DNA of 64,000 bases from Sphingomonas sp. (GTDB lineage: Bacteria; Pseudomonadota; Alphaproteobacteria; Sphingomonadales; Sphingomonadaceae): positions 35,152-99,151 of the forward strand of contig NZ_DASTMA010000009.1 in the NCBI RefSeq assembly GCF_035714405.1, read 5' to 3'. The notes beneath the pieces were generated by a model that saw only the letters and a list, made by a program, of their open reading frames with translations, was not told where the DNA came from and made no database searches. The translations under genes and the position numbers were made by a program. Numbering within the stretch: the first letter of the stretch is position 1; each line of letters starts with the position of its first letter. Positions 1 through 64,000 of the stretch are shown here, piece after piece.

Positions 1-4
1 CGAA

Positions 5-1735
5 GTGCCCCCGCCTTCGCCGCCGACCGGTGTGCGGATGACGATCTATGCCATCCCCAGCGATCCGCCGGGCGAACGGCGCGTCGCGCCGGGTGGCGGG
101 CGTGTACTGACACCGGTGGTCGAATTCACGCCCGAAGTGGGAGAGAACATCCACGGACCCGCCATCGTGATGCTGTCGAAGGGACCGGGGTCGAATCCGG
201 GCTATGCCGACCAGGCGACGCGCTGGGCGGGCGAGCGCCTCGCAAAGATGGGTTACACGGTTCTCAGTCTGCAGAGCCACGCCGACCGCGGCTTTCCCTT
301 CTTCCCGTTCGAAGAGACCAGCTTCGAGATCGACGCCGCACTCGATGCGCTCGAATTTCGCGGCTATGAGGACTTCATCCTGATCGGCGAGGGCTATGGC
401 GCGGCCCAGGCCGCCTATTACCTGGCCAACGACCCCGATCCGTCGCTCGACAAGGCCGGCGCCCGGCGTGTGCGGGCGGCGGTGATGCTCGATCCGCTGA
501 CCGAGCTGCGCCACTATCCCGGCGTCGGCCTGTCGAACGATTACGACGTGGTGATCGCCCGCGCCCGCGCGGCCTTCGCGCGCGGGCGCAATGGCTACAC
601 CGCCAGCCGATCGGTGGAGGTCGCGGGCGGGCCCGACGCCGGCAACGAAAGCTGGCTCGGCACCGGCTTCTTCGTGGCGCCGGCGGAGGGCATCCTCAAC
701 TGGTGGAGCCCGGAGGCGAGCGCGCGCAATCAGAAGGCCTATCGCGCCAATCCGGTGCCCACGCTGGCGCTGGTGCAACGCGGATTGGCGACGGTCTCGC
801 GGACCTCGCTGGCGGCGATCAAGCGCGACAAGAAGGGCGGCCTCGACCTCGCCGAGCGGGCGCGTGGCGGCGACTACGACGCGGCGGTCGCGCAGGTCGG
901 CGACTGGCTGACGGCGCGAGGCTTGGGTCCCCGCCAGCGGGTGATCGAGCGGCTGGTCGACGTCACTACCAGTGATGGCACGGTGCTCACCGCCGCGCTG
1001 TACATGCCCGAACGAGCCGACCCGACCCGCCCGGCGATGCTGCTGGCGCACGGGCGCAGCGGCGAGCCGATCCAGTCCTCCACCCACTGGATGGGCTGGC
1101 GCTTCGCCCAGCAAGGCTATGTCGTGCTGGCGCCCGCCTTTCGCATCTCGGGCGTGGTCGGCATCTATACCCAGACCCGCAATACCGTCGTCGACGACAT
1201 GCGCGCATGGATGGCGTGGCTCGCGCGGGCCGGTCACACCCGCGTCGTCGCCGCGGGTCATTCCAATGGCGGCATCTGGGTATCCGACTACAAGGCGCTG
1301 ACGCGTGATCCCCGGATCGTGGCGATGGTCTATTTCGCGCCGACGGTGAACGTCGAGACCTGGGCCGAGCGGCAGGCGGACGCCAAGCAGATGGCGCAGA
1401 TGCGCGAGGCCTGCGCCGCCGTGAAGGCAGGCAAGGGCACCGAGAAGATCTACGGCATCATGAGCGCAACGCTGGTGTGCGACAGCCTCAACCAAGGCGC
1501 GGTCTCGCACCCCGAGCGGCTGGCGGAGATCACCGTGCCGGGCCTGTTCATCACCGGCAGCACCGACGCGCTGTTCAAACGCCCTGGCGTGCTCGACCGG
1601 TTGAAGAAGGCTTATGCCGGTCCGCTCCAGTCGATCACGATCGAGGGCGGCACCCATGGCCTGCGCGAGAGCAAGGACAGGCTGGCGACGGACGTGGACG
1701 GCTGGCTGACCAAGACGCTGGCGATCCGGCGGTGA
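5..1735 (+). CDS. Tandem two-domain alpha/beta-hydrolase, probably 5'-truncated by the window edge
   Basis: Frame open from base 2. C-terminal domain has GHSNG nucleophile elbow, TGSTD acid and GGTHG His. N-terminal domain has degenerate GEGYG. Confidence 0.8.
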   Translation: MPPPSPPTGVRMTIYAIPSDPPGERRVAPGGGRVLTPVVEFTPEVGENIHGPAIVMLSKGPGSNPGYADQATRWAGERLAKMGYTVLSLQSHADRGFPFFPFEETSFEIDAALDALEFRGYEDFILIGEGYGAAQAAYYLANDPDPSLDKAGARRVRAAVMLDPLTELRHYPGVGLSNDYDVVIARARAAFARGRNGYTASRSVEVAGGPDAGNESWLGTGFFVAPAEGILNWWSPEASARNQKAYRANPVPTLALVQRGLATVSRTSLAAIKRDKKGGLDLAERARGGDYDAAVAQVGDWLTARGLGPRQRVIERLVDVTTSDGTVLTAALYMPERADPTRPAMLLAHGRSGEPIQSSTHWMGWRFAQQGYVVLAPAFRISGVVGIYTQTRNTVVDDMRAWMAWLARAGHTRVVAAGHSNGGIWVSDYKALTRDPRIVAMVYFAPTVNVETWAERQADAKQMAQMREACAAVKAGKGTEKIYGIMSATLVCDSLNQGAVSHPERLAEITVPGLFITGSTDALFKRPGVLDRLKKAYAGPLQSITIEGGTHGLRESKDRLATDVDGWLTKTLAIRR

Positions 1736-2553
1736 ACGACGAGCGGCGGATCCTGCTGCGCGCGATCGCCGGGCTTGGCGCCGGCGCGATCGCCGCGCCG
1801 CTTGCGGCGGGGACCGGCGTAGCCGCCGATCGCCCCGCGCCGGCTCCCGGCCCGCGCGAGGCGCGCCTACTCTGGGCGCGACTGGTCGGCGACCTCACCG
1901 GCAAGCCCGTGTTCTTCTTCACGCAGGGCAGCGTGTGGGGGTTCAAGCCGCAGGCCGACCACCTCACCACCGCGGAGTTCGCGAAGCGGATCTACGGCTA
2001 TTCCGGACTGGCGGCGCGGCGGATCGTGCCCACGGGCGACGGCTGGACGCTACATGCGGCTTATTGGGCCTTTTACCGCGACCCGGTCACCGACGCGATC
2101 ACGGATCGCATTCCCAACCCGTATACGGGCCGGATCGACACCGCGAAGCCGCTGTCGGGCACACCCGCACCCAAGCCGCTCGACCTCCGCCCGGTGCCGG
2201 GCACCGCGACCCGCGTGCGGCGGCTGGGGACGAGCGCCATCGTCGAGACGAGCACGATCAGCCGCTTCCGCTCGCCCGACATCAGCTGGCACAAGCTGGA
2301 GGCGAACCTGGAAGACTATGTTTGCCGCGCCGCGGAGCTGGACGCCGGCGCCCCGCATCTTCCCAGCCACTACAGCCAGAGCTTGGTCGCGGAGTGGCAG
2401 ACCTGGACGGGCATGCACGGCACACCCGGCCACATCTTGTTCAAGGGCAATGGCGAACCGCTCGGCGGCCTGGACTCGGTGCCCCGAGATCAGATTGCCG
2501 CAATCGAGCGGTTCTTTCCGGGAACGCTGGGGACGGTACGGGCATGGCGATGA
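1732..2553 (+). CDS. DUF1838-like protein with Tat-like signal peptide
   Basis: GTG overlaps upstream TGA. ERRILL followed by a hydrophobic stretch. FYRDPVT..NPYTG and WTGMHGTPGHILFKG resemble DUF1838. Confidence 0.7.
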   Translation: MNDERRILLRAIAGLGAGAIAAPLAAGTGVAADRPAPAPGPREARLLWARLVGDLTGKPVFFFTQGSVWGFKPQADHLTTAEFAKRIYGYSGLAARRIVPTGDGWTLHAAYWAFYRDPVTDAITDRIPNPYTGRIDTAKPLSGTPAPKPLDLRPVPGTATRVRRLGTSAIVETSTISRFRSPDISWHKLEANLEDYVCRAAELDAGAPHLPSHYSQSLVAEWQTWTGMHGTPGHILFKGNGEPLGGLDSVPRDQIAAIERFFPGTLGTVRAWR

Positions 2554-3440
2554 CGAGCGCGGCGATGGACCTGTTTATCTCGGGCCCGAATGGCTGTCTG
2601 GCAGTGCGGACGAAAGGGCTCGCCCCCAACTGCGCGGGCGTCGTGCTGCTGGTCCACGCGTCGAACATCACCGGCCAGCTCGCGTTCGATTTCAGCTTTC
2701 CCGGCGGCCAGGACTATTCGACGATGGACCCGCTGGTCGCGGCAGGGTTCGGCGCGGTGACCTTTTCGCTGAGCGGCTACGGCCTGTCCGATCCGCCGCC
2801 CGACCCGCTCGCCTATGACACCGAAGCCGCGATCCGCGATCTGGAAGCGGTGGCGACGTGGCTGGAGGCACAGGGCTGGCCGCGCTTTCACCTGCTCGGC
2901 TGGTCTTGGGGCGGGCGCATCGTCGGCCACTATGCAAGCCGCAATCCCGATCGTGTCGAGCGGCTCATCCTCATGGACCCGGCGCTCGGCGGCAACGCGC
3001 CCGTGCCGCCCGTGCCCACCGCCGGCGAGGAGTGGTGGACGAACCGCACCGTCGACTATCTGAAGCGGCTAGAGCCGGAATATACCGATCCCGATGGGCA
3101 TCAGGCCTTCGCAGACGCCGTGGAGCGAGAGAGTCCGCGCGCGCCCAACGGCATCCGTGTCGAGAACGCGCTCGGCCGGACGGTTGCGGTGGAGCCGGCG
3201 GCGCTGACCATGCCGGTGCTGCTGATCTATGGGCATGCCGCCGCGCGGGCGCCGTATATGCGCGGCAAGTACACGCGGCAGGATTTTTTCGAGCTGCTCG
3301 CCACCGAGGACAAGCGGTTCGTGATCGTTCCGCGCAGCAGCGACTACGGCCACCTGCAGGGCACCCGCCGACTGTTCCACCGCGCGATCGTGGAGTTTCT
3401 GACGCTTTCGCCGTCACCCTCGCCCTCAGCCCTTGGATGA
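2550..3440 (+). CDS. Alpha/beta-hydrolase
   Basis: ATGA overlap with upstream gene; GWSWGG elbow; C-terminal DYGHLQ. Confidence 0.85.
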   Translation: MTSAAMDLFISGPNGCLAVRTKGLAPNCAGVVLLVHASNITGQLAFDFSFPGGQDYSTMDPLVAAGFGAVTFSLSGYGLSDPPPDPLAYDTEAAIRDLEAVATWLEAQGWPRFHLLGWSWGGRIVGHYASRNPDRVERLILMDPALGGNAPVPPVPTAGEEWWTNRTVDYLKRLEPEYTDPDGHQAFADAVERESPRAPNGIRVENALGRTVAVEPAALTMPVLLIYGHAAARAPYMRGKYTRQDFFELLATEDKRFVIVPRSSDYGHLQGTRRLFHRAIVEFLTLSPSPSPSALG

Positions 3441-3465
3441 AACTGAGCAAAGTGGAAGTGGCCGC

Positions 3466-4578
3466 TTACTCCCGAATGGCTCCGATGAAGCTGGCAGGCG
3501 GCAAGTGGCCTTTCAGATAGACCGGCTCCTTCTGGCCGCGGAACAGCTTGTCCTGCTGGAAGCCGGCCGCGATCAGCTCCGCGTCCATGTCCATGCGCCG
3601 CATGCCGACTGCGAACGGCTCGTTCGCGTTCTCGTTGAACCAGTTGCTCATCACGCTGTCGATCGGCGTCACCGGCGGCGGATAACCGCCGTCGTGAAGG
3701 CAGATGCCACCCGGTGCGAGCACGCGATGGCACTCGGCGAACATGCCGCGGATATGGGGCGCCGGCATTTCATGGGTCACCAGCAGCGAACAGACCACGT
3801 CGAAATAGCCGTCCTCGAAGTCGAGGCTCGCGGCATCCTGTTGGCTGAAATGGACCTCATAGCCGAGCGACTCGGCCCGGCGGTGGGCGTAGCGCACCTG
3901 CGGCGCGCCGACATCGACCCCATGCACTTCGGCGTCGGGGTATGCGTCCTTCCACGGCAGCGTGGTGAAGCCCGGCCCGCAGCCGAGGTCGAGGATGCGG
4001 CGGGGACGCAGCGCGGGGAATTTCTCCTGCACGAAGGCCGCCGTGGTTGCGCCCAGGCCCTGGTTCTGGTCGCCCAATCCCCCGAACGCGAAAACATAGA
4101 CGCCACGGTCGTACAGCGCGCCCGCGTAAACGTCGTCCTCCCTAATCTCGGTGTGGAAATTACCCGGCATGGCGTGGATGTCGACCGCGTCGATATAGCG
4201 CGGGATCGCGAGATCGGGATTGGTCCGCACCGTGCCTTGGTCGGTCGGGCGCGGTCTCGCCTCCTCGATCAAAGAATCGAGCTGGCGCTCGATCGACTCG
4301 CCGACATTGTCCCAGATCAGCTCCTGCGCGGCGCGGCCGACCAGGTTGCCGGCGCGGAAGTAGAAGGTGTCGTTGAGCGCGTCATACGCCTCGCGCGGCG
4401 TCTCCGGATCGCGCCCGTGCCGCGCGCGAAAGGCGGGCGCCGCCTTTTCCTCATAGAGTTTGCGGGTGCCCGGCCAGATGTCGGTCGTGAACCGCTTGCG
4501 CAGCGTCGCCACGAACTCCTGACGGGCATATTCGTCATGCGTCGCCTGCGGAAGGATGGCGTGCGGTTGTTGAAACAT
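3466..4578 (-). CDS. Class I SAM-dependent methyltransferase with long N-terminal extension
   Basis: ILDLGCGPG motif I, GVDVG motif II, FDVVCSLLVTHE. Start MFQQPH follows a GAGGAG RBS. Confidence 0.85.
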   Translation of the reverse strand: MFQQPHAILPQATHDEYARQEFVATLRKRFTTDIWPGTRKLYEEKAAPAFRARHGRDPETPREAYDALNDTFYFRAGNLVGRAAQELIWDNVGESIERQLDSLIEEARPRPTDQGTVRTNPDLAIPRYIDAVDIHAMPGNFHTEIREDDVYAGALYDRGVYVFAFGGLGDQNQGLGATTAAFVQEKFPALRPRRILDLGCGPGFTTLPWKDAYPDAEVHGVDVGAPQVRYAHRRAESLGYEVHFSQQDAASLDFEDGYFDVVCSLLVTHEMPAPHIRGMFAECHRVLAPGGICLHDGGYPPPVTPIDSVMSNWFNENANEPFAVGMRRMDMDAELIAAGFQQDKLFRGQKEPVYLKGHLPPASFIGAIRE

Positions 4579-4594
4579 GGGTCGCTCCTCTCGT

Positions 4595-4930
4595 TCAGCC
4601 GGCCGTCGGCGCGGGGGTCGCGTCGCGCTCTTCGTACAAGACCCGCAGCACCCGATCCAGCATCGCGTCGCGTCGCCGGTCGCGCGCCTCTCGGCGGTCG
4701 GGATCGAGGACATAACGCTCGACCGCGTCGGTGGTCGCAACCTGTCCGACTTCTGCCAGCGCCTCGTGCGTGTCGAGCCGGTCGCGTAGCGCCGACACCT
4801 CCGCCATCAGCCCGACGAGCATGATCGTCACCCGGTCGAGGTCCGGATTATCGAGATAGACCGGGCGCTCCTGGCCGCGCGCCTTGCGCGGTCGTGGTCG
4901 CACCATCACCGTGTCCGCAGCGTCGGCCAT
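4595..4930 (-). CDS. Small hypothetical protein co-oriented upstream of the methyltransferase
   Basis: Helical ORF (DRVTIMLVGLMAEVSALRDRLDTHEAL), 16 nt gap to the methyltransferase; start could be 4942. Confidence 0.7.
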   Translation of the reverse strand: MADAADTVMVRPRPRKARGQERPVYLDNPDLDRVTIMLVGLMAEVSALRDRLDTHEALAEVGQVATTDAVERYVLDPDRREARDRRRDAMLDRVLRVLYEERDATPAPTAG

Positions 4931-5122
4931 CGCCGCAATCATCCTCGCAACTGTTTGCTGCTTATACCCTGAGCGCTGAAGGTTGCAGCCCGAAGTCGCA
5001 CGGCGCTACGCAACCGAAGAGCGGTGGCGGCCCCGCCCACGCTTCGGTTGAGCTCGCCCGGTCGCCTATCGCCAGACCGGCGACGCTGGCATGGTCGGCG
5101 CTTGCCCAGGCTGGAGAGCGCC

Positions 5123-6724
5123 ATGACGGATACCGCCAGCAACACGGGTAGCGAAAACGGCATCGGCGCGCGCATCGCGCAGCTCGTCGGCGCGGATCGG
5201 GTCAAGGATGGACTTGCCGAGCGCACCTTCTTCTCGACCGACCTGGCGAAGCGCGGCGAGACCGCCGACGCGGTGGTTCGTGTCACGTCCACGGAAGACC
5301 TGTCGCGGCTTCTCGCCCTGTGCTCGCGCGAAGGGCTGGTCGCCATCCCGCGCGGCGGCGGGTTCTCCTATACCGGCGGCTATACGCCGCCGCCCGGCCG
5401 CAGCGTCATCGTCGACATGCGCGGCCTCGACGAGATCATCGAGATCAACGAGACCGACCTCTATGTCCGCGTCGGCGCCGGCTGCACATGGCATCGGCTC
5501 TATGAGGCGCTCAAGGCAAAAGGCCTGCGCACGCCCTATTACGGGCCGATGTCGGGCTATAACGCGACGGTCGGCGGTGCATTGTCGCAAGGCTCGCTGT
5601 TTCTCGGCTCGACCGAATACGGCACCACCGCGGACTCCGTCCTCAGCCTGGAGGTCGTGCTCGCCAATGGCGACGTCATCCACACCGGCTCCGACAGCGC
5701 GCCCGGCACCCAGCCCTTCTTTCGCAATTACGGCCCCGATCTCACCGGGTTGTTCCTTGGCGACACCGGCGCCCTGGGCTTCAAGACCGTCGCCACGCTG
5801 AAGCTTATCCGCTTTCCGGAGCATCAGGCGTTCGGTAGCTTCGCCTTCGATCGCGGGCCGGACGCGATGGCTGCGCTGTCGGAGATCGGCCGCGCCGGGC
5901 TCGCCGCCGAAGCCTATTGCTGGGATCCCTACTTCGTCAACGCGATGTCGCAGGCGTCGACCGGGCTCCAGCAGGATTTGAGCTTCCTGTGGGCGGTGGT
6001 GCGTAACGGCGCTGGTCTTCGCGACGGGTTGTCGGCCGGCGCTAGGATCGCGCTCGCGGGCAAGTCGGTCTTCCGCAAGGGCAGCCACATCATCCAGATG
6101 ACGATCGACGACCATAGCCGCGCCGGCGCCGCCGCGCGGTTGCGGAAGGCGCGCACGATCGCGCTGGCGCACGGTGCCAAGGAGCTTGCGCCTTCGGTCC
6201 CGATGGCGCTGCGGGCGACGCCGTTCACGAACTTCAACGTGCCCGAGCGGCGGACGACGCTGCGCAACCTGCCCACGAACAGCCTGTACCCGCACAGCCG
6301 CGCCCCCGCCGCGCTGGCCGCCATCCAGGCGCTGTTCGAAAGCGAGCGCGCCGAGATCGAGCGGCACGAGATGCAGATCGGCACGATCCTGTTCGCCGTC
6401 GGCCGCAGCGCGATGACGATCGAGCCGCTGTTCTATTGGCACGATCCCCAGCATTTCCATCACAACCGCATCGACCAGCGGAGCGACCTTGAAGGTCTCG
6501 GCGAACAGCACGACCCACCGCCCGCAACGGTTTACGCACTGGAGCTGCGCGAGAAGCTGAAGCGCGTCATGGAGGCGCATGGCGCGGTCCATGTCCAGAT
6601 CGGGCGGTCGTATAATTACCTGACCACGCGCGAGCCCCGCGTCGCCGCCTTGCTCGCCGGCATCAAGGCGTCGGTCGACCCCGACAACCTCGTCAACCCC
6701 GGCTCGCTGGGGCTGGCGCGATGA
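5123..6724 (+). CDS. FAD-binding oxidoreductase (VAO/PCMH, D-lactate dehydrogenase-like fold)
   Basis: PRGGGFSYTGG, VGAGCTW, ATVGG FAD-binding motifs; C-terminal DPDNLVNPG. Confidence 0.9.
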   Translation: MTDTASNTGSENGIGARIAQLVGADRVKDGLAERTFFSTDLAKRGETADAVVRVTSTEDLSRLLALCSREGLVAIPRGGGFSYTGGYTPPPGRSVIVDMRGLDEIIEINETDLYVRVGAGCTWHRLYEALKAKGLRTPYYGPMSGYNATVGGALSQGSLFLGSTEYGTTADSVLSLEVVLANGDVIHTGSDSAPGTQPFFRNYGPDLTGLFLGDTGALGFKTVATLKLIRFPEHQAFGSFAFDRGPDAMAALSEIGRAGLAAEAYCWDPYFVNAMSQASTGLQQDLSFLWAVVRNGAGLRDGLSAGARIALAGKSVFRKGSHIIQMTIDDHSRAGAAARLRKARTIALAHGAKELAPSVPMALRATPFTNFNVPERRTTLRNLPTNSLYPHSRAPAALAAIQALFESERAEIERHEMQIGTILFAVGRSAMTIEPLFYWHDPQHFHHNRIDQRSDLEGLGEQHDPPPATVYALELREKLKRVMEAHGAVHVQIGRSYNYLTTREPRVAALLAGIKASVDPDNLVNPGSLGLAR

Positions 6725-7578
6725 ACAGAGAAGACCTGGTGATACCGGGCCCGGCCGGGCGGCTGGCGGTCCGGGTCAAGCGCCCGGCGAGCACGCCGCG
6801 CGGCGCGGTGGTGCTGGTCCAGGGGGCCAACATCACCGGCCAGCTCGGCTATGACCTGCAGGTGCCGGGGCATCCCGACTACAGCTTCCTGGATGCACTG
6901 GTTGCCGGCGGCTATACTGCTGTCACCTTCTCGATCCGGGGTTATGGCCGATCGCAGCTGGCGGGCGATCCTCATGCGGTGCAGACCGACGCGGCGATCG
7001 AGGACCTGGCCGCGGTGATCGACTGGCTCGCGGGTCAGGGCATGGTCCGTCCCCACCTGATCGGCTGGTCCTGGGGCGGGCGTATCGCCGGCCGCTATGT
7101 CGAGCAGGCCGCCGATCGGATCGACCGGCTGGTGCTGCTCGACCCGGCGCTCGGCGGCGGCCAGCGCATTCCTTTCCCCGGTAAGGAACAGTGGTGGCTG
7201 AACAGCTATGATTACTTCTACAACCGGCTGGAGCCGGAATTCACCCACGAGGATGTGCGGATCGCGGTCGCCAATCAGGCCTCGATGAGCGAGCTGAAAG
7301 CCCCGAACGGCATCCGGGTCGAGAACGAAAACGGAAGCATCCCCGTGAGGGCAGAAGCCATCACCCGGCCGACGCTGATGCTTTACGGCGAGGCCGCCGG
7401 CGCGCAGGCCTATATGCACGGTGCCGCCGATCGCGACCAGTTTCTGGAACGGATCGCCAACGCCGACAAGGCGCTGGTGATCGTACCCGGCGGCGGCGAC
7501 TATGCGCACCTGCAGAACCCGCGCCGGGCGATCCATCGCATCGTCATCGACTTTCTCGGCTGGGGAGCAGCGGCGTGA
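6721..7578 (+). CDS. Alpha/beta-hydrolase, paralogue of 2550-3440
   Basis: ATGA overlap; GWSWGG; DPALGG, APNGIRVEN and DYAHLQ shared with the paralogue. Confidence 0.85.
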   Translation: MNREDLVIPGPAGRLAVRVKRPASTPRGAVVLVQGANITGQLGYDLQVPGHPDYSFLDALVAGGYTAVTFSIRGYGRSQLAGDPHAVQTDAAIEDLAAVIDWLAGQGMVRPHLIGWSWGGRIAGRYVEQAADRIDRLVLLDPALGGGQRIPFPGKEQWWLNSYDYFYNRLEPEFTHEDVRIAVANQASMSELKAPNGIRVENENGSIPVRAEAITRPTLMLYGEAAGAQAYMHGAADRDQFLERIANADKALVIVPGGGDYAHLQNPRRAIHRIVIDFLGWGAAA

Positions 7579-8354
7579 ACCACCACATCGACCCGCTCGA
7601 CGCCTATCGCCGCATGTTGGTGGGCGCCGAAGAGGGAGCGGAGAGCGCCTGGTGGTATCTCGGCACGACTATCGCCAGCCCGGAGGGCTTCGAGGACATC
7701 ATCGTCAACCATGTGGAGACGGTGATGGTCTACCGCGCGCAGGAATTGGGCGAGGGCGCATTTCGGGTTCCCTGGTGGGAGATCGGCCTGTTTCGCGACG
7801 CGATCACGGGCGAAGTGGCGAGCGACTGGACCAACCCGTTGACCGGCACTCCGCTCAAAGCCGCGCGCCAGTTCGAGGAAGGGCCGTCTGGCTACTCGCT
7901 ACGTCGTGGGGGGGATGGTGGGATCGAGATGTTCGATGCCGTGCAGGCCTTTGCGGTGCTCGATAGTGCGACGGTTGGGGCGCGGCGGGTGGGGGACAAG
8001 CTGTGCGTCACCCAAACGGAACTCAAGACCCGCTCCTTTCCCGGCCCCGATGGCCGCATCCCCGACATCACCGAGGGCAAAGCGGTCCGCTCGCGCACCG
8101 TGCTCCAGTTCCTCGCCGACGTCAGCGATCTCGCGTCGGGCGCGCCATCGGTGCCGGCGAGCGGCATGTACAGCTTCGAACTGGCGGTCCCGGCGTGGCT
8201 CGGCTTCGGCGCCATGCCCGTCCAGTTCGCGGTGCGCGGCCTGATGCACAAGGCGGCGATGCAGGACCCGCTCAATCCGCGCGGCTGGGCCGACCTGCAG
8301 CTCTTGTACCCGCAGTATTTTGCGGACGGTCGCCTGCAGCCGCAATGGGGTTAG
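7575..8354 (+). CDS. DUF1838-like protein without signal peptide
   Basis: GTGA overlap; WWYLG, LFRDAITGE..WTNPLTG, C-terminal LYPQYF. Confidence 0.7.
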   Translation: MNHHIDPLDAYRRMLVGAEEGAESAWWYLGTTIASPEGFEDIIVNHVETVMVYRAQELGEGAFRVPWWEIGLFRDAITGEVASDWTNPLTGTPLKAARQFEEGPSGYSLRRGGDGGIEMFDAVQAFAVLDSATVGARRVGDKLCVTQTELKTRSFPGPDGRIPDITEGKAVRSRTVLQFLADVSDLASGAPSVPASGMYSFELAVPAWLGFGAMPVQFAVRGLMHKAAMQDPLNPRGWADLQLLYPQYFADGRLQPQWG

Positions 8355-8439
8355 GCGCGCGCTGATCGGCTGGTTGAACCGCTGCGCTCGCGTCCAGATA
8401 TCGTGCAGCTGATCACGCGACAAGAAAGACGAATTTGCC

Positions 8440-9888
8440 ATGACCACCTTGCTCGACGTCGTGACCCTGAAGCGCGAAGCGTGCCTGATCGACGGAGACT
8501 GGGTGACGGGCGAGGCCTGGATCGACGTCGACGATCCCAGCAGCGGCGCGGTGGTGGGCCGGGTGCCGCGGCTGGGCCGGGCCGAGACCGAGCGGGCGAT
8601 CGCGGCGGCGGCGCGCGCCATGGTGCCCTGGGCCGCGCGCACCGCGCGCGAGCGCGCGCTCGTGCTGCGGCGCTACTTCGACCTGATCATGGCGCATCAG
8701 GAGTCGCTGGCGGCGATCCTTACGCAGGAGCAGGGCAAGCCGCTGGCCGAGGCGCGCGGCGAGATCGCCTATGCCGCGAGCTTCATCGAATGGTTCGCGG
8801 AGGAAGCCAAACGTGTCTATGGCGACGTCATCCCCGCTCACGCAGTCGACAAGCGCATCGTCGTTCTGAAACAGCCGATCGGGGTCGTCGCCGCGATCAC
8901 GCCCTGGAACTTCCCGGCGGCGATGATCACCCGCAAGATCGCTCCCGCGCTCGCCGCCGGCTGCGGCGTGGTGGTCAAGCCCGCCACCCAGACGCCGTTC
9001 ACCGCGCTGGCGCTGGGTGTCCTGGCGCAGCAGGCCGGACTGCCCGACGGGTTGCTCAATATCGTCACCGGCAGCTCGACGGAGATCGGCGCGGCGCTGA
9101 CGGAGAGCGCGGTGGTGCGCAAGCTCAGCTTCACCGGATCGACCGAGGTCGGCGCGAAGCTGTTCGCCCAATGCGCGCCGACGATCAAGAAGCTCAGCCT
9201 GGAACTCGGCGGCAACGCGCCGTTCATCGTCTTCGACGACGCCGATCTCGACGCGGCGGTGGCGGGCGCGGTGCAATCGAAGTTCCGCAACGCCGGGCAG
9301 ACCTGCGTCTGCGCCAACCGGCTGTATGTCCAGTCGGGCATCCACGACGCCTTTGTCGAAAAGTTCGCCGCCGCGGTCGACGCGTTGCGGATTGGCGCGG
9401 GGGCAGCGGAGAATGTCGACATCGGTCCCGTCATCGACGAGGCCGCCGTCCGCAAGGTGGAAGCCCACATCGCCGACGCGACCGCCAAGGGCGCGCAAGT
9501 GATCCTCGGCGGGCAGCGTCACCCGCTCGGGAAACGCTTCTTCCAGCCCACCGTGCTGACCGGCGTCACCCGCGAGATGATCGTGACGGAGGAGGAGACG
9601 TTCGGTCCCCTGGCGCCGATCATCCGCTTCGAGGACGAGAGCGACGTCATCACGGCCGCTAACGACAGCCCCTTCGGTCTCGCCGCGTATTTCTATGCGC
9701 GCGACATCGGCCGAATCTGGCGCGTGGGCGAGGCGCTCGAGGCGGGCATCGTCGGCGTGAACACCGGCCTCATCTCGACCGAAGTCGCCCCGTTCGGCGG
9801 CGTCAAGGCCTCCGGGCTCGGCCGCGAAGGCTCGCGCTACGGCATCGAAGATTATCTGGAGATCAAATACCTTTGCCTCGGCCTATGA
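8440..9888 (+). CDS. gabD: NAD(P)-dependent succinate-semialdehyde dehydrogenase
   Basis: ITPWNFP, SFTGSTEVG, LELGGNAP, catalytic GQTCVC, EETFGP, FGGVKASG. Confidence 0.9.
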   Translation: MTTLLDVVTLKREACLIDGDWVTGEAWIDVDDPSSGAVVGRVPRLGRAETERAIAAAARAMVPWAARTARERALVLRRYFDLIMAHQESLAAILTQEQGKPLAEARGEIAYAASFIEWFAEEAKRVYGDVIPAHAVDKRIVVLKQPIGVVAAITPWNFPAAMITRKIAPALAAGCGVVVKPATQTPFTALALGVLAQQAGLPDGLLNIVTGSSTEIGAALTESAVVRKLSFTGSTEVGAKLFAQCAPTIKKLSLELGGNAPFIVFDDADLDAAVAGAVQSKFRNAGQTCVCANRLYVQSGIHDAFVEKFAAAVDALRIGAGAAENVDIGPVIDEAAVRKVEAHIADATAKGAQVILGGQRHPLGKRFFQPTVLTGVTREMIVTEEETFGPLAPIIRFEDESDVITAANDSPFGLAAYFYARDIGRIWRVGEALEAGIVGVNTGLISTEVAPFGGVKASGLGREGSRYGIEDYLEIKYLCLGL

Positions 9889-9960
9889 CCAAGCTGGCCG
9901 CTAGGATCGAACCCGCGCCGGCCGGGCGGAAACTGCAACTCCTCTTGCGTCGACGGGGAG

Positions 9961-11154
9961 CTACGCTGCGCCCTTGGCTTTCAACTGTCTGATCTGTGTC
10001 TCGGTCATCCCGAGCAGTTCGCCATAGACCTCGTGATTGTGCTCACCGACCGTGGCAGGCGCAAGTCGACGGACGGCGCTCGTGGTATCCGATAGGCGCG
10101 GGAAGGCGTTTTGCATCTGAAACGTGCCCCAGCGTGGGCTGTCCACCTCGATCAGCGCCTCGCGCGCCGCGAAGTGCGGATCGTTGAGCATATCCTTTGC
10201 GCCATAGATGCGTCCGGCCGGAACGCCATGCTCGATCATCAGCGCTTCCAGCGCATCCACCGTCAGCGTGGCCGTCCACGCGGCGATCCGTTCATCGAGC
10301 TCCACCTGGCGTTCGCCCCGCGCCCGATGAGTGGCGTAACGCGGGTCGCTTGCCAGCGCGGGCGCCCCCATCGCCGCACACAGTCGCGCGAACACCGCGT
10401 CCTGGTTCGCGCCGATCAGATATTCGCCGTCGCGACATGGGTAGACGTTCGATGGCGCGATCGCTTCCAGCACCGAGCCGCTGCGCTTACGGACATGCCC
10501 GGACACGACATATTCGGGCACCAGGCTCTCCATCACCTGCAACACCGCCTCGTACAGCGCGCTGTCGACGACCTGTCCCCTCCCCGTGCGCTCGCGCGCA
10601 TGGAGTGCTGCGAGCGCGCCCATGCAGGCATAGCTGGCGGCGAGGCTGTCGCCGATCGAAACGCCCATCCGGCTCGGCGGCCGATCGGGGTCGCCGACGA
10701 TCGCGCGCCAGCCGCCCATCGCCTCGCCGATCCCGCCAAAGCCGGCGCGGCTGCTGTACGGTCCGGTCTGGCCATAACCCGACACGCGCACGATGATGAG
10801 CCGTGGGTTGATCGCGTGCAGCGCCTCCGGCCCCAGCCCCCATTTCTCGAGCGTGCCCGGCCTGAAATTCTCGATCAGAATATCGGCGTGAGCGGCGAGC
10901 AGGCGAACGATCTCCTGCCCCTCGGGAACGCGCAGATTGGCCGACACCGAGCGTTTGTTGCGCGCGACCACCTCCCACCACAATTTGGCATCGCCATGGC
11001 CCCATTCGCGCATGGGATCGCCGGCGCCCGGCGGCTCGACCTTGATGACGTCGGCGCCCATATCGCCCAGCAACTGCCCGCAAAACGGCCCGGCAATGAG
11101 CTGACCCAGCTCGATGACCCGGATGTCGGCCAGCGCGCCCTTGTTTTCTGTCAT
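9961..11154 (-). CDS. Family III (CaiB/BaiF) CoA-transferase
   Basis: IAGPFCGQLLGDMGADVIKVEPP, ENFRPG, SGYGQTGP, SIGDSLAA. Confidence 0.92.
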   Translation of the reverse strand: MTENKGALADIRVIELGQLIAGPFCGQLLGDMGADVIKVEPPGAGDPMREWGHGDAKLWWEVVARNKRSVSANLRVPEGQEIVRLLAAHADILIENFRPGTLEKWGLGPEALHAINPRLIIVRVSGYGQTGPYSSRAGFGGIGEAMGGWRAIVGDPDRPPSRMGVSIGDSLAASYACMGALAALHARERTGRGQVVDSALYEAVLQVMESLVPEYVVSGHVRKRSGSVLEAIAPSNVYPCRDGEYLIGANQDAVFARLCAAMGAPALASDPRYATHRARGERQVELDERIAAWTATLTVDALEALMIEHGVPAGRIYGAKDMLNDPHFAAREALIEVDSPRWGTFQMQNAFPRLSDTTSAVRRLAPATVGEHNHEVYGELLGMTETQIRQLKAKGAA

Positions 11155-12044
11155 GATGCCCTCATCGGAAACCCGCCAGCGCGGCTGACCAGACCGGGCA
11201 GCGCACGGCCCATCTCGTCCCCCAACCAGCGCGCGGCGGCGATCGTCCGCTCAAGGTCATGGCCGTGTGCGACGCCAGATCGATCGAGCAGATAGACCAG
11301 TTCCTCGGTGGCGATGTTGCCCGTGGCGTCGGGCGCGAACGGACAGCCGCCGATCCCGCCCAGCGAGGCGTCGAGTGTCGTCGCCCCGGCCTGTATCGCC
11401 GCCCAGGCGTTCGCGATGCCCATGCCGCGTGTGTTGTGCAGGTGGACCCGCACCGGCAGGCCGGTGGCCGAAGCCACGCGCCCGACCAGCGCGCCGACCT
11501 GTGCCGGCACCGCGACCCCGATCGTGTCGGCAAGCGCGATCTCGCGCGGTCCTGCCGCCGCCAGCATCTCGGCGAGCGCGACGACGCGATCGGGGAGCAC
11601 CTCACCCTCGAACGGACAGCCGAACGCCGCCCCGATCGTCGCTTGCGCCCCCCGCCCCGCGCGCAAGGCGAGCCCGATCACCTCTGCCGCGACCGCTGCC
11701 GACTCCGCGGAGGTCTGGCCCTGGTTGCGCTGAGCGAAGGCGTCGGACGCGACGCACACCGCACCCAGTTCCTTCACCTGGGTCGCCAGGGCCCGCGCCG
11801 CGCCGCGCGCGTTTAGGACCAGCCCGATGGTCGTTACGTCCCACGGCAGGTCGAGCGCCGCGATGACCGCTTCGGCATCCGCCATCTGCGGCACCCGGTC
11901 GGCGCGCACGAAGCTCGCCACCTCGATCCGTCGCGCACCCGCAGCCACGGCCCGTTCGATCAGCGCGACCTTCTGCGCGGTCGAGAAACGTACGCTCTCG
12001 TTCTGCAATCCGTCGCGCGGACCGACCTCGACGATCTCGACCAT
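11151..12044 (-). CDS. hmgL: Hydroxymethylglutaryl-CoA lyase family (DRE-TIM) protein
   Basis: EVGPRDGLQNE, HLHNTRG, GGCPFAP.ATGNIATE; overlaps the CoA-transferase start by 4 nt. Confidence 0.85.
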   Translation of the reverse strand: MVEIVEVGPRDGLQNESVRFSTAQKVALIERAVAAGARRIEVASFVRADRVPQMADAEAVIAALDLPWDVTTIGLVLNARGAARALATQVKELGAVCVASDAFAQRNQGQTSAESAAVAAEVIGLALRAGRGAQATIGAAFGCPFEGEVLPDRVVALAEMLAAAGPREIALADTIGVAVPAQVGALVGRVASATGLPVRVHLHNTRGMGIANAWAAIQAGATTLDASLGGIGGCPFAPDATGNIATEELVYLLDRSGVAHGHDLERTIAAARWLGDEMGRALPGLVSRAGGFPMRAS

Positions 12045-12216
12045 CAGCGCCGTCCCTGGCAGCTGTCCTTGCGCACCGGCGATCGGGAACTGCATACCCC
12101 GGTTCTCCCGATCGTCCCCGCGCTCGGTCCTTTTCCTGCCTGGTGACCCTTGCCATCTTCCATCATCGAGACGTTCTTCAACACGGAATCGACCACCCCG
12201 TCGTACGATGCCTATG

Positions 12217-12235
12217 TCGTCAAATAGATTGACAT
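12217..12235. promoter_or_regulatory. Candidate MarR operator / promoter A (GTCAA-N5-TTGAC)
   Basis: Perfect inverted repeat GTCAAatagaTTGAC at 12219-12233; 14/19 identical to 13663-13681. Confidence 0.55.
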
Positions 12236-12297
12236 ATCGGCAGCGCAAGTGGTTTGCTTGATCACACCGCTAGCCGGTCGATGAACGGAGAGAGGCG

Positions 12298-12702
12298 GTG
12301 CAACATGGATTGGGGCGTCGCTGCCGTCCCGCGTCACGTCTGGCGATGACGGCTTGCGGGGAAGCCTCGCCTCGCGATGCGCGGTCTCGATCGGCGATAC
12401 GCTCGCCGTGCGTGTTGCTGGGTTCTACGACGACACCTACGGCTTTGTGCGCAACGTCACGCTCAATCGTGACGAGCAGCGCGAGAAGCGCTGGCTGATC
12501 CGCGGCACCGTCGAGTGGTCACCGACCGAGACGTTCAACGCGTCGTTGAAGCTGCAGACCGGCAAGTTCCGCACGCTTGGCAACAGCTTCGAGTTACTAG
12601 ACACGACGTCTCCGGCGACGCTCATCGCCCTGGGCGTCCTCGACGGCGGTACGCAAAACTATGTGAAGTACGAGAATTCGCAACCGCTTGGCGAACAGAT
12701 CG
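12298..12702 (+). pseudogene. TonB-dependent receptor remnant (start region plus internal barrel fragment)
   Basis: GGAGAG RBS and GTG at 12298. Different frame carries GDTLAVRVAGFYDDTYGFVRNVTLNRD..RWLIRGTVEWSPTETFNASLK, typical of TBDR beta-strands. No plug and no C-terminus. Confidence 0.7.
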
Positions 12703-13141
12703 ACTGCCCGACGCGGGACAGGGATCGAGCTATCACTACATCGGTGCCGACCCGAAGCTGACCGGTCAATGGGACACGCTCGGCGATCTCGGCTGGCTCG
12801 ACAAGGACGGCTATCTCTACATCGCCGATCGACGCGCCGACCTGATCCTGTCGGGCGGCGCGAACATCTACCCGGCCGAAGTGGAGGCGGCGCTGGACGG
12901 GCATCCAGACGTCGCGACCAGCGCCGTCGTCGACCTACCCGACGCCGATCTCGGCCATCGCGTCCACGCCATCGTCCAGCGCCGCGCCGGCGCGGTACTG
13001 GACGCCGAGGCACTGATCTCATGGGTGGCGACGCGGCCGGCCCGCTACAAGGTGCCGCGCGTGGTGGAGTTTGTGGACGAGCAGCTCCGCGATGACGCCG
13101 GCAAGACCCGGCGCAGCGCGCTACGCGACGCGCGTCGTTAG
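12703..13141 (+). pseudogene. 3' remnant of an acyl-CoA synthetase (AMP-binding enzyme)
   Basis: TLGDLGWLDKDGYLYIADRRADLILSGGANIYPAEVE and YKVPR..GKTRR. N-terminal two-thirds absent; abuts the TBDR fragment. Confidence 0.85.
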
Positions 13142-13590
13142 CGCCGCTTCTTACCCCCCTGGATCGTCACGGGCTCTCCCCAGTCGGCCGCGAACGCCTC
13201 GGCCAGTGCGCTGATGCGCTCCGCACCGATCCGCGCTTCCAGTTCGCGGGTGATGTCGTTGACCGCCCGCATGGCATCGACCTTGATCGCTTCGCCCATC
13301 GCGGTCAGCGTGACCATTTTGATGCGGCCGTCGTGCGGATCCGGTTCCAGTGCGAACAGCCCGCGCTCGACCAGCCCGGCGATTGTCGAATGCACCGCCT
13401 GGCGCGTTAACCGCAGCCGGCGCGCGATGTCGGCAGGGCGGACGAGATCAAGCTGAACGTGCGCGATCACCATTGATTCCGGCCGCGTCAGCGCCGGCCA
13501 GCCGGCTGCCTGCAGACTGCGTTGCAGGCTCTCGTCGAACCATTCGAACCCCTCCAGAAGAGGGATGATGAGATAATCGATGTGCTGCAC
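13138..13590 (-). CDS. MarR family transcriptional regulator
   Basis: GTG after GGAGA RBS; wHTH ADIARRLRLTRQAVHSTIAGLVERG and DPHDGR wing motif. Confidence 0.85.
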   Translation of the reverse strand: MQHIDYLIIPLLEGFEWFDESLQRSLQAAGWPALTRPESMVIAHVQLDLVRPADIARRLRLTRQAVHSTIAGLVERGLFALEPDPHDGRIKMVTLTAMGEAIKVDAMRAVNDITRELEARIGAERISALAEAFAADWGEPVTIQGGKKRR

Positions 13591-13662
13591 GGCGACGGCT
13601 TCTCCTGCAAACAGGTATGGCCGATGGACGCCCCCCCGACCAGTCGCTCGGACGCGGAACGT

Positions 13663-13681
13663 TCGTAAACCTAATTGACAT
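13663..13681. promoter_or_regulatory. Candidate MarR operator / promoter B (GTAAA-N5-TTGAC)
   Basis: Lies in the MarR/VOC divergent intergenic region and resembles site A. Confidence 0.55.
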
Positions 13682-13730
13682 CTTTTTACGATTCTTGTCG
13701 GGTGATGCGGTTCTGAGGAGAGGTTGCCCG

Positions 13731-14279
13731 ATGGCCGACATCGTTCCCGCCGCCGTCCAGCTCGGCGGTGTCCACCACGCCGCGTTTCGCTGCCGCGACG
13801 CCGAGCAGACCCGCTGGTTCTACGAGGAATGTGCTGGGCCTGAAGGCCGCGGCCGGACTGGTCGCGGAGACGGTGCCGGGCACCAACGCCGAAACACCGT
13901 TCATGCACATCTTCTTCGCGCTCGGCGACGGCAATTACATCGCCTTTTTCGACTCGCCGACCGACGCCGATCCTGCCTGGTTCGACCGCAAGAGCAGTTT
14001 CGACATGCACATCGCAATCGAGGCCGCGAACGAGGCCAGTGGCATCAGCGCGTTCGGGCCGCTCGACCACGATTCGTGCGCTCGATCTACATGTACGATC
14101 CGAACGGAATCCAGGTGGAGATCACCATCCGAACCCCCGACCATGCAACGATCATGGCCCATGAAAAGGCATCGCTGCCGGCGCTGTTGCGCGCGTGGAC
14201 CGATCGTACCCGACCGCTGAAGGAGGCGAAGTTCGGGAGTGACGCGCTGGCCAAGCGCGAAGCACCCGCGGCCCTCTGA
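13731..14279 (+). pseudogene. VOC (glyoxalase/bleomycin resistance/dioxygenase) gene with +1 and -1 frameshifts
   Basis: GVHHAAFRCRDAEQTRWFYEE in frame 3, VLGL..FMHIFFALGDGNYIAFF..MHIAIE in frame 1, FVRSIYMYDPNGIQVEIT back in frame 3. Shifts near 13830 and 14073. Confidence 0.8.
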
Positions 14280-15031
14280 TGGCGTCCGACCCCGAGCAAC
14301 CGGCCGACCGGCGGATACCGGTCGGGATGATTTCCTGTCGGCGGACGAATTGGCCGCGATCACGCCCGAGCGGCTGGTGGAACAGACCACCGCGCTCAAG
14401 CCGATGATCGCACGATACGCCACCGAGGCCGAACGCCAGCGGCGTCCCGCCGACGCGGTGTGGCAGGCGCTCCGTGCGACCGGCTATTTCTATATGGTCG
14501 TGCCGCGGCGCTATGGCGGCCTGCAGTTCGATAGCGACACATACGATGCTGCCCAGCCTTTGCGTCGCGGCCGCGATCCCCGCGCTGGGCGCGGCACGCG
14601 GGGCGGTCGACAGTTGTCGCGAACGGCTGCGCAGCTATGTGAAGATCGGCGCCAACGGCGCCACGATCGACAAACCGGCCGCGCAGATGCGGCTTGCGCG
14701 GGCCGATCTCCTGCGCCGCTCCGCCGAGAGCACGGTGCGCCGCGCCGCCCGCGAGGCGGTGGCACTCGGCGCGCTCGACGAACCGGACCAGACCGGCGAG
14801 CGCATCCGTGTACGAGCGGAAATCGCCCATGCTGTCGCGCAATGCGTAGATGCCGTTCGGGGCTGCTGCGAGGCGGTCGGATCGAGCGTACACGCCTTGT
14901 CGCATCCTCTGCAGCGCGCGTTGCGCGACATACAGGTCATGCAGAGCCACGTCGTTTACGATCTTGACGGCGCCACCGAGCTCCATGGTCGCGCCTTGGT
15001 GGGTCTTCCGCCCAACTCCATGCTGACCTGA
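14279..15031 (+). pseudogene. Flavin-dependent monooxygenase of acyl-CoA-dehydrogenase fold (HsaA/HpaH-like), internally deleted
   Basis: N-fragment AERQRRPADAVWQALRATGYFYMVVPRRYGG joins near 14545, out of frame, to C-fragment ALGAARGA..HPLQRALRDIQVMQSHVVYD. ATG at 14279 is out of frame with the N-fragment. Confidence 0.8.
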
Positions 15032-15141
15032 CCACGGGTTATCGCCAGGCGTCTTTGCGTACCGCCGGCAGATAGATCGAGATGGTGCCCTCCTGATTGA
15101 CGGGCCGATGAGATCCGGGGAGACATGGCAAGAGTGCTGAT

Positions 15142-15166
15142 GGAACACCCCGGCGTGCTGGAGGTT
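15142..15166 (+). promoter_or_regulatory. Putative sigma-EcfG (general stress) promoter
   Basis: GGAAC-N17-GTT, 70 nt upstream of the L,D-transpeptidase ATG. Confidence 0.5.
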
Positions 15167-15236
15167 GGCCAAGGCTGGTCTTTGCTCCGGGGGTTGCGTG
15201 TACGATTCGTTCGATGAGGAAGCCGGGCGCAGTGCG

Positions 15237-16799
15237 ATGTCCCGGCGAACGCTCTTGCAACGGGTCGGCGCCACTGCCCTCGGGCTTGCGGCTATTCCGG
15301 CTTCCTCCCTCGCCCAGGCCCTGCCGGGCGACCTGGAGGCAGCGATCCGTGCCTCGGTACGGGGCGACCGCGACCTCGATCGGTTCTACGAGGAGCGGGA
15401 CTACCGGCCATTGTGGGTGGCCGGCGGCAGGGTCGGTCCCGAGGCGGAGCAGTTGCACAGCCTGCTGGCCACGGCGGCCGCGGACGGCCTGTCCCCGCGC
15501 ACCTACCGCCCCGACGCGCTGGTCGAAGCCGTGGAGCGCGCGGACGATGGACCGCCGCGAGCGCTGGCACGGGCGGAGGCGCTGCTATCCAGAACCTTTG
15601 CCAACTACGTCCGCGACGTCCGCCGTCATCGCGACATGGGCGTCGTCTATACCGAGGCGCATTTCGTGCCGATCGTTCCCTCCAGGACGGCCGTCCTGAC
15701 CAGCGCGGCGCAGGCACCCAGCCTGCAGCGGTATCTGGAGACTGTCGGGTGGATGAACCCGCTTTACGCGAAGTTGCGCGGCGCACTTGCCGGCTATGGC
15801 GAGGAACAGGCCGGACCGGTGGCGCATATCCCCGCCGGCTCGATCCTGAAGCCGGGGTCTAAGGATCCGCGCGTCAGGCTGCTGCGCATACGCCTCGGCC
15901 TGACGCCGGACGGCGCCTACGACGCGGCGTTGGCCAGCGCGGTGCGTGCGCTGCAGCGTAGCCACGGGCAGCCGGCGGACGGCACTGCCGGACCGCTCAC
16001 CTTGGCCCTGCTGAACCAGGGGTCGGCGGAGACGGGAGCGTTGCTTCGCCTCAACCTCGAACGGGCTCGGGCACTGCCGGCGCAGCTCGGCCGCCGGTAT
16101 GTCCTGGTCGACGCGGCGGCCGCGCGGCTGTGGATGTACCAAGATGACCGCGCCGTGGGCTCGATGCGGGTCGCCGTCGGCAGGCCGACGGAGCCGACGC
16201 CGATGATGGCCGCCATGATCCGTCACCTGACGCTGAACCCCTATTGGAACGTCCCCCCCGATCTGGCCCGCAGCCGCATTGCCCCAGGGGTCGTCCGCGA
16301 CGGACCGCAGCATCTGCGTAACCTGCGCTACGAGGTTCTGTCCGACTGGAGCGAGAATGCCACCAAGGTCGAGCCGGGCTCGATCGATTGGCAGGCGGTC
16401 GTCGCCGGCGAACGGGAAGTGCGTCTCCGCCAGCTGCCGGGCCCGGGCAATTCAATGGGACGGATGAAGTTCATGTTCCCGAACCAGCTCGGCATCTATC
16501 TGCACGACACGCCGGACCGCACGCTTTTGCGGGAAGAAACCCGCCTCGTGAGTGCCGGCTGCGTGCGCCTGGACGATGCCCCGCAGCTTGCGCGTTGGCT
16601 GTTCGGTCGCATGCCTGTCGCGCGCAACGCCGCTCCCGAGCAACAGCTCACGCTGCCGGAGCCGGTCCCGGTCTACATCACTTACCTGACCGCCGCGCCG
16701 GAGCCGCAGGGTGTTGCCCTGCGAGCGGACCTATACAAGCGCGATCCGGCTCAGCTGGCGGCACTCGCCGGCAGCAGGCGGAACCGTCGGCAGCGGTAA
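15237..16799 (+). CDS. L,D-transpeptidase (YcbB/LdtD-like) with twin-arginine-like signal
   Basis: SRRTLL signal; PG-binding segment; YLHDTP..VSAGCVRL catalytic motif; GRMKFMFPN. Confidence 0.92.
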   Translation: MSRRTLLQRVGATALGLAAIPASSLAQALPGDLEAAIRASVRGDRDLDRFYEERDYRPLWVAGGRVGPEAEQLHSLLATAAADGLSPRTYRPDALVEAVERADDGPPRALARAEALLSRTFANYVRDVRRHRDMGVVYTEAHFVPIVPSRTAVLTSAAQAPSLQRYLETVGWMNPLYAKLRGALAGYGEEQAGPVAHIPAGSILKPGSKDPRVRLLRIRLGLTPDGAYDAALASAVRALQRSHGQPADGTAGPLTLALLNQGSAETGALLRLNLERARALPAQLGRRYVLVDAAAARLWMYQDDRAVGSMRVAVGRPTEPTPMMAAMIRHLTLNPYWNVPPDLARSRIAPGVVRDGPQHLRNLRYEVLSDWSENATKVEPGSIDWQAVVAGEREVRLRQLPGPGNSMGRMKFMFPNQLGIYLHDTPDRTLLREETRLVSAGCVRLDDAPQLARWLFGRMPVARNAAPEQQLTLPEPVPVYITYLTAAPEPQGVALRADLYKRDPAQLAALAGSRRNRRQR

Positions 16800-16880
16800 G
16801 GGCTGCCGACGGCGCTCACACCGAGAAGGCGCCGCAAGGAAGGGTGCATGCAGCGCCTGTCCGGTCGTGCTGCTCAAGCC

Positions 16881-17459
16881 TTAGCCGCGCTCACCGCGAC
16901 GCGGGACGTAACCTGGCTGCTGGTACTGCTGCTGTGGCGCGCCGGGGTAGTAGCGGCCCTCACGCATATAGCCGTCGACACAGCCGTCATTGTTGCTGTC
17001 GGCCCACAGAGCGCCGGCGACGCCGCCGACCACGGCGCCCGCGAGCGCGCCTTCAAGCGTACCGAGACCGGTCGCGGCGCCAATGCCGGCACCACCGACC
17101 GCGCCCAGGGCCGCGCCGCCCGCGGCCGTGCCTGCGACATTGCTGCACGCGCGGCCGGTGGACGGATCGTAGCCGGCCGGGGTGCCGCGGTAATATTGAC
17201 CGTTCCGGCTATAGCCGTCCGCATAGCCGTCGCCATTGGAGTCTGCCCAGACCGCCCCGGCGAGACCACCGATGCCGGCGCCGATAGCCGCGCCGGCGAT
17301 CGTATCACCCGCGAGCGCTCCGACACCCGCGCCTACCGCGCCACCGACCAGAACCCCGGTTCCTGCACCTTCCAGCCGTGCTTCGTCGCGTCCGGTCGTG
17401 GCGCACGCGCCGAGTGAAAGGGAGCTTGCAGCCAGGAACACCATCAATGGTTTGCGCAT
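16881..17459 (-). CDS. Glycine-zipper lipoprotein with two internal repeats
   Basis: Lipobox LGAC; two GxxxG-rich helices each followed by WADSNxDGxxDGYxRxGxYY. Confidence 0.8.
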   Translation of the reverse strand: MRKPLMVFLAASSLSLGACATTGRDEARLEGAGTGVLVGGAVGAGVGALAGDTIAGAAIGAGIGGLAGAVWADSNGDGYADGYSRNGQYYRGTPAGYDPSTGRACSNVAGTAAGGAALGAVGGAGIGAATGLGTLEGALAGAVVGGVAGALWADSNNDGCVDGYMREGRYYPGAPQQQYQQPGYVPRRGERG

Positions 17460-17532
17460 ATCATACTCCAACAAAAACGCAGTGACACGGGTCGACCGCG
17501 GGAATCGCGGGCGATGGAACTGCAATCCCGCA

Positions 17533-17558
17533 AACGAGGAGGAAGCCGCAACCGTTCC
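17533..17558 (-). promoter_or_regulatory. Putative sigma-EcfG promoter
   Basis: Exact GGAAC-N17-CGTT on the minus strand, 73 nt upstream of the lipoprotein ATG. Confidence 0.65.
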
Positions 17559-17649
17559 GCTGCGGCCGCCAGAGCCTGCCCCGATGCGCCTCGAACACAC
17601 CGGCGATTGCCCCAACGTGGTTCCGGTGCTGAAGCGCAGTCCGAGGTGA

Positions 17650-17910
17650 GCGTGCCTTGGACATACCGATTGCCCGCGCCACCGCGCCTTCACGAAGCGG
17701 GATCTCGAAGGCTTCATGGGTCACGATGTGCCCGGGTCCACGGAGGTCTACGCGATCGGGCGTTTCGAAAGCGTCACGCGCGCTCTTACCGACATCCTGG
17801 AGGAGATCGACGCCCGCGCGCCGGGCGCCCTGCGCCGAAAGCGCGCCGAAGTGGCTCTTCCAGCCTCCATCGTCGGGAGGCTTGCAATGTCAGGATGTCG
17901 CCAGAAAAGA
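17650..17910 (+). pseudogene. Probable tyrosine-integrase C-terminal relic
   Basis: Frame 1 reads RDLEGFMGHDVPGSTEVYAI..VTRALTDILEEI, resembling the box II GH-x4/5-ST-xx-Y motif; abuts the tRNA 3' end. Confidence 0.4.
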
Positions 17911-17985
17911 TGGTGGGCGTGGCAAGGATTGAACTTGCGACCCCTGCGATGTCAACACAGTGCTCTACCACTGAGCTACACGCCC
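17911..17985 (-). tRNA. tRNA-Val (anticodon GAC)
   Basis: Minus strand GGGCGTGTAGCTCAGTGGTAGAGCA-CTGTG-TTGACAT-CGCAG..GTTCAATC..ACGCCCACCA; complete cloverleaf with encoded CCA. Confidence 0.97.
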
Positions 17986-18029
17986 ACTGCGGCCGCGCTT
18001 AGCCCCCCAGAGCGGGAGGCGCAACCCGG

Positions 18030-18404
18030 TTAGAGCTCGCCGAAACTGGCGCCCTGAAACATGCGATCCACCTCCAGCACCAGGTCGCGGAGGTGGAAGG
18101 GTTTGGAGAGGACGCGCGCGTTGGGGACGGCCTTGCCAGCCTTTAGCGTCACCGCGGCGAAGCCGGTGATGAACATCACTCGCATGTCCGCCGCCATCTC
18201 GCCCGCGCGCTGCGCCAGCTCGATCCCGTCCATCTCGGGCATGACGATGTCCGTCAGCAGCAGGTCGAAGCTCTCGGTCTCCAGCAGCGGGATCGCCGCC
18301 GTACCGCGATCGACCGCCGTCACCGCATAGCCGGACCGCTCGAGCGCGCGCGTGAGATATTCGCGCATGATCTGGTCGTCTTCGGCCAGCAGTATCCGGA
18401 TCAT
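18030..18404 (-). CDS. cpdR: Single-domain response regulator CpdR
   Basis: ILLAEDD, LLLTDIVMPEMDGIELA, ITGFAAV, LSKPFHLRDLV; conserved position beside tRNA-Val. Confidence 0.92.
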   Translation of the reverse strand: MIRILLAEDDQIMREYLTRALERSGYAVTAVDRGTAAIPLLETESFDLLLTDIVMPEMDGIELAQRAGEMAADMRVMFITGFAAVTLKAGKAVPNARVLSKPFHLRDLVLEVDRMFQGASFGEL

Positions 18405-18499
18405 GACAGCCCCTTGCTCACGCCCGACGACTATGCGCGCATCCGTTAACAAAGCCCAGAGCGTTGCGGCGCCGGACGCGCGCGCCTAGCGTCCCAGCA

Positions 18500-19366
18500 A
18501 TGGACAGGAACGCGACGGCCGGCTTCGAATGCTGGGGCAGCGACCCGCCCGCGAGCCCGGTCGTGATCTCCGTCCCCCATGCCGGGCGCGAATACCCGCT
18601 GCCGCTGCGCGCGGCTTTGCGGGTGCCGTTGTCCGCCGTGACCGCGCTGGAGGATCGCCATGTCGACGCGGTGGCGCATGCGGCACGGACCGGCGAGACG
18701 ATGCTAATCCAGCGCCGCGCGCGCGGCTGGATCGACCTCAATCGCGGCGAGGACGAGCGCGATCCCAAGGCGGACGAAGGCGCCCCGCCGGCGCCATCCG
18801 GAGCCAGTCCGACGGCCGGCAAGGTGGGCAGCGGGCTCGGCCTTATCCCCCGGCGCGTTTCGCCCGTGGGTGACTTGTGGAAACGACGCTGGAGCGACGT
18901 GGAAGTGCGCGCGCGGATCGACGGCGACCATCGATCCTACCATCGGGCACTCGCCGAGGCGCTGTTCGCCGCGCGCACGCGGTGGGGCATCGCGGTCCTG
19001 CTCGACCTCCATTCCATGCCGCCGCTGACGGGCGCGGCGAAGGGCACCCGGATCGTGGTGGGCGACCGCTTCGGCCGAGCGGCCGGCGCGCGGTTCGTGG
19101 CGCGCGCGGAAGCGGTGGCGGCGGCGCACGGCCTAACGACGGCGCTCAACAGCCCCTATGCCGGCGGTCACATCCTTGATCGCCACGGCCGTCCGGCGCA
19201 GGGCGTGCACGCCTTGCAGCTGGAACTCGACCGCTCGCTCTATCTGGATCGCGCCCTCGATCGCCCCGGCCCCGGGCTGGAGCGCACCGCGAGGATGGTG
19301 CGCGAGATGCTGGGGGCGCTGACCGACGAGGCGCTGGCCGGCGGCTGCGCCGTGGCGGCGGAATGA
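18500..19366 (+). CDS. N-formylglutamate amidohydrolase
   Basis: SVPHAGREYP, LEDRHVD, IDLNR, LLDLHSMP, NSPYAGG, LQLELDRSLY. Confidence 0.88.
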   Translation: MDRNATAGFECWGSDPPASPVVISVPHAGREYPLPLRAALRVPLSAVTALEDRHVDAVAHAARTGETMLIQRRARGWIDLNRGEDERDPKADEGAPPAPSGASPTAGKVGSGLGLIPRRVSPVGDLWKRRWSDVEVRARIDGDHRSYHRALAEALFAARTRWGIAVLLDLHSMPPLTGAAKGTRIVVGDRFGRAAGARFVARAEAVAAAHGLTTALNSPYAGGHILDRHGRPAQGVHALQLELDRSLYLDRALDRPGPGLERTARMVREMLGALTDEALAGGCAVAAE

Positions 19367-19377
19367 CCCGAGCACAT

Positions 19378-19410
19378 AAAAAACCACCCCGTGCTGGAAG
19401 CACGAGGTGG
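19378..19410 (-). terminator. Rho-independent terminator
   Basis: CCACCTCGTGCT-TCC-AGCACGGGGTGG followed by T6 on the minus strand. Confidence 0.8.
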
Positions 19411-19537
19411 CCAAGGTTCAGGGAGGAGACGCGCCCGGGAGGGGGTCCACTGGGCGCGACATACGGTGTCGCGAAAGGGGGGAACACGAGCACCGTACAC
19501 ACCCTAAATGGGCGAACACGGGGAAGGTTCAACCCAT
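19378..19537 (-). ncRNA. SuhB/MmgR-like small RNA, apparently 5'-extended with C-rich hairpins
   Basis: Minus strand: three stem-loops with C-rich loops, then CTCCTCCCTGAACCTTGG, then a terminator. Convergent with the N-formylglutamate amidohydrolase gene. Confidence 0.65.
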
Positions 19538-19552
19538 CGCCGAACTTTTTGC

Positions 19553-20323
19553 CTAGACCGTGCCGAGCTGCGGCTGCGGCGTCTTGCCCTGCATCATCTG
19601 GCGGCCGAACACGTCGCGCATCAGGCTGAGCGAGAAGAGGTGCGCATAGAGCAGCGGCAGCATCCCCGACTGGGTGAGCTTGCGCAGCTGGTCACCCCGC
19701 ATGCCGGTCAGCTTCTCCTCGTTGATCATCTGGAAGCCGCGATAGATAAACGGTTGCGCATTGCCGTCAGGCTGGATCGAGACCTCGCCGTCCATCAACA
19801 GCTCCAGCTCGCGCAGCTCGTTCATGAAGTTCTGCGTACGCTGACCGGCCTGCTCGAACTGCTCGTTGAACGACAGGATGTTCTTGGTCAGGTCGCTCGG
19901 GTCCTTGCCCGTGAACAGCGCCTCGCCCTCGTCGAACGCGCCGAGCGCATCGGCGGTCGGGTCGAAGCACAGCGACAGCTCCTCCGCCTCCGGGCGCAGC
20001 TTGGCGAGCATAAATGGGTAGCGGCGGACATAGGCGGGGACGTAGAAGTTGTTCTCCAGCAGCTTGCCTTCGTCATCGACGAAGACGTTGATGCCCTCGT
20101 TGAGCCCCATCAGCCCGAGCGGGATCGCGTCGGGACCGACCGAGAAGACGATCGGCATGTGGCGCTGGACCAACGGGAACTCGTCCACGGTGATCGGGAT
20201 CGCGTGCTGCCCGGCCAGGAACGGCGCCCGGTCCTGGACCTTCAGCTTGAAGTCCGCGTGCGTCTCGCTCGAGAGCGGCTCGAGGCCCTTGTAGAACAGG
20301 GGAAGCTGGGGCGCGCTGGCCAT
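19553..20323 (-). CDS. SapC family protein
   Basis: PLFYK, HAIPITVDEF, YVPAYVRRYPF, GFQMINEEKL, LLYAHLFSL. Confidence 0.88.
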   Translation of the reverse strand: MASAPQLPLFYKGLEPLSSETHADFKLKVQDRAPFLAGQHAIPITVDEFPLVQRHMPIVFSVGPDAIPLGLMGLNEGINVFVDDEGKLLENNFYVPAYVRRYPFMLAKLRPEAEELSLCFDPTADALGAFDEGEALFTGKDPSDLTKNILSFNEQFEQAGQRTQNFMNELRELELLMDGEVSIQPDGNAQPFIYRGFQMINEEKLTGMRGDQLRKLTQSGMLPLLYAHLFSLSLMRDVFGRQMMQGKTPQPQLGTV

Positions 20324-20337
20324 GCGGTCTCTCCGAA

Positions 20338-20367
20338 CAAAGAAACGGCGGACCGCAAGGCCCGCCG
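20338..20367 (-). terminator. Rho-independent terminator after the FAD oxidoreductase gene
   Basis: CGGCGGGCC-TTGC-GGTCCGCCG then TTTCTTT on the minus strand. Confidence 0.6.
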
Positions 20368-20382
20368 GTTGATCGCGCGTCT

Positions 20383-21849
20383 TTATTGATCGGGACTGGC
20401 GCGTGCAAGCAGCTTGCCTGGATTGAGCAGTCCGTGCGGGTCGAGCGCGCCCTTCACGCCGCGCAACACCGCCATGCGCGCCGGCGACGACAGCCGCGCG
20501 AGTTCGTCCCGCTTCATCTGCCCGATGCCGTGCTCCGCCGAGATCGAGCCGCCCGCCGCGACGACCAGGTCGTGGACGAAGCGGGTGACAATCGGCGCCT
20601 CGTCCGCATACCAGCGCTCCGCCGACACTCCGCCGGGCGCGCGGACATGGAAGTGGACATTGCCGTCGCCGAGATGGCCGAAGCCGGATGCATGGGTGCC
20701 GGGAAAGCGCGCCTTGCAGGCGGCGGCGGCGTCGAGCAGGAAATCGGGCATGGCGTCGACGGGGACGGAGATGTCGTGCTGTGTCGCCGGACCCTGCGCC
20801 CGCTCGGCGGCAGAGATTGAGTCGCGCAGCGTCCAGAACGCTTCCGCTTGCGCCTCGCTGGCGGCAATGGTCGCGTCCTGCGCCAGCTCCTGCTCGAACG
20901 CCTCGACCAGCAAGCGTTCGAGAAGCCTGGCGGGTTGCTCGTCCTCAGGTGCGGTCGCAACCGCCTCGATCAGGACGTGCCACCCGTGGCGCCCGGACAA
21001 CGGCGTCCGCGCATCCCGCAGGTGCGCCAGCACGGCGGCCAACGAATCGTCGGGCATTAACTCGAAGCTCTCCACCGCCTCGGTCCGCCCCTCCACCAGC
21101 CGTAGCAGCCCCAGCGCCGCCGCCGGGGCCTCGACGCCGACCCAGGCGACCGCGCGGTCGAGCACGGCCGGCGCCAGCCGCAGCGTTGCGGCGGTGATAA
21201 CCCCCAGCGTCCCCTCCGCCCCGACCAGCAGCTCCTTCAGGTCATAGCCGCGATTGTCCTTCTTCAGCGCCGCCAGTCCGTCATGTACCGATCCGTCCGG
21301 CAGCACCGCTTCGATACCCGCGACCAGCCCGCGCATCGTGCCGTGGCGCAGCACCTGCGTGCCGCCGGCGTTGGTGGAGACGAGCCCGCCCACGGTCGCC
21401 GAACCGCGTGCGCCGAGCGTCAGGGGAAAGCGCCTTCCCTTCGCGAGCGCCGCTGCATGCAGATCGGTCAGAATCACTCCTGCCTCGGCGACCGCCAGCC
21501 CAGCCACCGCGTCGACCGACCTCACCCGGTTCATTCGTCGCAGCGAAAGGATCAGCGCCGATCCGTCGGCCGGGGGTGTGGCGCCGCCGACCATCGACGT
21601 GTTGCCCCCCTGCGGCACCAGCGGCACACGGTGCGCCGTCGCGGCCGCGCAGATCGACGACACCTCCGCAGTCGAGTCCGGCTGCAGCAGCACGGCCGCC
21701 CGCCCCTGGTAGCGTCCGCGCCAGTCGGTCAGCCACGGCGCAATCAGCTCCGCGTCGGTGACGATCGTGCGCGGCCCCACGGAGGTTGCAAGTGCGTCCA
21801 GCATCCCACGCTGGGACGGGTCGATCGTTGCGGAAGCGTCAGGGTTCAT
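20383..21849 (-). CDS. FAD-binding oxidoreductase (D-2-hydroxyacid dehydrogenase-like)
   Basis: PQGGNTSMVGGATP, STNAGG, KKDNRGYDL, GHLGDGNVH, SAEHGIG; start uncertain. Confidence 0.9.
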   Translation of the reverse strand: MNPDASATIDPSQRGMLDALATSVGPRTIVTDAELIAPWLTDWRGRYQGRAAVLLQPDSTAEVSSICAAATAHRVPLVPQGGNTSMVGGATPPADGSALILSLRRMNRVRSVDAVAGLAVAEAGVILTDLHAAALAKGRRFPLTLGARGSATVGGLVSTNAGGTQVLRHGTMRGLVAGIEAVLPDGSVHDGLAALKKDNRGYDLKELLVGAEGTLGVITAATLRLAPAVLDRAVAWVGVEAPAAALGLLRLVEGRTEAVESFELMPDDSLAAVLAHLRDARTPLSGRHGWHVLIEAVATAPEDEQPARLLERLLVEAFEQELAQDATIAASEAQAEAFWTLRDSISAAERAQGPATQHDISVPVDAMPDFLLDAAAACKARFPGTHASGFGHLGDGNVHFHVRAPGGVSAERWYADEAPIVTRFVHDLVVAAGGSISAEHGIGQMKRDELARLSSPARMAVLRGVKGALDPHGLLNPGKLLARASPDQ

Positions 21850-21889
21850 CATCGGTTCAACGACCTTCCGTAAGCGCGCAAGCTGTTTC

Positions 21890-22339
21890 ATGCCCCACCA
21901 CGCCCCTCTCGTCACCTTGCTCGCGCTCGCCGCGCCCGCGCTCGCGGCGGATCGGGTCGCGCCTCCCGCGGGTGGGCAGATCGCGCGGCTGACGATCCAG
22001 CAGCGGGTGGTGATCCGTGTGCCCCGCGTGCCGGAGGCCAGGCTGCCATTGCCCAAGCCGGTCAAGTGGAAGGAAAAGAAGGGGCCGGAATGCGTGGCCG
22101 CGCAAACCATGGCCGGTGCGCTGATCTCGGCTCCCAACCAGGTCGATCTGGTGCTGATCGGCGGCAAGCGGGTTCGTGCAAAGCTCGATGGCGACTGCAA
22201 GCCGCTCGATTTCTATTCGGGCTTCTACGTCCGCCCATCGAAGGATGGGATGATCTGCCGCGACCGTGATGCAATTCGCGTGCGATCAGGCGCGAGCTGC
22301 CAGATCGACGATTTCAAGCTGCTCCAGGCGAGCAAATAG
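21890..22339 (+). CDS. Exported hypothetical protein with four cysteines
   Basis: Signal-like LVTLLALAAPALAA; Cys pattern in the C-terminal domain. Confidence 0.65.
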   Translation: MPHHAPLVTLLALAAPALAADRVAPPAGGQIARLTIQQRVVIRVPRVPEARLPLPKPVKWKEKKGPECVAAQTMAGALISAPNQVDLVLIGGKRVRAKLDGDCKPLDFYSGFYVRPSKDGMICRDRDAIRVRSGASCQIDDFKLLQASK

Positions 22340-22425
22340 CGCTGCAAACTTGACTTTTGGCGGTCCTTGAGCGAGCGCCCGGGGCGCCTGGGGCAGCGCC
22401 GCCGCCCCTCCATCCGGACAGCTGC

Positions 22426-23892
22426 ATGCTTTTCGCCGACCTCGGCCTCTCTCCCGAATTGCTCAAGGCGGTGACCGACGCTGGTTACACCGAGCCGACG
22501 CCGATCCAGGCGAGCGCGATCCCGTCGGTGCTGATGATGCGCGATATCATCGGCGTGGCGCAAACCGGCACCGGCAAGACGGCGAGCTTCGTGCTGCCGA
22601 TGATCGACATCCTCGCGGAAGGACGCAGCCGGGCGCGAATGCCGCGCTCGCTGATCCTCGAGCCCACTCGCGAATTGGCGGCGCAGGTCGCCGAGAACTT
22701 CGTCAAATACGGCGTCAACCACAAGCTTTCGATGGCGCTGCTGATCGGCGGCGTGTCGATGGGCGATCAGGTCAAGGCGCTGGAGAAGGGCGTCGACGTG
22801 CTGATCGCCACGCCCGGCCGGCTGATGGACCTGTTCGGGCGCGGCAACATCCTGCTCACCGGCTGCTCGCTGCTGGTGATCGACGAGGCCGACCGGATGC
22901 TCGACATGGGGTTCATCCCCGACATCGAGGAAATCTGCACCAAACTGCCGAAGCAGCGCCAGACGCTGTTGTTCTCGGCGACGATGCCGGCGCCGATCAA
23001 GCGGCTGGCGGATAAATTCCTCGACAATCCCAAGATGATCGAGGTCTCGCGGCCCGCGTCGACCAACCTGAACATCAAGCAGATCCTGGTTCCCGTCGCC
23101 GGCGGCGCCTTTGCCAAGCGCGAGCGGCTGCGCGAATTGCTCCAGCAGGAGGAGGTGACCAACGCGATCATCTTCTGCAACCGCAAGACGACGGTGCGCG
23201 AGCTCAACAAGAGCCTCAAGAAGGATCGGTTCCGCTCGGGCGAGATCCACGGCGACATGGAGCAGTCGGAGCGGATCGCCGAACTCGACCGCTTCAAGGC
23301 CGGCGAGGTCACCATCCTGGTCGCCTCCGATGTCGCCGCGCGCGGGCTGGACATCAAGGGCGTGTCCCATGTCTTCAACTTCGACGCGCCCTGGCATCCC
23401 GACGATTACGTCCACCGCATCGGCCGCACCGGTCGCGCCGGCGCGACGGGTACCGCCTATACGCTGGTGGGCCCCGAGGACGCGGAGAACATCGCCAATA
23501 TCGAGAAGCTGACCGGTCAGACGATCGAACGGTTGAGCAAGGCGGTCGCTCCGGCACCGGCGCGCGAAGAGGCGCCCGAGGAACGCGCGCCCCGCCGCGG
23601 GCGGGTACGCGTCGCCGCCAAGTCGGCCGAGCAGGAGCCTGCGGCGGTCGAGGCACCGCCGGAGGAAGAGCCGGCGGCACGCGAGGCCCGTCCTGCCCGC
23701 GAGGCCCGTCCTGCCCGCGAAGCCCGGCCGGCGCGCGAAGCCCGCCCGGCCAGAGAGGCCCGGCCGCCGCGCGGTGACGAACGCCCTCGGCGTGAGGAGC
23801 GACCGCAGCGGCGCGATGAGCGTGATGACGGACCCGACGAGGGCTGGAACGGTCCGGTCCCGGATTTCCTGTCGGCCGCCATCGCGCTCTGA
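22426..23892 (+). CDS. DEAD-box RNA helicase (RhlE-like)
   Basis: PTPIQ, AQTGTGKT, PTRELA, DEAD, SAT, ARGLD, HRIGRTGRAG. Confidence 0.95.
   Translation: MLFADLGLSPELLKAVTDAGYTEPTPIQASAIPSVLMMRDIIGVAQTGTGKTASFVLPMIDILAEGRSRARMPRSLILEPTRELAAQVAENFVKYGVNHKLSMALLIGGVSMGDQVKALEKGVDVLIATPGRLMDLFGRGNILLTGCSLLVIDEADRMLDMGFIPDIEEICTKLPKQRQTLLFSATMPAPIKRLADKFLDNPKMIEVSRPASTNLNIKQILVPVAGGAFAKRERLRELLQQEEVTNAIIFCNRKTTVRELNKSLKKDRFRSGEIHGDMEQSERIAELDRFKAGEVTILVASDVAARGLDIKGVSHVFNFDAPWHPDDYVHRIGRTGRAGATGTAYTLVGPEDAENIANIEKLTGQTIERLSKAVAPAPAREEAPEERAPRRGRVRVAAKSAEQEPAAVEAPPEEEPAAREARPAREARPAREARPAREARPAREARPPRGDERPRREERPQRRDERDDGPDEGWNGPVPDFLSAAIAL
23676..23765 (+). repeat. 18-nt coding tandem repeat (AREARP x5) in the helicase tail
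   Basis: gcacgcgaggcccgtcct-type units with synonymous variation. Confidence 0.85.
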
Positions 23893-23898
23893 ATCGGC

Positions 23899-24084
23899 AT
23901 GATCGAGTATGTCACGCCCGTTGACGTGGCGAGCCCGTGCATCGGCATATGCGTGATGGATGACGCGAGCGGCTGGTGCGAAGGTTGCGGCCGGACGCTG
24001 GACGAGATCGCCGGCTGGCTGACCATGACGCGGGCACAGCGCGATGCGGTCATGGCCGCGTTGGCGAGGCGGCAGGCCGCCTAG
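23899..24084 (+). CDS. DUF1289 domain protein
   Basis: SPCIGICVMD..WCEGCGRTLDEIAGW. Confidence 0.9.
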   Translation: MIEYVTPVDVASPCIGICVMDDASGWCEGCGRTLDEIAGWLTMTRAQRDAVMAALARRQAA

Positions 24085-24114
24085 GCCGCCCCCCCCCCCC
24101 CGGAGGCGTGGAGC

Positions 24115-24738
24115 TCATCCGGCCTTTATCTCCGCGATCAGCGCGTCGTCGATCGCTTTCGCCTTCTGGTACGCCGGTCGCGCGGTGAGGCGTTCGACAT
24201 AGGGCAGGAACGCGGCGCGCTTGGGCAGCGACCCGAACTGGACGCCCCAGATGATCTGCGACCCGAAATACACGTCCGCGGCGGTGAAACGGTCGCCGAC
24301 GACATAGTCGCGCGCGGCGATCTCGCGCTCGAGCACATCGACCACCTGGTCATAACTGCCATAGCCGGCCATCGCGCGCTGATCCTCGGCGACCTCGACC
24401 TTAAGATAGTTGTTGGTGATCGCGGACTCGACCGGCCCGGCGGCGAAGAACAGCCAGCGATAATAGGCCGCGCGCTCCTCTGCCCCGGGGGCAAGCCCCG
24501 CGTCGGCATAGGCGTCGGCCAGATAGGCGCAGATCGCCGCGCCCTCGGTCACCACCTGCCCGCGATGCACGATCGCCGGCACCTTGCCCATCGGATTGAC
24601 CGCCAGATACTCGGCCGCCTTCATCGACGAGCCATAGTCGAGGATAACCTGCTCATAATCGGCCTCGACCTCCTCCAGCATCCAGCGGGCGATCTGCCCG
24701 CGCGACATGGGGTTGGTGTAGAAAATGATGTCGGCCAT
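24115..24738 (-). CDS. Glutathione S-transferase family protein
   Basis: NPMGKVPAI, VTEGAAICAYL, GDRFTAADVY. Confidence 0.93.
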   Translation of the reverse strand: MADIIFYTNPMSRGQIARWMLEEVEADYEQVILDYGSSMKAAEYLAVNPMGKVPAIVHRGQVVTEGAAICAYLADAYADAGLAPGAEERAAYYRWLFFAAGPVESAITNNYLKVEVAEDQRAMAGYGSYDQVVDVLEREIAARDYVVGDRFTAADVYFGSQIIWGVQFGSLPKRAAFLPYVERLTARPAYQKAKAIDDALIAEIKAG

Positions 24739-24761
24739 CGCGCGCCTCCTCTTCCGACTCA

Positions 24762-24776
24762 GAACGTAAGTGGAAC
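24762..24776. promoter_or_regulatory. Candidate alphaproteobacterial LexA box (GAAC-N7-GAAC)
   Basis: GAACgtaagtgGAAC, 23 nt upstream of the GST start; overlaps a CGAAC-N16-CGTT EcfG-like promoter (24763-24787, minus). Confidence 0.45.
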
Positions 24777-24793
24777 ACGAGTGTTCGGCTCGG

Positions 24794-25900
24794 TCAAGTC
24801 GCCCGAAACCACCACACGCCGTCGCGCACGTCCCGCGCCGCGCGGCCTTCGACCTCCAGGTGCCGCAGGTGGGCCAAGGCTTCCCCGGTCGCCATGCCGA
24901 TTACATCCGGGCCGATCGGGCGGCGGAACAGCTGCGTGAAGCAATCGACCGCGCGGCGCGGCGTCGCCAGGTGCGCCGCCACCGCGTCGAGACGCTGGCG
25001 ATGCTCGGCGTCGAGTTGGTCGAGCCGCGTGTGCAGGCCCGTGAACGGCTCGCCATGCCCGGGCAGCACCAGCAGGTCCGCCGGCAGCGACTTCAGCTTG
25101 GCGATCGACGCGAGCCAATCGCCGAGCGGATCACCCTCGGGCTCGCTCACCCCCAGGCTGATGTTGGAGCTGATCCGCGGCAGCACCTGGTCGCCCGCGA
25201 TCAGGATGCCGCGCTTGGCGTCGAGCAGGCAGGCATGTTCGGGGCTGTGGCCGTTGCCGGTCACCACCTCCCACGCCGCGCCGCCGATCCGCAGCACATC
25301 GCCCTCGGCGATGCGGCGAAAGCCCAGCGGCAGGCGCGCGACGATCCGCTCGAAATTGCCCCAGCCCCGCTCGGACGCACACGCGATCTGCGCGTCATCC
25401 CACCCGGCGCCGCGCCAGAAGGCGATCATCTCCTCGGGGATCTCGTCGCGACTGTCGGCGCACAGCATGCGCACCTGCAGCCATTCGGTCCGCGTCATCA
25501 GCAGCGGCGCGTCATGCTGCCGGCACAGCCAGCCCGCGAGCCCGACATGGTCGGGATGATAATGGGTGCAGAGCACCTGCGCGACCCGCTTCCCCGCGAG
25601 GGGGCCGCCCAGCAGCGCGCCCCAGGCCGCGACGCCCGTGTCGTTGTTGAAGCCCGTGTCGATCAGCGTCAGCCCCTCGGGTCCGTCGAGGACATAGCCG
25701 TTGACGTGCTTGAGCGGCCCCCACATCGGCAGCCGCCACCAGTGCAGGCCGGGCGCGATCTCGATCAGTTCGCCGGGTTGCGGCGAGCGGTCACCGAAGG
25801 GGTAGGTGAGACCGTCGCGCTCGAGTGGCGTATCGGCGAGCGGGGCAAGCGGTGCGGTGGCCATCGGGTTGCGGGTAGCAACGGATGCCGCATCCGTCAT
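24794..25900 (-). CDS. Metallo-beta-lactamase fold hydrolase
   Basis: LIDTG, THYHPDH, GHSPEH, AGDQVLP, LPGHG. Confidence 0.9.
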   Translation of the reverse strand: MTDAASVATRNPMATAPLAPLADTPLERDGLTYPFGDRSPQPGELIEIAPGLHWWRLPMWGPLKHVNGYVLDGPEGLTLIDTGFNNDTGVAAWGALLGGPLAGKRVAQVLCTHYHPDHVGLAGWLCRQHDAPLLMTRTEWLQVRMLCADSRDEIPEEMIAFWRGAGWDDAQIACASERGWGNFERIVARLPLGFRRIAEGDVLRIGGAAWEVVTGNGHSPEHACLLDAKRGILIAGDQVLPRISSNISLGVSEPEGDPLGDWLASIAKLKSLPADLLVLPGHGEPFTGLHTRLDQLDAEHRQRLDAVAAHLATPRRAVDCFTQLFRRPIGPDVIGMATGEALAHLRHLEVEGRAARDVRDGVWWFRAT

Positions 25901-25904
25901 CTCA

Positions 25905-26025
25905 ATCCTCCCCGTTCACGGGGAGGAGAACCGCTCGCCCACTTGGGCGAGTGGTGGATGGGGCGTGCCGCAAGCAAATCGCTCGCGGATAGGCGGCTGC
26001 CACCTCCCCGCGAACGGGCGGGGTT
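25905..26025. repeat. Palindromic intergenic repeat element (REP/CIR-like)
   Basis: CCTCCCCG-TTCA-CGGGGAGG hairpin, CCGCTCGCCCA-CT-TGGGCGAGTGG hairpin and a degenerate second CCTCCCCG arm. Confidence 0.55.
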
Positions 26026-26140
26026 GGCGGAGAGCGCCGCGGCGAAGCCGCGTCGTGACGTCGAACGGGGTTGGCTCCGCCACCCGCCGGCCGAGCTTGT
26101 CGGTCTCGCACGCAGCTATGCTGCGTGCGTGCCGGCTGCG

Positions 26141-26815
26141 CTAGCGCCGGAACGGGTCGAACAGCGCGTCCGCTTGCGATTTCGGGACGATGCCCGCCTC
26201 CAGGTCGCGCGCCGCCTGCTCGCGCTCGGCGCGGAGCTGCCCGATCAGCGCCTCGCGGTCGCCGTCCAGCTTGGGGTCGAAGGTCGGCGCCTCGATGCCG
26301 GCCGCCTTCGCAGCCTTGGCCACCGCCGCGTCCAGCTCACGCTGCGTGGTCAGACCGAGCGTCACCGGATCCTTGGGCGTGATGTTCGCCATGTTCCAGT
26401 GGCTGCGGTCGCGGATCGCGGCGATCGTGGTCCGGGTGGTGCCGATCAGCAGGCCGATCTGGCCGTCGGTGATCTCGGGATGGTTGCGGATGATCCAGGC
26501 GATGCCGTCCGGCTTGTCCTGCCGCTTGGACACCGGCGTATAGCGCGGCCCCTTGGTGCGGCGGACCTGGTCGGGGCCCTTGGTGATCTGCATGCGATAG
26601 TTCGGGTCGGCCTGCGCCTTGTCGATCTCCTCCTGCGTCACCTCGTGCGCGCGGATCGGGTCGCGGCCGGTCAGCTTGGTGGCGGCCGTGTCGTCGGCGA
26701 TCGCCTGCACCTCCAGGATGTGGAGACCGCAGAATTCGGCGATCTGCTCGAACGAAAGCGAGCTGTTGTCGACCAGCCAGCTGGCGGTCGCGTGAGGCAT
26801 GAGCGGCTGGGCCAT
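26141..26815 (-). CDS. trcR: DUF1013 protein, TrcR-like transcriptional cell-cycle regulator
   Basis: PLMPHATASWLVDN.SLSFEQIAEFCGLHILEV, RYTPVSKRQDKPDGIAW, IGTT. Confidence 0.88.
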   Translation of the reverse strand: MAQPLMPHATASWLVDNSSLSFEQIAEFCGLHILEVQAIADDTAATKLTGRDPIRAHEVTQEEIDKAQADPNYRMQITKGPDQVRRTKGPRYTPVSKRQDKPDGIAWIIRNHPEITDGQIGLLIGTTRTTIAAIRDRSHWNMANITPKDPVTLGLTTQRELDAAVAKAAKAAGIEAPTFDPKLDGDREALIGQLRAEREQAARDLEAGIVPKSQADALFDPFRR

Positions 26816-26827
26816 GCGGGGAACTCC

Positions 26828-26860
26828 AAAAAGAAACGGCCGCCCCTGTCCGGAGCGGCC
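26828..26860 (-). terminator. Terminator-like hairpin in the trcR leader
   Basis: GGCCGCTCC-GGACA-GGGGCGGCC then GTTTCTTTTT, ending 12 nt before the ATG. Confidence 0.45.
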
Positions 26861-27038
26861 CTGCATGTTTCCGGGTCTACCCGCACGGGGCGCATTGGGC
26901 AAGCGGCTGTCACCCGATAGCAACAGAGCGCCGCTATTCGGCCGTTCGCGAGAGGCCGGGATATGCAAGGCGGGTTGGGCCGGTCGGTCGGCGCCGCTAA
27001 GCGCAAGGCACGACCGCACCGTTCGAAGGAGTTAAACG

Positions 27039-27293
27039 ATGAAGACGTTCAAGGCGCTGTTCGCCACCGCCGCCGCCGCGGCGATGCTGACCGCGACCAC
27101 CGCCGCCGCCGCACCGCAGGCGGCAGGCCAGGGCTCTGTCACCCGCGCCGCGACGTCGCAGGCGAACGCCAGCGACATCGGCGCCGACGTGCCCTTTTCC
27201 ACCGTCATCAACATCGGCATCCTCGCGGCTCTGGTCGTCATCGTGCTGCTCGCCACGCGCGGCGGCGACAATGATTCGCCGACCAGCCCATAA
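27039..27293 (+). CDS. Small exported/membrane protein of unknown function
   Basis: AAGGAG RBS; signal peptide; C-terminal hydrophobic helix and DNDSPTSP tail. Confidence 0.7.
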   Translation: MKTFKALFATAAAAAMLTATTAAAAPQAAGQGSVTRAATSQANASDIGADVPFSTVINIGILAALVVIVLLATRGGDNDSPTSP

Positions 27294-27332
27294 CGACGGC
27301 AGCCGGCCCGTGTGCGCGGGCCGGCCCCTGGC

Positions 27333-27908
27333 TTAGATCAAGCCCATCGCCATGCGGCGCCGTGCCTGCCAGCGCAGCTCCAGCCAGATCCACGCGCCCA
27401 CCGCCATCGGCGCGAGCAGGCCCCAGCAATATCGCCAGTATGCGGGCCACCAACTTCCCCAAAAGCGGCTCCCGGTCTGCTTGATGAGCTCGGCCTCGCC
27501 AGTCTTGCCCAGCGCAACCGCGCGGTAATGTCCGGGCCGATCGAGATAGACGGTGTAGCCACCCTCCTTCACCGCGAACATCGGCAATCCCAGGAACGTC
27601 CACGACCGCACCCAATAGCCCAGGCGCAGCCGCGCCATGGCCTGCGGCCGATCACGTTCCAGCAGCACGGCGACATCCGGGCGCCAGTCGGTCTTGGGGA
27701 TGAACGCGCCATAGACCTGTGCGAAGGCCGCGAGCTGATCTTCATGCCGGTGTCGCGGCACCTCGGCGACAAAGGCGATGTGGGGCAGGCTCGCCAGCAC
27801 CGGCGGCCGGCGGGACAGCGCCAGACTGGCGACGATCAGCAGCCCGACGAAGATCAACAGCGCGAAATGGCCGACCTGGCGGGGCGGCTCACGCCTGTCG
27901 TCGCTCAA
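27333..27908 (-). CDS. Hypothetical membrane protein
   Basis: TTG start overlaps the upstream stop; N- and C-terminal hydrophobic helices. Confidence 0.55.
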   Translation of the reverse strand: MSDDRREPPRQVGHFALLIFVGLLIVASLALSRRPPVLASLPHIAFVAEVPRHRHEDQLAAFAQVYGAFIPKTDWRPDVAVLLERDRPQAMARLRLGYWVRSWTFLGLPMFAVKEGGYTVYLDRPGHYRAVALGKTGEAELIKQTGSRFWGSWWPAYWRYCWGLLAPMAVGAWIWLELRWQARRRMAMGLI

Positions 27909-28888
27909 CCATCCACCTCGAGCACGATCTTGCCGACATGCTCGCCCGCCTCCATCCGCGCGTGCGCCGCCGCCGCTTCGGCCAGCGGATAGGTGCGGTC
28001 GATCACGGGCTTCAACCGCCCTGCCTCGACATGAGGCCAGACGGTGCGGTGGAGCTCGTCGGCGACCAGCGACTTCCAGGCCGTGTCGCGCGGGCGCAGC
28101 GTCGATCCGGTCAGCGTCAGGCGGCGGCGCATGACCTCGAAGATCGGAATCGTCGCCATCGCGCCGCCCTGCACCGCGATCGAGACGTGGCGGCCGTCAT
28201 CGGCCAGGCATTGCAGGTTGCGCGGCACATAATCCCCGCCCACCATGTCGAGCACTGCCTGAACGCCCCGGCCACCGGTGATCTCTTTCACCTGCGCGAC
28301 GAAGTCCCCGGTGCGATAATTGATCGCATGACCCGCGCCCAGTCCAAGCGCGGCCGCGCACTTCTCCTCCGAACCGGCGGTAACGATGCTGGTGATGCCG
28401 AACAGGCCGCACAGCGCCACCGCCATGGTGCCGATGCCGCTGGTGCCGCCGTGGATCAGCACCGTGTCGCCTTCGGTCGCATAGGCGCGCTCGAACAGGT
28501 TGGTCCAGACGGTGAACAGCGTCTCCGGGATCGCCGCCGCCTCGACCATCGACAGCGCGGCCGGGACCGGCAGGCACTGGCCATGGGGCGCCACGGCATA
28601 TTCGGCATAGCCGCCGCCCGCCACCAGCGCGCAGACCGGCTGGCCCGCCAGCTCGTCGCCGACGTCGGCGCCCAGTGCCACGATCTCGCCCGCGACCTCC
28701 AGTCCAGGGATCGACGGCGCGCCCGGCGGCGGCGGATAGCCGCCCTTGCGCTGGAGGATGTCCGGCCGGTTGACCCCGGCGGCGGCGACCCGGATCAGCA
28801 CCTCGCCCGCGGCCGGCACCGGCACGCGCCGCTCCACGAGCTGTAGCACCTCAGGCCCGCCCGGCGTCGCCGGGTCGATCGCCTGCAT
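27905..28888 (-). CDS. NAD(P)H:quinone oxidoreductase (PIG3/zeta-crystallin type)
   Basis: AAGVNRPD, PGLEVAG, IHGGTSGIG, HVGKIVL; start may be GTG at 28909. Confidence 0.92.
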   Translation of the reverse strand: MQAIDPATPGGPEVLQLVERRVPVPAAGEVLIRVAAAGVNRPDILQRKGGYPPPPGAPSIPGLEVAGEIVALGADVGDELAGQPVCALVAGGGYAEYAVAPHGQCLPVPAALSMVEAAAIPETLFTVWTNLFERAYATEGDTVLIHGGTSGIGTMAVALCGLFGITSIVTAGSEEKCAAALGLGAGHAINYRTGDFVAQVKEITGGRGVQAVLDMVGGDYVPRNLQCLADDGRHVSIAVQGGAMATIPIFEVMRRRLTLTGSTLRPRDTAWKSLVADELHRTVWPHVEAGRLKPVIDRTYPLAEAAAAHARMEAGEHVGKIVLEVDG

Positions 28889-29005
28889 CGTTATGGGAAT
28901 ACTGCTCACAATCGACCCCCGTGTCGGCGCCAACATCCCCGTAAGAGGCACCAAGCTTCAATGGCGTTATTGACAGCCGCGCGGCCCCGGTCAACGTTGC
29001 ACCAT

Positions 29006-29200
29006 ATGGAGCCCGATGACGCTCTTCCCCGCCCGAGCGACCTGCTGAGCCAGCTCGTGCGCCAGGACCTCGACCCGCTCTCCGTGGCGGAGCTGGAGGC
29101 GCGGGTCGCGGCACTTGAGGGCGAGATCGCGCGCTGTCGTCAAAGGATAGAACGCGCCGTTAACCATAAGGCAAGCGCCGACGCGCTATTCAGGCAATAG
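29006..29200 (+). CDS. DUF1192 domain protein
   Basis: DLDPLSVAELEARVAALEGEIAR..ASADALF. Confidence 0.88.
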   Translation: MEPDDALPRPSDLLSQLVRQDLDPLSVAELEARVAALEGEIARCRQRIERAVNHKASADALFRQ

Positions 29201-29257
29201 GCGTTGTATGAACCGGTCCGGCCCGCTGAAATACGGAACCGGCACTGGCTTGCGGCG

Positions 29258-29286
29258 CTTGATGCCGCACCGCGCAATCCCGACAT
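29258..29286 (+). promoter_or_regulatory. Possible RpoH-type promoter of clpA
   Basis: CTTG-N17-CCCGACAT, 59 nt upstream of clpA; imperfect -10 element. Confidence 0.3.
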
Positions 29287-29345
29287 GGGGTGAGACGGAG
29301 CCGCGTCCCGCAAGTTTTCCTTGGGCGGCCCGACAGGAGTAACAC

Positions 29346-31676
29346 ATGCCCTCTTTCGCCCCCGCGCTCGAGACCTCGCTCCACAAGGCGCTCGAAGCCG
29401 CGTCCACGCGCCGCCACGAATATGCGACGCTGGAGCACCTGCTGCTCGCGTTGATCGACGACGAGCACGCGTCGAAGGTGATGACTGCCTGCAACGTTGA
29501 GTTGCCCGACCTCAAGACCACGGTCGCGCACTATCTCGACACCGAGCTCGACGCGCTCAAGGTCCAGACGCAGACCGATCCATCGCCGACCAGCGGCTTT
29601 CAGCGCGTCGTGCAGCGCGCGATCCTGCACGTCCAGTCGTCGGGCCGCGACGAGGTGACCGGCGCCAACGTGCTGGTCGCCTTGTTTTCGGAGCGCGAGA
29701 GCTATGCCGTCTATTTCCTGCAACAGCAGGACATGAGCCGCCTCGACGCGGTCAGCTTCATCTCGCACGGCGTCGGCAAGGGCGGCGCTGCCGAGGCCAG
29801 CAGCCCCAAGGGCGCTGCCGAGGAGGAGAAGCCGGCCAAGGGCAGCGGCAAGGATAAGGGCGAGAGCGCGCTGAAGCAGTTTTGCGTCGACCTCAATGAA
29901 AAGGCGAAGATCGGCAAGGTCGACCCGCTGATCGGCCGCATGGCCGAGGTCGACCGGACCATCCAGATCCTGTGCCGCCGGTCCAAGAACAACCCGCTCT
30001 ATGTGGGCGATCCCGGCGTCGGCAAGACCGCCATCGCCGAAGGGTTGGCGCGCAAGATCGTCGAGGGCGAGGTGCCCGACGTGCTCAAGCCCGCCGTCAT
30101 CTACTCGCTCGATATGGGCGCGCTGCTCGCCGGCACGCGGTATCGCGGTGATTTCGAGGAGCGGCTGAAGGCGGTGGTCAACGAGCTGGAAAAGCTGCCC
30201 GACGCGGTGCTCTTCATCGACGAGATCCACACCGTCATCGGCGCGGGTGCCACCAGCGGCGGTGCGATGGACGCGTCCAACCTGCTCAAACCCGCGTTGT
30301 CGGGCGGCAGCATCCGCTGCATCGGCTCGACCACCTACAAGGAGTTCCGCAACCATTTCGAGAAGGACCGCGCGCTGCTGCGGCGCTTCCAGAAGATCGA
30401 CGTCAACGAGCCGACCATCGAGGACACGATCAAGATCCTTGCCGGCCTGCGCTCGGCGTTCGAGGACCATCACTCGGTCAAGTACACACCGGACGCGATC
30501 AAGTCGGCGGTGGAGCTCAGCGCGCGCTACATCAACGATCGCAAGCTGCCCGACAAGGCGATCGACGTGATCGACGAGGTCGGCGCGATGCAGATGCTGG
30601 TGCCGCCCAACAAGCGCAAGAAGACGATCACGCCGCGTGAGATCGAGCAAGTCATCGCGACCATGGCCCGCATCCCGCCGAAGTCGGTCTCGACCGACGA
30701 CAAGAAGGCACTGGCGACGCTCGACACCGACCTGAAGCGCGTCGTGTTCGGCCAGAACGCGGCGATCGAGAAGCTCAGCTCCGCGATCAAGCTGGCGCGG
30801 GCGGGCCTGCGCGAGCCGGAGAAGCCGATCGGCAACTATCTGTTCACCGGCCCGACCGGCGTCGGCAAGACCGAGGTCGCCAAGCAGCTCGCGCAGATCA
30901 TGGGCATCCCGCTCCAGCGCTTCGACATGTCGGAATATATGGAGCGGCATTCGGTCAGCCGCCTGATCGGCGCGCCTCCGGGCTATGTCGGCTTCGATCA
31001 GGGTGGCCTGCTGACGGACGCGGTCGATCAGAACCCGCACTGCGTGCTCCTGCTCGATGAGATCGAGAAGGCGCATCCGGACCTGTTCAACATCCTGTTG
31101 CAGGTGATGGACAACGGCCGGCTTACCGACCAGCATGGCAAGACCGTCGACTTCCGCAATGTCATCCTCATCATGACGACTAATGCGGGCGCGTCCGACA
31201 TGGCGCGCGAGACGCTCGGCTTCGGCACTCTCACCCGCGAGGGCGAGGACGAGCAGGCGGTGCAGAAGATGTTCACGCCGGAGTTCCGCAACCGGCTCGA
31301 TGCGGTGGTGCCGTTCGGCTACCTGCCGCCGGAAGTGGTCGCGCGCGTCGTCGACAAGTTCGTGCTGCAGCTCGAGCTGCAGCTCGCCGACCGCAACGTC
31401 CACATCCAGTTGGACGACGAGTCGCGCAAGTGGCTGACCGACAAGGGCTATGACAAGCTGTACGGAGCGCGGCCGATGGGGCGCTTGATCCAGGAGAAGA
31501 TCAAGCAGCCGCTGGCGGAGGAACTGCTGTTCGGCAAGCTTGTCCACGGCGGCGAGGTGACCGTCAAGATGAAGGACGGCGCTTTGAGCTTCGCGATCGA
31601 ACCCGCCCCGCCCAAGAAGCCCAAGAAGAAGGGCGCGGTCGCCCGCACCGACACCGATCCGACGCCGGCGGACTGA
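29346..31676 (+). CDS. clpA: ATP-dependent Clp protease ATP-binding subunit ClpA
   Basis: HEYATLEHLL; two AAA+ modules (GDPGVGKT, GPTGVGKT); IGAPPGYVG; no ClpB coiled coil. Confidence 0.96.
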   Translation: MPSFAPALETSLHKALEAASTRRHEYATLEHLLLALIDDEHASKVMTACNVELPDLKTTVAHYLDTELDALKVQTQTDPSPTSGFQRVVQRAILHVQSSGRDEVTGANVLVALFSERESYAVYFLQQQDMSRLDAVSFISHGVGKGGAAEASSPKGAAEEEKPAKGSGKDKGESALKQFCVDLNEKAKIGKVDPLIGRMAEVDRTIQILCRRSKNNPLYVGDPGVGKTAIAEGLARKIVEGEVPDVLKPAVIYSLDMGALLAGTRYRGDFEERLKAVVNELEKLPDAVLFIDEIHTVIGAGATSGGAMDASNLLKPALSGGSIRCIGSTTYKEFRNHFEKDRALLRRFQKIDVNEPTIEDTIKILAGLRSAFEDHHSVKYTPDAIKSAVELSARYINDRKLPDKAIDVIDEVGAMQMLVPPNKRKKTITPREIEQVIATMARIPPKSVSTDDKKALATLDTDLKRVVFGQNAAIEKLSSAIKLARAGLREPEKPIGNYLFTGPTGVGKTEVAKQLAQIMGIPLQRFDMSEYMERHSVSRLIGAPPGYVGFDQGGLLTDAVDQNPHCVLLLDEIEKAHPDLFNILLQVMDNGRLTDQHGKTVDFRNVILIMTTNAGASDMARETLGFGTLTREGEDEQAVQKMFTPEFRNRLDAVVPFGYLPPEVVARVVDKFVLQLELQLADRNVHIQLDDESRKWLTDKGYDKLYGARPMGRLIQEKIKQPLAEELLFGKLVHGGEVTVKMKDGALSFAIEPAPPKKPKKKGAVARTDTDPTPAD

Positions 31677-31711
31677 ATCGCCGTATGACGATTGGGCGTA
31701 CCGGTCTCGAC

Positions 31712-31747
31712 AGCGGGGCACAGCGTTATGAGCCGCTGCGCCCCGCT
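31712..31747. terminator. Stem-loop downstream of clpA
   Basis: AGCGGGGCACAGCG / CGCTGCGCCCCGCT, 14-bp stem with one mismatch; no U tract. Confidence 0.4.
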
Positions 31748-31820
31748 ACGTCTCTAAGGCCGCCGATTGCGGGATGGCTTCACGTTCGCTATGATGACCG
31801 GTGGTTCGGGGGATAGGATC

Positions 31821-32018
31821 ATGAATCGGCGTCGACTGGGGTTTGTTGTTGCAGCGTTGGTGCTGGTCGCGGTCAGCGCCCGCCAGCCGACCGCCAATAT
31901 CCAGGTCCTGACCCATGATGCGACCGACGTCGATCCGCAGCGCGTCCAGGCTGCGGTCGACTTGGGGCTGATCGGCGTCAAGCTCCTCTATACCTGGACC
32001 TCACGCCAGCTGCGCTGA
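31821..32018 (+). CDS. Small hypothetical protein with signal-like N-terminus
   Basis: GATAGG RBS-like site; MNRRRLGFVVAALVLVAVSA. Confidence 0.55.
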   Translation: MNRRRLGFVVAALVLVAVSARQPTANIQVLTHDATDVDPQRVQAAVDLGLIGVKLLYTWTSRQLR

Positions 32019-32071
32019 GCGGGTGGCCGCCGATCCTTGCCTCGCCCGCGCCCCTGTCGCATAGCTGGGGC

Positions 32072-32311
32072 ATGGATACCCCCGTCGAGGACCTCTCCTT
32101 CGAGGACGCACTGAAGGAGCTGGAAAGCATCGTCCATCGATTGGAGACCGGCGAGGCCACACTGGATGGTTCGATCCAGCTGTACGAACGCGGCGACAAG
32201 CTCCGCCAACGCTGCGCCGAGCGGCTCGATCAGGCCCAGGCCAAGATCGAGGCCATAAGGCTGGACGCGGAGGGCAGACCCACGGGCACACGCCCCTTCG
32301 CTCCCGCCTGA
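32072..32311 (+). CDS. xseB: Exodeoxyribonuclease VII small subunit
   Basis: LSFEDALKELESIVHRLETGEATLDGSIQLYERG. Confidence 0.95.
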   Translation: MDTPVEDLSFEDALKELESIVHRLETGEATLDGSIQLYERGDKLRQRCAERLDQAQAKIEAIRLDAEGRPTGTRPFAPA

Positions 32312-32312
32312 C

Positions 32313-33215
32313 TTGGCCGCCGCGGTGCCTCTCCCCCTGCCCCGTGCGATGGCGGACGTCGCGGCGGCGATCGATCGCCGCTTCGACCTGCTGCTGCCGG
32401 TGCCCGACGATGGCCGCGCCGAGCTTTACAGCTGCATGCGCCACGCCGCGATCGGCGGCGGCAAGCGGCTGCGGCCGCTGCTGGTCTGTGCCACCGCCGA
32501 GCTGTTGGCGGTCGATCGCGACGCGGCCGAGCGCGTGGCGGCGGCGGTCGAGGCGATCCACGTCTATTCGCTGATCCACGACGATCTGCCGGCGATGGAC
32601 GACGACGACCTGCGCCACGGCAAGCCGACCGCGCACAAGGCGTTCGGCGAGGCGACCGCGATCCTGGCGGGCGACTGCCTCCACGCGCTCGCCTTCGAAT
32701 GGCTGGCCGACCCCGACACGCATCCGGATCCCTTCGTCCGCGCCGAACTGGTGCTGGAGCTCGCCCGCGCCTCCGGCCCCACCGGCATGGCGGGCGGCCA
32801 GGCGCTGGACCTCGCCGCCGGGCGGACACCGTTCGACCTTTCGGGCGTGACCCGGCTGCAGCAGATGAAGACCGGCGCGCTGATCGCAGCGTCGGTGGAG
32901 CTCGGCGCCATTCTCGGCCGTGTCGCGCCCGAGGGCCGCACGGGTTTGCGCGGCTATGCGCACGATCTCGGCCTCGCCTTTCAGATCGCCGACGACCTGC
33001 TCGACGCCGAGGGCGATGAAACGGCGGCGGGCAAGCGGCTCCGCAAGGATGCGCAGGCCGGCAAGGCGACCTTCCTGTCGCTGCTCGGGCCGGAGCGCGC
33101 ACGCGAACAGTGCCGCATGCTGACCGAACAGGCGGTGCAACACCTGCACAGCTTCGGCGCGGAAGCCGACCTGTTGCGCGCGCTCGCCCGCTTCGTCGTG
33201 GAGCGGGATCGGTGA
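32313..33215 (+). CDS. ispA: Farnesyl/geranyl diphosphate synthase
   Basis: GGKRLRP, SLIHDDLPAMDDDDLR, FQIADDLLD, GKATF. Confidence 0.93.
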   Translation: MAAAVPLPLPRAMADVAAAIDRRFDLLLPVPDDGRAELYSCMRHAAIGGGKRLRPLLVCATAELLAVDRDAAERVAAAVEAIHVYSLIHDDLPAMDDDDLRHGKPTAHKAFGEATAILAGDCLHALAFEWLADPDTHPDPFVRAELVLELARASGPTGMAGGQALDLAAGRTPFDLSGVTRLQQMKTGALIAASVELGAILGRVAPEGRTGLRGYAHDLGLAFQIADDLLDAEGDETAAGKRLRKDAQAGKATFLSLLGPERAREQCRMLTEQAVQHLHSFGAEADLLRALARFVVERDR

Positions 33216-33226
33216 GGGCCAGATAG

Positions 33227-33730
33227 ATGAGAATCGGCGTTTATCCTGGCACGTTCGATCCCATCACGCTCGGCCATCTGTCCATCATCCGGCGCGGCGC
33301 GAAGCTGGTCGACCGGCTGGTGATCGGCGTCACCACCAACCCGTCCAAGTCACCCATGTTCACCGTCGAAGAGCGGCTCGCCGCCGTTCGCCGCGAGGTG
33401 GCGGGGCTGCCGGGGAACATAGATGTCGTCTCGTTCAATTCGCTGCTGATGGACTTCGCCGACCGCGAAGGCGCGTCGATCATCGTCCGCGGCCTGCGCG
33501 CGGTCGCCGACTTCGAATATGAATATCAGATGGCGGGCATGAACCAGCAGCTCAACGACCGGGTCGAGACGGTGTTCCTGATGGCCGATGCCGCTCTGCA
33601 GCCGATCGCGTCCAAGCTGGTCAAGGAGATCGCCCTGTTCGGCGGCGCGATCGACCGCTTCGTCACCCCGGCCGTGCGCGACGAGGTGCTCGCCCGCGTC
33701 GCGACGCTGGGCCGCAAGGGTGACAAATAG
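33227..33730 (+). CDS. coaD: Phosphopantetheine adenylyltransferase
   Basis: YPGTFDPITLGH, RGLRAVADFEYE, SKLVKEIA. Confidence 0.97.
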   Translation: MRIGVYPGTFDPITLGHLSIIRRGAKLVDRLVIGVTTNPSKSPMFTVEERLAAVRREVAGLPGNIDVVSFNSLLMDFADREGASIIVRGLRAVADFEYEYQMAGMNQQLNDRVETVFLMADAALQPIASKLVKEIALFGGAIDRFVTPAVRDEVLARVATLGRKGDK

Positions 33731-33807
33731 CGTCAGCTCCTCCGTTCACCTTGGCGCAAGCGCGCGTTCGCTCTAGGGGTCGGCGGTTCATCACAGGTAT
33801 TCTGCCC

Positions 33808-34533
33808 ATGCGCTTTCTCGCCGGTCTGTTTGCGCTTCTCGCCGCCTTTTTCCCTGGTGCCGCCCCGGCGCAGGTCGTCGACGGTGCGGTGCCCGGCCGC
33901 GCGGCGGCCGCGTCGGTCACCGATCCCGAGAACATCCTGGTGCTGGACCTGTCGACCGGCGGCCGGGTCAGGATCTGGCTGCGGCCTGATGTCGCACCCA
34001 AGATGGTCGAGCGGGTCAAGACGCTGGCGCGCCAGCGCTTCTATGACGGGCTCGCCTTTCACCGCGTGATCGACGGCTTCATGGCGCAGGGCGGCGACCC
34101 CAAGGGCGATGGCACCGGCGGCTCGCCGCTGCCCGACCTGCCGGCCGAGTTCAACTACCTGCCCCATGTCCGCGGTGCGGTGTCGGCGGCGCGGGCCGAG
34201 GCGGAGAACAGCGCCAACTCGCAGTTCTTCATCGTTTTCCAGCCGCGCTTCGCACTCGACAAGAAGTACACGGTGTTCGGCCGGGTGATCGACGGCATGC
34301 AATATGTCGATGCGATCGAGCGCGGCGAGCCGCCTGCCAGCCCGAGCCGCATCCTGCGCGCCTATGTGCTGGCGGACAACCCCCCGCCCTATGTGGCCCA
34401 GCCCAGCCTGCCGCTGCCGGCGCCTGCCTCGACGCTGCTGCCGCTGCCGACCGGCCCGGCTGCGGCGACCCCGAAATCCGCGCCGAGCCCCAAGCCGGTA
34501 CGCCGTGCCGCACGCAAGGCGACCCGACGGTAA
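33808..34533 (+). CDS. Cyclophilin-type peptidyl-prolyl isomerase with signal peptide
   Basis: FYDGLAFHRVIDGFMAQGGDP, SANSQFFI, YTVFGRVIDGM. Confidence 0.93.
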   Translation: MRFLAGLFALLAAFFPGAAPAQVVDGAVPGRAAAASVTDPENILVLDLSTGGRVRIWLRPDVAPKMVERVKTLARQRFYDGLAFHRVIDGFMAQGGDPKGDGTGGSPLPDLPAEFNYLPHVRGAVSAARAEAENSANSQFFIVFQPRFALDKKYTVFGRVIDGMQYVDAIERGEPPASPSRILRAYVLADNPPPYVAQPSLPLPAPASTLLPLPTGPAAATPKSAPSPKPVRRAARKATRR

Positions 34534-34564
34534 ACGATCGCGCTGATCCCGTGGCGCTCGCGTC

Positions 34565-35599
34565 ATGAAGGTCGATCTGTTCGATTTCGACTTGCCGCCC
34601 GAGCGGATCGCGCTGCGTCCGGCGAGCCCGCGCGATGCCGCGCGCCTGCTGGTGCTGGACGGCGCCACGACCCGCGATCGACATGTCCGCGATCTTGCCG
34701 ACACGCTGCGGCCGGGCGACCTGCTGGTGTTCAACGACACCCGTGTCATTCCCGCGCAGTTGGATGGCCGACGCGGCGAGGCGAAGGTCGGCGCCACGCT
34801 ACACCTTCGCGAAGGCCCGCGCCGCTGGCGCGCCTTTGTCCGCAACGGGCGCCGGCTGCGCGATGGCGACACGATCGACTTCGGTCAGGACGTGGCCGCC
34901 GTCGCGAGCGAACGGGGGGAAGATGGCAGCTGGGCCTTGACCTTCACCGGCCACGAGCGGGTCGAGCTATTGCTCGAGCGCGCCGGGCGAATGCCGCTGC
35001 CGCCCTATATCGCCGCGCGCCGGGCTGCCGACGCGCGCGACCTCGCGGACTATCAGACCATATTCGCAAGCGAGCCCGGCGCGGTCGCCGCCCCGACGGC
35101 GGCGCTGCACTTCACGCCCGAGCTGATGGCGGCGCTGTCGGGCGCGGGCATAGAGCACGAGACGCTGACGCTCCATGTCGGCGCCGGGACGTTCCTACCG
35201 GTCAAGGCGGAGGACACCGACGCGCACCGGATGCATGCCGAATGGGGCCGGCTCGACATCGCCACCGCGGAGCGCCTCAATGCCGTCCGCGCGGCGGGCG
35301 GACGGGTGATCGCGGTGGGCACGACGTCGCTTCGGTTGATCGAGAGCGCCACCGGCGAGGACGGCGTGGTCCGCCCGTGGGAGGGCAACACAGCCATCTT
35401 CATCACGCCCGGCTACCGCTTTCGCGGCATCGACGGACTGCTCACCAACTTCCATCTGCCGCGCTCGACGCTGTTCATGCTGGTCTCGGCGCTGATGGGC
35501 CTCGATCGGATGCAGGCGGCGTATGCGCATGCGGTGGAGAACGGCTACCGCTTCTATTCGTATGGCGACGCGTCGCTGCTGCTGCCGGAGACCGCATGA
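34565..35599 (+). CDS. queA: S-adenosylmethionine:tRNA ribosyltransferase-isomerase
   Basis: [58 protein letters not shown]. Confidence 0.97.
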
Positions 35600-36123
35600 T
35601 CCTCCTTTTGCTCGCGCTCGTCGGCGTCCAGGCCGATCCGGCCGAGGTCCGCGTCCTTGGGCCCGGCAAGGCCAATGCACAGACCCCCGCGACGTTGATG
35701 ATCGAGCCCGCCGGCATGTTCGTCGCCACCTGCGATGCCGACGGTGACGGGCGCACCGGCCGCACGGAGCTGGACGGCTGCATCGCACGGAGCTTCGTCG
35801 TGATCGATCGGCCCGGCACAGGCAGCCTGGGCTATCTGGCCTATGCCGACTGGCAGTCGCGTTGGCTGGGCGATCAGGCCGCCCTGCCCAGCCCTTACGA
35901 GGTCGACCGCGACGGCGATGGCCGCGTCGCGCTCGCCGAGCTCCAGGCTCAGTTCTCACGACTGTTCTCGCGCTACGACCGGGACGGCGATGGCCAGGTG
36001 ACGCGGGCGGAGGTGCTGACGTTCCGCGCCGCGCCGCTGGGTGGCCGACCCGTCCGGCGCGGACCGCCACCGGGCACGCAGCGGGTACCCGGCGGCAGCC
36101 CGGATCCGGCGCCGCAGCCGTGA
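35596..36123 (+). CDS. Exported EF-hand domain protein
   Basis: Signal peptide; [36 protein letters not shown] loops; overlaps queA and tgt. Confidence 0.8.
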
Positions 36124-37256
36124 CGCGCTTCAGCTTCACCATCAAAGCGGCCGACGGTCGCGCCCGCACCGGTGAGATCGCGATGCGGCGGGGCGTGATC
36201 CGAACGCCGGCGTTCATGCCGGTCGGCACCGCCGCCACGGTCAAGGCGATGAAGCCCGTCGATGTCGCGGCGGCGGGCGCGGACATCATCCTGGGCAACA
36301 CCTATCACCTGATGCTGCGACCTGGTGCCGAGCGGGTGGCGCGGCTGGGCGGGCTGCACAGGCTGATGGGCTGGTCGCGGCCGATCCTCACCGACTCCGG
36401 CGGCTATCAGGTGATGAGCCTCGCCGACCTCACCAAGCGGTCGGAGGACGGCGTTTCGTTCAAGTCGCATCTCGACGGGACGCGCCACTTGCTCAGCCCC
36501 GAGCGATCGATGGAGATCCAGCGGCTGCTCGGGTCCGATATCGTCATGGCGTTCGACGAGCTGGTACCCACGACCTCGACGCCGGAGGTGCAGGCGGCGG
36601 CAATGGCTCGGTCGATGCGCTGGGCGCGGCGGTCGCGCGATGCGTTCGACGCCGGCGGCGTCCATGCGGAGGGTGCGGCGCTGTTCGGCATCCAGCAGGG
36701 CGCGCTCGACGAAGGGCTCCGTGCCGCCAGCGCCGCCGCCCTGACTGCGATCGGCTTTGACGGCTATGCGATCGGGGGGCTTGCGGTCGGCGAGGGTCAG
36801 GCGGCGATGTTCGCCTGTCTCGACTTCGCGCCGGGACAGCTGCCGGCCGACAAGCCGCGATATCTGATGGGCGTAGGCAAGCCGACCGACATCGTCGGGG
36901 CGGTGGAGCGCGGGATCGACATGTTCGACTGCGTGCTGCCGACGCGATCGGGGCGGACGGGACAGGCGTTTACGCTGGACGGGCCGATCAACATCCGCAA
37001 CGCGCGCTTCGCCGAGGATCTGGGCTCGCTCGACGCCGACTGTGCCTGCCCGGTGTGCACGACCTGGAGCCGGGCCTACCTGCATCATCTGGTACGCGCG
37101 GGCGAAATCCTGGGGGCGATGCTGATGACCGAGCATAACATCTGGTTCTACCAGACGCTGATGGCCGAGCTGCGCGCGGCGATCGCGGAGACGCGGCTCA
37201 CCGCCTTCGCAAACGCGTTCCGGGCGCGCTATGCTGGCGAAAAGGGAGAAGCCTGA
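36120..37256 (+). CDS. tgt: tRNA-guanine transglycosylase
   Basis: [41 protein letters not shown]. Confidence 0.97.
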
Positions 37257-37451
37257 GTGACCGAGCAGACCGACGACGCGCCGAACGAGATCCTTGCCGC
37301 GGTGAAGGCCCATGCCCGCGTCGCCGAACAGGCGGTGGTGGAAAAGACCAAGAGCTGGAAGGTCGGGCGGATCGGCCTGGCGGCGGGGATTGGCTCGGCG
37401 GCCGTGGCGGCGGCGGTGCTGTTCTCGCGGCGCCGCGAGGGCAAGGACTGA
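37257..37451 (+). CDS. Small hypothetical protein with C-terminal membrane anchor
   Basis: Starts directly after the tgt stop; GIGSAAVAAAVLF followed by a basic tail. Confidence 0.6.
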   Translation: MTEQTDDAPNEILAAVKAHARVAEQAVVEKTKSWKVGRIGLAAGIGSAAVAAAVLFSRRREGKD

Positions 37452-37848
37452 AGGCATGCGCTTAGCAGCCCCGCGCGCAGGCTTGCTGCTGGCAAGATGA
37501 GCCCGAGACTATCCGGCGCGTCCGCAAGCGTGGAAGGGCTGTCCTACAGGCCTGTGAGCGTGGCAGGGAATGTCGCCATGGCAGCACTTTCTTTCCTGCA
37601 GCACGATTGCCGCGTCACGCAGCCGGCGCATCTCTGCCGCTCTGGATCGCATCGGCGACGCGCTGGTGGTGCACGGGTGGCGCGTCCCTGCCGCGTTTCT
37701 GCTGCTCCCGCGTCGTTGTGCGACGCAAAGCAGATGCGATCGGGCAAACCCGTCGGGGGCACTCAACATTCTCAACATTCGCGGTTCGCGCACGGCGTGC
37801 GGATGCGGGCAGGGATGACATGCCGATGCGGAGCCGTAGAGTAACGCC

Positions 37849-40659
37849 ATGCTGACCCGCGCTCTTGCTCCATTCGCCCTGCTCGCCGCCTCGTCCGCCC
37901 TGGCGCAACCGGCCGTGCGGGCGCCCTCGGTAAAACCGCTCGCCTTTAGCGAACGCACGTTACCCAACGGCCTACGGGTGTTCGCGATGCGCGACACCGG
38001 CACCAGTAATGTGAGTGTGCAGGTCTGGTACAAGGTCGGGTCGAAGGACGATCCCGCCGGCCGCTCCGGCTTCGCGCACATGTTCGAGCATCTGATGTTC
38101 AAGGCGACCCGCAACCTGAAGCCCGAGCAGTTCGACCGACTGACCGAGGATGTCGGCGGCTACAACAACGCGTCGACGGCCGACGATTACACCAACTATT
38201 ACGAGGTGGTTCCGGCCAACCACCTGCAACGCATCCTGTTCGCGGAAGCCGACCGGATGGCGAGCCTGGTGGTCGAGCCGACCGGCTTTGCCTCCGAGCG
38301 CGACGTGGTGAAGGAGGAGCTGCGCCAGCGTACGCTCGCCCAGCCCTATGGTCAGCTGCTGTCGGTCGCCTATCCGCAGGTAAGCTACTCGGTACATCCC
38401 TATGCAAGGCCCGGCATCGGCTCGCTCGAGGATTTGCAGGCGGCCTCGATCGAAGACGTGCGCGCCTTCCACGCGACCTATTACCGGCCCGACAACGCGG
38501 TGCTGGTGGTCGCGGGCAATTTCGATCCGGCGCAGCTCGACCGCTGGATCGACGGCTATTTCGGCCCGATCAAGCGCCCGACCACGCCCATCCCGCGCGT
38601 GACGGTCAGCGAGCCGCCGCGCACGGCCGCTGTGACGCGTACCGTCTACGCCGCCAACACGCCGCTCCCCGCGGTGCTGATGAGCTGGCATGTGCCACCC
38701 GACCGCGACGCCGACATTCCGGCGCTGACGGTGCTCAACGCGGTGCTGGCGACGGGCGAGAGCGCGCGGCTCAACCATGCGCTGGTCTATCGCGACCAGG
38801 TCGCGCAGTCGGCGGAGAGCTTCCTCGACACGCGCGAGGACACCGGCAACCTCGTCGCCTTCGCCATACTGGCGGGCGGCAAGACGGTGGCGGCGGGCGA
38901 GGCGGCGCTGCGGCGCGAGGTGGCGGCGCTGCGCGATGCGCCGGTCACGGCGGCGGAGCTGCAGCGCGCCAAGAACCAGATCCTGACATCGTCGCTGAGG
39001 AGCCGCGAGACGGCGGAGGGGCGCGCGTCGGCGCTGGCGGCGGCGGTGGTGGTGGACGGCGATCCGCGTGCCGCTGACCGGCAGCTTGCCGCGATTGCCC
39101 GCGTCACCCCGGCGGACGTGCAGCGGGTGGCGCGCAAGTATCTGGGTGAGAACCGGGCGGCGACGATCCGCTACCTCCCCGCCGATCAGCGCCCGGCAGG
39201 CGCGAAGGACGAGGTGGTGCTGGCGCCGACGGTGCGGGTCGCGCCCCTCGTCACCCCCGCCGACGTCCGGATCGTCACCCCGGCGGCGAACCCGATCGCG
39301 CCGCCGGCGCCGGGCAAGGCGCTCGCCGCCGCGCTGCCGCGTCCGGTAGAGACGCGGCTCGCCAACGGCTTGCGCGTCGTAACCGTCGAGAGGCGGGGTG
39401 TGCCGGTGGTCACCGCCACCTTGGTCGCAAGCGGCGGCGCGGCGACCGATCCGGGGCCGCAGGCCGGCGCGAGCAGCCTCGCCGCCGAGCTGTTGACCAA
39501 GGGCACGACGACGCGCTCGGCGACTGAGATCGCGCAAACGGTGGAGGCGCTGGGCGGCGCGATCGAAGCGGGCGCGGACCGCGACGGCAGCTCGGTCTCG
39601 CTGACGGTCAAGTCGGACCAGCTCGGCGCCGGCATGGCAGTCCTGGCCGACGTGTCACAGCGGCCAGCTTTCGCGGCGGAGGAGATCGAGCGCGCGCGGG
39701 CGCAGGCGATCGACGCGTTGACGGTGCAGCTCGCCGATCCGGCGCAGCTGGCGAGCCTGGTCGCCAGCCGGGCGGTGTTCGGCGCCCACCCATATGGCAC
39801 GCCGCTGGCGGGCACACCGGCGTCGCTCAAGGCGATCGGCGCATCCGACCTCCGCCGGGCCTATGCGGGCACCTATCGCCCCGAGCAGGCGACGCTGTTG
39901 CTGGTCGGCGACGTGACCCCGGCGCAGTCCGCCAAGCTCGCGCAGGATCTGTTCGGCGGCTGGCGCGCAGGGCCGAGGCCGTCCGAGACCGTCATCAACC
40001 TGCCGGCCGTTCGCCCGCGCGTCGTCGTGATCGACGTGCCCGGCGCGGGGCAGGCAGGCGTGGTCGTGGCGCGGCCGGGGATCACGCGGGCGTCGGACCG
40101 TTATTATCCGCTGCTGGTCGCCAATGCGGTGCTCGGCGGCGGTTATTCGTCGCGGCTCAACCAGGAAATCCGCATCAAGCGTGGCCTCGCTTATGGCGCG
40201 GGCAGCGGGTTTTCCGCGCGGCGGCTGGGCGGCATGGTGTCGGCGCGCACGCAGACCAAGAACGAGACCGCCGCACAAGCCGCCGAACTGATCGTCGCCG
40301 AGATGCGTCGGCTGGGAACGACGCTGGTGCCCGCAGCGGAGCTGGAGACGCGCAAGACGACGACGCTGGGGAGTTTCGGCCGCACAGTGGAGACGACCGA
40401 CGGCATCGCCGGCCTCCTGGCGGGCTATGTCCTGGAGGGGGTGCCGCTGTCCGAGCTCGACCGCTATGCCGGCGCGGTCCAAGCCGTCACGCCCGAGGCG
40501 GTGCGCAAGACTGCCGGCGAAGTCGTCGATCCGAGCGCGGCTTCGGTGGTGGTGGTCGGGGATGCAAAGGCCTTCCTGCCCGCGCTGCGAAAACTCTATC
40601 CGCAGGTGGAGGTGATTCCGGTCGCCGCTTTGAAGCTCGATGCAGCGGAGCTGCGATAG
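37849..40659 (+). CDS. M16 family zinc peptidase (two-lobed, exported)
   Basis: Signal peptide; inverted zinc motif AHMFEH; second lobe lacks it. Confidence 0.93.
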   Translation: MLTRALAPFALLAASSALAQPAVRAPSVKPLAFSERTLPNGLRVFAMRDTGTSNVSVQVWYKVGSKDDPAGRSGFAHMFEHLMFKATRNLKPEQFDRLTEDVGGYNNASTADDYTNYYEVVPANHLQRILFAEADRMASLVVEPTGFASERDVVKEELRQRTLAQPYGQLLSVAYPQVSYSVHPYARPGIGSLEDLQAASIEDVRAFHATYYRPDNAVLVVAGNFDPAQLDRWIDGYFGPIKRPTTPIPRVTVSEPPRTAAVTRTVYAANTPLPAVLMSWHVPPDRDADIPALTVLNAVLATGESARLNHALVYRDQVAQSAESFLDTREDTGNLVAFAILAGGKTVAAGEAALRREVAALRDAPVTAAELQRAKNQILTSSLRSRETAEGRASALAAAVVVDGDPRAADRQLAAIARVTPADVQRVARKYLGENRAATIRYLPADQRPAGAKDEVVLAPTVRVAPLVTPADVRIVTPAANPIAPPAPGKALAAALPRPVETRLANGLRVVTVERRGVPVVTATLVASGGAATDPGPQAGASSLAAELLTKGTTTRSATEIAQTVEALGGAIEAGADRDGSSVSLTVKSDQLGAGMAVLADVSQRPAFAAEEIERARAQAIDALTVQLADPAQLASLVASRAVFGAHPYGTPLAGTPASLKAIGASDLRRAYAGTYRPEQATLLLVGDVTPAQSAKLAQDLFGGWRAGPRPSETVINLPAVRPRVVVIDVPGAGQAGVVVARPGITRASDRYYPLLVANAVLGGGYSSRLNQEIRIKRGLAYGAGSGFSARRLGGMVSARTQTKNETAAQAAELIVAEMRRLGTTLVPAAELETRKTTTLGSFGRTVETTDGIAGLLAGYVLEGVPLSELDRYAGAVQAVTPEAVRKTAGEVVDPSAASVVVVGDAKAFLPALRKLYPQVEVIPVAALKLDAAELR

Positions 40660-40764
40660 GTCTCACGCTTTCATTCCACGGCTCGATCGGCGCCGGCTCG
40701 GAGGTTGACGCCCTGCTCCCCTGTCCCAGCGCGGGACGCCGTCAAATCGACGGCGGATTTGTTC

Positions 40765-41796
40765 ATGCGGGTGCGCTATGCGGCCTCCGTGCGGATCACT
40801 TCCCATCGGGCGCGGCTGTTGCTGCGCGGCTGGCTGTTGCTGGTGTTCGCCGGGCTGGGCGTCACGGGCGCGATGGCGACCAGCGCGGCATGGCAGGCGC
40901 TCTCCGATCATAGCGCCCCGCTGGCCGTAGCGGCGAGCGCGGGCGGGTTCGAGGCGGACGATCATTTTCCCGGCGCGGCGCTGCTCTACCTGGAGGATGC
41001 GTCCGCGCTTCCCATGCCTGGCACCACCGGGACGATCGCCTTGCCGCCGGTGCCGGTGCATGCCGCCGAGGCGCCGATCTTTGCCGAGCAGGGCATCGTC
41101 CCCGCGCGGCCGTTTTCGATGGCGGCGGCGAGCGGTCTCGATCGCGCGCGCGCGATGGAGTGCCTGACCACCGCGATCTATTACGAGGCAGCGAGCGAAC
41201 CCGACAGCGGCCAGCTGGCCGTGGCGCAGGTGATCCTTAACCGCGCGCGGCATCCGGTGTTCCCGGAGACGGTCTGTGGGGTGGTATATCAGGGCTCGGG
41301 TGGGCCGGTGTGCCAGTTCTCCTTCGCCTGCGACGGAGCGATGACGCGGGTGCCATCCCGGACCGGCTGGATGCGCGCGGCGCGTAACGCCGCGGCGGCG
41401 CTGGGCGGCTATGTCCACCCCTCCGTCGGCCTGGCGACGCATTATCATACCTTTGCCGTGACGCCGTCGTGGAACCGGACGCTGGTGATGACCGACGTAA
41501 TCGGGGCACATTTTTTCCATCGCTGGAAGGGCTATTGGGGCACGGGCGCAGCGTTCAGGCAAGGCTATCGCGGCGGTGAGCCGGTGCCCGGACCGGTAAC
41601 GCGATCCACGGCAGCGCCGATGGCCGCGACCGCAGCCGCGACCACACCGGCGCCGATACCGGTCTCGGTGCCGTCTACGATCCTGCCTGTCTGGCGCGAG
41701 ACCGGTGTCCTCGCGGCCCCCGCTCCGACGGAGGATCGTCTACCCCCCGCCTCCCAGGTGCTCGACCGGTGGAAGGATTCCGGAAAGCCGCTTTGA
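40765..41796 (+). CDS. Cell wall hydrolase (SleB/Hydrolase_2 domain)
   Basis: CLTTAIYYEAASE, AVAQVILNR, VCGVVYQG, CQFSF, ATHYH, HFF. Confidence 0.9.
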   Translation: MRVRYAASVRITSHRARLLLRGWLLLVFAGLGVTGAMATSAAWQALSDHSAPLAVAASAGGFEADDHFPGAALLYLEDASALPMPGTTGTIALPPVPVHAAEAPIFAEQGIVPARPFSMAAASGLDRARAMECLTTAIYYEAASEPDSGQLAVAQVILNRARHPVFPETVCGVVYQGSGGPVCQFSFACDGAMTRVPSRTGWMRAARNAAAALGGYVHPSVGLATHYHTFAVTPSWNRTLVMTDVIGAHFFHRWKGYWGTGAAFRQGYRGGEPVPGPVTRSTAAPMAATAAATTPAPIPVSVPSTILPVWRETGVLAAPAPTEDRLPPASQVLDRWKDSGKPL

Positions 41797-41816
41797 TCCT
41801 GAAGGATTGGGCGAAA

Positions 41817-42551
41817 TTATTCGGGCGCCGGGATCCAGTTCGTCTCGATCACGCCATGCCGGTCGACGAAGCCGGTCATCGCGATCATGTCGCGCTCTGC
41901 CAGTAGGCGTACACGGCGGCCGCTGCGTTCGATCAGCCCACGCTTTTCCATATCACCAAAGGTACGGCTGACATGGACCTTGGTCAGTCCCACTGCATCG
42001 CCGATGTCCTGTTGGGTCAGCGCGAGATCAAAGGAATCGACGACCCCGCCGGCGGTCACCCGCAGCCGCGCGATGATGTCGAGCAAGAGCAGGCTCAGCC
42101 GCTCGATCGCACCCATCCGGCCAATCGAGGTCAGCCGGTCGCCCATCGCGACGTAATCGGCGGCCGAGATCGCGTAGAGCGCTCCGGCGAGCCGGGGCTG
42201 GGCCTTGAAGATGCGCCCCAGCGCCCCCTTGCTAAGTTCGGATACGATACAGTCGCTGACCGCCGTCACGGTGTTCGTCGCTAGACTCCAAGCGATGCTC
42301 GAGGTACCGACGAGGTCGCCGGCATAGTGGAAACCGACTATCTGCCGGCTGCCGTTGACCAGGCGACGTGCGGAGTGAACCCAGCCCTGCTGGACGATGT
42401 AGAGCATGTCGTTCGGGCGATCCTGCTCCATCAGCAGCTGGCCGGGAGTGAAGCGCATCTCGCGCCGTTCCGCCCAATCGAGGGTATCGCGCTCTTCAGC
42501 GGTCATCGCCAGGTGCTGTTCCAGCCGGGTCACCAGCGCGCTACGCCGCAT
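41817..42551 (-). CDS. Crp/Fnr family transcriptional regulator
   Basis: Cyclic-nucleotide-binding fold; HTH LTQQDIGDAVGLTKVHVSRT. Confidence 0.9.
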   Translation of the reverse strand: MRRSALVTRLEQHLAMTAEERDTLDWAERREMRFTPGQLLMEQDRPNDMLYIVQQGWVHSARRLVNGSRQIVGFHYAGDLVGTSSIAWSLATNTVTAVSDCIVSELSKGALGRIFKAQPRLAGALYAISAADYVAMGDRLTSIGRMGAIERLSLLLLDIIARLRVTAGGVVDSFDLALTQQDIGDAVGLTKVHVSRTFGDMEKRGLIERSGRRVRLLAERDMIAMTGFVDRHGVIETNWIPAPE

Positions 42552-42625
42552 TGCTTCTCCCTTGCCCCAAGCTCTTGTCGGAGCCCGGTTTAGGGGAAGC
42601 GGCGGGACGCTGGCAAGGGCGGGGA

Positions 42626-43747
42626 TCATTCGGCCGCCAGGGCGAGGCCCTCGTCGACGTCGGCCTCCTCGTCGGCGGCGACGCCCTGCTCCAGCCGCGT
42701 CTCGTCGGCGGCGAGCTGGGCCGCGTCCTTGTCGGTGATGCCGAAGCGCGCCGCGACGTCGGGGGCGAAGCGGAGCAGGTCGGGGCGCAGTCGCAGCAGC
42801 GACAGGTCCTTGGACTTGCCCTCCATCATCACGTCGAAGTCGAGGCCATCCGCCATGCGCATGAAGGTCGCGAACTCGAACGGGTTGGTGAAGTCGGAAT
42901 GGCCGGTCCAGATCGGCGGCAGCAGCACGGTCTTGATGCGGGCGGTGGGTTTGACGGGTGCCTTGAGGAGCTCGCCCTTCTTGGGTTTGCCGGTGATCTT
43001 GCGCTTCACCTCGCGAAGCTCGGTGCGGGGGCTGGAGAAGTGGATCTTCGGGCGAACCCCGATCGGCCAACTCGCGACGAACCTCTCCAGCGTGCTACGC
43101 ATATCGAGCCGCTCGGGGTTGAGGCACCAGAAATGCTGGTAGTCGAAAATCAGCCGCACACCGGTGCGCTCGTGAATCCACAGCACGTCGGCCGCGGAGA
43201 AGCGGATGTCGTCATTCTCGAGGACGAGGCGGCGACGGACATGGTCGGGGCATTGTTCGAACCCCTCGATCCAGCGGGCGCGGCTGGCGTCCTTGTCGTC
43301 ATAGACGCCGCCGACATGCGTCACCATCACCGCCTCGTCATCCAGCGCCATGCGGTCGAGCATCTCGGCCTGGCTCGCCAAGTCCCAGATCGACTTGCGC
43401 GTCAGCTCCGGGTTGGGCGAGTTGAGCAGGACATATTGGGAGGGGTGGAAGGACAGGCGGATGTCGAGCGCCCTGGCCTTGGCGCCGAAGGCGCGCAGCT
43501 CTGCGTCTGAGTCAGCGACCATCGAATGGAACTGCGGCATGTCGGGATGGGTCGCGTAGGGGGCGATGTCCGACGACAGGCGGTACATGTCGAGCTTGTG
43601 CGCGGCGAGATAGTCGAGCACCGGATCGAGCAGCTCGAGCGAGCATTTGAGGTGCGGGTTCTTCTGCCAGCGGCGCGTGTCCTGCGTCTTTAGACCGGCT
43701 TGCCCCATCACCTTGACGGGAAAGCCCAAGCGGAGCGGTCGGGTCAT
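42626..43747 (-). CDS. uvsE: UV DNA damage endonuclease (UVDE)
   Basis: YRLSSD, LSFHPSQY, THVGG, LENDD, FDYQH, KIHFSS, GHSD, MMEGKSKD metal ligands. Confidence 0.9.
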   Translation of the reverse strand: MTRPLRLGFPVKVMGQAGLKTQDTRRWQKNPHLKCSLELLDPVLDYLAAHKLDMYRLSSDIAPYATHPDMPQFHSMVADSDAELRAFGAKARALDIRLSFHPSQYVLLNSPNPELTRKSIWDLASQAEMLDRMALDDEAVMVTHVGGVYDDKDASRARWIEGFEQCPDHVRRRLVLENDDIRFSAADVLWIHERTGVRLIFDYQHFWCLNPERLDMRSTLERFVASWPIGVRPKIHFSSPRTELREVKRKITGKPKKGELLKAPVKPTARIKTVLLPPIWTGHSDFTNPFEFATFMRMADGLDFDVMMEGKSKDLSLLRLRPDLLRFAPDVAARFGITDKDAAQLAADETRLEQGVAADEEADVDEGLALAAE

Positions 43748-44805
43748 GCGGGTACCTGTTGTTCGGGAAAGCCGAGCGCGGTGACGAACGCGTTCCAGTC
43801 GGCGGGGCGCAGCGCGCCGCCGGTCGCCTGGGCGTGGCCGTTGCCATAACGTGAGTCGGCGCCGGGCGGGCGATGGTCGGCGAGGAAGTCGACCAGGTTC
43901 TGCCCCCGCGCGGAGCGGGCGGCGAAGTGGACCCAACCGGGATTGTAGCCGGTGTTGGCGGCCAGCACGATCTTGTCCTTCAATCGTCCGCGCCACTGCT
44001 GGGCAATGAGCGGATGGATCTGCTGTTCGGCATGGAAGCGGATCAACGCCACGTCGCCGCGTACGGTGGGAGGCACACGGCGGGCGGCTTCGACCGCCTG
44101 GCGCACCTCGATCTTGGCGGCGACGAGCGCGTCGCTTTCCGGGCTCCGCTGTTTGGTGATCGCCTTTGGCCCGTCGCTGGTCATCAGCAGGTGCAGCGCC
44201 GGGCTGGCGTCGGCGGACGCGGTACGGCGCGGCGCGTTGACCAGGCTGACCGCATCGCGCAGCGCGGTCTTGCCCCAGCGCGCCTGCGCCTGCGCGAGCT
44301 CGGGGAAGCCGGCCTCGTCGGCCATGTCGCCGATCAGGCCCAGTGCGGCGAGCCAGAGCAGATCGGCCTGATCACCGAGCGCCGCGCACGCCCACCAGGC
44401 GAGAAGCGCGGAGCTCGGCTCGGGCGTCAGACCGTTGCCGCTGATCGTCGTCGCGTCGGGTGGCGTGCCGGTGGGGAGGTGATGGTCGATGACGATCGTC
44501 GGCACTCCCGGCAGGACGGCCTCGGCGCGCGTACCGAGGTCGGCGACGATCAGCCCCGCGGGCGTCCCGAGCGTTGCGGCGAAGGGCCGGTCCCAAGGTG
44601 CCTCACCTTTGCCGACGATGCGCGGCTCCGCCTGCCAACCCGCGGCGCGAAGCGCGCGGACGAGGATCGCAATGGCGGACAGGCCGTCGGCGTCGAAATG
44701 GCCCAGCACCAGCACCGGGCGCTCGCGATCGAAGCCGCCTAGCGCCGCGGTGAACGCGGCACGGGCATCTTCGCGCGGAGTGTCGTGGGAAAGCGCGCCG
44801 ATCAC
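43744..44805 (-). CDS. DHH/DHHA1 phosphoesterase (short RecJ/NrnA-like nuclease)
   Basis: GHFDADG, ADLG, IDHH, IGD, C-terminal FAARS..GNGHAQATG; ATGA-coupled to uvsE. Confidence 0.85.
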   Translation of the reverse strand: MIGALSHDTPREDARAAFTAALGGFDRERPVLVLGHFDADGLSAIAILVRALRAAGWQAEPRIVGKGEAPWDRPFAATLGTPAGLIVADLGTRAEAVLPGVPTIVIDHHLPTGTPPDATTISGNGLTPEPSSALLAWWACAALGDQADLLWLAALGLIGDMADEAGFPELAQAQARWGKTALRDAVSLVNAPRRTASADASPALHLLMTSDGPKAITKQRSPESDALVAAKIEVRQAVEAARRVPPTVRGDVALIRFHAEQQIHPLIAQQWRGRLKDKIVLAANTGYNPGWVHFAARSARGQNLVDFLADHRPPGADSRYGNGHAQATGGALRPADWNAFVTALGFPEQQVPA

Positions 44806-44813
44806 CCCCGCTC

Positions 44814-44838
44814 AACGAGCCGGAGTGATCGGGGCTCC
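44814..44838 (-). promoter_or_regulatory. Putative sigma-EcfG promoter of DHH-uvsE
   Basis: GGAGC-N16-CGTT (one mismatch), 8 nt upstream of the GTG. Confidence 0.45.
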
Positions 44839-44853
44839 CGCCGCCGCGATGAT

Positions 44854-45240
44854 CTAGGTTGCGGCGGGCATCCGGTGCAGCGCGCAGAGCTTGTTGCCGT
44901 CCGGATCGCGCAGATAAGCGAGGTAGAGCTGACCCATCGCTCCGGTGCGCACGCCGGGCGCGTCCTCGATCGCGGTGCCGCCCGCCTCGACGCCCGCCTG
45001 GTGCCATGCGTTCGCCTGCTCGGGCGTCATCGCGAGACCGATCGTGCCCCCATTGGCATGGGTCGCCGGCTCGCCGTCGATCGGCGGGGTCACCAGGAAC
45101 AGGCCGCCATTGTGCATGTAGATCAGCCGCCCCTTGTCGTCCTGACGCCCAGGCTTGCCGCCCATCGCCTGGAAAGTGGCGTCGTAGAACTGCTTGGACT
45201 TCTGCACATCGTTGGTGCCGACCATGACATGACTGAACAT
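44854..45240 (-). CDS. VOC family protein
   Basis: FSHVMVGTND..SKQFYD; AYLRDPDGNKLCA. Confidence 0.9.
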   Translation of the reverse strand: MFSHVMVGTNDVQKSKQFYDATFQAMGGKPGRQDDKGRLIYMHNGGLFLVTPPIDGEPATHANGGTIGLAMTPEQANAWHQAGVEAGGTAIEDAPGVRTGAMGQLYLAYLRDPDGNKLCALHRMPAAT

Positions 45241-45261
45241 AGGCTTCCTCTCTTGTTGGTC

Positions 45262-46275
45262 TTACCGGCCTGCCAGAACCGACTCGTATAGCGCCAGATA
45301 CTCCGTCGTCATCCGTTCGACGCCGAACCTGCGCATAGCCGTGTCCCGGCAAGCAGCGCGGTCGATCTCGCCCACACGATCGATCGCAGCGACCGCTTCG
45401 TCGAAGCCGTCGACCAGGAAGCCGTTGACGCCATGGTCGATCAACTCCGGCATCGAGCCGCGATTGTACGCGATCACCGGTGTGCCGCAGGCCATCGCCT
45501 CGACGACCGACAGGCCGAACGGCTCGTCAAAGGCGATGAGGTGGAGCAACGCCTTGGCCGATCCCAGCGTACGCGCGCGATCTATGCCGCCGACAATCCC
45601 CAGGTGGCGGATGCGGTCGCCGTCGACATGTGGCGCGACCTCGCCATGGTGATAGCCCTCGTCCTGCACCAGCCCGGCCATGACCAGCCTGTGGTCGGTG
45701 GCCTGCGCCGCCCGGATCGCTTCGCCCGCGCCCTTGTCGGGGTGGATGCGGCCGAAGAACAGCAATTCGTCGCTGCCTGCCGCATCGAAGGGGAAGTCGT
45801 CGAGGCGGATGCCATGGTGGATGGTCGCGGCATAGGTCAGGTCCGGATGCCGGTCCGCGTCGCTGATCGCGACATAGTGTACGCGGTCGTCATACGCTCG
45901 ATAGGCGGGCAGAATGCGCTCGGACGAGAAGCCGTGGATGGTCGTTACCACAGGCGTGTCGACAAGGCGCGAAAAGGCGAGCGGCACGAAATCGGCCTGG
46001 TTGTGGATCAGGTCGAACTCGCCCGCGCGTTCGAAGACGTTGGCAACGTGCAGCGCCTCCCAGACCTTAGCGTCGATCGAAGGATCTTCGGAATAGGCAC
46101 GGGGAGCGACGCCCGCGAGCGTACCGGCGGTGTGCGAATCCAGGGTGGCGAACAGCGTCACGTCGATGCCGCGCGCGACCATGCCCTCGGTCAGCAGGCT
46201 GGTGACCAGCTCCCACGGACCATAGCCGTCCGGCGGAGTGCGCCAAGAGATGGGGGCGAGCATCGCGATCTTCAC
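45262..46275 (-). CDS. Glycosyltransferase family 4
   Basis: TPPDGYGPWE, FFGRIHPDKG, EPFGLSVVEAMACGTPV. Confidence 0.93.
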   Translation of the reverse strand: MKIAMLAPISWRTPPDGYGPWELVTSLLTEGMVARGIDVTLFATLDSHTAGTLAGVAPRAYSEDPSIDAKVWEALHVANVFERAGEFDLIHNQADFVPLAFSRLVDTPVVTTIHGFSSERILPAYRAYDDRVHYVAISDADRHPDLTYAATIHHGIRLDDFPFDAAGSDELLFFGRIHPDKGAGEAIRAAQATDHRLVMAGLVQDEGYHHGEVAPHVDGDRIRHLGIVGGIDRARTLGSAKALLHLIAFDEPFGLSVVEAMACGTPVIAYNRGSMPELIDHGVNGFLVDGFDEAVAAIDRVGEIDRAACRDTAMRRFGVERMTTEYLALYESVLAGR

Positions 46276-46320
46276 AGGGGTGGCGTGTAGGCGGTCGATC
46301 GCGCGCTGCCCACCCCGAAG

Positions 46321-47880
46321 CTACTGAGCGAGGATCAAGCCCTCGTCCGGGCGGAGGACGCCGGTTTCGGCGTTTGTCAGCGTGGACAGCAGCACCCTGC
46401 CCTTGCCCGGCAGCGGCCGCGGATGCGGGCCAAGGTTGACCGCCACGAGCACGCGCTCGTCGCCGTGACGGCGTTCGTAGGCGATGACGTCGTCAGCCGC
46501 TTCGACCAGCGTCAGGCTGCCGACCGACAAGGCGGCGCTGCCGCGTCTCAGCCTCAACAGCGCACGGTAAAGGGTAAGCATCGAGCCGGGATCGCCATCC
46601 TGCGCGGCGACGTTGCGGCTCGGCCAATCTGGATGCAGCGGCAGCCAGGGGTGGGCGCTCGAGAAGCCGGCATGGGCCGAACCTTCCCATGCCATCGGTG
46701 TGCGCGACGGATCGCGGCCAAGGCCAATGCCAGGCTGACGCAGCTCGCGCGGGTCCTGCACCCGATCGGACGACACCTCGACCAGCCCGATGCCGAGTTC
46801 GTCACCCTGATAAAGCGTGGGTGTGCCGCGCAGCGTCAGCAGCAGCATCGCCGCGACCCGGGCCTGCCCCTCGCCGACGCGACCGGCGATGCGCGGGGCG
46901 TCGTGGCTGCCGATCACCCAATTGGGCCAGCCATGCGATGGGATCGAGGCCTCATAGTCGGCGATGACCTGGCGCAGCACCGCCGCATTCCACGGGTTCT
47001 CCATCAGCGCGAAATTGAACGGCAGGTGCACCTCCGGACGGTCGGGCGTTCCGTACCATTGCGCCAGCCGGTCGTTGGGAAGGAAGATCTCGCCGATCAG
47101 CGCGCGGTCACCGTAGCCGTCCGCCAAGGCCCGGAACTCGGCAGCGATCGCGTGCGCCTCCGGCTGGTCGGTGGAGTGGCGCTGGAGCACGCGATCACGC
47201 TCGTTCATCCCGACGCGCCAGACGGGGTTGAGGGGGTTGTCGGGTAGGCCCTCCGCCTTGACGATGTGCCAGAGCACGTCGATCCGGAACCCGTCGACGC
47301 CGCGGTCGAACCAGAAGCGCAGCACATCGGTCATCGCCGCGCGCAGCTCGGGATTGCGCCAGTTGAGGTCCGGCTGCTGCGGCAGGAAGGCGTGGAGGTA
47401 GCATTGACCCGTCGCCTCGTCCCACTCCCAAGCGGAGCCGCCGAAGTCGCTGATCCAGTTGTTGGGCGGGCCGCCATCGGGTGCCGGATCGCGCCAGATG
47501 TACCAATCGCGCTTCGGGCTGTGGCGCGACGATCGGCTCTCGACGAACCAGGGATGCCGGTCCGACGAATGGTTGGGGACGAAATCGAGCAGCAGCTTCA
47601 GTCCGGCCGCATGGACCTTGGCGATCAGCCGGTCGAAATCCGCCAATGTGCCGAACAGCGGCGCGACGCCGCAGTAATCGGCCACGTCATAGCCGAAATC
47701 GGCCATCGGCGAGGGGAAAATCGGCGACAGCCAGATCGCGTCCACGCCCAAGGCGGCGATGTAGTCCACCCGCGCGGTGATGCCGGGGAGATCGCCGACG
47801 CCGTCGCCGTCGCTGTCCTGGAAGGAGCGCGGATAGACCTGGTAGACGACGCCGCGCTCCCACCACGGCCGTTCGCTCAT
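46321..47880 (-). CDS. GH13 alpha-glucosidase/oligo-1,6-glucosidase-like
   Basis: YQVYPRSFQDSDGDGVGDL, DFVPNH, GFRIDV, GE, GSHD, YQGDELG. Confidence 0.93.
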   Translation of the reverse strand: MSERPWWERGVVYQVYPRSFQDSDGDGVGDLPGITARVDYIAALGVDAIWLSPIFPSPMADFGYDVADYCGVAPLFGTLADFDRLIAKVHAAGLKLLLDFVPNHSSDRHPWFVESRSSRHSPKRDWYIWRDPAPDGGPPNNWISDFGGSAWEWDEATGQCYLHAFLPQQPDLNWRNPELRAAMTDVLRFWFDRGVDGFRIDVLWHIVKAEGLPDNPLNPVWRVGMNERDRVLQRHSTDQPEAHAIAAEFRALADGYGDRALIGEIFLPNDRLAQWYGTPDRPEVHLPFNFALMENPWNAAVLRQVIADYEASIPSHGWPNWVIGSHDAPRIAGRVGEGQARVAAMLLLTLRGTPTLYQGDELGIGLVEVSSDRVQDPRELRQPGIGLGRDPSRTPMAWEGSAHAGFSSAHPWLPLHPDWPSRNVAAQDGDPGSMLTLYRALLRLRRGSAALSVGSLTLVEAADDVIAYERRHGDERVLVAVNLGPHPRPLPGKGRVLLSTLTNAETGVLRPDEGLILAQ

Positions 47881-50800
47881 CCCAGCGCGCCGAGGCTGGC
47901 GGCGAGTTCGTCGACGCGGAACGGCTTGGCGAGGCGCGGCAGGTCGGGCGGGATCGCGTCGAGCGCGGCATAGCCGGATACGACGAGCACCTTCAGCTCC
48001 GGCCGCTCCATCCGCGCCCGGCGGGCAAGGTCGGCGCCGGTCATGCCGGGCATCAGGTGATCGGTGACGAGGTAGTCCGGCCGGTCGGAGAGCATCAGCA
48101 GCGCCTCCTCGCCCGAGCCCGCGGTCGTCACGCTGAGGCCGAGGTCGCGCAGGATCGCAGCCGTCGCGTCGCGCACCGGCGTCTCGTCGTCGACTAGCAG
48201 CACCCGGCCGGTCAGGACGCCGGCTGCGGCCATATCCTCGCGGGGCTCGGTCGGTCCCTCTGGCGCCACCGGCAGCAGCAGCTCGATGCGCGTCCCCTGC
48301 CCCGGCGCGGTCTCGATCCGCATCGCGCCGCCCAGCTGCGAGGCCAGGCCGTGCACCATCGACAGGCCGAGCCCCGTACCCTTGCCGACGCCCTTGGTCG
48401 AGAAAAACGGCTCGATCGCGCGCGCCGCCGTGCCCGCGTCCATGCCGGTGCCGGTATCGCCGACGCTGAGCGTAACGTAGCGTCCGATCAGGCCGGCCGC
48501 CTCCGCGACGCTCGCGTCAGTGGCCGCGGCGATGAGGCGGAGGCGACCGCCGTCCGGCATCGCGTCCCGCGCGTTGACCGCGAGATTGAGGATCGCGAGC
48601 TCGAGCTGGTTCGCGTCGACAAAGGCAAAAGGCAGGTCCGGCGCGAACTCGGTGAACACTTCGACCTGCGGGCCGACGGTGCTCGCCACGAGCGTGACCA
48701 TGTCGCCGAGCAGCGCCGCCAGATTGACCGGGCCGGGCTGCAACGGCTGCCGCCGCGCAAAGGCGAGCAGGCGCTGGACCAGCGTGCGCGCGCGCTCCGC
48801 CGATTCGAGCGCCCCACGGATCAGCCGCGCCTGGCGCTCGTCCTCTCCCGCGCGGCGACCGAGCAGGTCGAGATTGCCGATGATGGGAGTGAGCAGGTTG
48901 TTGAAGTCATGCGCGACACCGCCGGTCAGCTGGCCGAGCGACTCGACCTTCTGCGCCTGCCGCAACGCCTCCTGCGCCTGCGCGAGTTCGTCGCGGCGCT
49001 CGGTTTCGGCGGTCACGTCGCGGCCGATGACATAGGCCTCGCCCTCGCCCGGCGCGGCGCTCCACGCGAAGCGCCGGGCGCTGCCGTCGCTGGCCAGCAG
49101 CCGGGCGGTGAACTCGCCGATCGAGCGCTGGGCGGCGGCGCGGATCGCGGCGGTGGAGATCGCCAGATCGTCGGGGTGGATGAAGCTGGTAAGGCGGCGG
49201 CCGAGCACTTCTGCTTCGGCATAGCCCAGGCTGGCGATTGCCGGATTGACGGCGCGGATGCGGCGGCGGGTGTCGATCACCAACAGCAGGTCGCGCGACA
49301 GCCGCCACATCCGATCGCGCTCGGCGGTGCGTTCGGCGACCTGCTGTTCCAGCGTCTGGTTGAGTGCTTTCAAAGCTTCCTGGGCCTGGCGGCGTTCGGT
49401 GACGTCGCGCACCGTGCCGAGCGTATGAACCGCCACGCCGTTCTCATCGCGTATCACCACGCCGTGCGAGGCGACCCAGCGCAGCGCACCGTCGGGACGG
49501 ATGACGCGGTGCTCGATTGCGAAGTCGTCGCCGCTGCGCGTCAGCCGCGCGGTGCCCCTCGCCATCCACTCGCGGTCATCGGGATGGATCAGCGCGATGC
49601 GCTGTTCGGGCGACAGCGGGCGATCGTGCGGCACGCCCATGATCTCCGCGGCACGCGGCGACCAGCGGCCGCGACCCGTGCGCAGATCCTGCTCCCAGGT
49701 GCCGATCCGGGCACCCTCGACCGCGAGGCGCAGCTGCCGCTCGCTGTCGCGCAGCGCCGCCTCCGCGCGGACCCGCTCGACATGCGCCCAGGAACGCTCG
49801 GTGACCTCGCGGACCAGCGACAGCTCAGGGTCGCTCCATTCGCGAGGCTTCATGTCGTGCACTGCCATCATCGCGGCGAAGCGATCGCCCTTGATGAAGG
49901 GCATGCAGATCGTCGCCTGGATGCCGATCGCGCGGAAGGCGGCGGCGCCGTCGCCTTCGATGTCGGCGATGTCGGTGATGATGAGCGGCCGGCCGGCGAA
50001 CATGTCGGCGACCGCCTGGCTGCCGAAGGTCGCCAGGCTGTAAGTGCCGACGATCGAGGGCGCGCCCGGCGCGTTCCAGTCGCCGCGGATATGGAAGGTG
50101 TCGCCGTCCGGCTCGACATCGGCATAGGCGCAATCGGACGCGCCCAGATGCTGGCCCAGCAGGCGGGTGGTGATCGCCAACACCTGATCCGCGTCGGTGG
50201 CGGTCGCGGTCGCCCGTCCGAGCGTGTCGAGGAACTCCAGCCGCGCCTGATTTTCCTGCACCGCCGCTTCGGCTTCATGCCGCGCGGTGATGTCCAGCGT
50301 GACGGCGAGCACGCCATAGGGTGCACCGTCCGGGCCGCGAATGGCGGATACCGAGTTGCTGACCCAGACCACGCCGCCTTGGGGACAGAGGTAGCGCTTC
50401 TCGTGCGCGAAGGGTGTGCCGTCACGCACCGCGGCTTCGAACAGGGGCAGGTTGCGCGGCAGATCGTCGGGGTGCGTGATCGCCTGCATCGTGAGCTGCA
50501 TGAGCTCGTCGCGGGAGCGGCCGGTGATCGTGCAGAAGCGGTCATTGACCAGGGTGAAGCGGCCAGTGAGGTCGGTCTGCGCCAGTCCGGCGCTGGTCTG
50601 ATCGATCAGTGCCGATAACTGCCGCTCGCGCGCGCGGACCTCCTGCTCCGCCACTTTGGCCTCGGTGATGTCGTGCGCAACGCCGATATAGCCGCCGCGC
50701 TCGCCGATCGTGTCCAGCCGGGGCTGTGAAACCGAACGCAGCCAGCGCCACTCACCGTCCGCGCGGCGATAGCGGGCCTCGACGCTGAAGGTCGCGCCCG

Positions 50801-51080
50801 TGGCCAGCCCGGCCTCCGTCTCGGCACGAACGCGATCCGCATCCTCGCGGTGGAGACCTTCGCGCCAATCGATCAGCAGGGCCGTGGTATAATCGGCGCC
50901 CACGAAGGCGCAATAAGCGCGATTGACGAAGCCACGCTTGCCATCGGGGCGGGTCACCCACATCGGCACGGGCGCGGCATCGGCGATCAGCGCGAATTCG
51001 CCGACCGTCCCCTCGTCCCCGATTATGGGCCCTGCACCCGTCACGGATCGCGCCTTATCAGCGGCGCGATGCCTGTCCAA
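47877..51080 (-). CDS. Cytoplasmic hybrid histidine kinase (PAS-PAS-GAF-PAS-PAS-HK-REC)
   Basis: AHDFNNLL H-box, NLAVNARDAM, DTGTGM, PFFSTK..GTGLGL, receiver LVDD..TDHLMP; start approximate. Confidence 0.92.
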   Translation of the reverse strand: MDRHRAADKARSVTGAGPIIGDEGTVGEFALIADAAPVPMWVTRPDGKRGFVNRAYCAFVGADYTTALLIDWREGLHREDADRVRAETEAGLATGATFSVEARYRRADGEWRWLRSVSQPRLDTIGERGGYIGVAHDITEAKVAEQEVRARERQLSALIDQTSAGLAQTDLTGRFTLVNDRFCTITGRSRDELMQLTMQAITHPDDLPRNLPLFEAAVRDGTPFAHEKRYLCPQGGVVWVSNSVSAIRGPDGAPYGVLAVTLDITARHEAEAAVQENQARLEFLDTLGRATATATDADQVLAITTRLLGQHLGASDCAYADVEPDGDTFHIRGDWNAPGAPSIVGTYSLATFGSQAVADMFAGRPLIITDIADIEGDGAAAFRAIGIQATICMPFIKGDRFAAMMAVHDMKPREWSDPELSLVREVTERSWAHVERVRAEAALRDSERQLRLAVEGARIGTWEQDLRTGRGRWSPRAAEIMGVPHDRPLSPEQRIALIHPDDREWMARGTARLTRSGDDFAIEHRVIRPDGALRWVASHGVVIRDENGVAVHTLGTVRDVTERRQAQEALKALNQTLEQQVAERTAERDRMWRLSRDLLLVIDTRRRIRAVNPAIASLGYAEAEVLGRRLTSFIHPDDLAISTAAIRAAAQRSIGEFTARLLASDGSARRFAWSAAPGEGEAYVIGRDVTAETERRDELAQAQEALRQAQKVESLGQLTGGVAHDFNNLLTPIIGNLDLLGRRAGEDERQARLIRGALESAERARTLVQRLLAFARRQPLQPGPVNLAALLGDMVTLVASTVGPQVEVFTEFAPDLPFAFVDANQLELAILNLAVNARDAMPDGGRLRLIAAATDASVAEAAGLIGRYVTLSVGDTGTGMDAGTAARAIEPFFSTKGVGKGTGLGLSMVHGLASQLGGAMRIETAPGQGTRIELLLPVAPEGPTEPREDMAAAGVLTGRVLLVDDETPVRDATAAILRDLGLSVTTAGSGEEALLMLSDRPDYLVTDHLMPGMTGADLARRARMERPELKVLVVSGYAALDAIPPDLPRLAKPFRVDELAASLGALG

Positions 51081-51086
51081 CGCGTC

Positions 51087-51503
51087 TTAGCCGGAAATCT
51101 TCTCCTTGACCGCCTCCGCCGCCTTGGTCAGCCAGCTCTTCTCGATCTCTTCGGCATCCGCCTTCGTCTTGGCGGCGATACCATGGGGCTCGGCGGGCGG
51201 CGCATAAACGGAAAAAAGCTTCAGCGGTTCGCTGCCGGTGTTGACGATGTTGTGCTCCGCGCCCTGTGGAATGACGATCATGTGGTTCGCCGAGACGCTG
51301 CCCTTGGCGCCGTCGACGATCGCCTGGCCCTTGCCCGCCACGAAGAAGGTGGTCTGGTCGGCACGGTGAGTTTCCATGCCGATCTCCTCGCCGGGCGCCA
51401 GGCTCATCAGCACCACCTGCACGCGCTTGTCGAGGAACACCTCCTTCTGGAAGAAGTCGTTCTCGCCCGCGAGCTTCGCCATGTCCTTGTTGAAGAACGT
51501 CAT
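51087..51503 (-). CDS. Cupin domain protein
   Basis: AGGAGG RBS; GEEIGMETH..DQTTFFVAGKG; IPQGAEHNIVNTG. Confidence 0.88.
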   Translation of the reverse strand: MTFFNKDMAKLAGENDFFQKEVFLDKRVQVVLMSLAPGEEIGMETHRADQTTFFVAGKGQAIVDGAKGSVSANHMIVIPQGAEHNIVNTGSEPLKLFSVYAPPAEPHGIAAKTKADAEEIEKSWLTKAAEAVKEKISG

Positions 51504-51586
51504 CGTGTCGGTGCCTCCTGTTCGGTTCGCAGGCATAACGACGCGCGACCCGGTTCGATGCACCGCCGCCGCCACTAATCTGGGTG

Positions 51587-53680
51587 TCAGAAGCCGCCGC
51601 GTACGCTCAAGGAGAAGATCGGACCGATCAGCCGGTCGCGTCGCTCGACAAAGAGGATAGGCGTGGCGTCGCGGACGCCGGTGAAGACCGTCCGATCGCG
51701 GCGGCTGCGGGCGTTGAGCAGGTTGGTCACCGATGCGCGGACGGTCAGCCCGGCGATGTCCTTGTTCTCGACGAACAGGCTGTCGAACACCGGGCCTTCA
51801 TAGATGCGGTCGACCTGGTCGCGGCGATAGCCGGGCTGATTGTGCGAATATTCCAGGCTGCCGCCATAGGCCCAGTCCGAGCCGGGCAGGTCGCGGCGGA
51901 ACTGCGCTGACATCACCGTGTCGGTGAAGTTGCTGTACTGGCGCGTTTCGCCCGTGAACGGATCGCGCAGCCGCGAATGCTGGAGCAGAACGCGGGTATC
52001 TAGCCTGGCGCCCTTCCAGCCGATCGGATCGAACTGGATCGTGCTCGTCCAGTCGATTGCCGCGGCGCGCGCCTTGGCGATGTTCCCGACGCCCTGACCG
52101 GCAAGGCCGAGCGGCACGACGTCGACGAAGTCCTCCACATCGCGATAGATGACGCGGACCTTGGTCGATCCCCAGGCACCGAACCGACGATTGGCCTCCA
52201 GTTCCAGGGTCCAATCTTGTTGCGGCACCAGCTCGGCATTGCCGCTGTTCGCGTTCTCGTTGTCGAGGAAGACGCGCGCCAGGAAGTCGTAGAAAGAAAG
52301 CTGCAGCACCCGCCGCCGCAGCTTCGCCGACAGATCGAAAACCGCCGAAGGCTTCCACGCCAGCGACAGCGAGCCCTTGGGGCGCAGGAAGCTGCGCGTC
52401 AGCCCGCCCGGGCCGGTCTGCGCGATGGTGGAATGCTCCGCACCCGCGACGATCTGCAACGACAGCTTGGGGCTGAGCGGGCGGCTGAAGCTCAGCAGCC
52501 CCTCATAGCGGTCCTCGTCCACCCTGCCCGTTCCGTCGGAAAAGGGTAGCGGCACATACTGGCCTCCGCCATCGAGCGTGAACAGCGCCGCTTCGTTGTC
52601 GAGGCTGTTGTACGCCGCCTCGCCCGACAGCTGCCAGTCCGCGCCAAACAGCTTCCAGCTATATTCGCCACGCCCGATCCGCTCGCTGAGCTTGCCCGCC
52701 TGAGTATAGCGATCGCCGACGGTGGTGGCGCCGTCCGCGAATGCGGTGACGATAGTCTGCGAAAACGGCTCGAAGCTGAGGCGGTCGAGCCCGATCAGCT
52801 TGAGCCGTCCCGGTCCCAGCGTGAACTCGGCGTCGCCCCCAAACTCGCGATTCCAGCCATCGCCGCCCTGGGCGACGGTGCGCAGGCGATCGGCGGTGCC
52901 GGGCGCGGTGCGGACGCCGCGTTCGTTGTAGCGGTTGTATGTGCGCTGATACTGCGCGTTGACGTTGAAGACGGAGGTGCCTGGCCCGTCGATCGTTGCG
53001 CGGCCCGATATCTTCGGCTCGTTATTGGTGCTGTACCAGACGTCGCGCCGGCGCTCGATCACCGCGCCTGTGGGTCCGAAGATCAGCGTCGGTCCGCCCG
53101 CGCCACCCGAGCCGCCGTCATTGGCCAGCCCCGCCTCGTACTGCACGATGCCGCTGCGGCCGCTGATCGACACATCGCCGCGCGCCAGCACTGCCGGCGT
53201 GTGATGCGCCCGGACCTGCGGGCGCCAGGAGAACTGGCCCGAGAAGTTGTCGGCCTTGCGGATGATGTTCGCCACCTGACCGGACAGGCCCGGCAAGTCG
53301 AGCGTCGCGCCGTCGACGATCTCGATCCGCACGACGTTGGCGGCGGGGATGCGGGTAAGCTGGGTGGCGAGGTCGTCGGACTTGCTCGACAGCCGCTCGC
53401 CGTTGATCAGCACATTACCGGTGGCTTGACCAAGCCCGCGCAATTGCTCGTTCTCGCGGATGGAGAAGCCCGGCACCTGCAGCAGCATGTCATAAGCGTT
53501 ACGCGGCGCGAAACGGGCGAAGTCGGCCGCGACATAGACCTGGCGATCCTTGACGGGCGCCGCGCCTGGCGCGGCGGGCACTTCGGTGGGCACCGGCGCG
53601 GGCGCGCTGCCGGTCGAAACGTCCTGCCCCCACGCGCTCGCGGGGGCGACCAACGCGGTGGCGGCGAGCAAAAAGCGCAT
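51587..53680 (-). CDS. TonB-dependent receptor
   Basis: Signal peptide; plug PRNAYDMLLQVPGF..NVLINGER..RIEIV; C-terminal SLSVRGGF. Confidence 0.9.
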   Translation of the reverse strand: MRFLLAATALVAPASAWGQDVSTGSAPAPVPTEVPAAPGAAPVKDRQVYVAADFARFAPRNAYDMLLQVPGFSIRENEQLRGLGQATGNVLINGERLSSKSDDLATQLTRIPAANVVRIEIVDGATLDLPGLSGQVANIIRKADNFSGQFSWRPQVRAHHTPAVLARGDVSISGRSGIVQYEAGLANDGGSGGAGGPTLIFGPTGAVIERRRDVWYSTNNEPKISGRATIDGPGTSVFNVNAQYQRTYNRYNERGVRTAPGTADRLRTVAQGGDGWNREFGGDAEFTLGPGRLKLIGLDRLSFEPFSQTIVTAFADGATTVGDRYTQAGKLSERIGRGEYSWKLFGADWQLSGEAAYNSLDNEAALFTLDGGGQYVPLPFSDGTGRVDEDRYEGLLSFSRPLSPKLSLQIVAGAEHSTIAQTGPGGLTRSFLRPKGSLSLAWKPSAVFDLSAKLRRRVLQLSFYDFLARVFLDNENANSGNAELVPQQDWTLELEANRRFGAWGSTKVRVIYRDVEDFVDVVPLGLAGQGVGNIAKARAAAIDWTSTIQFDPIGWKGARLDTRVLLQHSRLRDPFTGETRQYSNFTDTVMSAQFRRDLPGSDWAYGGSLEYSHNQPGYRRDQVDRIYEGPVFDSLFVENKDIAGLTVRASVTNLLNARSRRDRTVFTGVRDATPILFVERRDRLIGPIFSLSVRGGF

Positions 53681-53751
53681 CGGCCGTTGCATGCGCCGAC
53701 GGGAAGACTGACGGGTACGCCTCATACCAAGTCCTTGGAGAAGGTGGATCA

Positions 53752-55416
53752 CTAACCGCGCGTATCGACCGTCAAGGCCATACCGGCTTCGGCCTCGGCA
53801 ACCGCTTCGATGCGCATTCCCTCGAAACCCATCGACACTGCGGTTCCCCGCCTCGGCGGGGAACCATCGGTGTCGATTGCGCGCGCGCTGACGGCATCCT
53901 TGGGATCGTCGAGGCGCTGCCCCGCAGCGCGGGTCGTGCGCACATAGTCTCCCGTCACCCCGACCGCGCGCATAGCGGTCAGCTGGTTCATCGTCACGTC
54001 CGGGAAGAGCCGCCGCATCTCGGCGTGATAGGCAGCCGGGATGCCGACCAGGTGCGCGCGCACGACGTCGCGCATGCTCAACGATGGATCGGCGGCGAGC
54101 AGCGCGCGTGCATAGCTTGCGTCGAGTCCGAGAGTGTGCGCCTTGACGATGCTATCCAACTCGCAGTCGGGGAAGACCGCGCGCATCGCGGCGACATAGG
54201 CCGGCTCGATGCCACTCGCGCGGGCATCGATGGCCTGCTCCACGGACAAGTCGTCGGCGATCGTCGTCAGCGACGGCCGAACGGACGGGAGAGATGCAAG
54301 CACCGGCGGCGAGGACGGCCGGGTCTGCGCAGCAACCAACGGCCGCGGAGCAGGCGCCGGGGGTGCCGCGAACACAGCCACCGTAAGCACGGGCGAGACG
54401 GCCGTCACGGCGGCGACCGGCACCCCGCGTGCCGTGGCGGCGAACGGATCAAGCGCGGCCAGCGGCGCCGTCGCGAGGAGTGCGAGAATGGCCCCGGCGG
54501 TGACGAAGCGTCCCGTCGCTGGAGCGCGTCGCCGCGTGCGGTCGAGCACCCGCGCGATACGCCGTTGCAGCGAGTGGCGGCCGGGCGCGACGCCATGCGC
54601 CGCCCGCAGCAAGGGGCCGTTGTCGTGGCGCGCGGCGGTGACCAGCAGCGCCGCATAGTCCGCGTCGCCGATCTCGGTGCGCAGCACCGCGTCGTCGGCC
54701 GCTTCCTCACGGCACTGGTGGCTCCCGCGCGCCAGCCACCAGACCAGCGGATTGAACCAGAACAGCGCACAGACGAGGTTCGCGAACAGGAGTTTGGCCG
54801 AGTCGCGGCGAACGATCTGGGCGAGCTCGTGCGCGATGATCGCCTCCGCCTCACCGGCCGCTTCGACGGCGCGCTCGTCCAGCACGATGGTCGGACGGAT
54901 CACGCCCCAGCTGATCGGTGATCGTAGTTCGTCGCTGACCAGCAGCGCCGTGCCGTCCTTGAACCCCATGCGATGCTGGGCGCGGGCAAGTGCCGCGAGC
55001 CAGACGCCGTCGACCAGGACCGCAGCGCGCCGGCGCAGCCCGAACAAGCGGATGATCGACAACAGCATCGCCGCCAGCAGCAGCGTGAGCGGCACCAGGT
55101 ACAGCGCGACGCCAATGTCCTTCAGATCATAGCCGGAGGTCAGGATCTGGGCGTAGGCGGGAGCCGCTATCCCGCTTCGGACTGCCGCCAATCCTGCATC
55201 GGGCGCGGCACCGGCCATCGGCAGCGGGTTCCAGCTTGGCAGCATCAGCGAACCGATCGGGATGACCGCGACCGCGAGCAACCCGAGGTGCGCAATCGCC
55301 GACCGCTCTCCCGCCGAGCGTCCGCGGCACAGGCCCAGCAGCGCGAGCACGGCGCCGGCGACCAGCGCCGATTTCCAGCCGATCGCCACCAGCATCGCAA
55401 GGTCGGGAAGCATCAC
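53752..55416 (-). CDS. M56 family (BlaR1/MecR1-like) membrane protein with degenerate zinc motif
   Basis: SPISWG..PTIVL, IIAHELAQ in place of HExxH, WFNPLVW, REEAADDAV, LQRRIARVL. Confidence 0.88.
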   Translation of the reverse strand: MMLPDLAMLVAIGWKSALVAGAVLALLGLCRGRSAGERSAIAHLGLLAVAVIPIGSLMLPSWNPLPMAGAAPDAGLAAVRSGIAAPAYAQILTSGYDLKDIGVALYLVPLTLLLAAMLLSIIRLFGLRRRAAVLVDGVWLAALARAQHRMGFKDGTALLVSDELRSPISWGVIRPTIVLDERAVEAAGEAEAIIAHELAQIVRRDSAKLLFANLVCALFWFNPLVWWLARGSHQCREEAADDAVLRTEIGDADYAALLVTAARHDNGPLLRAAHGVAPGRHSLQRRIARVLDRTRRRAPATGRFVTAGAILALLATAPLAALDPFAATARGVPVAAVTAVSPVLTVAVFAAPPAPAPRPLVAAQTRPSSPPVLASLPSVRPSLTTIADDLSVEQAIDARASGIEPAYVAAMRAVFPDCELDSIVKAHTLGLDASYARALLAADPSLSMRDVVRAHLVGIPAAYHAEMRRLFPDVTMNQLTAMRAVGVTGDYVRTTRAAGQRLDDPKDAVSARAIDTDGSPPRRGTAVSMGFEGMRIEAVAEAEAGMALTVDTRG

Positions 55417-55787
55417 TTGCTCTCCTCGCGCGCCTGGGCGACCAGCTTCTCCAACTCATCGAGTTCGTGCGGTTCCAGCCGGCGCTGCATGCCGAGCAGC
55501 GCGGTCGCGGCGCTGACCGGCGAACCGTTGAAGAAGACGCGGACGATCTGGCTCAACGCCGATCGGCGGGCCGTCTTTTCCGACACTCGAGGCAGGTAGA
55601 CGAAGCCGCGCTCTGACTGTTCGCGGCCGACGAAACCCTTGTCCTCCAGCCGCTTCAGCATCGCGCGGACCGCCGAGCCGCTGACCGCGTCGGGCAGGGC
55701 GCCACAGATGTCGGCGACCGTGGACGCGCCGTTTTCATACAGGAGGTCGACGATCTGGCGCTCGCGCGGCGGCAAAGACGACAGCAT
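55413..55787 (-). CDS. BlaI/MecI/CopY family repressor
   Basis: LPPRERQIVDLLY, VRAMLKRLEDKGFV, FFNGS..ALLG. Confidence 0.92.
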   Translation of the reverse strand: MLSSLPPRERQIVDLLYENGASTVADICGALPDAVSGSAVRAMLKRLEDKGFVGREQSERGFVYLPRVSEKTARRSALSQIVRVFFNGSPVSAATALLGMQRRLEPHELDELEKLVAQAREESK

Positions 55788-55802
55788 CGAGCAACCCTCC
55801 CC

Positions 55803-55832
55803 GTTACATTTGTAGCGTGCTACATCTGTAGC
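55803..55832. promoter_or_regulatory. Tandem BlaI/CopY-type operators (TACAnnTGTA x2)
   Basis: TACAttTGTA at 55805-55814 and TACAtcTGTA at 55821-55830, directly upstream of the repressor gene. Confidence 0.8.
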
Positions 55833-55969
55833 GCTGAGTGCGCAAGAGGAAAATCGGGGTGCGACGACGCGCGCCGAGCTCCGCGGTCTGGGGATCTCCG
55901 GGGAAGATGGCGGCGGGCGATCTCGCGTCTACGCCCTCGGGCGGCCGCCGTTCGCCCGAGGTTCCGTGG

Positions 55970-58549
55970 TCAGAACCGCAGGCTGAGGCCGAAGTCGCCG
56001 TTCACCGAATAGATCTGCCGCGAATAGGTCTGCGTCGGCACACGCTGGTAATAGGTCAGCGGGGCGTTGGTGAGGTTGGAGAGCGATCCGAAGACCTCGA
56101 TCGCGTCGTTGATCTTGTAGCTCAGCCGCGCGTCGAGCGTGGTCCGGGGCGATTGGTAGATGTCGGTATTGATCGTCGTGCCGACGTTCACGATCGCCTC
56201 GGAGCGATAGTTCAGCGCCAGCCTCGCCTCGAAGGCCCGGCGCTCGTAGAATAGTGCCGCGTTCGCGATCTTGTCCGACTGGCTGAAGAACGGGATGTCC
56301 TCGCTCTCGCGCCCGGGCACCGTCACGTCCGAGGTGACGTAGGTGCCGTTCACCGACGCGCCGAACCCGTCGAACGGCGCCGGCAGGAAGGTGAACCGGC
56401 GTTGCAGGTTCGCCTCGACGCCGAACAGCTTGCCGCGGTCGGCGTTCTGCGGCTGCGACAGGCTGGTCAGCGTCACGCCCGCGAAGCTGGTGTTCTGGAG
56501 CGTCCGGGTGAAGATCGGGTTCTTCACTTGCTTGTAGAAGACGCCCAGCGAGAAGATGCTGTCGGTGTCGGGGTAATATTCCGCCGACAGGTCCAGTCCC
56601 ATCGCGGTGTAGGGCTCCAGGTCGGGATTGCCGGCGGAGCCGACGCCCGAGTCTTCGGTAAAGGTCGGCACCTGCGCGTCATAATTGGGGCGGCCGATCG
56701 TGTTGGTCCAGGCGGCCCGCAGCGTGAACCGCGTCGAAGGACGATAGTTGAGGTGTACGCTCGGCAGCACATGGGTGTAGTTCTGCTCAAAGGAGAGCGG
56801 CTGGATGTTGGTCCCGCCACCCCTGATGGCGAACGCATCGTAGCGTCCTTGCGTCCGCTCGACCCGGACGCCGCCGATCGCGGTCAGGTCGCCCAGCTTG
56901 ACGCTGCCCATGGCATAACCCGCATAGATCTTCTCGCGGATAACATAGTCGAGCGCGCGTTCGTTGACCGCGGTCTGCACCACGTCGACGCTCGTCAGCG
57001 CCGGATTGGCCGCGTAGAAGGCCAATACCTTGGCATAGTCGATCGCGGGACCAAAGGCGAAGCGGCCGTTGTAGAAGTCGTCCGGCGTCGGCAGCGTGCC
57101 GCCGGTCTGAGTCAGGGTCGAGGTGCCGATCGCCAGCCGCTGGACCTGGGTGCTGTCGCGGTCCTTGTCGCGCGAGATGAACTTGCCGCCGACCTTGACG
57201 AAATGCTCGCCCGAGTCACCGAACGCGACCTTCAGGTCGGCGCGGATCGTGTGCAGATCCTCGACGATCGACTCGCGACGCTCGCGGATGCGGCGGAGCG
57301 GGAAGGCGCTCGGATCGAACAGTGACGGATCCTGAAAGGAGAATTGCGGCAGGCCCGGCGTCAATTCCAGGACGCTGACCTTGCCGGTCGCGGAACGGAA
57401 CTCCAGGTCGTCGCGGATCGGCGTCTTCTCCTGCGCGCGCGCATAGGTGTAGTTGACGCCCAGCTCGGCCGCGCCGAACCGCAGCTCGGCGCCGGGCGAG
57501 AGGTTGAACAGCTTCTGCGTCTGGTTGTTCTGCCGGAACTGCCGCGTCGCGCGGCCATTGGGGAAGCGGATCGACGTCGCGGTCGGGAAGGTCGGCGTTC
57601 CCGCGGCGAAGGCGAAATTGTACTGGTCGCGCTCCTCTTCGTCGGTGAACTCGTTGTAGATCGATCGCACATAGAAGCGCGCCGCGTCGCTCGGTCGCCA
57701 GTCCAGATTGACGATCGCGCCGATCCGCTCGCGCATGATGCGATAATCGTAGAGCAGATACTGTAGCGGCGCGAAGACCTGTGCGCCGGCCGGGCCGAAG
57801 GCGGTGTAGCCGGTCGGCTCGGCCAGATCGCTGTCGATGAACCGCTTGAGATAGCTGCCTGCGACGACGATGCCGAACTGCTGGTCGGGGCCGAAGCGGC
57901 GGCCGTGCGTCGCACTGCCGCCGAAGCCGGTCTTGCCCGACTTGTCGTTATAGGCGCCGCGCACCGTCGCGAAGGTGAAGGGGTCGGCCCGGTCGAACGC
58001 GGTGGGCGTGACGAGGTTGATGCTGCCGCCGATCGCGTTGGCGTCGTAATCGGGCGTGACCGCCTTCACGACCTCGATCGCGGCGACGAGATCGGACGGG
58101 ATGGTATCCAGCGCGACGCGGCGTCCTTCGGCCTCCGGGATGCCGACGATGTTGCCGTCGACGGTGACCTGGTTGAGGTTGGGGTCGATGCCGCGCACGA
58201 CGACGTAGCGGGGCTCGCCCTGGTCAATCTCGACCGACACGCCCGGCAGGCGCTGCACCGCCTCGGCGGTGTTGAAGTCGGGCAGCTTACCGATATCGTC
58301 GGAGGCGACGACGTCGGCGATCACCGGCAGCGCCCGCTTGCGCTCGATTGCCTGTTCGCGCGAGGCGCGCGAGCCGGTGACGATGACGTCACCCGCTTCC
58401 GCTTCGGGCAGCTGCTGTGCCGCGCCGGGATCGGTGTCGACGGGGGCGGCGGTGTTCTGCGCCAGACCAGGCGTCGCGACACCCGCCAGCAGGGCCGCGA
58501 GCACGGCCAGGCGGCCGCTGCGAACTGGGTTGGTGCAAAGGCTGCGCAT
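55970..58549 (-). CDS. TonB-dependent receptor (Xanthomonas/Caulobacter type)
   Basis: Signal peptide; VIVTGSR TonB box; DIGKLPDFNTAEAVQRLPGV; GNPDLEP; C-terminal SLRF. Confidence 0.95.
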   Translation of the reverse strand: MRSLCTNPVRSGRLAVLAALLAGVATPGLAQNTAAPVDTDPGAAQQLPEAEAGDVIVTGSRASREQAIERKRALPVIADVVASDDIGKLPDFNTAEAVQRLPGVSVEIDQGEPRYVVVRGIDPNLNQVTVDGNIVGIPEAEGRRVALDTIPSDLVAAIEVVKAVTPDYDANAIGGSINLVTPTAFDRADPFTFATVRGAYNDKSGKTGFGGSATHGRRFGPDQQFGIVVAGSYLKRFIDSDLAEPTGYTAFGPAGAQVFAPLQYLLYDYRIMRERIGAIVNLDWRPSDAARFYVRSIYNEFTDEEERDQYNFAFAAGTPTFPTATSIRFPNGRATRQFRQNNQTQKLFNLSPGAELRFGAAELGVNYTYARAQEKTPIRDDLEFRSATGKVSVLELTPGLPQFSFQDPSLFDPSAFPLRRIRERRESIVEDLHTIRADLKVAFGDSGEHFVKVGGKFISRDKDRDSTQVQRLAIGTSTLTQTGGTLPTPDDFYNGRFAFGPAIDYAKVLAFYAANPALTSVDVVQTAVNERALDYVIREKIYAGYAMGSVKLGDLTAIGGVRVERTQGRYDAFAIRGGGTNIQPLSFEQNYTHVLPSVHLNYRPSTRFTLRAAWTNTIGRPNYDAQVPTFTEDSGVGSAGNPDLEPYTAMGLDLSAEYYPDTDSIFSLGVFYKQVKNPIFTRTLQNTSFAGVTLTSLSQPQNADRGKLFGVEANLQRRFTFLPAPFDGFGASVNGTYVTSDVTVPGRESEDIPFFSQSDKIANAALFYERRAFEARLALNYRSEAIVNVGTTINTDIYQSPRTTLDARLSYKINDAIEVFGSLSNLTNAPLTYYQRVPTQTYSRQIYSVNGDFGLSLRF

Positions 58550-58600
58550 CTTGAAATCCCCGGGTGAACCTGTCGTCGAACGCCGCCCTAGGGGCGCCGC

Positions 58601-58657
58601 ATGACAGATCGACGACTCCGCAGAGGCCGGCGGGTTACCGTGTCACGGCGTTGTCCC
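58601..58657. promoter_or_regulatory. Candidate Pho boxes in the TBDR/phoD divergent promoter
   Basis: Plus strand GTGTCAC-N4-TTGTCCC (58640-58657); minus strand GAGTCGT-N4-CTGTCAT (58601-58618); 11-bp spacing. Confidence 0.4.
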
Positions 58658-58761
58658 ACAGCGCCGCTACCTAGATTTTCGGAGTGAAATCACGGGAGTG
58701 ACGGTGTGCGACGATCGTCCGAGCTGTCGGAGCGCAGCGGTTCATGCCATGGTGGCGCGCG

Positions 58762-60390
58762 ATGAGCACGATCGTCACCCGTCGCGCGATCCTGGAGGGC
58801 GGGCTCGCCGCACTCGGCCTGTTCGCCCTGCCGATGAGCGCCCGGGCGCAAGCGCCGGCCTTTACCCATGGCGTCGCCAGTGGCGATCCCAAGCAGAGCC
58901 GGGTGACGCTATGGACGCGGTTCCTTCCCGCCGACGGCGGCCTTGCCCGGGTGCGGGTGGAGGTGGCACTCGATCCCACGTTCCGTCGCATGGTCGCGCG
59001 GCATTGGGGCGTGGCCGGTCCGGACGGCGACCATACGGTAAAGGTCGTCGCGACGGGGCTGGAGCCGGGCCGGTGGTATCACTATCGCTTCGTAGGCCCC
59101 GACGGTAGCGTGTCGCCGGTGGGCCGGACGCGGACACTGCCGACGCGCGGCACCGATCCGTTCCGCATCGCCGTGCTGTCGTGCGCCAACATGGATTTCG
59201 GCTATTTCAACGCCTATCGCCATCTGGCCCAACGCGATGATATCGACCTGGTGCTGCATCTGGGCGACTACATCTACGAATGGGGCAACGGTAAGCACTC
59301 GCTTGCGGCCTTGGCGCTCAAGGAGCGCGTGATGCGCCCGGCGCAGGAGACGGTGACGCTGGACGACTACCGTACGCGTTATGCCTGGTATCGGGCCGAT
59401 CCCGACCTCGCCGAGATGCACCGGCGGTTTCCCGTCATCTCGATCGTCGACGATCATGAGATCACCAACAACGCCTGGGTGAACGGGGCAGGCAACCACC
59501 AGCCGAATGAGGGGCCGTATCCGGTGCGCAAGGCGGCGGCGATGCGGGCTTATCACGAATGGCTGCCGATGCCGGCGACGCCATACGACCGCTACGATAT
59601 CGGCGGACTGGCGGCGATCTTCCGGCTGGAGACGCGGCTGGTCGGGCGCGACGAACCGCTCGACCTCGGCGACGCGCTCAAGGGCGCGGCGGACCCGTTC
59701 AAGGCGATGGCGGCGTTCCGCGACGGGCCGCTGCAGGACCCCAAACGGACGATGATGGGTGCGGCGCAGGAGCGCTGGCTGGCCGACGGATTGCGCAGCT
59801 CGGTCCGGGCGGGTCAGCGCTGGCAGATCGCGGCCCAGCAGGTGGTGATGGGCCCGACCCGTCTGCCCGAGACGGCGACGGGCTGGTCCTCGCAAACGCC
59901 GGCCGCCGGCTCGCGCGCGGCGTTGCGGCAAATGGCGGCGGTGGCGGCATCGCGCGCCGGGCTGCCGCTGGGTTTCGACAATTGGAACGGCTATCCGGCG
60001 GCACGGGCGCGGCTGCTCGGCGCGGCGCAGGTGGCGGGCGCCAATCTGGTGGTGCTGTCGGGTGACAGTCACAATGCCTGGGCCTATGATCTCGCTCATG
60101 ACGGCAAGCCCGCCGGCGTCGAATTCGCGGGCCAGTCGGTCGCTTCGTTCGGGTTCGAGGCACGGTTCGATGCCGATCCGAAGCGGATCGCGGCCGACAT
60201 GGTCGCCGCCAATCCGGCGCTGAGATGGTGCGACACCAGCCGGAGGGGATATATGACGACGACTCTGACCCGGGACGAAGCGCGCAACGACTGGCTGTTC
60301 CTCGACACGGTGACGACCCGCTCGACCGCGCTGTCCGGGACCAGCACGGTCGCGGTCGGCCATGGCGAGCGTCGGTTGCAGCTGGCATGA
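58762..60390 (+). CDS. phoD: Alkaline phosphatase D with Tat signal
   Basis: TRRAIL; FTHGVASGDP; HLGDYIYE; DDHEITNN; GDSHN. Confidence 0.95.
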   Translation: MSTIVTRRAILEGGLAALGLFALPMSARAQAPAFTHGVASGDPKQSRVTLWTRFLPADGGLARVRVEVALDPTFRRMVARHWGVAGPDGDHTVKVVATGLEPGRWYHYRFVGPDGSVSPVGRTRTLPTRGTDPFRIAVLSCANMDFGYFNAYRHLAQRDDIDLVLHLGDYIYEWGNGKHSLAALALKERVMRPAQETVTLDDYRTRYAWYRADPDLAEMHRRFPVISIVDDHEITNNAWVNGAGNHQPNEGPYPVRKAAAMRAYHEWLPMPATPYDRYDIGGLAAIFRLETRLVGRDEPLDLGDALKGAADPFKAMAAFRDGPLQDPKRTMMGAAQERWLADGLRSSVRAGQRWQIAAQQVVMGPTRLPETATGWSSQTPAAGSRAALRQMAAVAASRAGLPLGFDNWNGYPAARARLLGAAQVAGANLVVLSGDSHNAWAYDLAHDGKPAGVEFAGQSVASFGFEARFDADPKRIAADMVAANPALRWCDTSRRGYMTTTLTRDEARNDWLFLDTVTTRSTALSGTSTVAVGHGERRLQLA

Positions 60391-61814
60391 CGCTATCGCC
60401 GGCCGACTATGCCGCCGCCGACGGCCTGGCGCTTGCTGCAATGGTGCGCGTCGGCGAGGTGACCCCGCTCGAGCTCGTCGACGCCGCGATCGCACGGATC
60501 GAGCGGCTGGACGGCGAGATCAACGCCGTCGCCCATTGCGCCTTCGACGAGGCGCGGGCGCAGGCGCGGCAGCCGGCAGGCGACGGCCCGTTCGCGGGCG
60601 TGCCGTTCATGGTCAAGGATTTCGGCATCGGCGTCGCCGGCTGGCCGAACACCAGCGGCAGCCGCTTCTGCCGCGACCCGGTCGACGCCGCCGATACCGG
60701 GCTGATGGCGCGCTACCGGACAAGCGGCGTCATCCCGATCGGGCGCGGCGCAAGTTCCGAGTTCGGCATCGTCGGCAATGTCGAGACCGCCGCCGGCGGC
60801 GCGGTCCGCAATCCCTGGAACACCGACCGACTGGCAGGCGGCTCGTCGGGCGGATCGGCGGCGGCGGTCGCGGCCGGCTATGTCCCGATCGCCCATGCCA
60901 GCGACGGGCTGGGCTCCATCCGCATTCCCGCCGCCTGTTGCGGGCTGGTCGGCATGAAGCCGACGCGCGACCGCAACCCCAACCTTCCCGACGGCTTCGA
61001 CTATGCGATGGGCTTCTGCGTCGATCATGTCGTCACCCGCTCGGTGCGCGACAGTGCGGCGATGCTGGACGTGACCGGCCGGCCCGAGCCCGGCTCGCCC
61101 TATGCCGTCCCCGCCAAGGCGGGACCGTATCTGGACGAGGTGACGCGCCCGCCCGGCCGGCTGCGCATCGCCTGGTCGACGGAGACGCCGAGCGGCGCGC
61201 CGATCGACCCGGAGGTACAGGCCGCGGTGGAGCGCGTGGCGGGCGACCTCGCCGCCTTGGGGCACGAGGTGTTCGCGCAGGGGCTCGGCGTCGACTATCG
61301 CGCGATCTACGCCGCGCGCGCGCCGGTCTCGGCGGCGAACTTCGCGGCCGGCATGCGGCGGGTGGTCGAGCGCGTCGGCCGCGAGCCGACCCAGAGCGAG
61401 CTCGAGCCGCTGACCTGGGCCGCCTACACCCTGTCGAAGAAGGTCACCGGCGAGCAGGCCTTTTGGGGCTATCAGGAGCTCAGGATGCTCGCGCGCGACG
61501 TGGTCCGGCGGTTCGAGGACTTCGACCTATACCTCTCGCCCGTGATGACCGCACCACCGCCGCCGATCGGCTTCATCGCCGGCGCCACCGTGGACGCGGG
61601 CGAACTGTCGAAGCGGCAGGCGGCGCTGTTCCCCTATGCCGCGCTGTTCAACTTCACGGGACAGCCGTCGGTCTCGCTGCCGCTGGCGATGTCGCGCGAC
61701 GGGCTGCCGATCGGGCTCATGGTCACCGGCCGCTATGCCGACGAGGCGACGCTGTTCCGCCTCGCGGGTCAGCTGGAACGCGAGTGGGGCTGGCCCGACT
61801 TGCGCGACCTGTAA
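60387..61814 (+). CDS. Amidase signature family enzyme
   Basis: GVPFMVKD, GGSSGGSAAAV, SDGLGSIRIPA. Confidence 0.93.
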   Translation: MTLSPADYAAADGLALAAMVRVGEVTPLELVDAAIARIERLDGEINAVAHCAFDEARAQARQPAGDGPFAGVPFMVKDFGIGVAGWPNTSGSRFCRDPVDAADTGLMARYRTSGVIPIGRGASSEFGIVGNVETAAGGAVRNPWNTDRLAGGSSGGSAAAVAAGYVPIAHASDGLGSIRIPAACCGLVGMKPTRDRNPNLPDGFDYAMGFCVDHVVTRSVRDSAAMLDVTGRPEPGSPYAVPAKAGPYLDEVTRPPGRLRIAWSTETPSGAPIDPEVQAAVERVAGDLAALGHEVFAQGLGVDYRAIYAARAPVSAANFAAGMRRVVERVGREPTQSELEPLTWAAYTLSKKVTGEQAFWGYQELRMLARDVVRRFEDFDLYLSPVMTAPPPPIGFIAGATVDAGELSKRQAALFPYAALFNFTGQPSVSLPLAMSRDGLPIGLMVTGRYADEATLFRLAGQLEREWGWPDLRDL

Positions 61815-61817
61815 GCC

Positions 61818-63077
61818 GTGCAGCGCTGGCGCAACTGGTCGGGCAGCGTCGCCGCCGAGGTGCGCGCGGTCGTCTACCCGCGCGACGAGGGCGCGCTGTC
61901 GAGCGCCGTGGCGCGGGCGAGGCAGGTGCGCGCGACCGGTGCGGGGCACAGCTTCATGCCGCTGTGCGCGTCCGACGACCTGATCGTCTCGCTCGCGCAC
62001 ATGGAGGGCGAGCTGCACGTCGCCGCCGACCGCGCCAGCGCGCGTGTGCCCGCAGGCTGGAGCCTCAAGCGGCTGACGGCCGAGCTCTGGGAACATGGCC
62101 TGGCGCTCGCCAACCAAGGCGATGTCAATCCGCAGTCGGTGGCCGGGTCGATGGCGACCGGTACGCACGGCACCGGCCGCGACCTGGGATCGCTGTCGAC
62201 CTTCGCGCGCGGCTTCCGGCTCGTGCTAGCGGACGGCGCGACGGTGTGGTGCGACCGCGACACCGACCTCGAACTGTTCGAGGCGCAGCGCCTGTCGCTG
62301 GGGCTGTTCGGGATCGCCACCGAGATCGAGCTGGCGGTGGTGCCCGCCTTTCACCTCCACGAACGCATCGAGAAGCGGCCCTGGGCGGAGGTGCGCGAGC
62401 AGTGGGACACGCTGGTCGAGCGGCATCGTCACGTCGAGTTCTTCCTCTTTCCGCATACCGACGACGTGATCCTGAAAACGCTGGACGAGACCGACGCCTG
62501 CGCGCCGCCGCCCGCGCGCAGGGCGGATGACGAGGCGGCGTTCCGGCGCGTGCTCGACATCGGCGCGAGGCTGCCGGTCGCGGTGCCGTGGCTGCAGCGG
62601 CGGATGATGAGCGCGCCGATGACGGGGCGCCGCCGCGGGCCCGCCCACGTCATCTTCCCGTCCGAGCGCGCCTTGCGCTTCGAGGAGATGGAGTCTGAGA
62701 TGCCGCGCGCGGCCGGGCTGGAGACGTTGGAGGAGGTGGTGGGCTGGATCCGCCGCCGCCGCCTGCCGGTCGCGTTTCCGTTCGAGTTCCGCCTCGTCGC
62801 GGCCGACGACATCTGGATGAGCCCGATGAACGCCGGCCCGGTCGCGTCGATCTCGATGCACCAATATGTGAAGATGCCCTGGCAGGCGCTGTTCGCGGAG
62901 GCCGAGGCCATGTTCCGCGCCGGCGGCGGCCGCCCGCATTGGGCGAAGCGGCACCGGCTGACCCGCGACGATGTGGACACGCTGTACCCGCGGGCCGAGC
63001 AGTACCGCCAGGTCCGCCGGCGCGTCGACCCCACCGGCAAGTTCCTCAACGGCCATTTGCGGGAGCTGTTCGGCTGA
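61818..63077 (+). CDS. D-arabinono-1,4-lactone/L-gulonolactone oxidase-like FAD enzyme
   Basis: WRNWSG, GAGHSF flavinylation motif, TGTHGTG, GGRPHWAK. Confidence 0.9.
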   Translation: MQRWRNWSGSVAAEVRAVVYPRDEGALSSAVARARQVRATGAGHSFMPLCASDDLIVSLAHMEGELHVAADRASARVPAGWSLKRLTAELWEHGLALANQGDVNPQSVAGSMATGTHGTGRDLGSLSTFARGFRLVLADGATVWCDRDTDLELFEAQRLSLGLFGIATEIELAVVPAFHLHERIEKRPWAEVREQWDTLVERHRHVEFFLFPHTDDVILKTLDETDACAPPPARRADDEAAFRRVLDIGARLPVAVPWLQRRMMSAPMTGRRRGPAHVIFPSERALRFEEMESEMPRAAGLETLEEVVGWIRRRRLPVAFPFEFRLVAADDIWMSPMNAGPVASISMHQYVKMPWQALFAEAEAMFRAGGGRPHWAKRHRLTRDDVDTLYPRAEQYRQVRRRVDPTGKFLNGHLRELFG

Positions 63078-64000
63078 TGGACGACGTGACGCTGCACACC
63101 CACCTCATCGGCCAACAAGGCTCCCGCGCGGCGCTCAACACCCCCGTATTGGTGCTCGATCTCGACGCGCTGGACCGCAATATCGCAGCCCTGGCGACGC
63201 TGGTCGCGCGCTACGATATCGCGCTCCGCCCCCACGCCAAGACGCACAAAAGCGTCGATATCGCCCGGCGTCAGGTCGCGGCCGGGGCGGTGGGCTCGTG
63301 CTGCGCCAAGATCGGCGAAGCGGAGGTGCTGGCCGACGGCGGCATCGAGGGCCTGCTCATCACCTCCCCCGTCACCTCGCCCGCGGCGATCGCACGGCTG
63401 GCCGCGCTGGCGAAGCGGTCGCCCGGGCTGATGGCGGTGTTCGACCACCCGGGCGTCGCCGCCGCCACCGCCCGCGCGCTCGCTGCCGAGGGCGCCACGC
63501 TAGGAGCGGTCATCGACATCGATCCCGGTATCCGGCGCACCGGCGTCGCCTCTCCCGAGGCCGCCGTGGCGCTCGCGGCCGCCATCGCCGAGGCGCCGGA
63601 GCTGAGATACCAAGGTGTGCAATTCTATTGCGGCGCCCAGCAGCACATCGAGAGCTTCGCCGAGCGCCGCGCCGCGATCGAGGAGCGGACCGCCTATCTG
63701 CGCACCGTGATCGCCGCGCTGACGGAGGCGGGCTTCGCGCCGACCATCGTCACCGGGTCCGGCACGGGGACGCACCGCATCGATTTGGAACTCGGCATCT
63801 TTACTGAATTGCAGGCGGGGTCCTACGTCTTCATGGATCGCCAGTACCTCGATTGCGATCTCGCCGGCGACGCGATCGCGCCCTTCGAGACCTCGCTCGC
63901 CGTCGACACGCGGGTGGTGAGCGCCAACCATGCCGCGCTGGTGACGCTCGACGCCGGGTTCAAATCGCTTTCCACCGATGGCGGCAAGCCCAGCGTGCTG
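63077..64000 (+). CDS. DSD1 family PLP enzyme (D-threonine aldolase/D-serine dehydratase-like), 3'-truncated by the window edge
   Basis: TPVLVLD, RPHAKTHK PLP lysine, RTGV, GTGT, ELQAGSYVFMD, DAGFKS; frame open to the end. Confidence 0.9.
   Translation, partial: MDDVTLHTHLIGQQGSRAALNTPVLVLDLDALDRNIAALATLVARYDIALRPHAKTHKSVDIARRQVAAGAVGSCCAKIGEAEVLADGGIEGLLITSPVTSPAAIARLAALAKRSPGLMAVFDHPGVAAATARALAAEGATLGAVIDIDPGIRRTGVASPEAAVALAAAIAEAPELRYQGVQFYCGAQQHIESFAERRAAIEERTAYLRTVIAALTEAGFAPTIVTGSGTGTHRIDLELGIFTELQAGSYVFMDRQYLDCDLAGDAIAPFETSLAVDTRVVSANHAALVTLDAGFKSLSTDGGKPSVL

What the first reader, a model, noticed from the sequence alone, without database searches (positions are those of the whole stretch)
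42626..44838. DHH nuclease coupled to UvsE: candidate two-gene alternative excision repair module
The DHH gene stop overlaps the uvsE ATG, all visible catalytic motifs are intact, and an EcfG-like promoter lies 8 nt before the GTG (near-leaderless). UVDE is known to nick 5' of photoproducts and needs a downstream nuclease (Rad2/FEN1 in fission yeast). RecJ-type DHH enzymes are 5'-3' exonucleases. Inference: this short 353-aa DHH protein is a dedicated UvsE partner under general-stress rather than SOS control.
Basis: partly seen in the sequence, partly recalled or inferred. Interest (0 to 1): 0.65.

Follow-up and report, generated by a model that had tools for sequence, protein, structure and literature searches.

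The report
RecJ-like nuclease paired with UV endonuclease
A short, uncharacterised RecJ-like nuclease gene is welded to the UV-damage endonuclease gene uvsE behind a stress-type promoter, and the pairing recurs across distant bacteria, so it is a strong candidate for the missing second step of bacterial UvsE repair.

Summary
On the minus strand, a 353-aa DHH/DHHA1 gene (43744-44805) ends in an ATGA overlap with a 373-aa uvsE (42626-43747). GGAGC-N16-CGTT (44814-44838) sits 8 nt before the GTG start.

The pairing is not chance:
- Of 78 assessable loci from several alphaproteobacterial families, 62 have uvsE directly downstream.
- In 13 of the 14 unlinked cases the genome carries the same uvsE clade elsewhere.
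- More distant homologues (35-58% identity, one from Terriglobales) also sit beside uvdE, some in divergent orientation.
- The genome has a second pair on another contig.

The same DHH subfamily is fused to an ATP-dependent DNA ligase, next to an Fpg/Nei glycosylase, in cyanobacteria. That ties the family to DNA nick processing.

By fold and profile the protein is closest to RecJ cores, but it is not a RecJ orthologue. A canonical RecJ is encoded elsewhere.

The promoter element holds its position in 52 of 82 loci, and also precedes uvsE genes that stand alone. No SOS box was found.

Best reading: a stress-induced, two-gene alternative excision repair operon. The nuclease chemistry and the EcfG dependence are inferred, not shown. 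No description of the link was found in the searchable literature.

The parts
44814..44838 (-). ECF-type (EcfG-like) promoter GGAGC-N16-CGTT. The -10 box ends 8 nt before the GTG start, which predicts a leaderless or nearly leaderless mRNA.
   Evidence: The sequence was read directly. Boxes and spacing are conserved in 52 of 82 homologous loci while the spacer sequence varies. Shuffles give 1.8 loci with the motif, against 54 observed. The element matches the published EcfG motif, and Sphingomonas melonis has EcfG targets with the motif 2-10 nt from the CDS (PMC6599016).
43744..44805 (-). Gene for a 353-aa DHH/DHHA1 phosphoesterase. It belongs to an unnamed RecJ-related subfamily and is a RecJ-core-like nuclease without the OB-fold and C-terminal domains.
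   Evidence: Translation. The Pfam and NCBIfam hits are weak and match RecJ models only. The AF2 model has pLDDT 92.6. The best Foldseek matches are RecJ and RecJ-Cdc45 cores, at TMq about 0.7. The profile against PDB gives RecJ at 1e-16. Catalytic residues are conserved.
43744..43747 (-). ATGA overlap of the DHH stop codon with the uvsE start codon, implying translational coupling.
   Evidence: The sequence was read directly. The same 4-nt overlap occurs in the second pair of this genome, in Pelagibacterium and in metagenome locus L090. tblastn gaps of 0-24 nt are seen in most loci.
42626..43747 (-). uvsE, the UV DNA damage endonuclease (UVDE/UvdE family), 373 aa.
   Evidence: PF03851 scores 178 bits. 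TIGR00629 scores 156.9 bits, above its cut-off. phmmer finds the solved UVDE structures 3tc3 (3e-33) and 2j6v (2e-29).

Best explanation
This is a two-gene, translationally coupled operon for UvsE-initiated (alternative) excision repair. It is probably transcribed as a leaderless mRNA from a general-stress (EcfG-type ECF sigma) promoter.

Proposed mechanism:
1. UvsE nicks DNA immediately 5' of UV photoproducts and some other lesions. This is the known activity of the family. The nick has a 3'-OH on one side and a 5'-phosphate that carries the lesion on the other.
2. The DHH protein is a stripped-down RecJ-like two-metal nuclease. It works on that 5' end, most likely degrading the lesion-bearing strand 5'->3' over a short patch, either directly or after strand displacement.
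3. A polymerase fills the gap and a ligase seals it.

Shown here:
- the gene anatomy;
- intact catalytic motifs;
- a RecJ-like fold;
- deep conservation of the DHH-uvsE link and of the promoter;
- fusion of the same DHH subfamily to a DNA ligase elsewhere.

Inferred:
- the substrate;
- the polarity;
- physical cooperation with UvsE;
- which sigma factor reads the promoter.
For: **Linkage in the alphaproteobacterial clade**
- 62 of 78 assessable genome loci have an intact uvsE directly downstream on the same strand. The taxa are Sphingomonas, Methylobacterium, Paracoccus, Acetobacteraceae, Beijerinckiaceae, Rubellimicrobium and Croceibacterium.
- Nothing else in the flanks is conserved.
- 13 of the 14 unlinked genomes carry the same uvsE clade elsewhere.

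**Rarity and co-occurrence**
- Among 150 other genomes of the same family, 4 have the DHH gene and 12 have uvsE. All 4 DHH genomes have uvsE, hypergeometric p about 2e-5.
- Among 400 genomes sampled across the class, 0 have the DHH gene and 4 have uvsE.

**Distant relatives**
- Homologues at 48-58% identity sit beside uvdE in L089 (Terriglobales), L090 and L092. In L091 uvdE is divergent.
- In a further clade uvdE lies upstream and divergent: L100, L102, L105-107, L110.

**This genome**
- A second pair lies on contig C15. Both of its proteins are closest to the same foreign loci (L008, L011), so the pair moves as a unit.

**Tie to DNA**
- About 55 protein clusters in cyanobacteria fuse an ATP-dependent DNA ligase to this DHH subfamily.
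- An Fpg/Nei glycosylase gene overlaps the fusion's start in L087. The gene order Nei, ligase, DHH recurs in L128-type loci.
- One in-frame DHH-UvdE fusion was seen, P0160.

**Enzyme type**
- Only RecJ models hit the family, in 37 of 48 members; none is over its cut-off.
- The profile against PDB ranks RecJ proteins first, at 1e-16 to 1e-11.
- Foldseek TMq is about 0.7 to RecJ cores, against 0.4-0.55 to NrnA/Pde.
- In the HMMER alignment to Thermus RecJ, K66 aligns with the 5'-phosphate-pocket Arg and W71 with the stacking Tyr (residue roles from PMC4846377).

**Regulation**
- The motif [GGAAC, at most 1 mismatch]-N16/17-CGTT-N7-10-start is present in 52 of 82 loci.
- uvsE genes that stand alone carry the same element 8 nt before the ATG: L180, L184, L186, L187, L191.
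- There are no SOS boxes.
- In Erythrobacter the general stress response activates photolyases (bioRxiv 10.1101/641647).
Against: - No biochemical or expression data were available.
- Six Sphingomonadaceae genomes have a uvsE 73-87% identical to this one and no DHH gene. UvsE therefore works without it.
- The Deinococcus-like clade of the DHH family is mostly not next to uvdE.
- RecJ-type enzymes need single-stranded 5' tails. A bulky dimer at the 5' end may not fit a mononucleotide pocket.
- Ser371 of the Deinococcus RecJ phosphate pocket is Ala here. This was placed by motif only.
- A pAp phosphatase is also a good structural match, TMq 0.69.
- The -35 box in this window is GGAGC, not GGAAC.
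- GTG starts are less favourable for leaderless translation.
Confidence: 0.62

Rival explanations
1. The DHH protein is a repair partner, but it cleans DNA ends instead of degrading a strand. It would act as a phosphatase or phosphodiesterase that removes a 3'-phosphate, a 3'-blocking group or a 5'-dRP-like remnant at nicks and gaps, and would not remove the lesion-bearing strand.
For: - The sister clade sits with, or is fused to, an Fpg/Nei glycosylase and an ATP-dependent ligase. From general knowledge, Nei-type beta,delta-elimination leaves a 3'-phosphate that must be removed before ligation.
- A pAp (3'-phosphate) phosphatase is among the best structural and profile matches: 8a8k, TMq 0.69, profile E 8e-10.
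Against: - From knowledge of the family, UvsE leaves a clean 3'-OH, so a 3'-phosphatase would have nothing to do in the UvsE module.
- RecJ nucleases match better than the phosphatase.
- Counterparts of the RecJ 5'-phosphate-pocket residues are present.
Confidence: 0.2
2. The DHH protein is a housekeeping or stress-related small-nucleotide hydrolase: a nanoRNase, a pAp phosphatase or a cyclic-dinucleotide phosphodiesterase. On this view it merely shares a stress-induced operon with uvsE and takes no part in repair.
For: - Short DHH/DHHA1 proteins of about 320-350 aa are typically NrnA- or Pde-type.
- Databases name the homologues only 'phosphoesterase'.
- The Pfam DHH hit is below its cut-off.
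Against: - The link to uvdE survives rearrangement: it is seen in co-directional, divergent and upstream layouts, and across phyla.
- The gene co-occurs with uvsE when the two are unlinked.
- The family is fused to a DNA ligase.
- No NrnA, GdpP or PPX model hits any of 48 members.
- NrnA-type structures match worse, TMq 0.4-0.55.
Confidence: 0.07
3. The pair is a mobile cassette whose conservation reflects horizontal spread, or an anti-phage defence module, and does not reflect cooperation in chromosomal DNA repair.
For: - The distribution is patchy and the identity is high across families.
- The genome holds two differently related copies.
- Copies lie on megaplasmids.
- A genome of the same genus lacks both genes.
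Against: - Neither protein hits any PADLOC defence model.
- No conserved integrase or transposase lies in the flanks.
- UvsE is a well-characterised repair enzyme.
- Horizontal transfer of a useful repair cassette is compatible with the best explanation.
Confidence: 0.04

Closest known systems
Bacterial RecJ (single-stranded-DNA-specific 5'-3' exonuclease; Thermus 1ir6/2zxo, Deinococcus 5f55)
   Same: - DHH and DHHA1 domains, with all metal-binding motifs present.
- These are the best sequence, profile and fold matches.
- Counterparts of the 5'-phosphate-pocket Arg (K66), the stacking Tyr (W71), the motif VI Arg (R297) and the motif VII His (H324).
   Different: - It has 353 aa against about 570-700.
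- It lacks the OB-fold and C-terminal domains.
- It scores 44.5 bits against the TIGR00644 cut-off of 396.9.
- A true RecJ is encoded elsewhere in the genome.
- It has its own signatures, such as NA[AP]RR and GH..ATGG.
UVDE-dependent excision repair (UVER / alternative excision repair) of Schizosaccharomyces pombe, with Rad2/FEN1 downstream
   Same: Same logic: a UVDE-family nick 5' of the lesion, followed by a 5' nuclease that removes the damaged strand.
   Different: - The proposed nuclease here is a DHH/RecJ-type enzyme, not a FEN1-type flap endonuclease.
- The two genes form one operon.
- Nothing has been tested biochemically. The comparison rests on general knowledge of the yeast pathway.
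Bacterial UvsE of Deinococcus radiodurans and Bacillus subtilis (YwjD), and the solved UVDEs 2j6v and 3tc3
   Same: The window's UvsE is a member of this family, above the curated cut-offs.
   Different: - The model UvsE genes are not described with a dedicated partner nuclease.
- This UvsE has a Lys-rich insertion and an acidic C-terminal tail: Pfam covers only residues 42-246 of 373.
EcfG (general stress response) regulon promoters of Alphaproteobacteria
   Same: - GGAAC-N16-17-CGTT type boxes.
- Sphingomonas melonis has EcfG-dependent genes with the motif 2-10 nt from the CDS, and accepts GGACC, GGAGC and GCAAC as -35 variants (PMC6599016).
- The palindromic GGAAC-N17-GTTCC form is known.
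   Different: - This window has one mismatch in the -35 box (GGAGC).
- Dependence on EcfG has not been tested.
- uvsE and this DHH gene do not appear in the main text of the two regulon papers read, by word search.
Nuclease-ligase fusions and LigD-type multidomain repair ligases
   Same: The cyanobacterial ligase-DHH fusions place this DHH subfamily in the same design: an end-processing nuclease joined to an ATP-dependent ligase.
   Different: - The nuclease module is DHH, where known examples use a LigD phosphoesterase or a metallo-beta-lactamase (RMMBL) domain (PMC10140301).
- No ligase is linked to the pair in the window.

Membership tests
DHH/DHHA1 phosphoesterase superfamily | DHH-domain motifs I-IV (DxD, D, DHH, D) that bind two metal ions | tested here: met
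   H36/D38/D40, D89, D107-H108-H109 and D160 are invariant in 20 close homologues. D38, D40, D89, H108, H109 and D160 are at least 90% conserved, and D107 is invariant, in 48 diverse members. The Pfam DHH score is 27.0 bits, just under the 28.1 cut-off.
DHH/DHHA1 phosphoesterase superfamily | C-terminal DHHA1 domain with a GGGH-type motif | tested here: met
   G321-N-G323-H324 followed by AQATGG is conserved. The AF2 model has an alpha/beta C-terminal domain, and its matches to RecJ and pAp-phosphatase structures run the length of the query at TMq about 0.7. The Pfam DHHA1 model itself does not hit this protein. It hits a Deinococcus homologue weakly.
RecJ (TIGR00644 / NF008290 equivalogs) | Score over the curated cut-off across the full-length model | tested here: not met
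   The score is 44.5 bits against a cut-off of 396.9, and only residues 25-163 match. The genuine RecJ of the genome scores 496 bits, at C11:93375-95015.
RecJ (TIGR00644 / NF008290 equivalogs) | OB-fold and C-terminal domains that give processivity and SSB binding | tested here: not met
   The protein ends after the DHHA1 domain at 353 aa. The target-normalised TM-score to full-length RecJ is only 0.36-0.41.
RecJ (TIGR00644 / NF008290 equivalogs) | Terminal 5'-phosphate-binding pocket (Deinococcus RecJ R109, R280, S371, R373) that sets 5'-3' polarity | tested here: inconclusive
   K66 aligns with the Arg of the HRLEEGYG motif and W71 with the Tyr. R297 and H324 were placed by motif, and the Ser position is Ala. 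No structural superposition at residue level was available. Residue roles come from PMC4846377.
NrnA / nanoRNase / pAp phosphatase / GdpP-type DHH enzymes | Match to the curated models, or the best structural match is of this type | tested here: not met
   No such NCBIfam model hits any of 48 members. NrnA/Pde structures give TMq 0.41-0.55, below RecJ. One archaeal pAp phosphatase (8a8k) does match well (TMq 0.69, profile E 8e-10), so a phosphatase-like activity is not excluded.
UvsE / UVDE (PF03851, TIGR00629) | Score over the curated cut-offs | tested here: met
   PF03851 scores 178 bits against a cut-off of 24. TIGR00629 scores 156.9 bits against 124.45.
UvsE / UVDE (PF03851, TIGR00629) | TIM-barrel metal-binding His, Asp and Glu residues | tested here: inconclusive
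   The alignment to 3tc3 shows the conserved blocks fHPsqY, tHVGg, lvlENDd, iFDyqH and dvMmEgKsK. Mapping them to the Thermus residue numbers is from memory, not from a tool.
EcfG-dependent promoter | GGAAC-N16-17-CGTT boxes upstream of the gene | tested here: met
   GGAGC-N16-CGTT at 44814-44838(-), one mismatch. Position is conserved in 52 of 82 loci. The element is compatible with the S. melonis motif set.
EcfG-dependent promoter | Transcription depends on sigma EcfG / PhyR, and the start site lies just downstream of the -10 box | not testable with these tools
SOS (LexA) regulon of Alphaproteobacteria | GTTC-N7-GTTC box in the promoter region | tested here: not met
   The 270 nt upstream of 82 loci contain no GTTC-N7-GTTC and one GAAC-N7-GAAC. 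There is none in the window.

The most novel reading that the evidence does not exclude
The DHH protein is a lesion-adapted 5' exonuclease. It would take the UvsE nick directly and excise the photoproduct, for example as a dimer-containing di- or oligonucleotide, with no need for a flap endonuclease. That would make a minimal two-enzyme excision system. General-stress signalling would switch it on in UV- and desiccation-exposed bacteria of leaf surfaces, lichens, air and deserts. The same enzyme family, fused to a ligase beside Nei, would form a second self-contained nick-repair module.
Probability: 0.25. Interest if true: 0.8.

Novelty: new variant of a known kind. Interest (0 to 1): 0.68.

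Why it matters
UvsE/UVDE makes the first cut of an excision pathway that backs up nucleotide excision repair in radiation- and desiccation-tolerant bacteria. In bacteria it is not settled which enzyme removes the damaged strand after that cut.

A conserved, co-regulated partner gene is a concrete candidate, and two purified proteins and three deletion mutants would be enough to test it.

The work also does three other things:
- It defines an unnamed RecJ-related subfamily, which no Pfam or NCBIfam model covers.
- It links that subfamily to a second repair module, Nei-ligase-DHH.
- It adds lesion excision to the repair functions (photolyases, Ku) already reported under the alphaproteobacterial general stress response.

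Tried and rejected
- **Empty site:** I looked for an empty insertion site in the same-genus genome that lacks the pair. Synteny (alpha-glucosidase, GT4) breaks right after GT4, so no clean empty site could be shown.
- **Other neighbours:** clustering the ORFs of 80 loci gave only shadow ORFs of the two genes, and no third partner.
- **Leaderless EcfG genes genome-wide:** the scan for motif-N5-12-start sites was too noisy at 68% GC to be useful. Of its 40 hits many are chance ORFs.
- **Trees:** careful maximum-likelihood trees did not finish in the time allowed. I used correlations of pairwise identity instead.
- **Distant-clade scan:** a 33-sequence alignment had no stretch conserved enough to scan metagenomes with. 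A 10-sequence subset worked.
- **Terminator:** there is no clear intrinsic terminator after uvsE, so read-through into the Crp-like gene cannot be excluded.
- **Defence system:** there are no PADLOC hits.
- **SOS control:** no SOS boxes were found.
- **Contamination:** the second pair as a contaminant contig is unlikely. C15 has the same GC content and tetranucleotide profile as the rest of the genome.
- **Literature:** searches for UvsE/UVDE with DHH/RecJ, with EcfG/PhyR, and for ligase-DHH fusions found no paper that describes the link.
Full report
**Observation**

Both genes lie on the minus strand.
- The DHH ORF runs from the GTG at 44805 to the TGA at 43744-43746 and encodes 353 aa.
- uvsE runs from the ATG at 43747 to 42626 and encodes 373 aa.
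- The plus strand reads TCAT at 43744-43747. On the coding strand this is ATGA, so the stop and the start share 4 nt.

Family matches:
- UvsE is an unambiguous family member. PF03851 scores 178 bits. TIGR00629 scores 156.9 bits against a cut-off of 124.45. phmmer finds the solved UVDEs 3tc3 (3e-33) and 2j6v (2e-29).
- The DHH protein scores 27.0 bits on Pfam DHH, against a cut-off of 28.1. Otherwise it touches only RecJ models, weakly and only over its N-terminal domain.

The catalytic residues are conserved. D38, D40, D89, D107-H108-H109, D160, R297 and G323-H324 are invariant or nearly so in 20 close and 48 diverse homologues. Homologues start M-I-G-x-L at the same place, which fixes the GTG start.

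GGAGC-N16-CGTT lies at 44814-44838(-), 8 nt before the GTG.

**Is the pairing conserved?**

A scan of one genome per species returned 80 loci that encode close relatives of the DHH protein (58-81% identity). They come from Sphingomonas, Methylobacterium, Paracoccus, Acetobacteraceae (Roseomonas, Craurococcus), Beijerinckiaceae (Lichenihabitans, Lichenibacterium), Rubellimicrobium, Croceibacterium and Allosphingosinicella. Many are isolates or MAGs from lichens, leaves, air or desert soil.

Of the 78 loci with enough downstream sequence:
- 62 have a full uvsE directly downstream on the same strand, with tblastn gaps of 0-92 nt, mostly 0-24.
- 2 have a decayed uvsE there: L029 holds a remnant and L045 is interrupted by stop codons.
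- 14 have none within 6 kb. In 13 of those 14 genomes a uvsE of the same clade (about 80% identity) lies elsewhere. The fourteenth has only a distant UvdE-family gene.

Nothing else in the flanks is conserved.

Both genes are rare:
- Among 150 other genomes of the same family, 4 carry the DHH gene and 12 carry uvsE. All 4 DHH genomes carry uvsE, hypergeometric p about 2e-5.
- Among 400 genomes spread over the class, 0 carry the DHH gene and 4 carry uvsE.

The dependence is one-sided. The DHH gene almost never occurs without UvsE, whereas six Sphingomonadaceae genomes have this uvsE clade and no DHH gene.

**Deeper conservation**

An exhaustive HMMER search found a small family: 649 cluster representatives at E<=1e-3 and 106 at E<=1e-30.

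Four more distant members (48-58% identity) with usable contigs all sit beside uvdE:
- L089, from a Terriglobales MAG.
- L090, with a 4-nt overlap.
- L092.
- L091, where uvdE is transcribed divergently.

A metagenome scan seeded with a clade only about 35-40% identical to the window protein showed four patterns:
- uvdE upstream and divergent in L100, L102, L105-107 and L110, or upstream on the same strand in L103.
- uvdE downstream in the alphaproteobacterial clade. The HMM search found it there in 28 loci, including contigs that break off inside the gene.
- No linkage in most members of a Deinococcus-like clade.
- A fourth clade with a different partner set, described under 'A second module'.

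A link that survives changes of orientation and of phylum argues for function. Inheritance of one ancestral operon would not explain it.

The pair also lies on megaplasmids of Paracoccus, Roseomonas and Pelagibacterium. In Pelagibacterium it is annotated phosphoesterase/uvsE, with a 4-nt overlap.

**This genome**

- A second pair lies on contig C15 (DHH 74% and UvsE 87% identical to the first pair). It also has a 4-nt overlap and the same promoter layout, in an unrelated neighbourhood with KatG and a LysR regulator.
- Both proteins of the second pair are closer to the same foreign loci (L008, L011) than to the first pair, so pairs travel as units.
- C15 has the same composition as the rest of the assembly.
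- The genome also encodes a canonical RecJ, UvrA and a weak photolyase-family hit. The pair is therefore an addition to standard repair and does not replace it.

**What kind of enzyme is the DHH protein?**

- The AF2 model is confident: pLDDT 92.6, pTM 0.90.
- Its best PDB matches are archaeal RecJ-Cdc45 and bacterial RecJ cores, at query-normalised TM about 0.7. NrnA/Pde-type enzymes reach 0.4-0.55. One archaeal pAp phosphatase reaches 0.69.
- A family profile ranks ten RecJ sequences first (1.6e-16 to 1.9e-11), then the pAp phosphatase (8e-10), then NrnA-like phosphodiesterases (2e-5 and weaker).
- Across 48 members, only RecJ-type NCBIfam models hit, and none reaches its cut-off.
- In the HMMER alignment to Thermus RecJ, K66 aligns with the Arg and W71 with the Tyr of the HRLEEGYG segment. 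In Deinococcus RecJ the corresponding residues (R109, Y114) bind the terminal 5'-phosphate and stack on the base (PMC4846377).
- R297 and H324 correspond by motif to R373 and H397.
- The protein lacks the OB-fold and C-terminal domains of RecJ.

It is therefore a RecJ-core-like enzyme of its own subfamily and is not a RecJ orthologue.

**A second module ties the family to DNA**

- One family representative (P0138) is a 919-aa fusion of a complete ATP-dependent DNA ligase with this DHH domain at 39% identity.
- About 55 such clusters exist in filamentous cyanobacteria, including Microcoleus, Trichocoleus, Nostocales, Calothrix and Scytonema.
- In Trichocoleus an Fpg/Nei glycosylase gene overlaps the start of the fusion.
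- In a high-GC lineage the genes run Fpg/Nei, ligase, DHH.
- A Nostocales genome with the fusion also has an unlinked uvdE.
- Spore-photoproduct-lyase-family genes lie next to the DHH-uvdE pair in L090 and near the fusion in L085.

UvsE and Nei both open the DNA backbone at a lesion. A DHH nuclease that handles the resulting end is the simplest common denominator.

**Regulation**

- The element [GGAAC with at most one mismatch]-N16/17-CGTT, followed by 7-10 nt and the start codon, is present in 52 of 82 DHH genes, with unrelated spacer sequences.
- Shuffled upstream regions give 1.8 loci with the motif, against 54 observed.
- The unlinked Sphingomonas group has a palindromic variant (TGAACC-N17-GGTTC). 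It resembles the GGAAC-N17-GTTCC form described for Erythrobacter.
- uvsE genes that stand alone carry the same element 8 nt before their ATG: L180, L184, L186, L187 and L191, with looser variants in others. The two genes therefore share this control even when apart.
- The motif equals the published EcfG consensus. In Sphingomonas melonis several EcfG-dependent genes have it 2-10 nt from the CDS, and -35 variants such as GGACC and GGAGC occur among them (PMC6599016).
- No alphaproteobacterial SOS box lies upstream.

**Mechanism proposed**

1. General-stress signalling switches on a leaderless bicistronic mRNA.
2. Translational coupling yields both proteins.
3. UvsE nicks 5' of the photoproduct.
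4. The DHH nuclease binds the 5'-phosphate end and removes a short stretch that includes the lesion.
5. A polymerase and a ligase finish the repair.

Steps 3-5 rest on knowledge of the families and on genomic association. The main rival is that the DHH enzyme cleans ends, as a 3'-phosphatase or diesterase, and does not resect. That would suit the Nei-ligase module better than the UvsE module.

**Comparison and novelty**

The logic matches the UVDE pathway of fission yeast, with a RecJ-type enzyme in place of the FEN1-type nuclease. The protein fails the membership tests for RecJ proper and for NrnA-type enzymes. No curated family covers it, and the literature searches found no description of a DHH-UvdE link. 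Two earlier first-stage notes from other genomes recorded the same coupling, unchecked.

I rate it a new variant of a known kind. The comparative support is solid and there is no experimental evidence.

Noticed in passing
L087:5042-8973; L085:6001-8868; L128:1258-5008: There is a second module built on the same DHH subfamily: Fpg/Nei glycosylase, then ATP-dependent DNA ligase, then DHH. Ligase and DHH are fused (about 950 aa) in filamentous cyanobacteria. They are adjacent genes in high-GC metagenome loci whose DUF1559 neighbour hints at Planctomycetota.
   Followed up: partly
G000 contig C15:144172-146390 (L093:8170-10394): The genome has a second DHH-uvsE pair (74% and 87% identical to the first). 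It has the same 4-nt overlap and the promoter GGACC-N16-CGTT-N8-ATG, and sits next to KatG, a LysR regulator and polysaccharide genes. Both of its proteins are nearest to the same foreign loci (L008, L011).
   Followed up: yes
L180, L184, L186, L187, L191 (upstream of uvsE): uvsE genes that stand alone in Sphingomonadaceae carry the same GGAxC-N16/17-CGTT element 8 nt before their ATG as the DHH genes do. This implies a shared regulon even when the two genes are unlinked.
   Followed up: partly
L090:6413-7393; L085:3746-4861: Spore-photoproduct-lyase-family genes (PF20903) lie next to a DHH-uvdE pair and near a ligase-DHH fusion. This looks like a small cluster of UV-repair genes.
   Followed up: no
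L089:3330-9080: A Terriglobales locus has an ECF sigma factor plus two small ORFs, divergent from DHH, uvdE, a radical-SAM/HhH protein and a DUF4130-UDG protein. This may be a larger stress-controlled repair island.
   Followed up: no
L029 and L045 (Methylobacterium); G057:C1:1752044-1753087: There are signs of decay. A uvsE remnant and a uvsE interrupted by stop codons each lie next to an intact DHH gene. In one Sphingomonadaceae genome where the two genes lie 325 kb apart, the DHH gene has an in-frame TGA.
   Followed up: partly
L097:5001-7514; L098:4914-5990: Megaplasmids of Deinococcus aetherius and D. taeanensis carry a 43%-identical DHH homologue with no adjacent uvsE. In D. aetherius a 414-aa protein with no Pfam match follows it.
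   Followed up: partly
window 45262-47880 (-): The upstream alpha-glucosidase and GT4 glycosyltransferase resemble the EcfG-dependent glycosidase/glycosyltransferase pair of Sphingomonas melonis, as that paper describes it. No EcfG-type motif was found directly upstream of them here.
   Followed up: partly
window 41973-42551 (-): A Crp/FixK-family regulator lies 74 nt downstream of uvsE on the same strand, with no clear terminator between them. It could be co-transcribed. A Crp-like gene belongs to the S. melonis EcfG regulon.
   Followed up: no
P0160 (574 aa, metagenome protein): A single in-frame fusion joins the C-terminal half of the DHH protein to UvdE. It could be a real fusion or a sequencing frameshift.
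   Followed up: no
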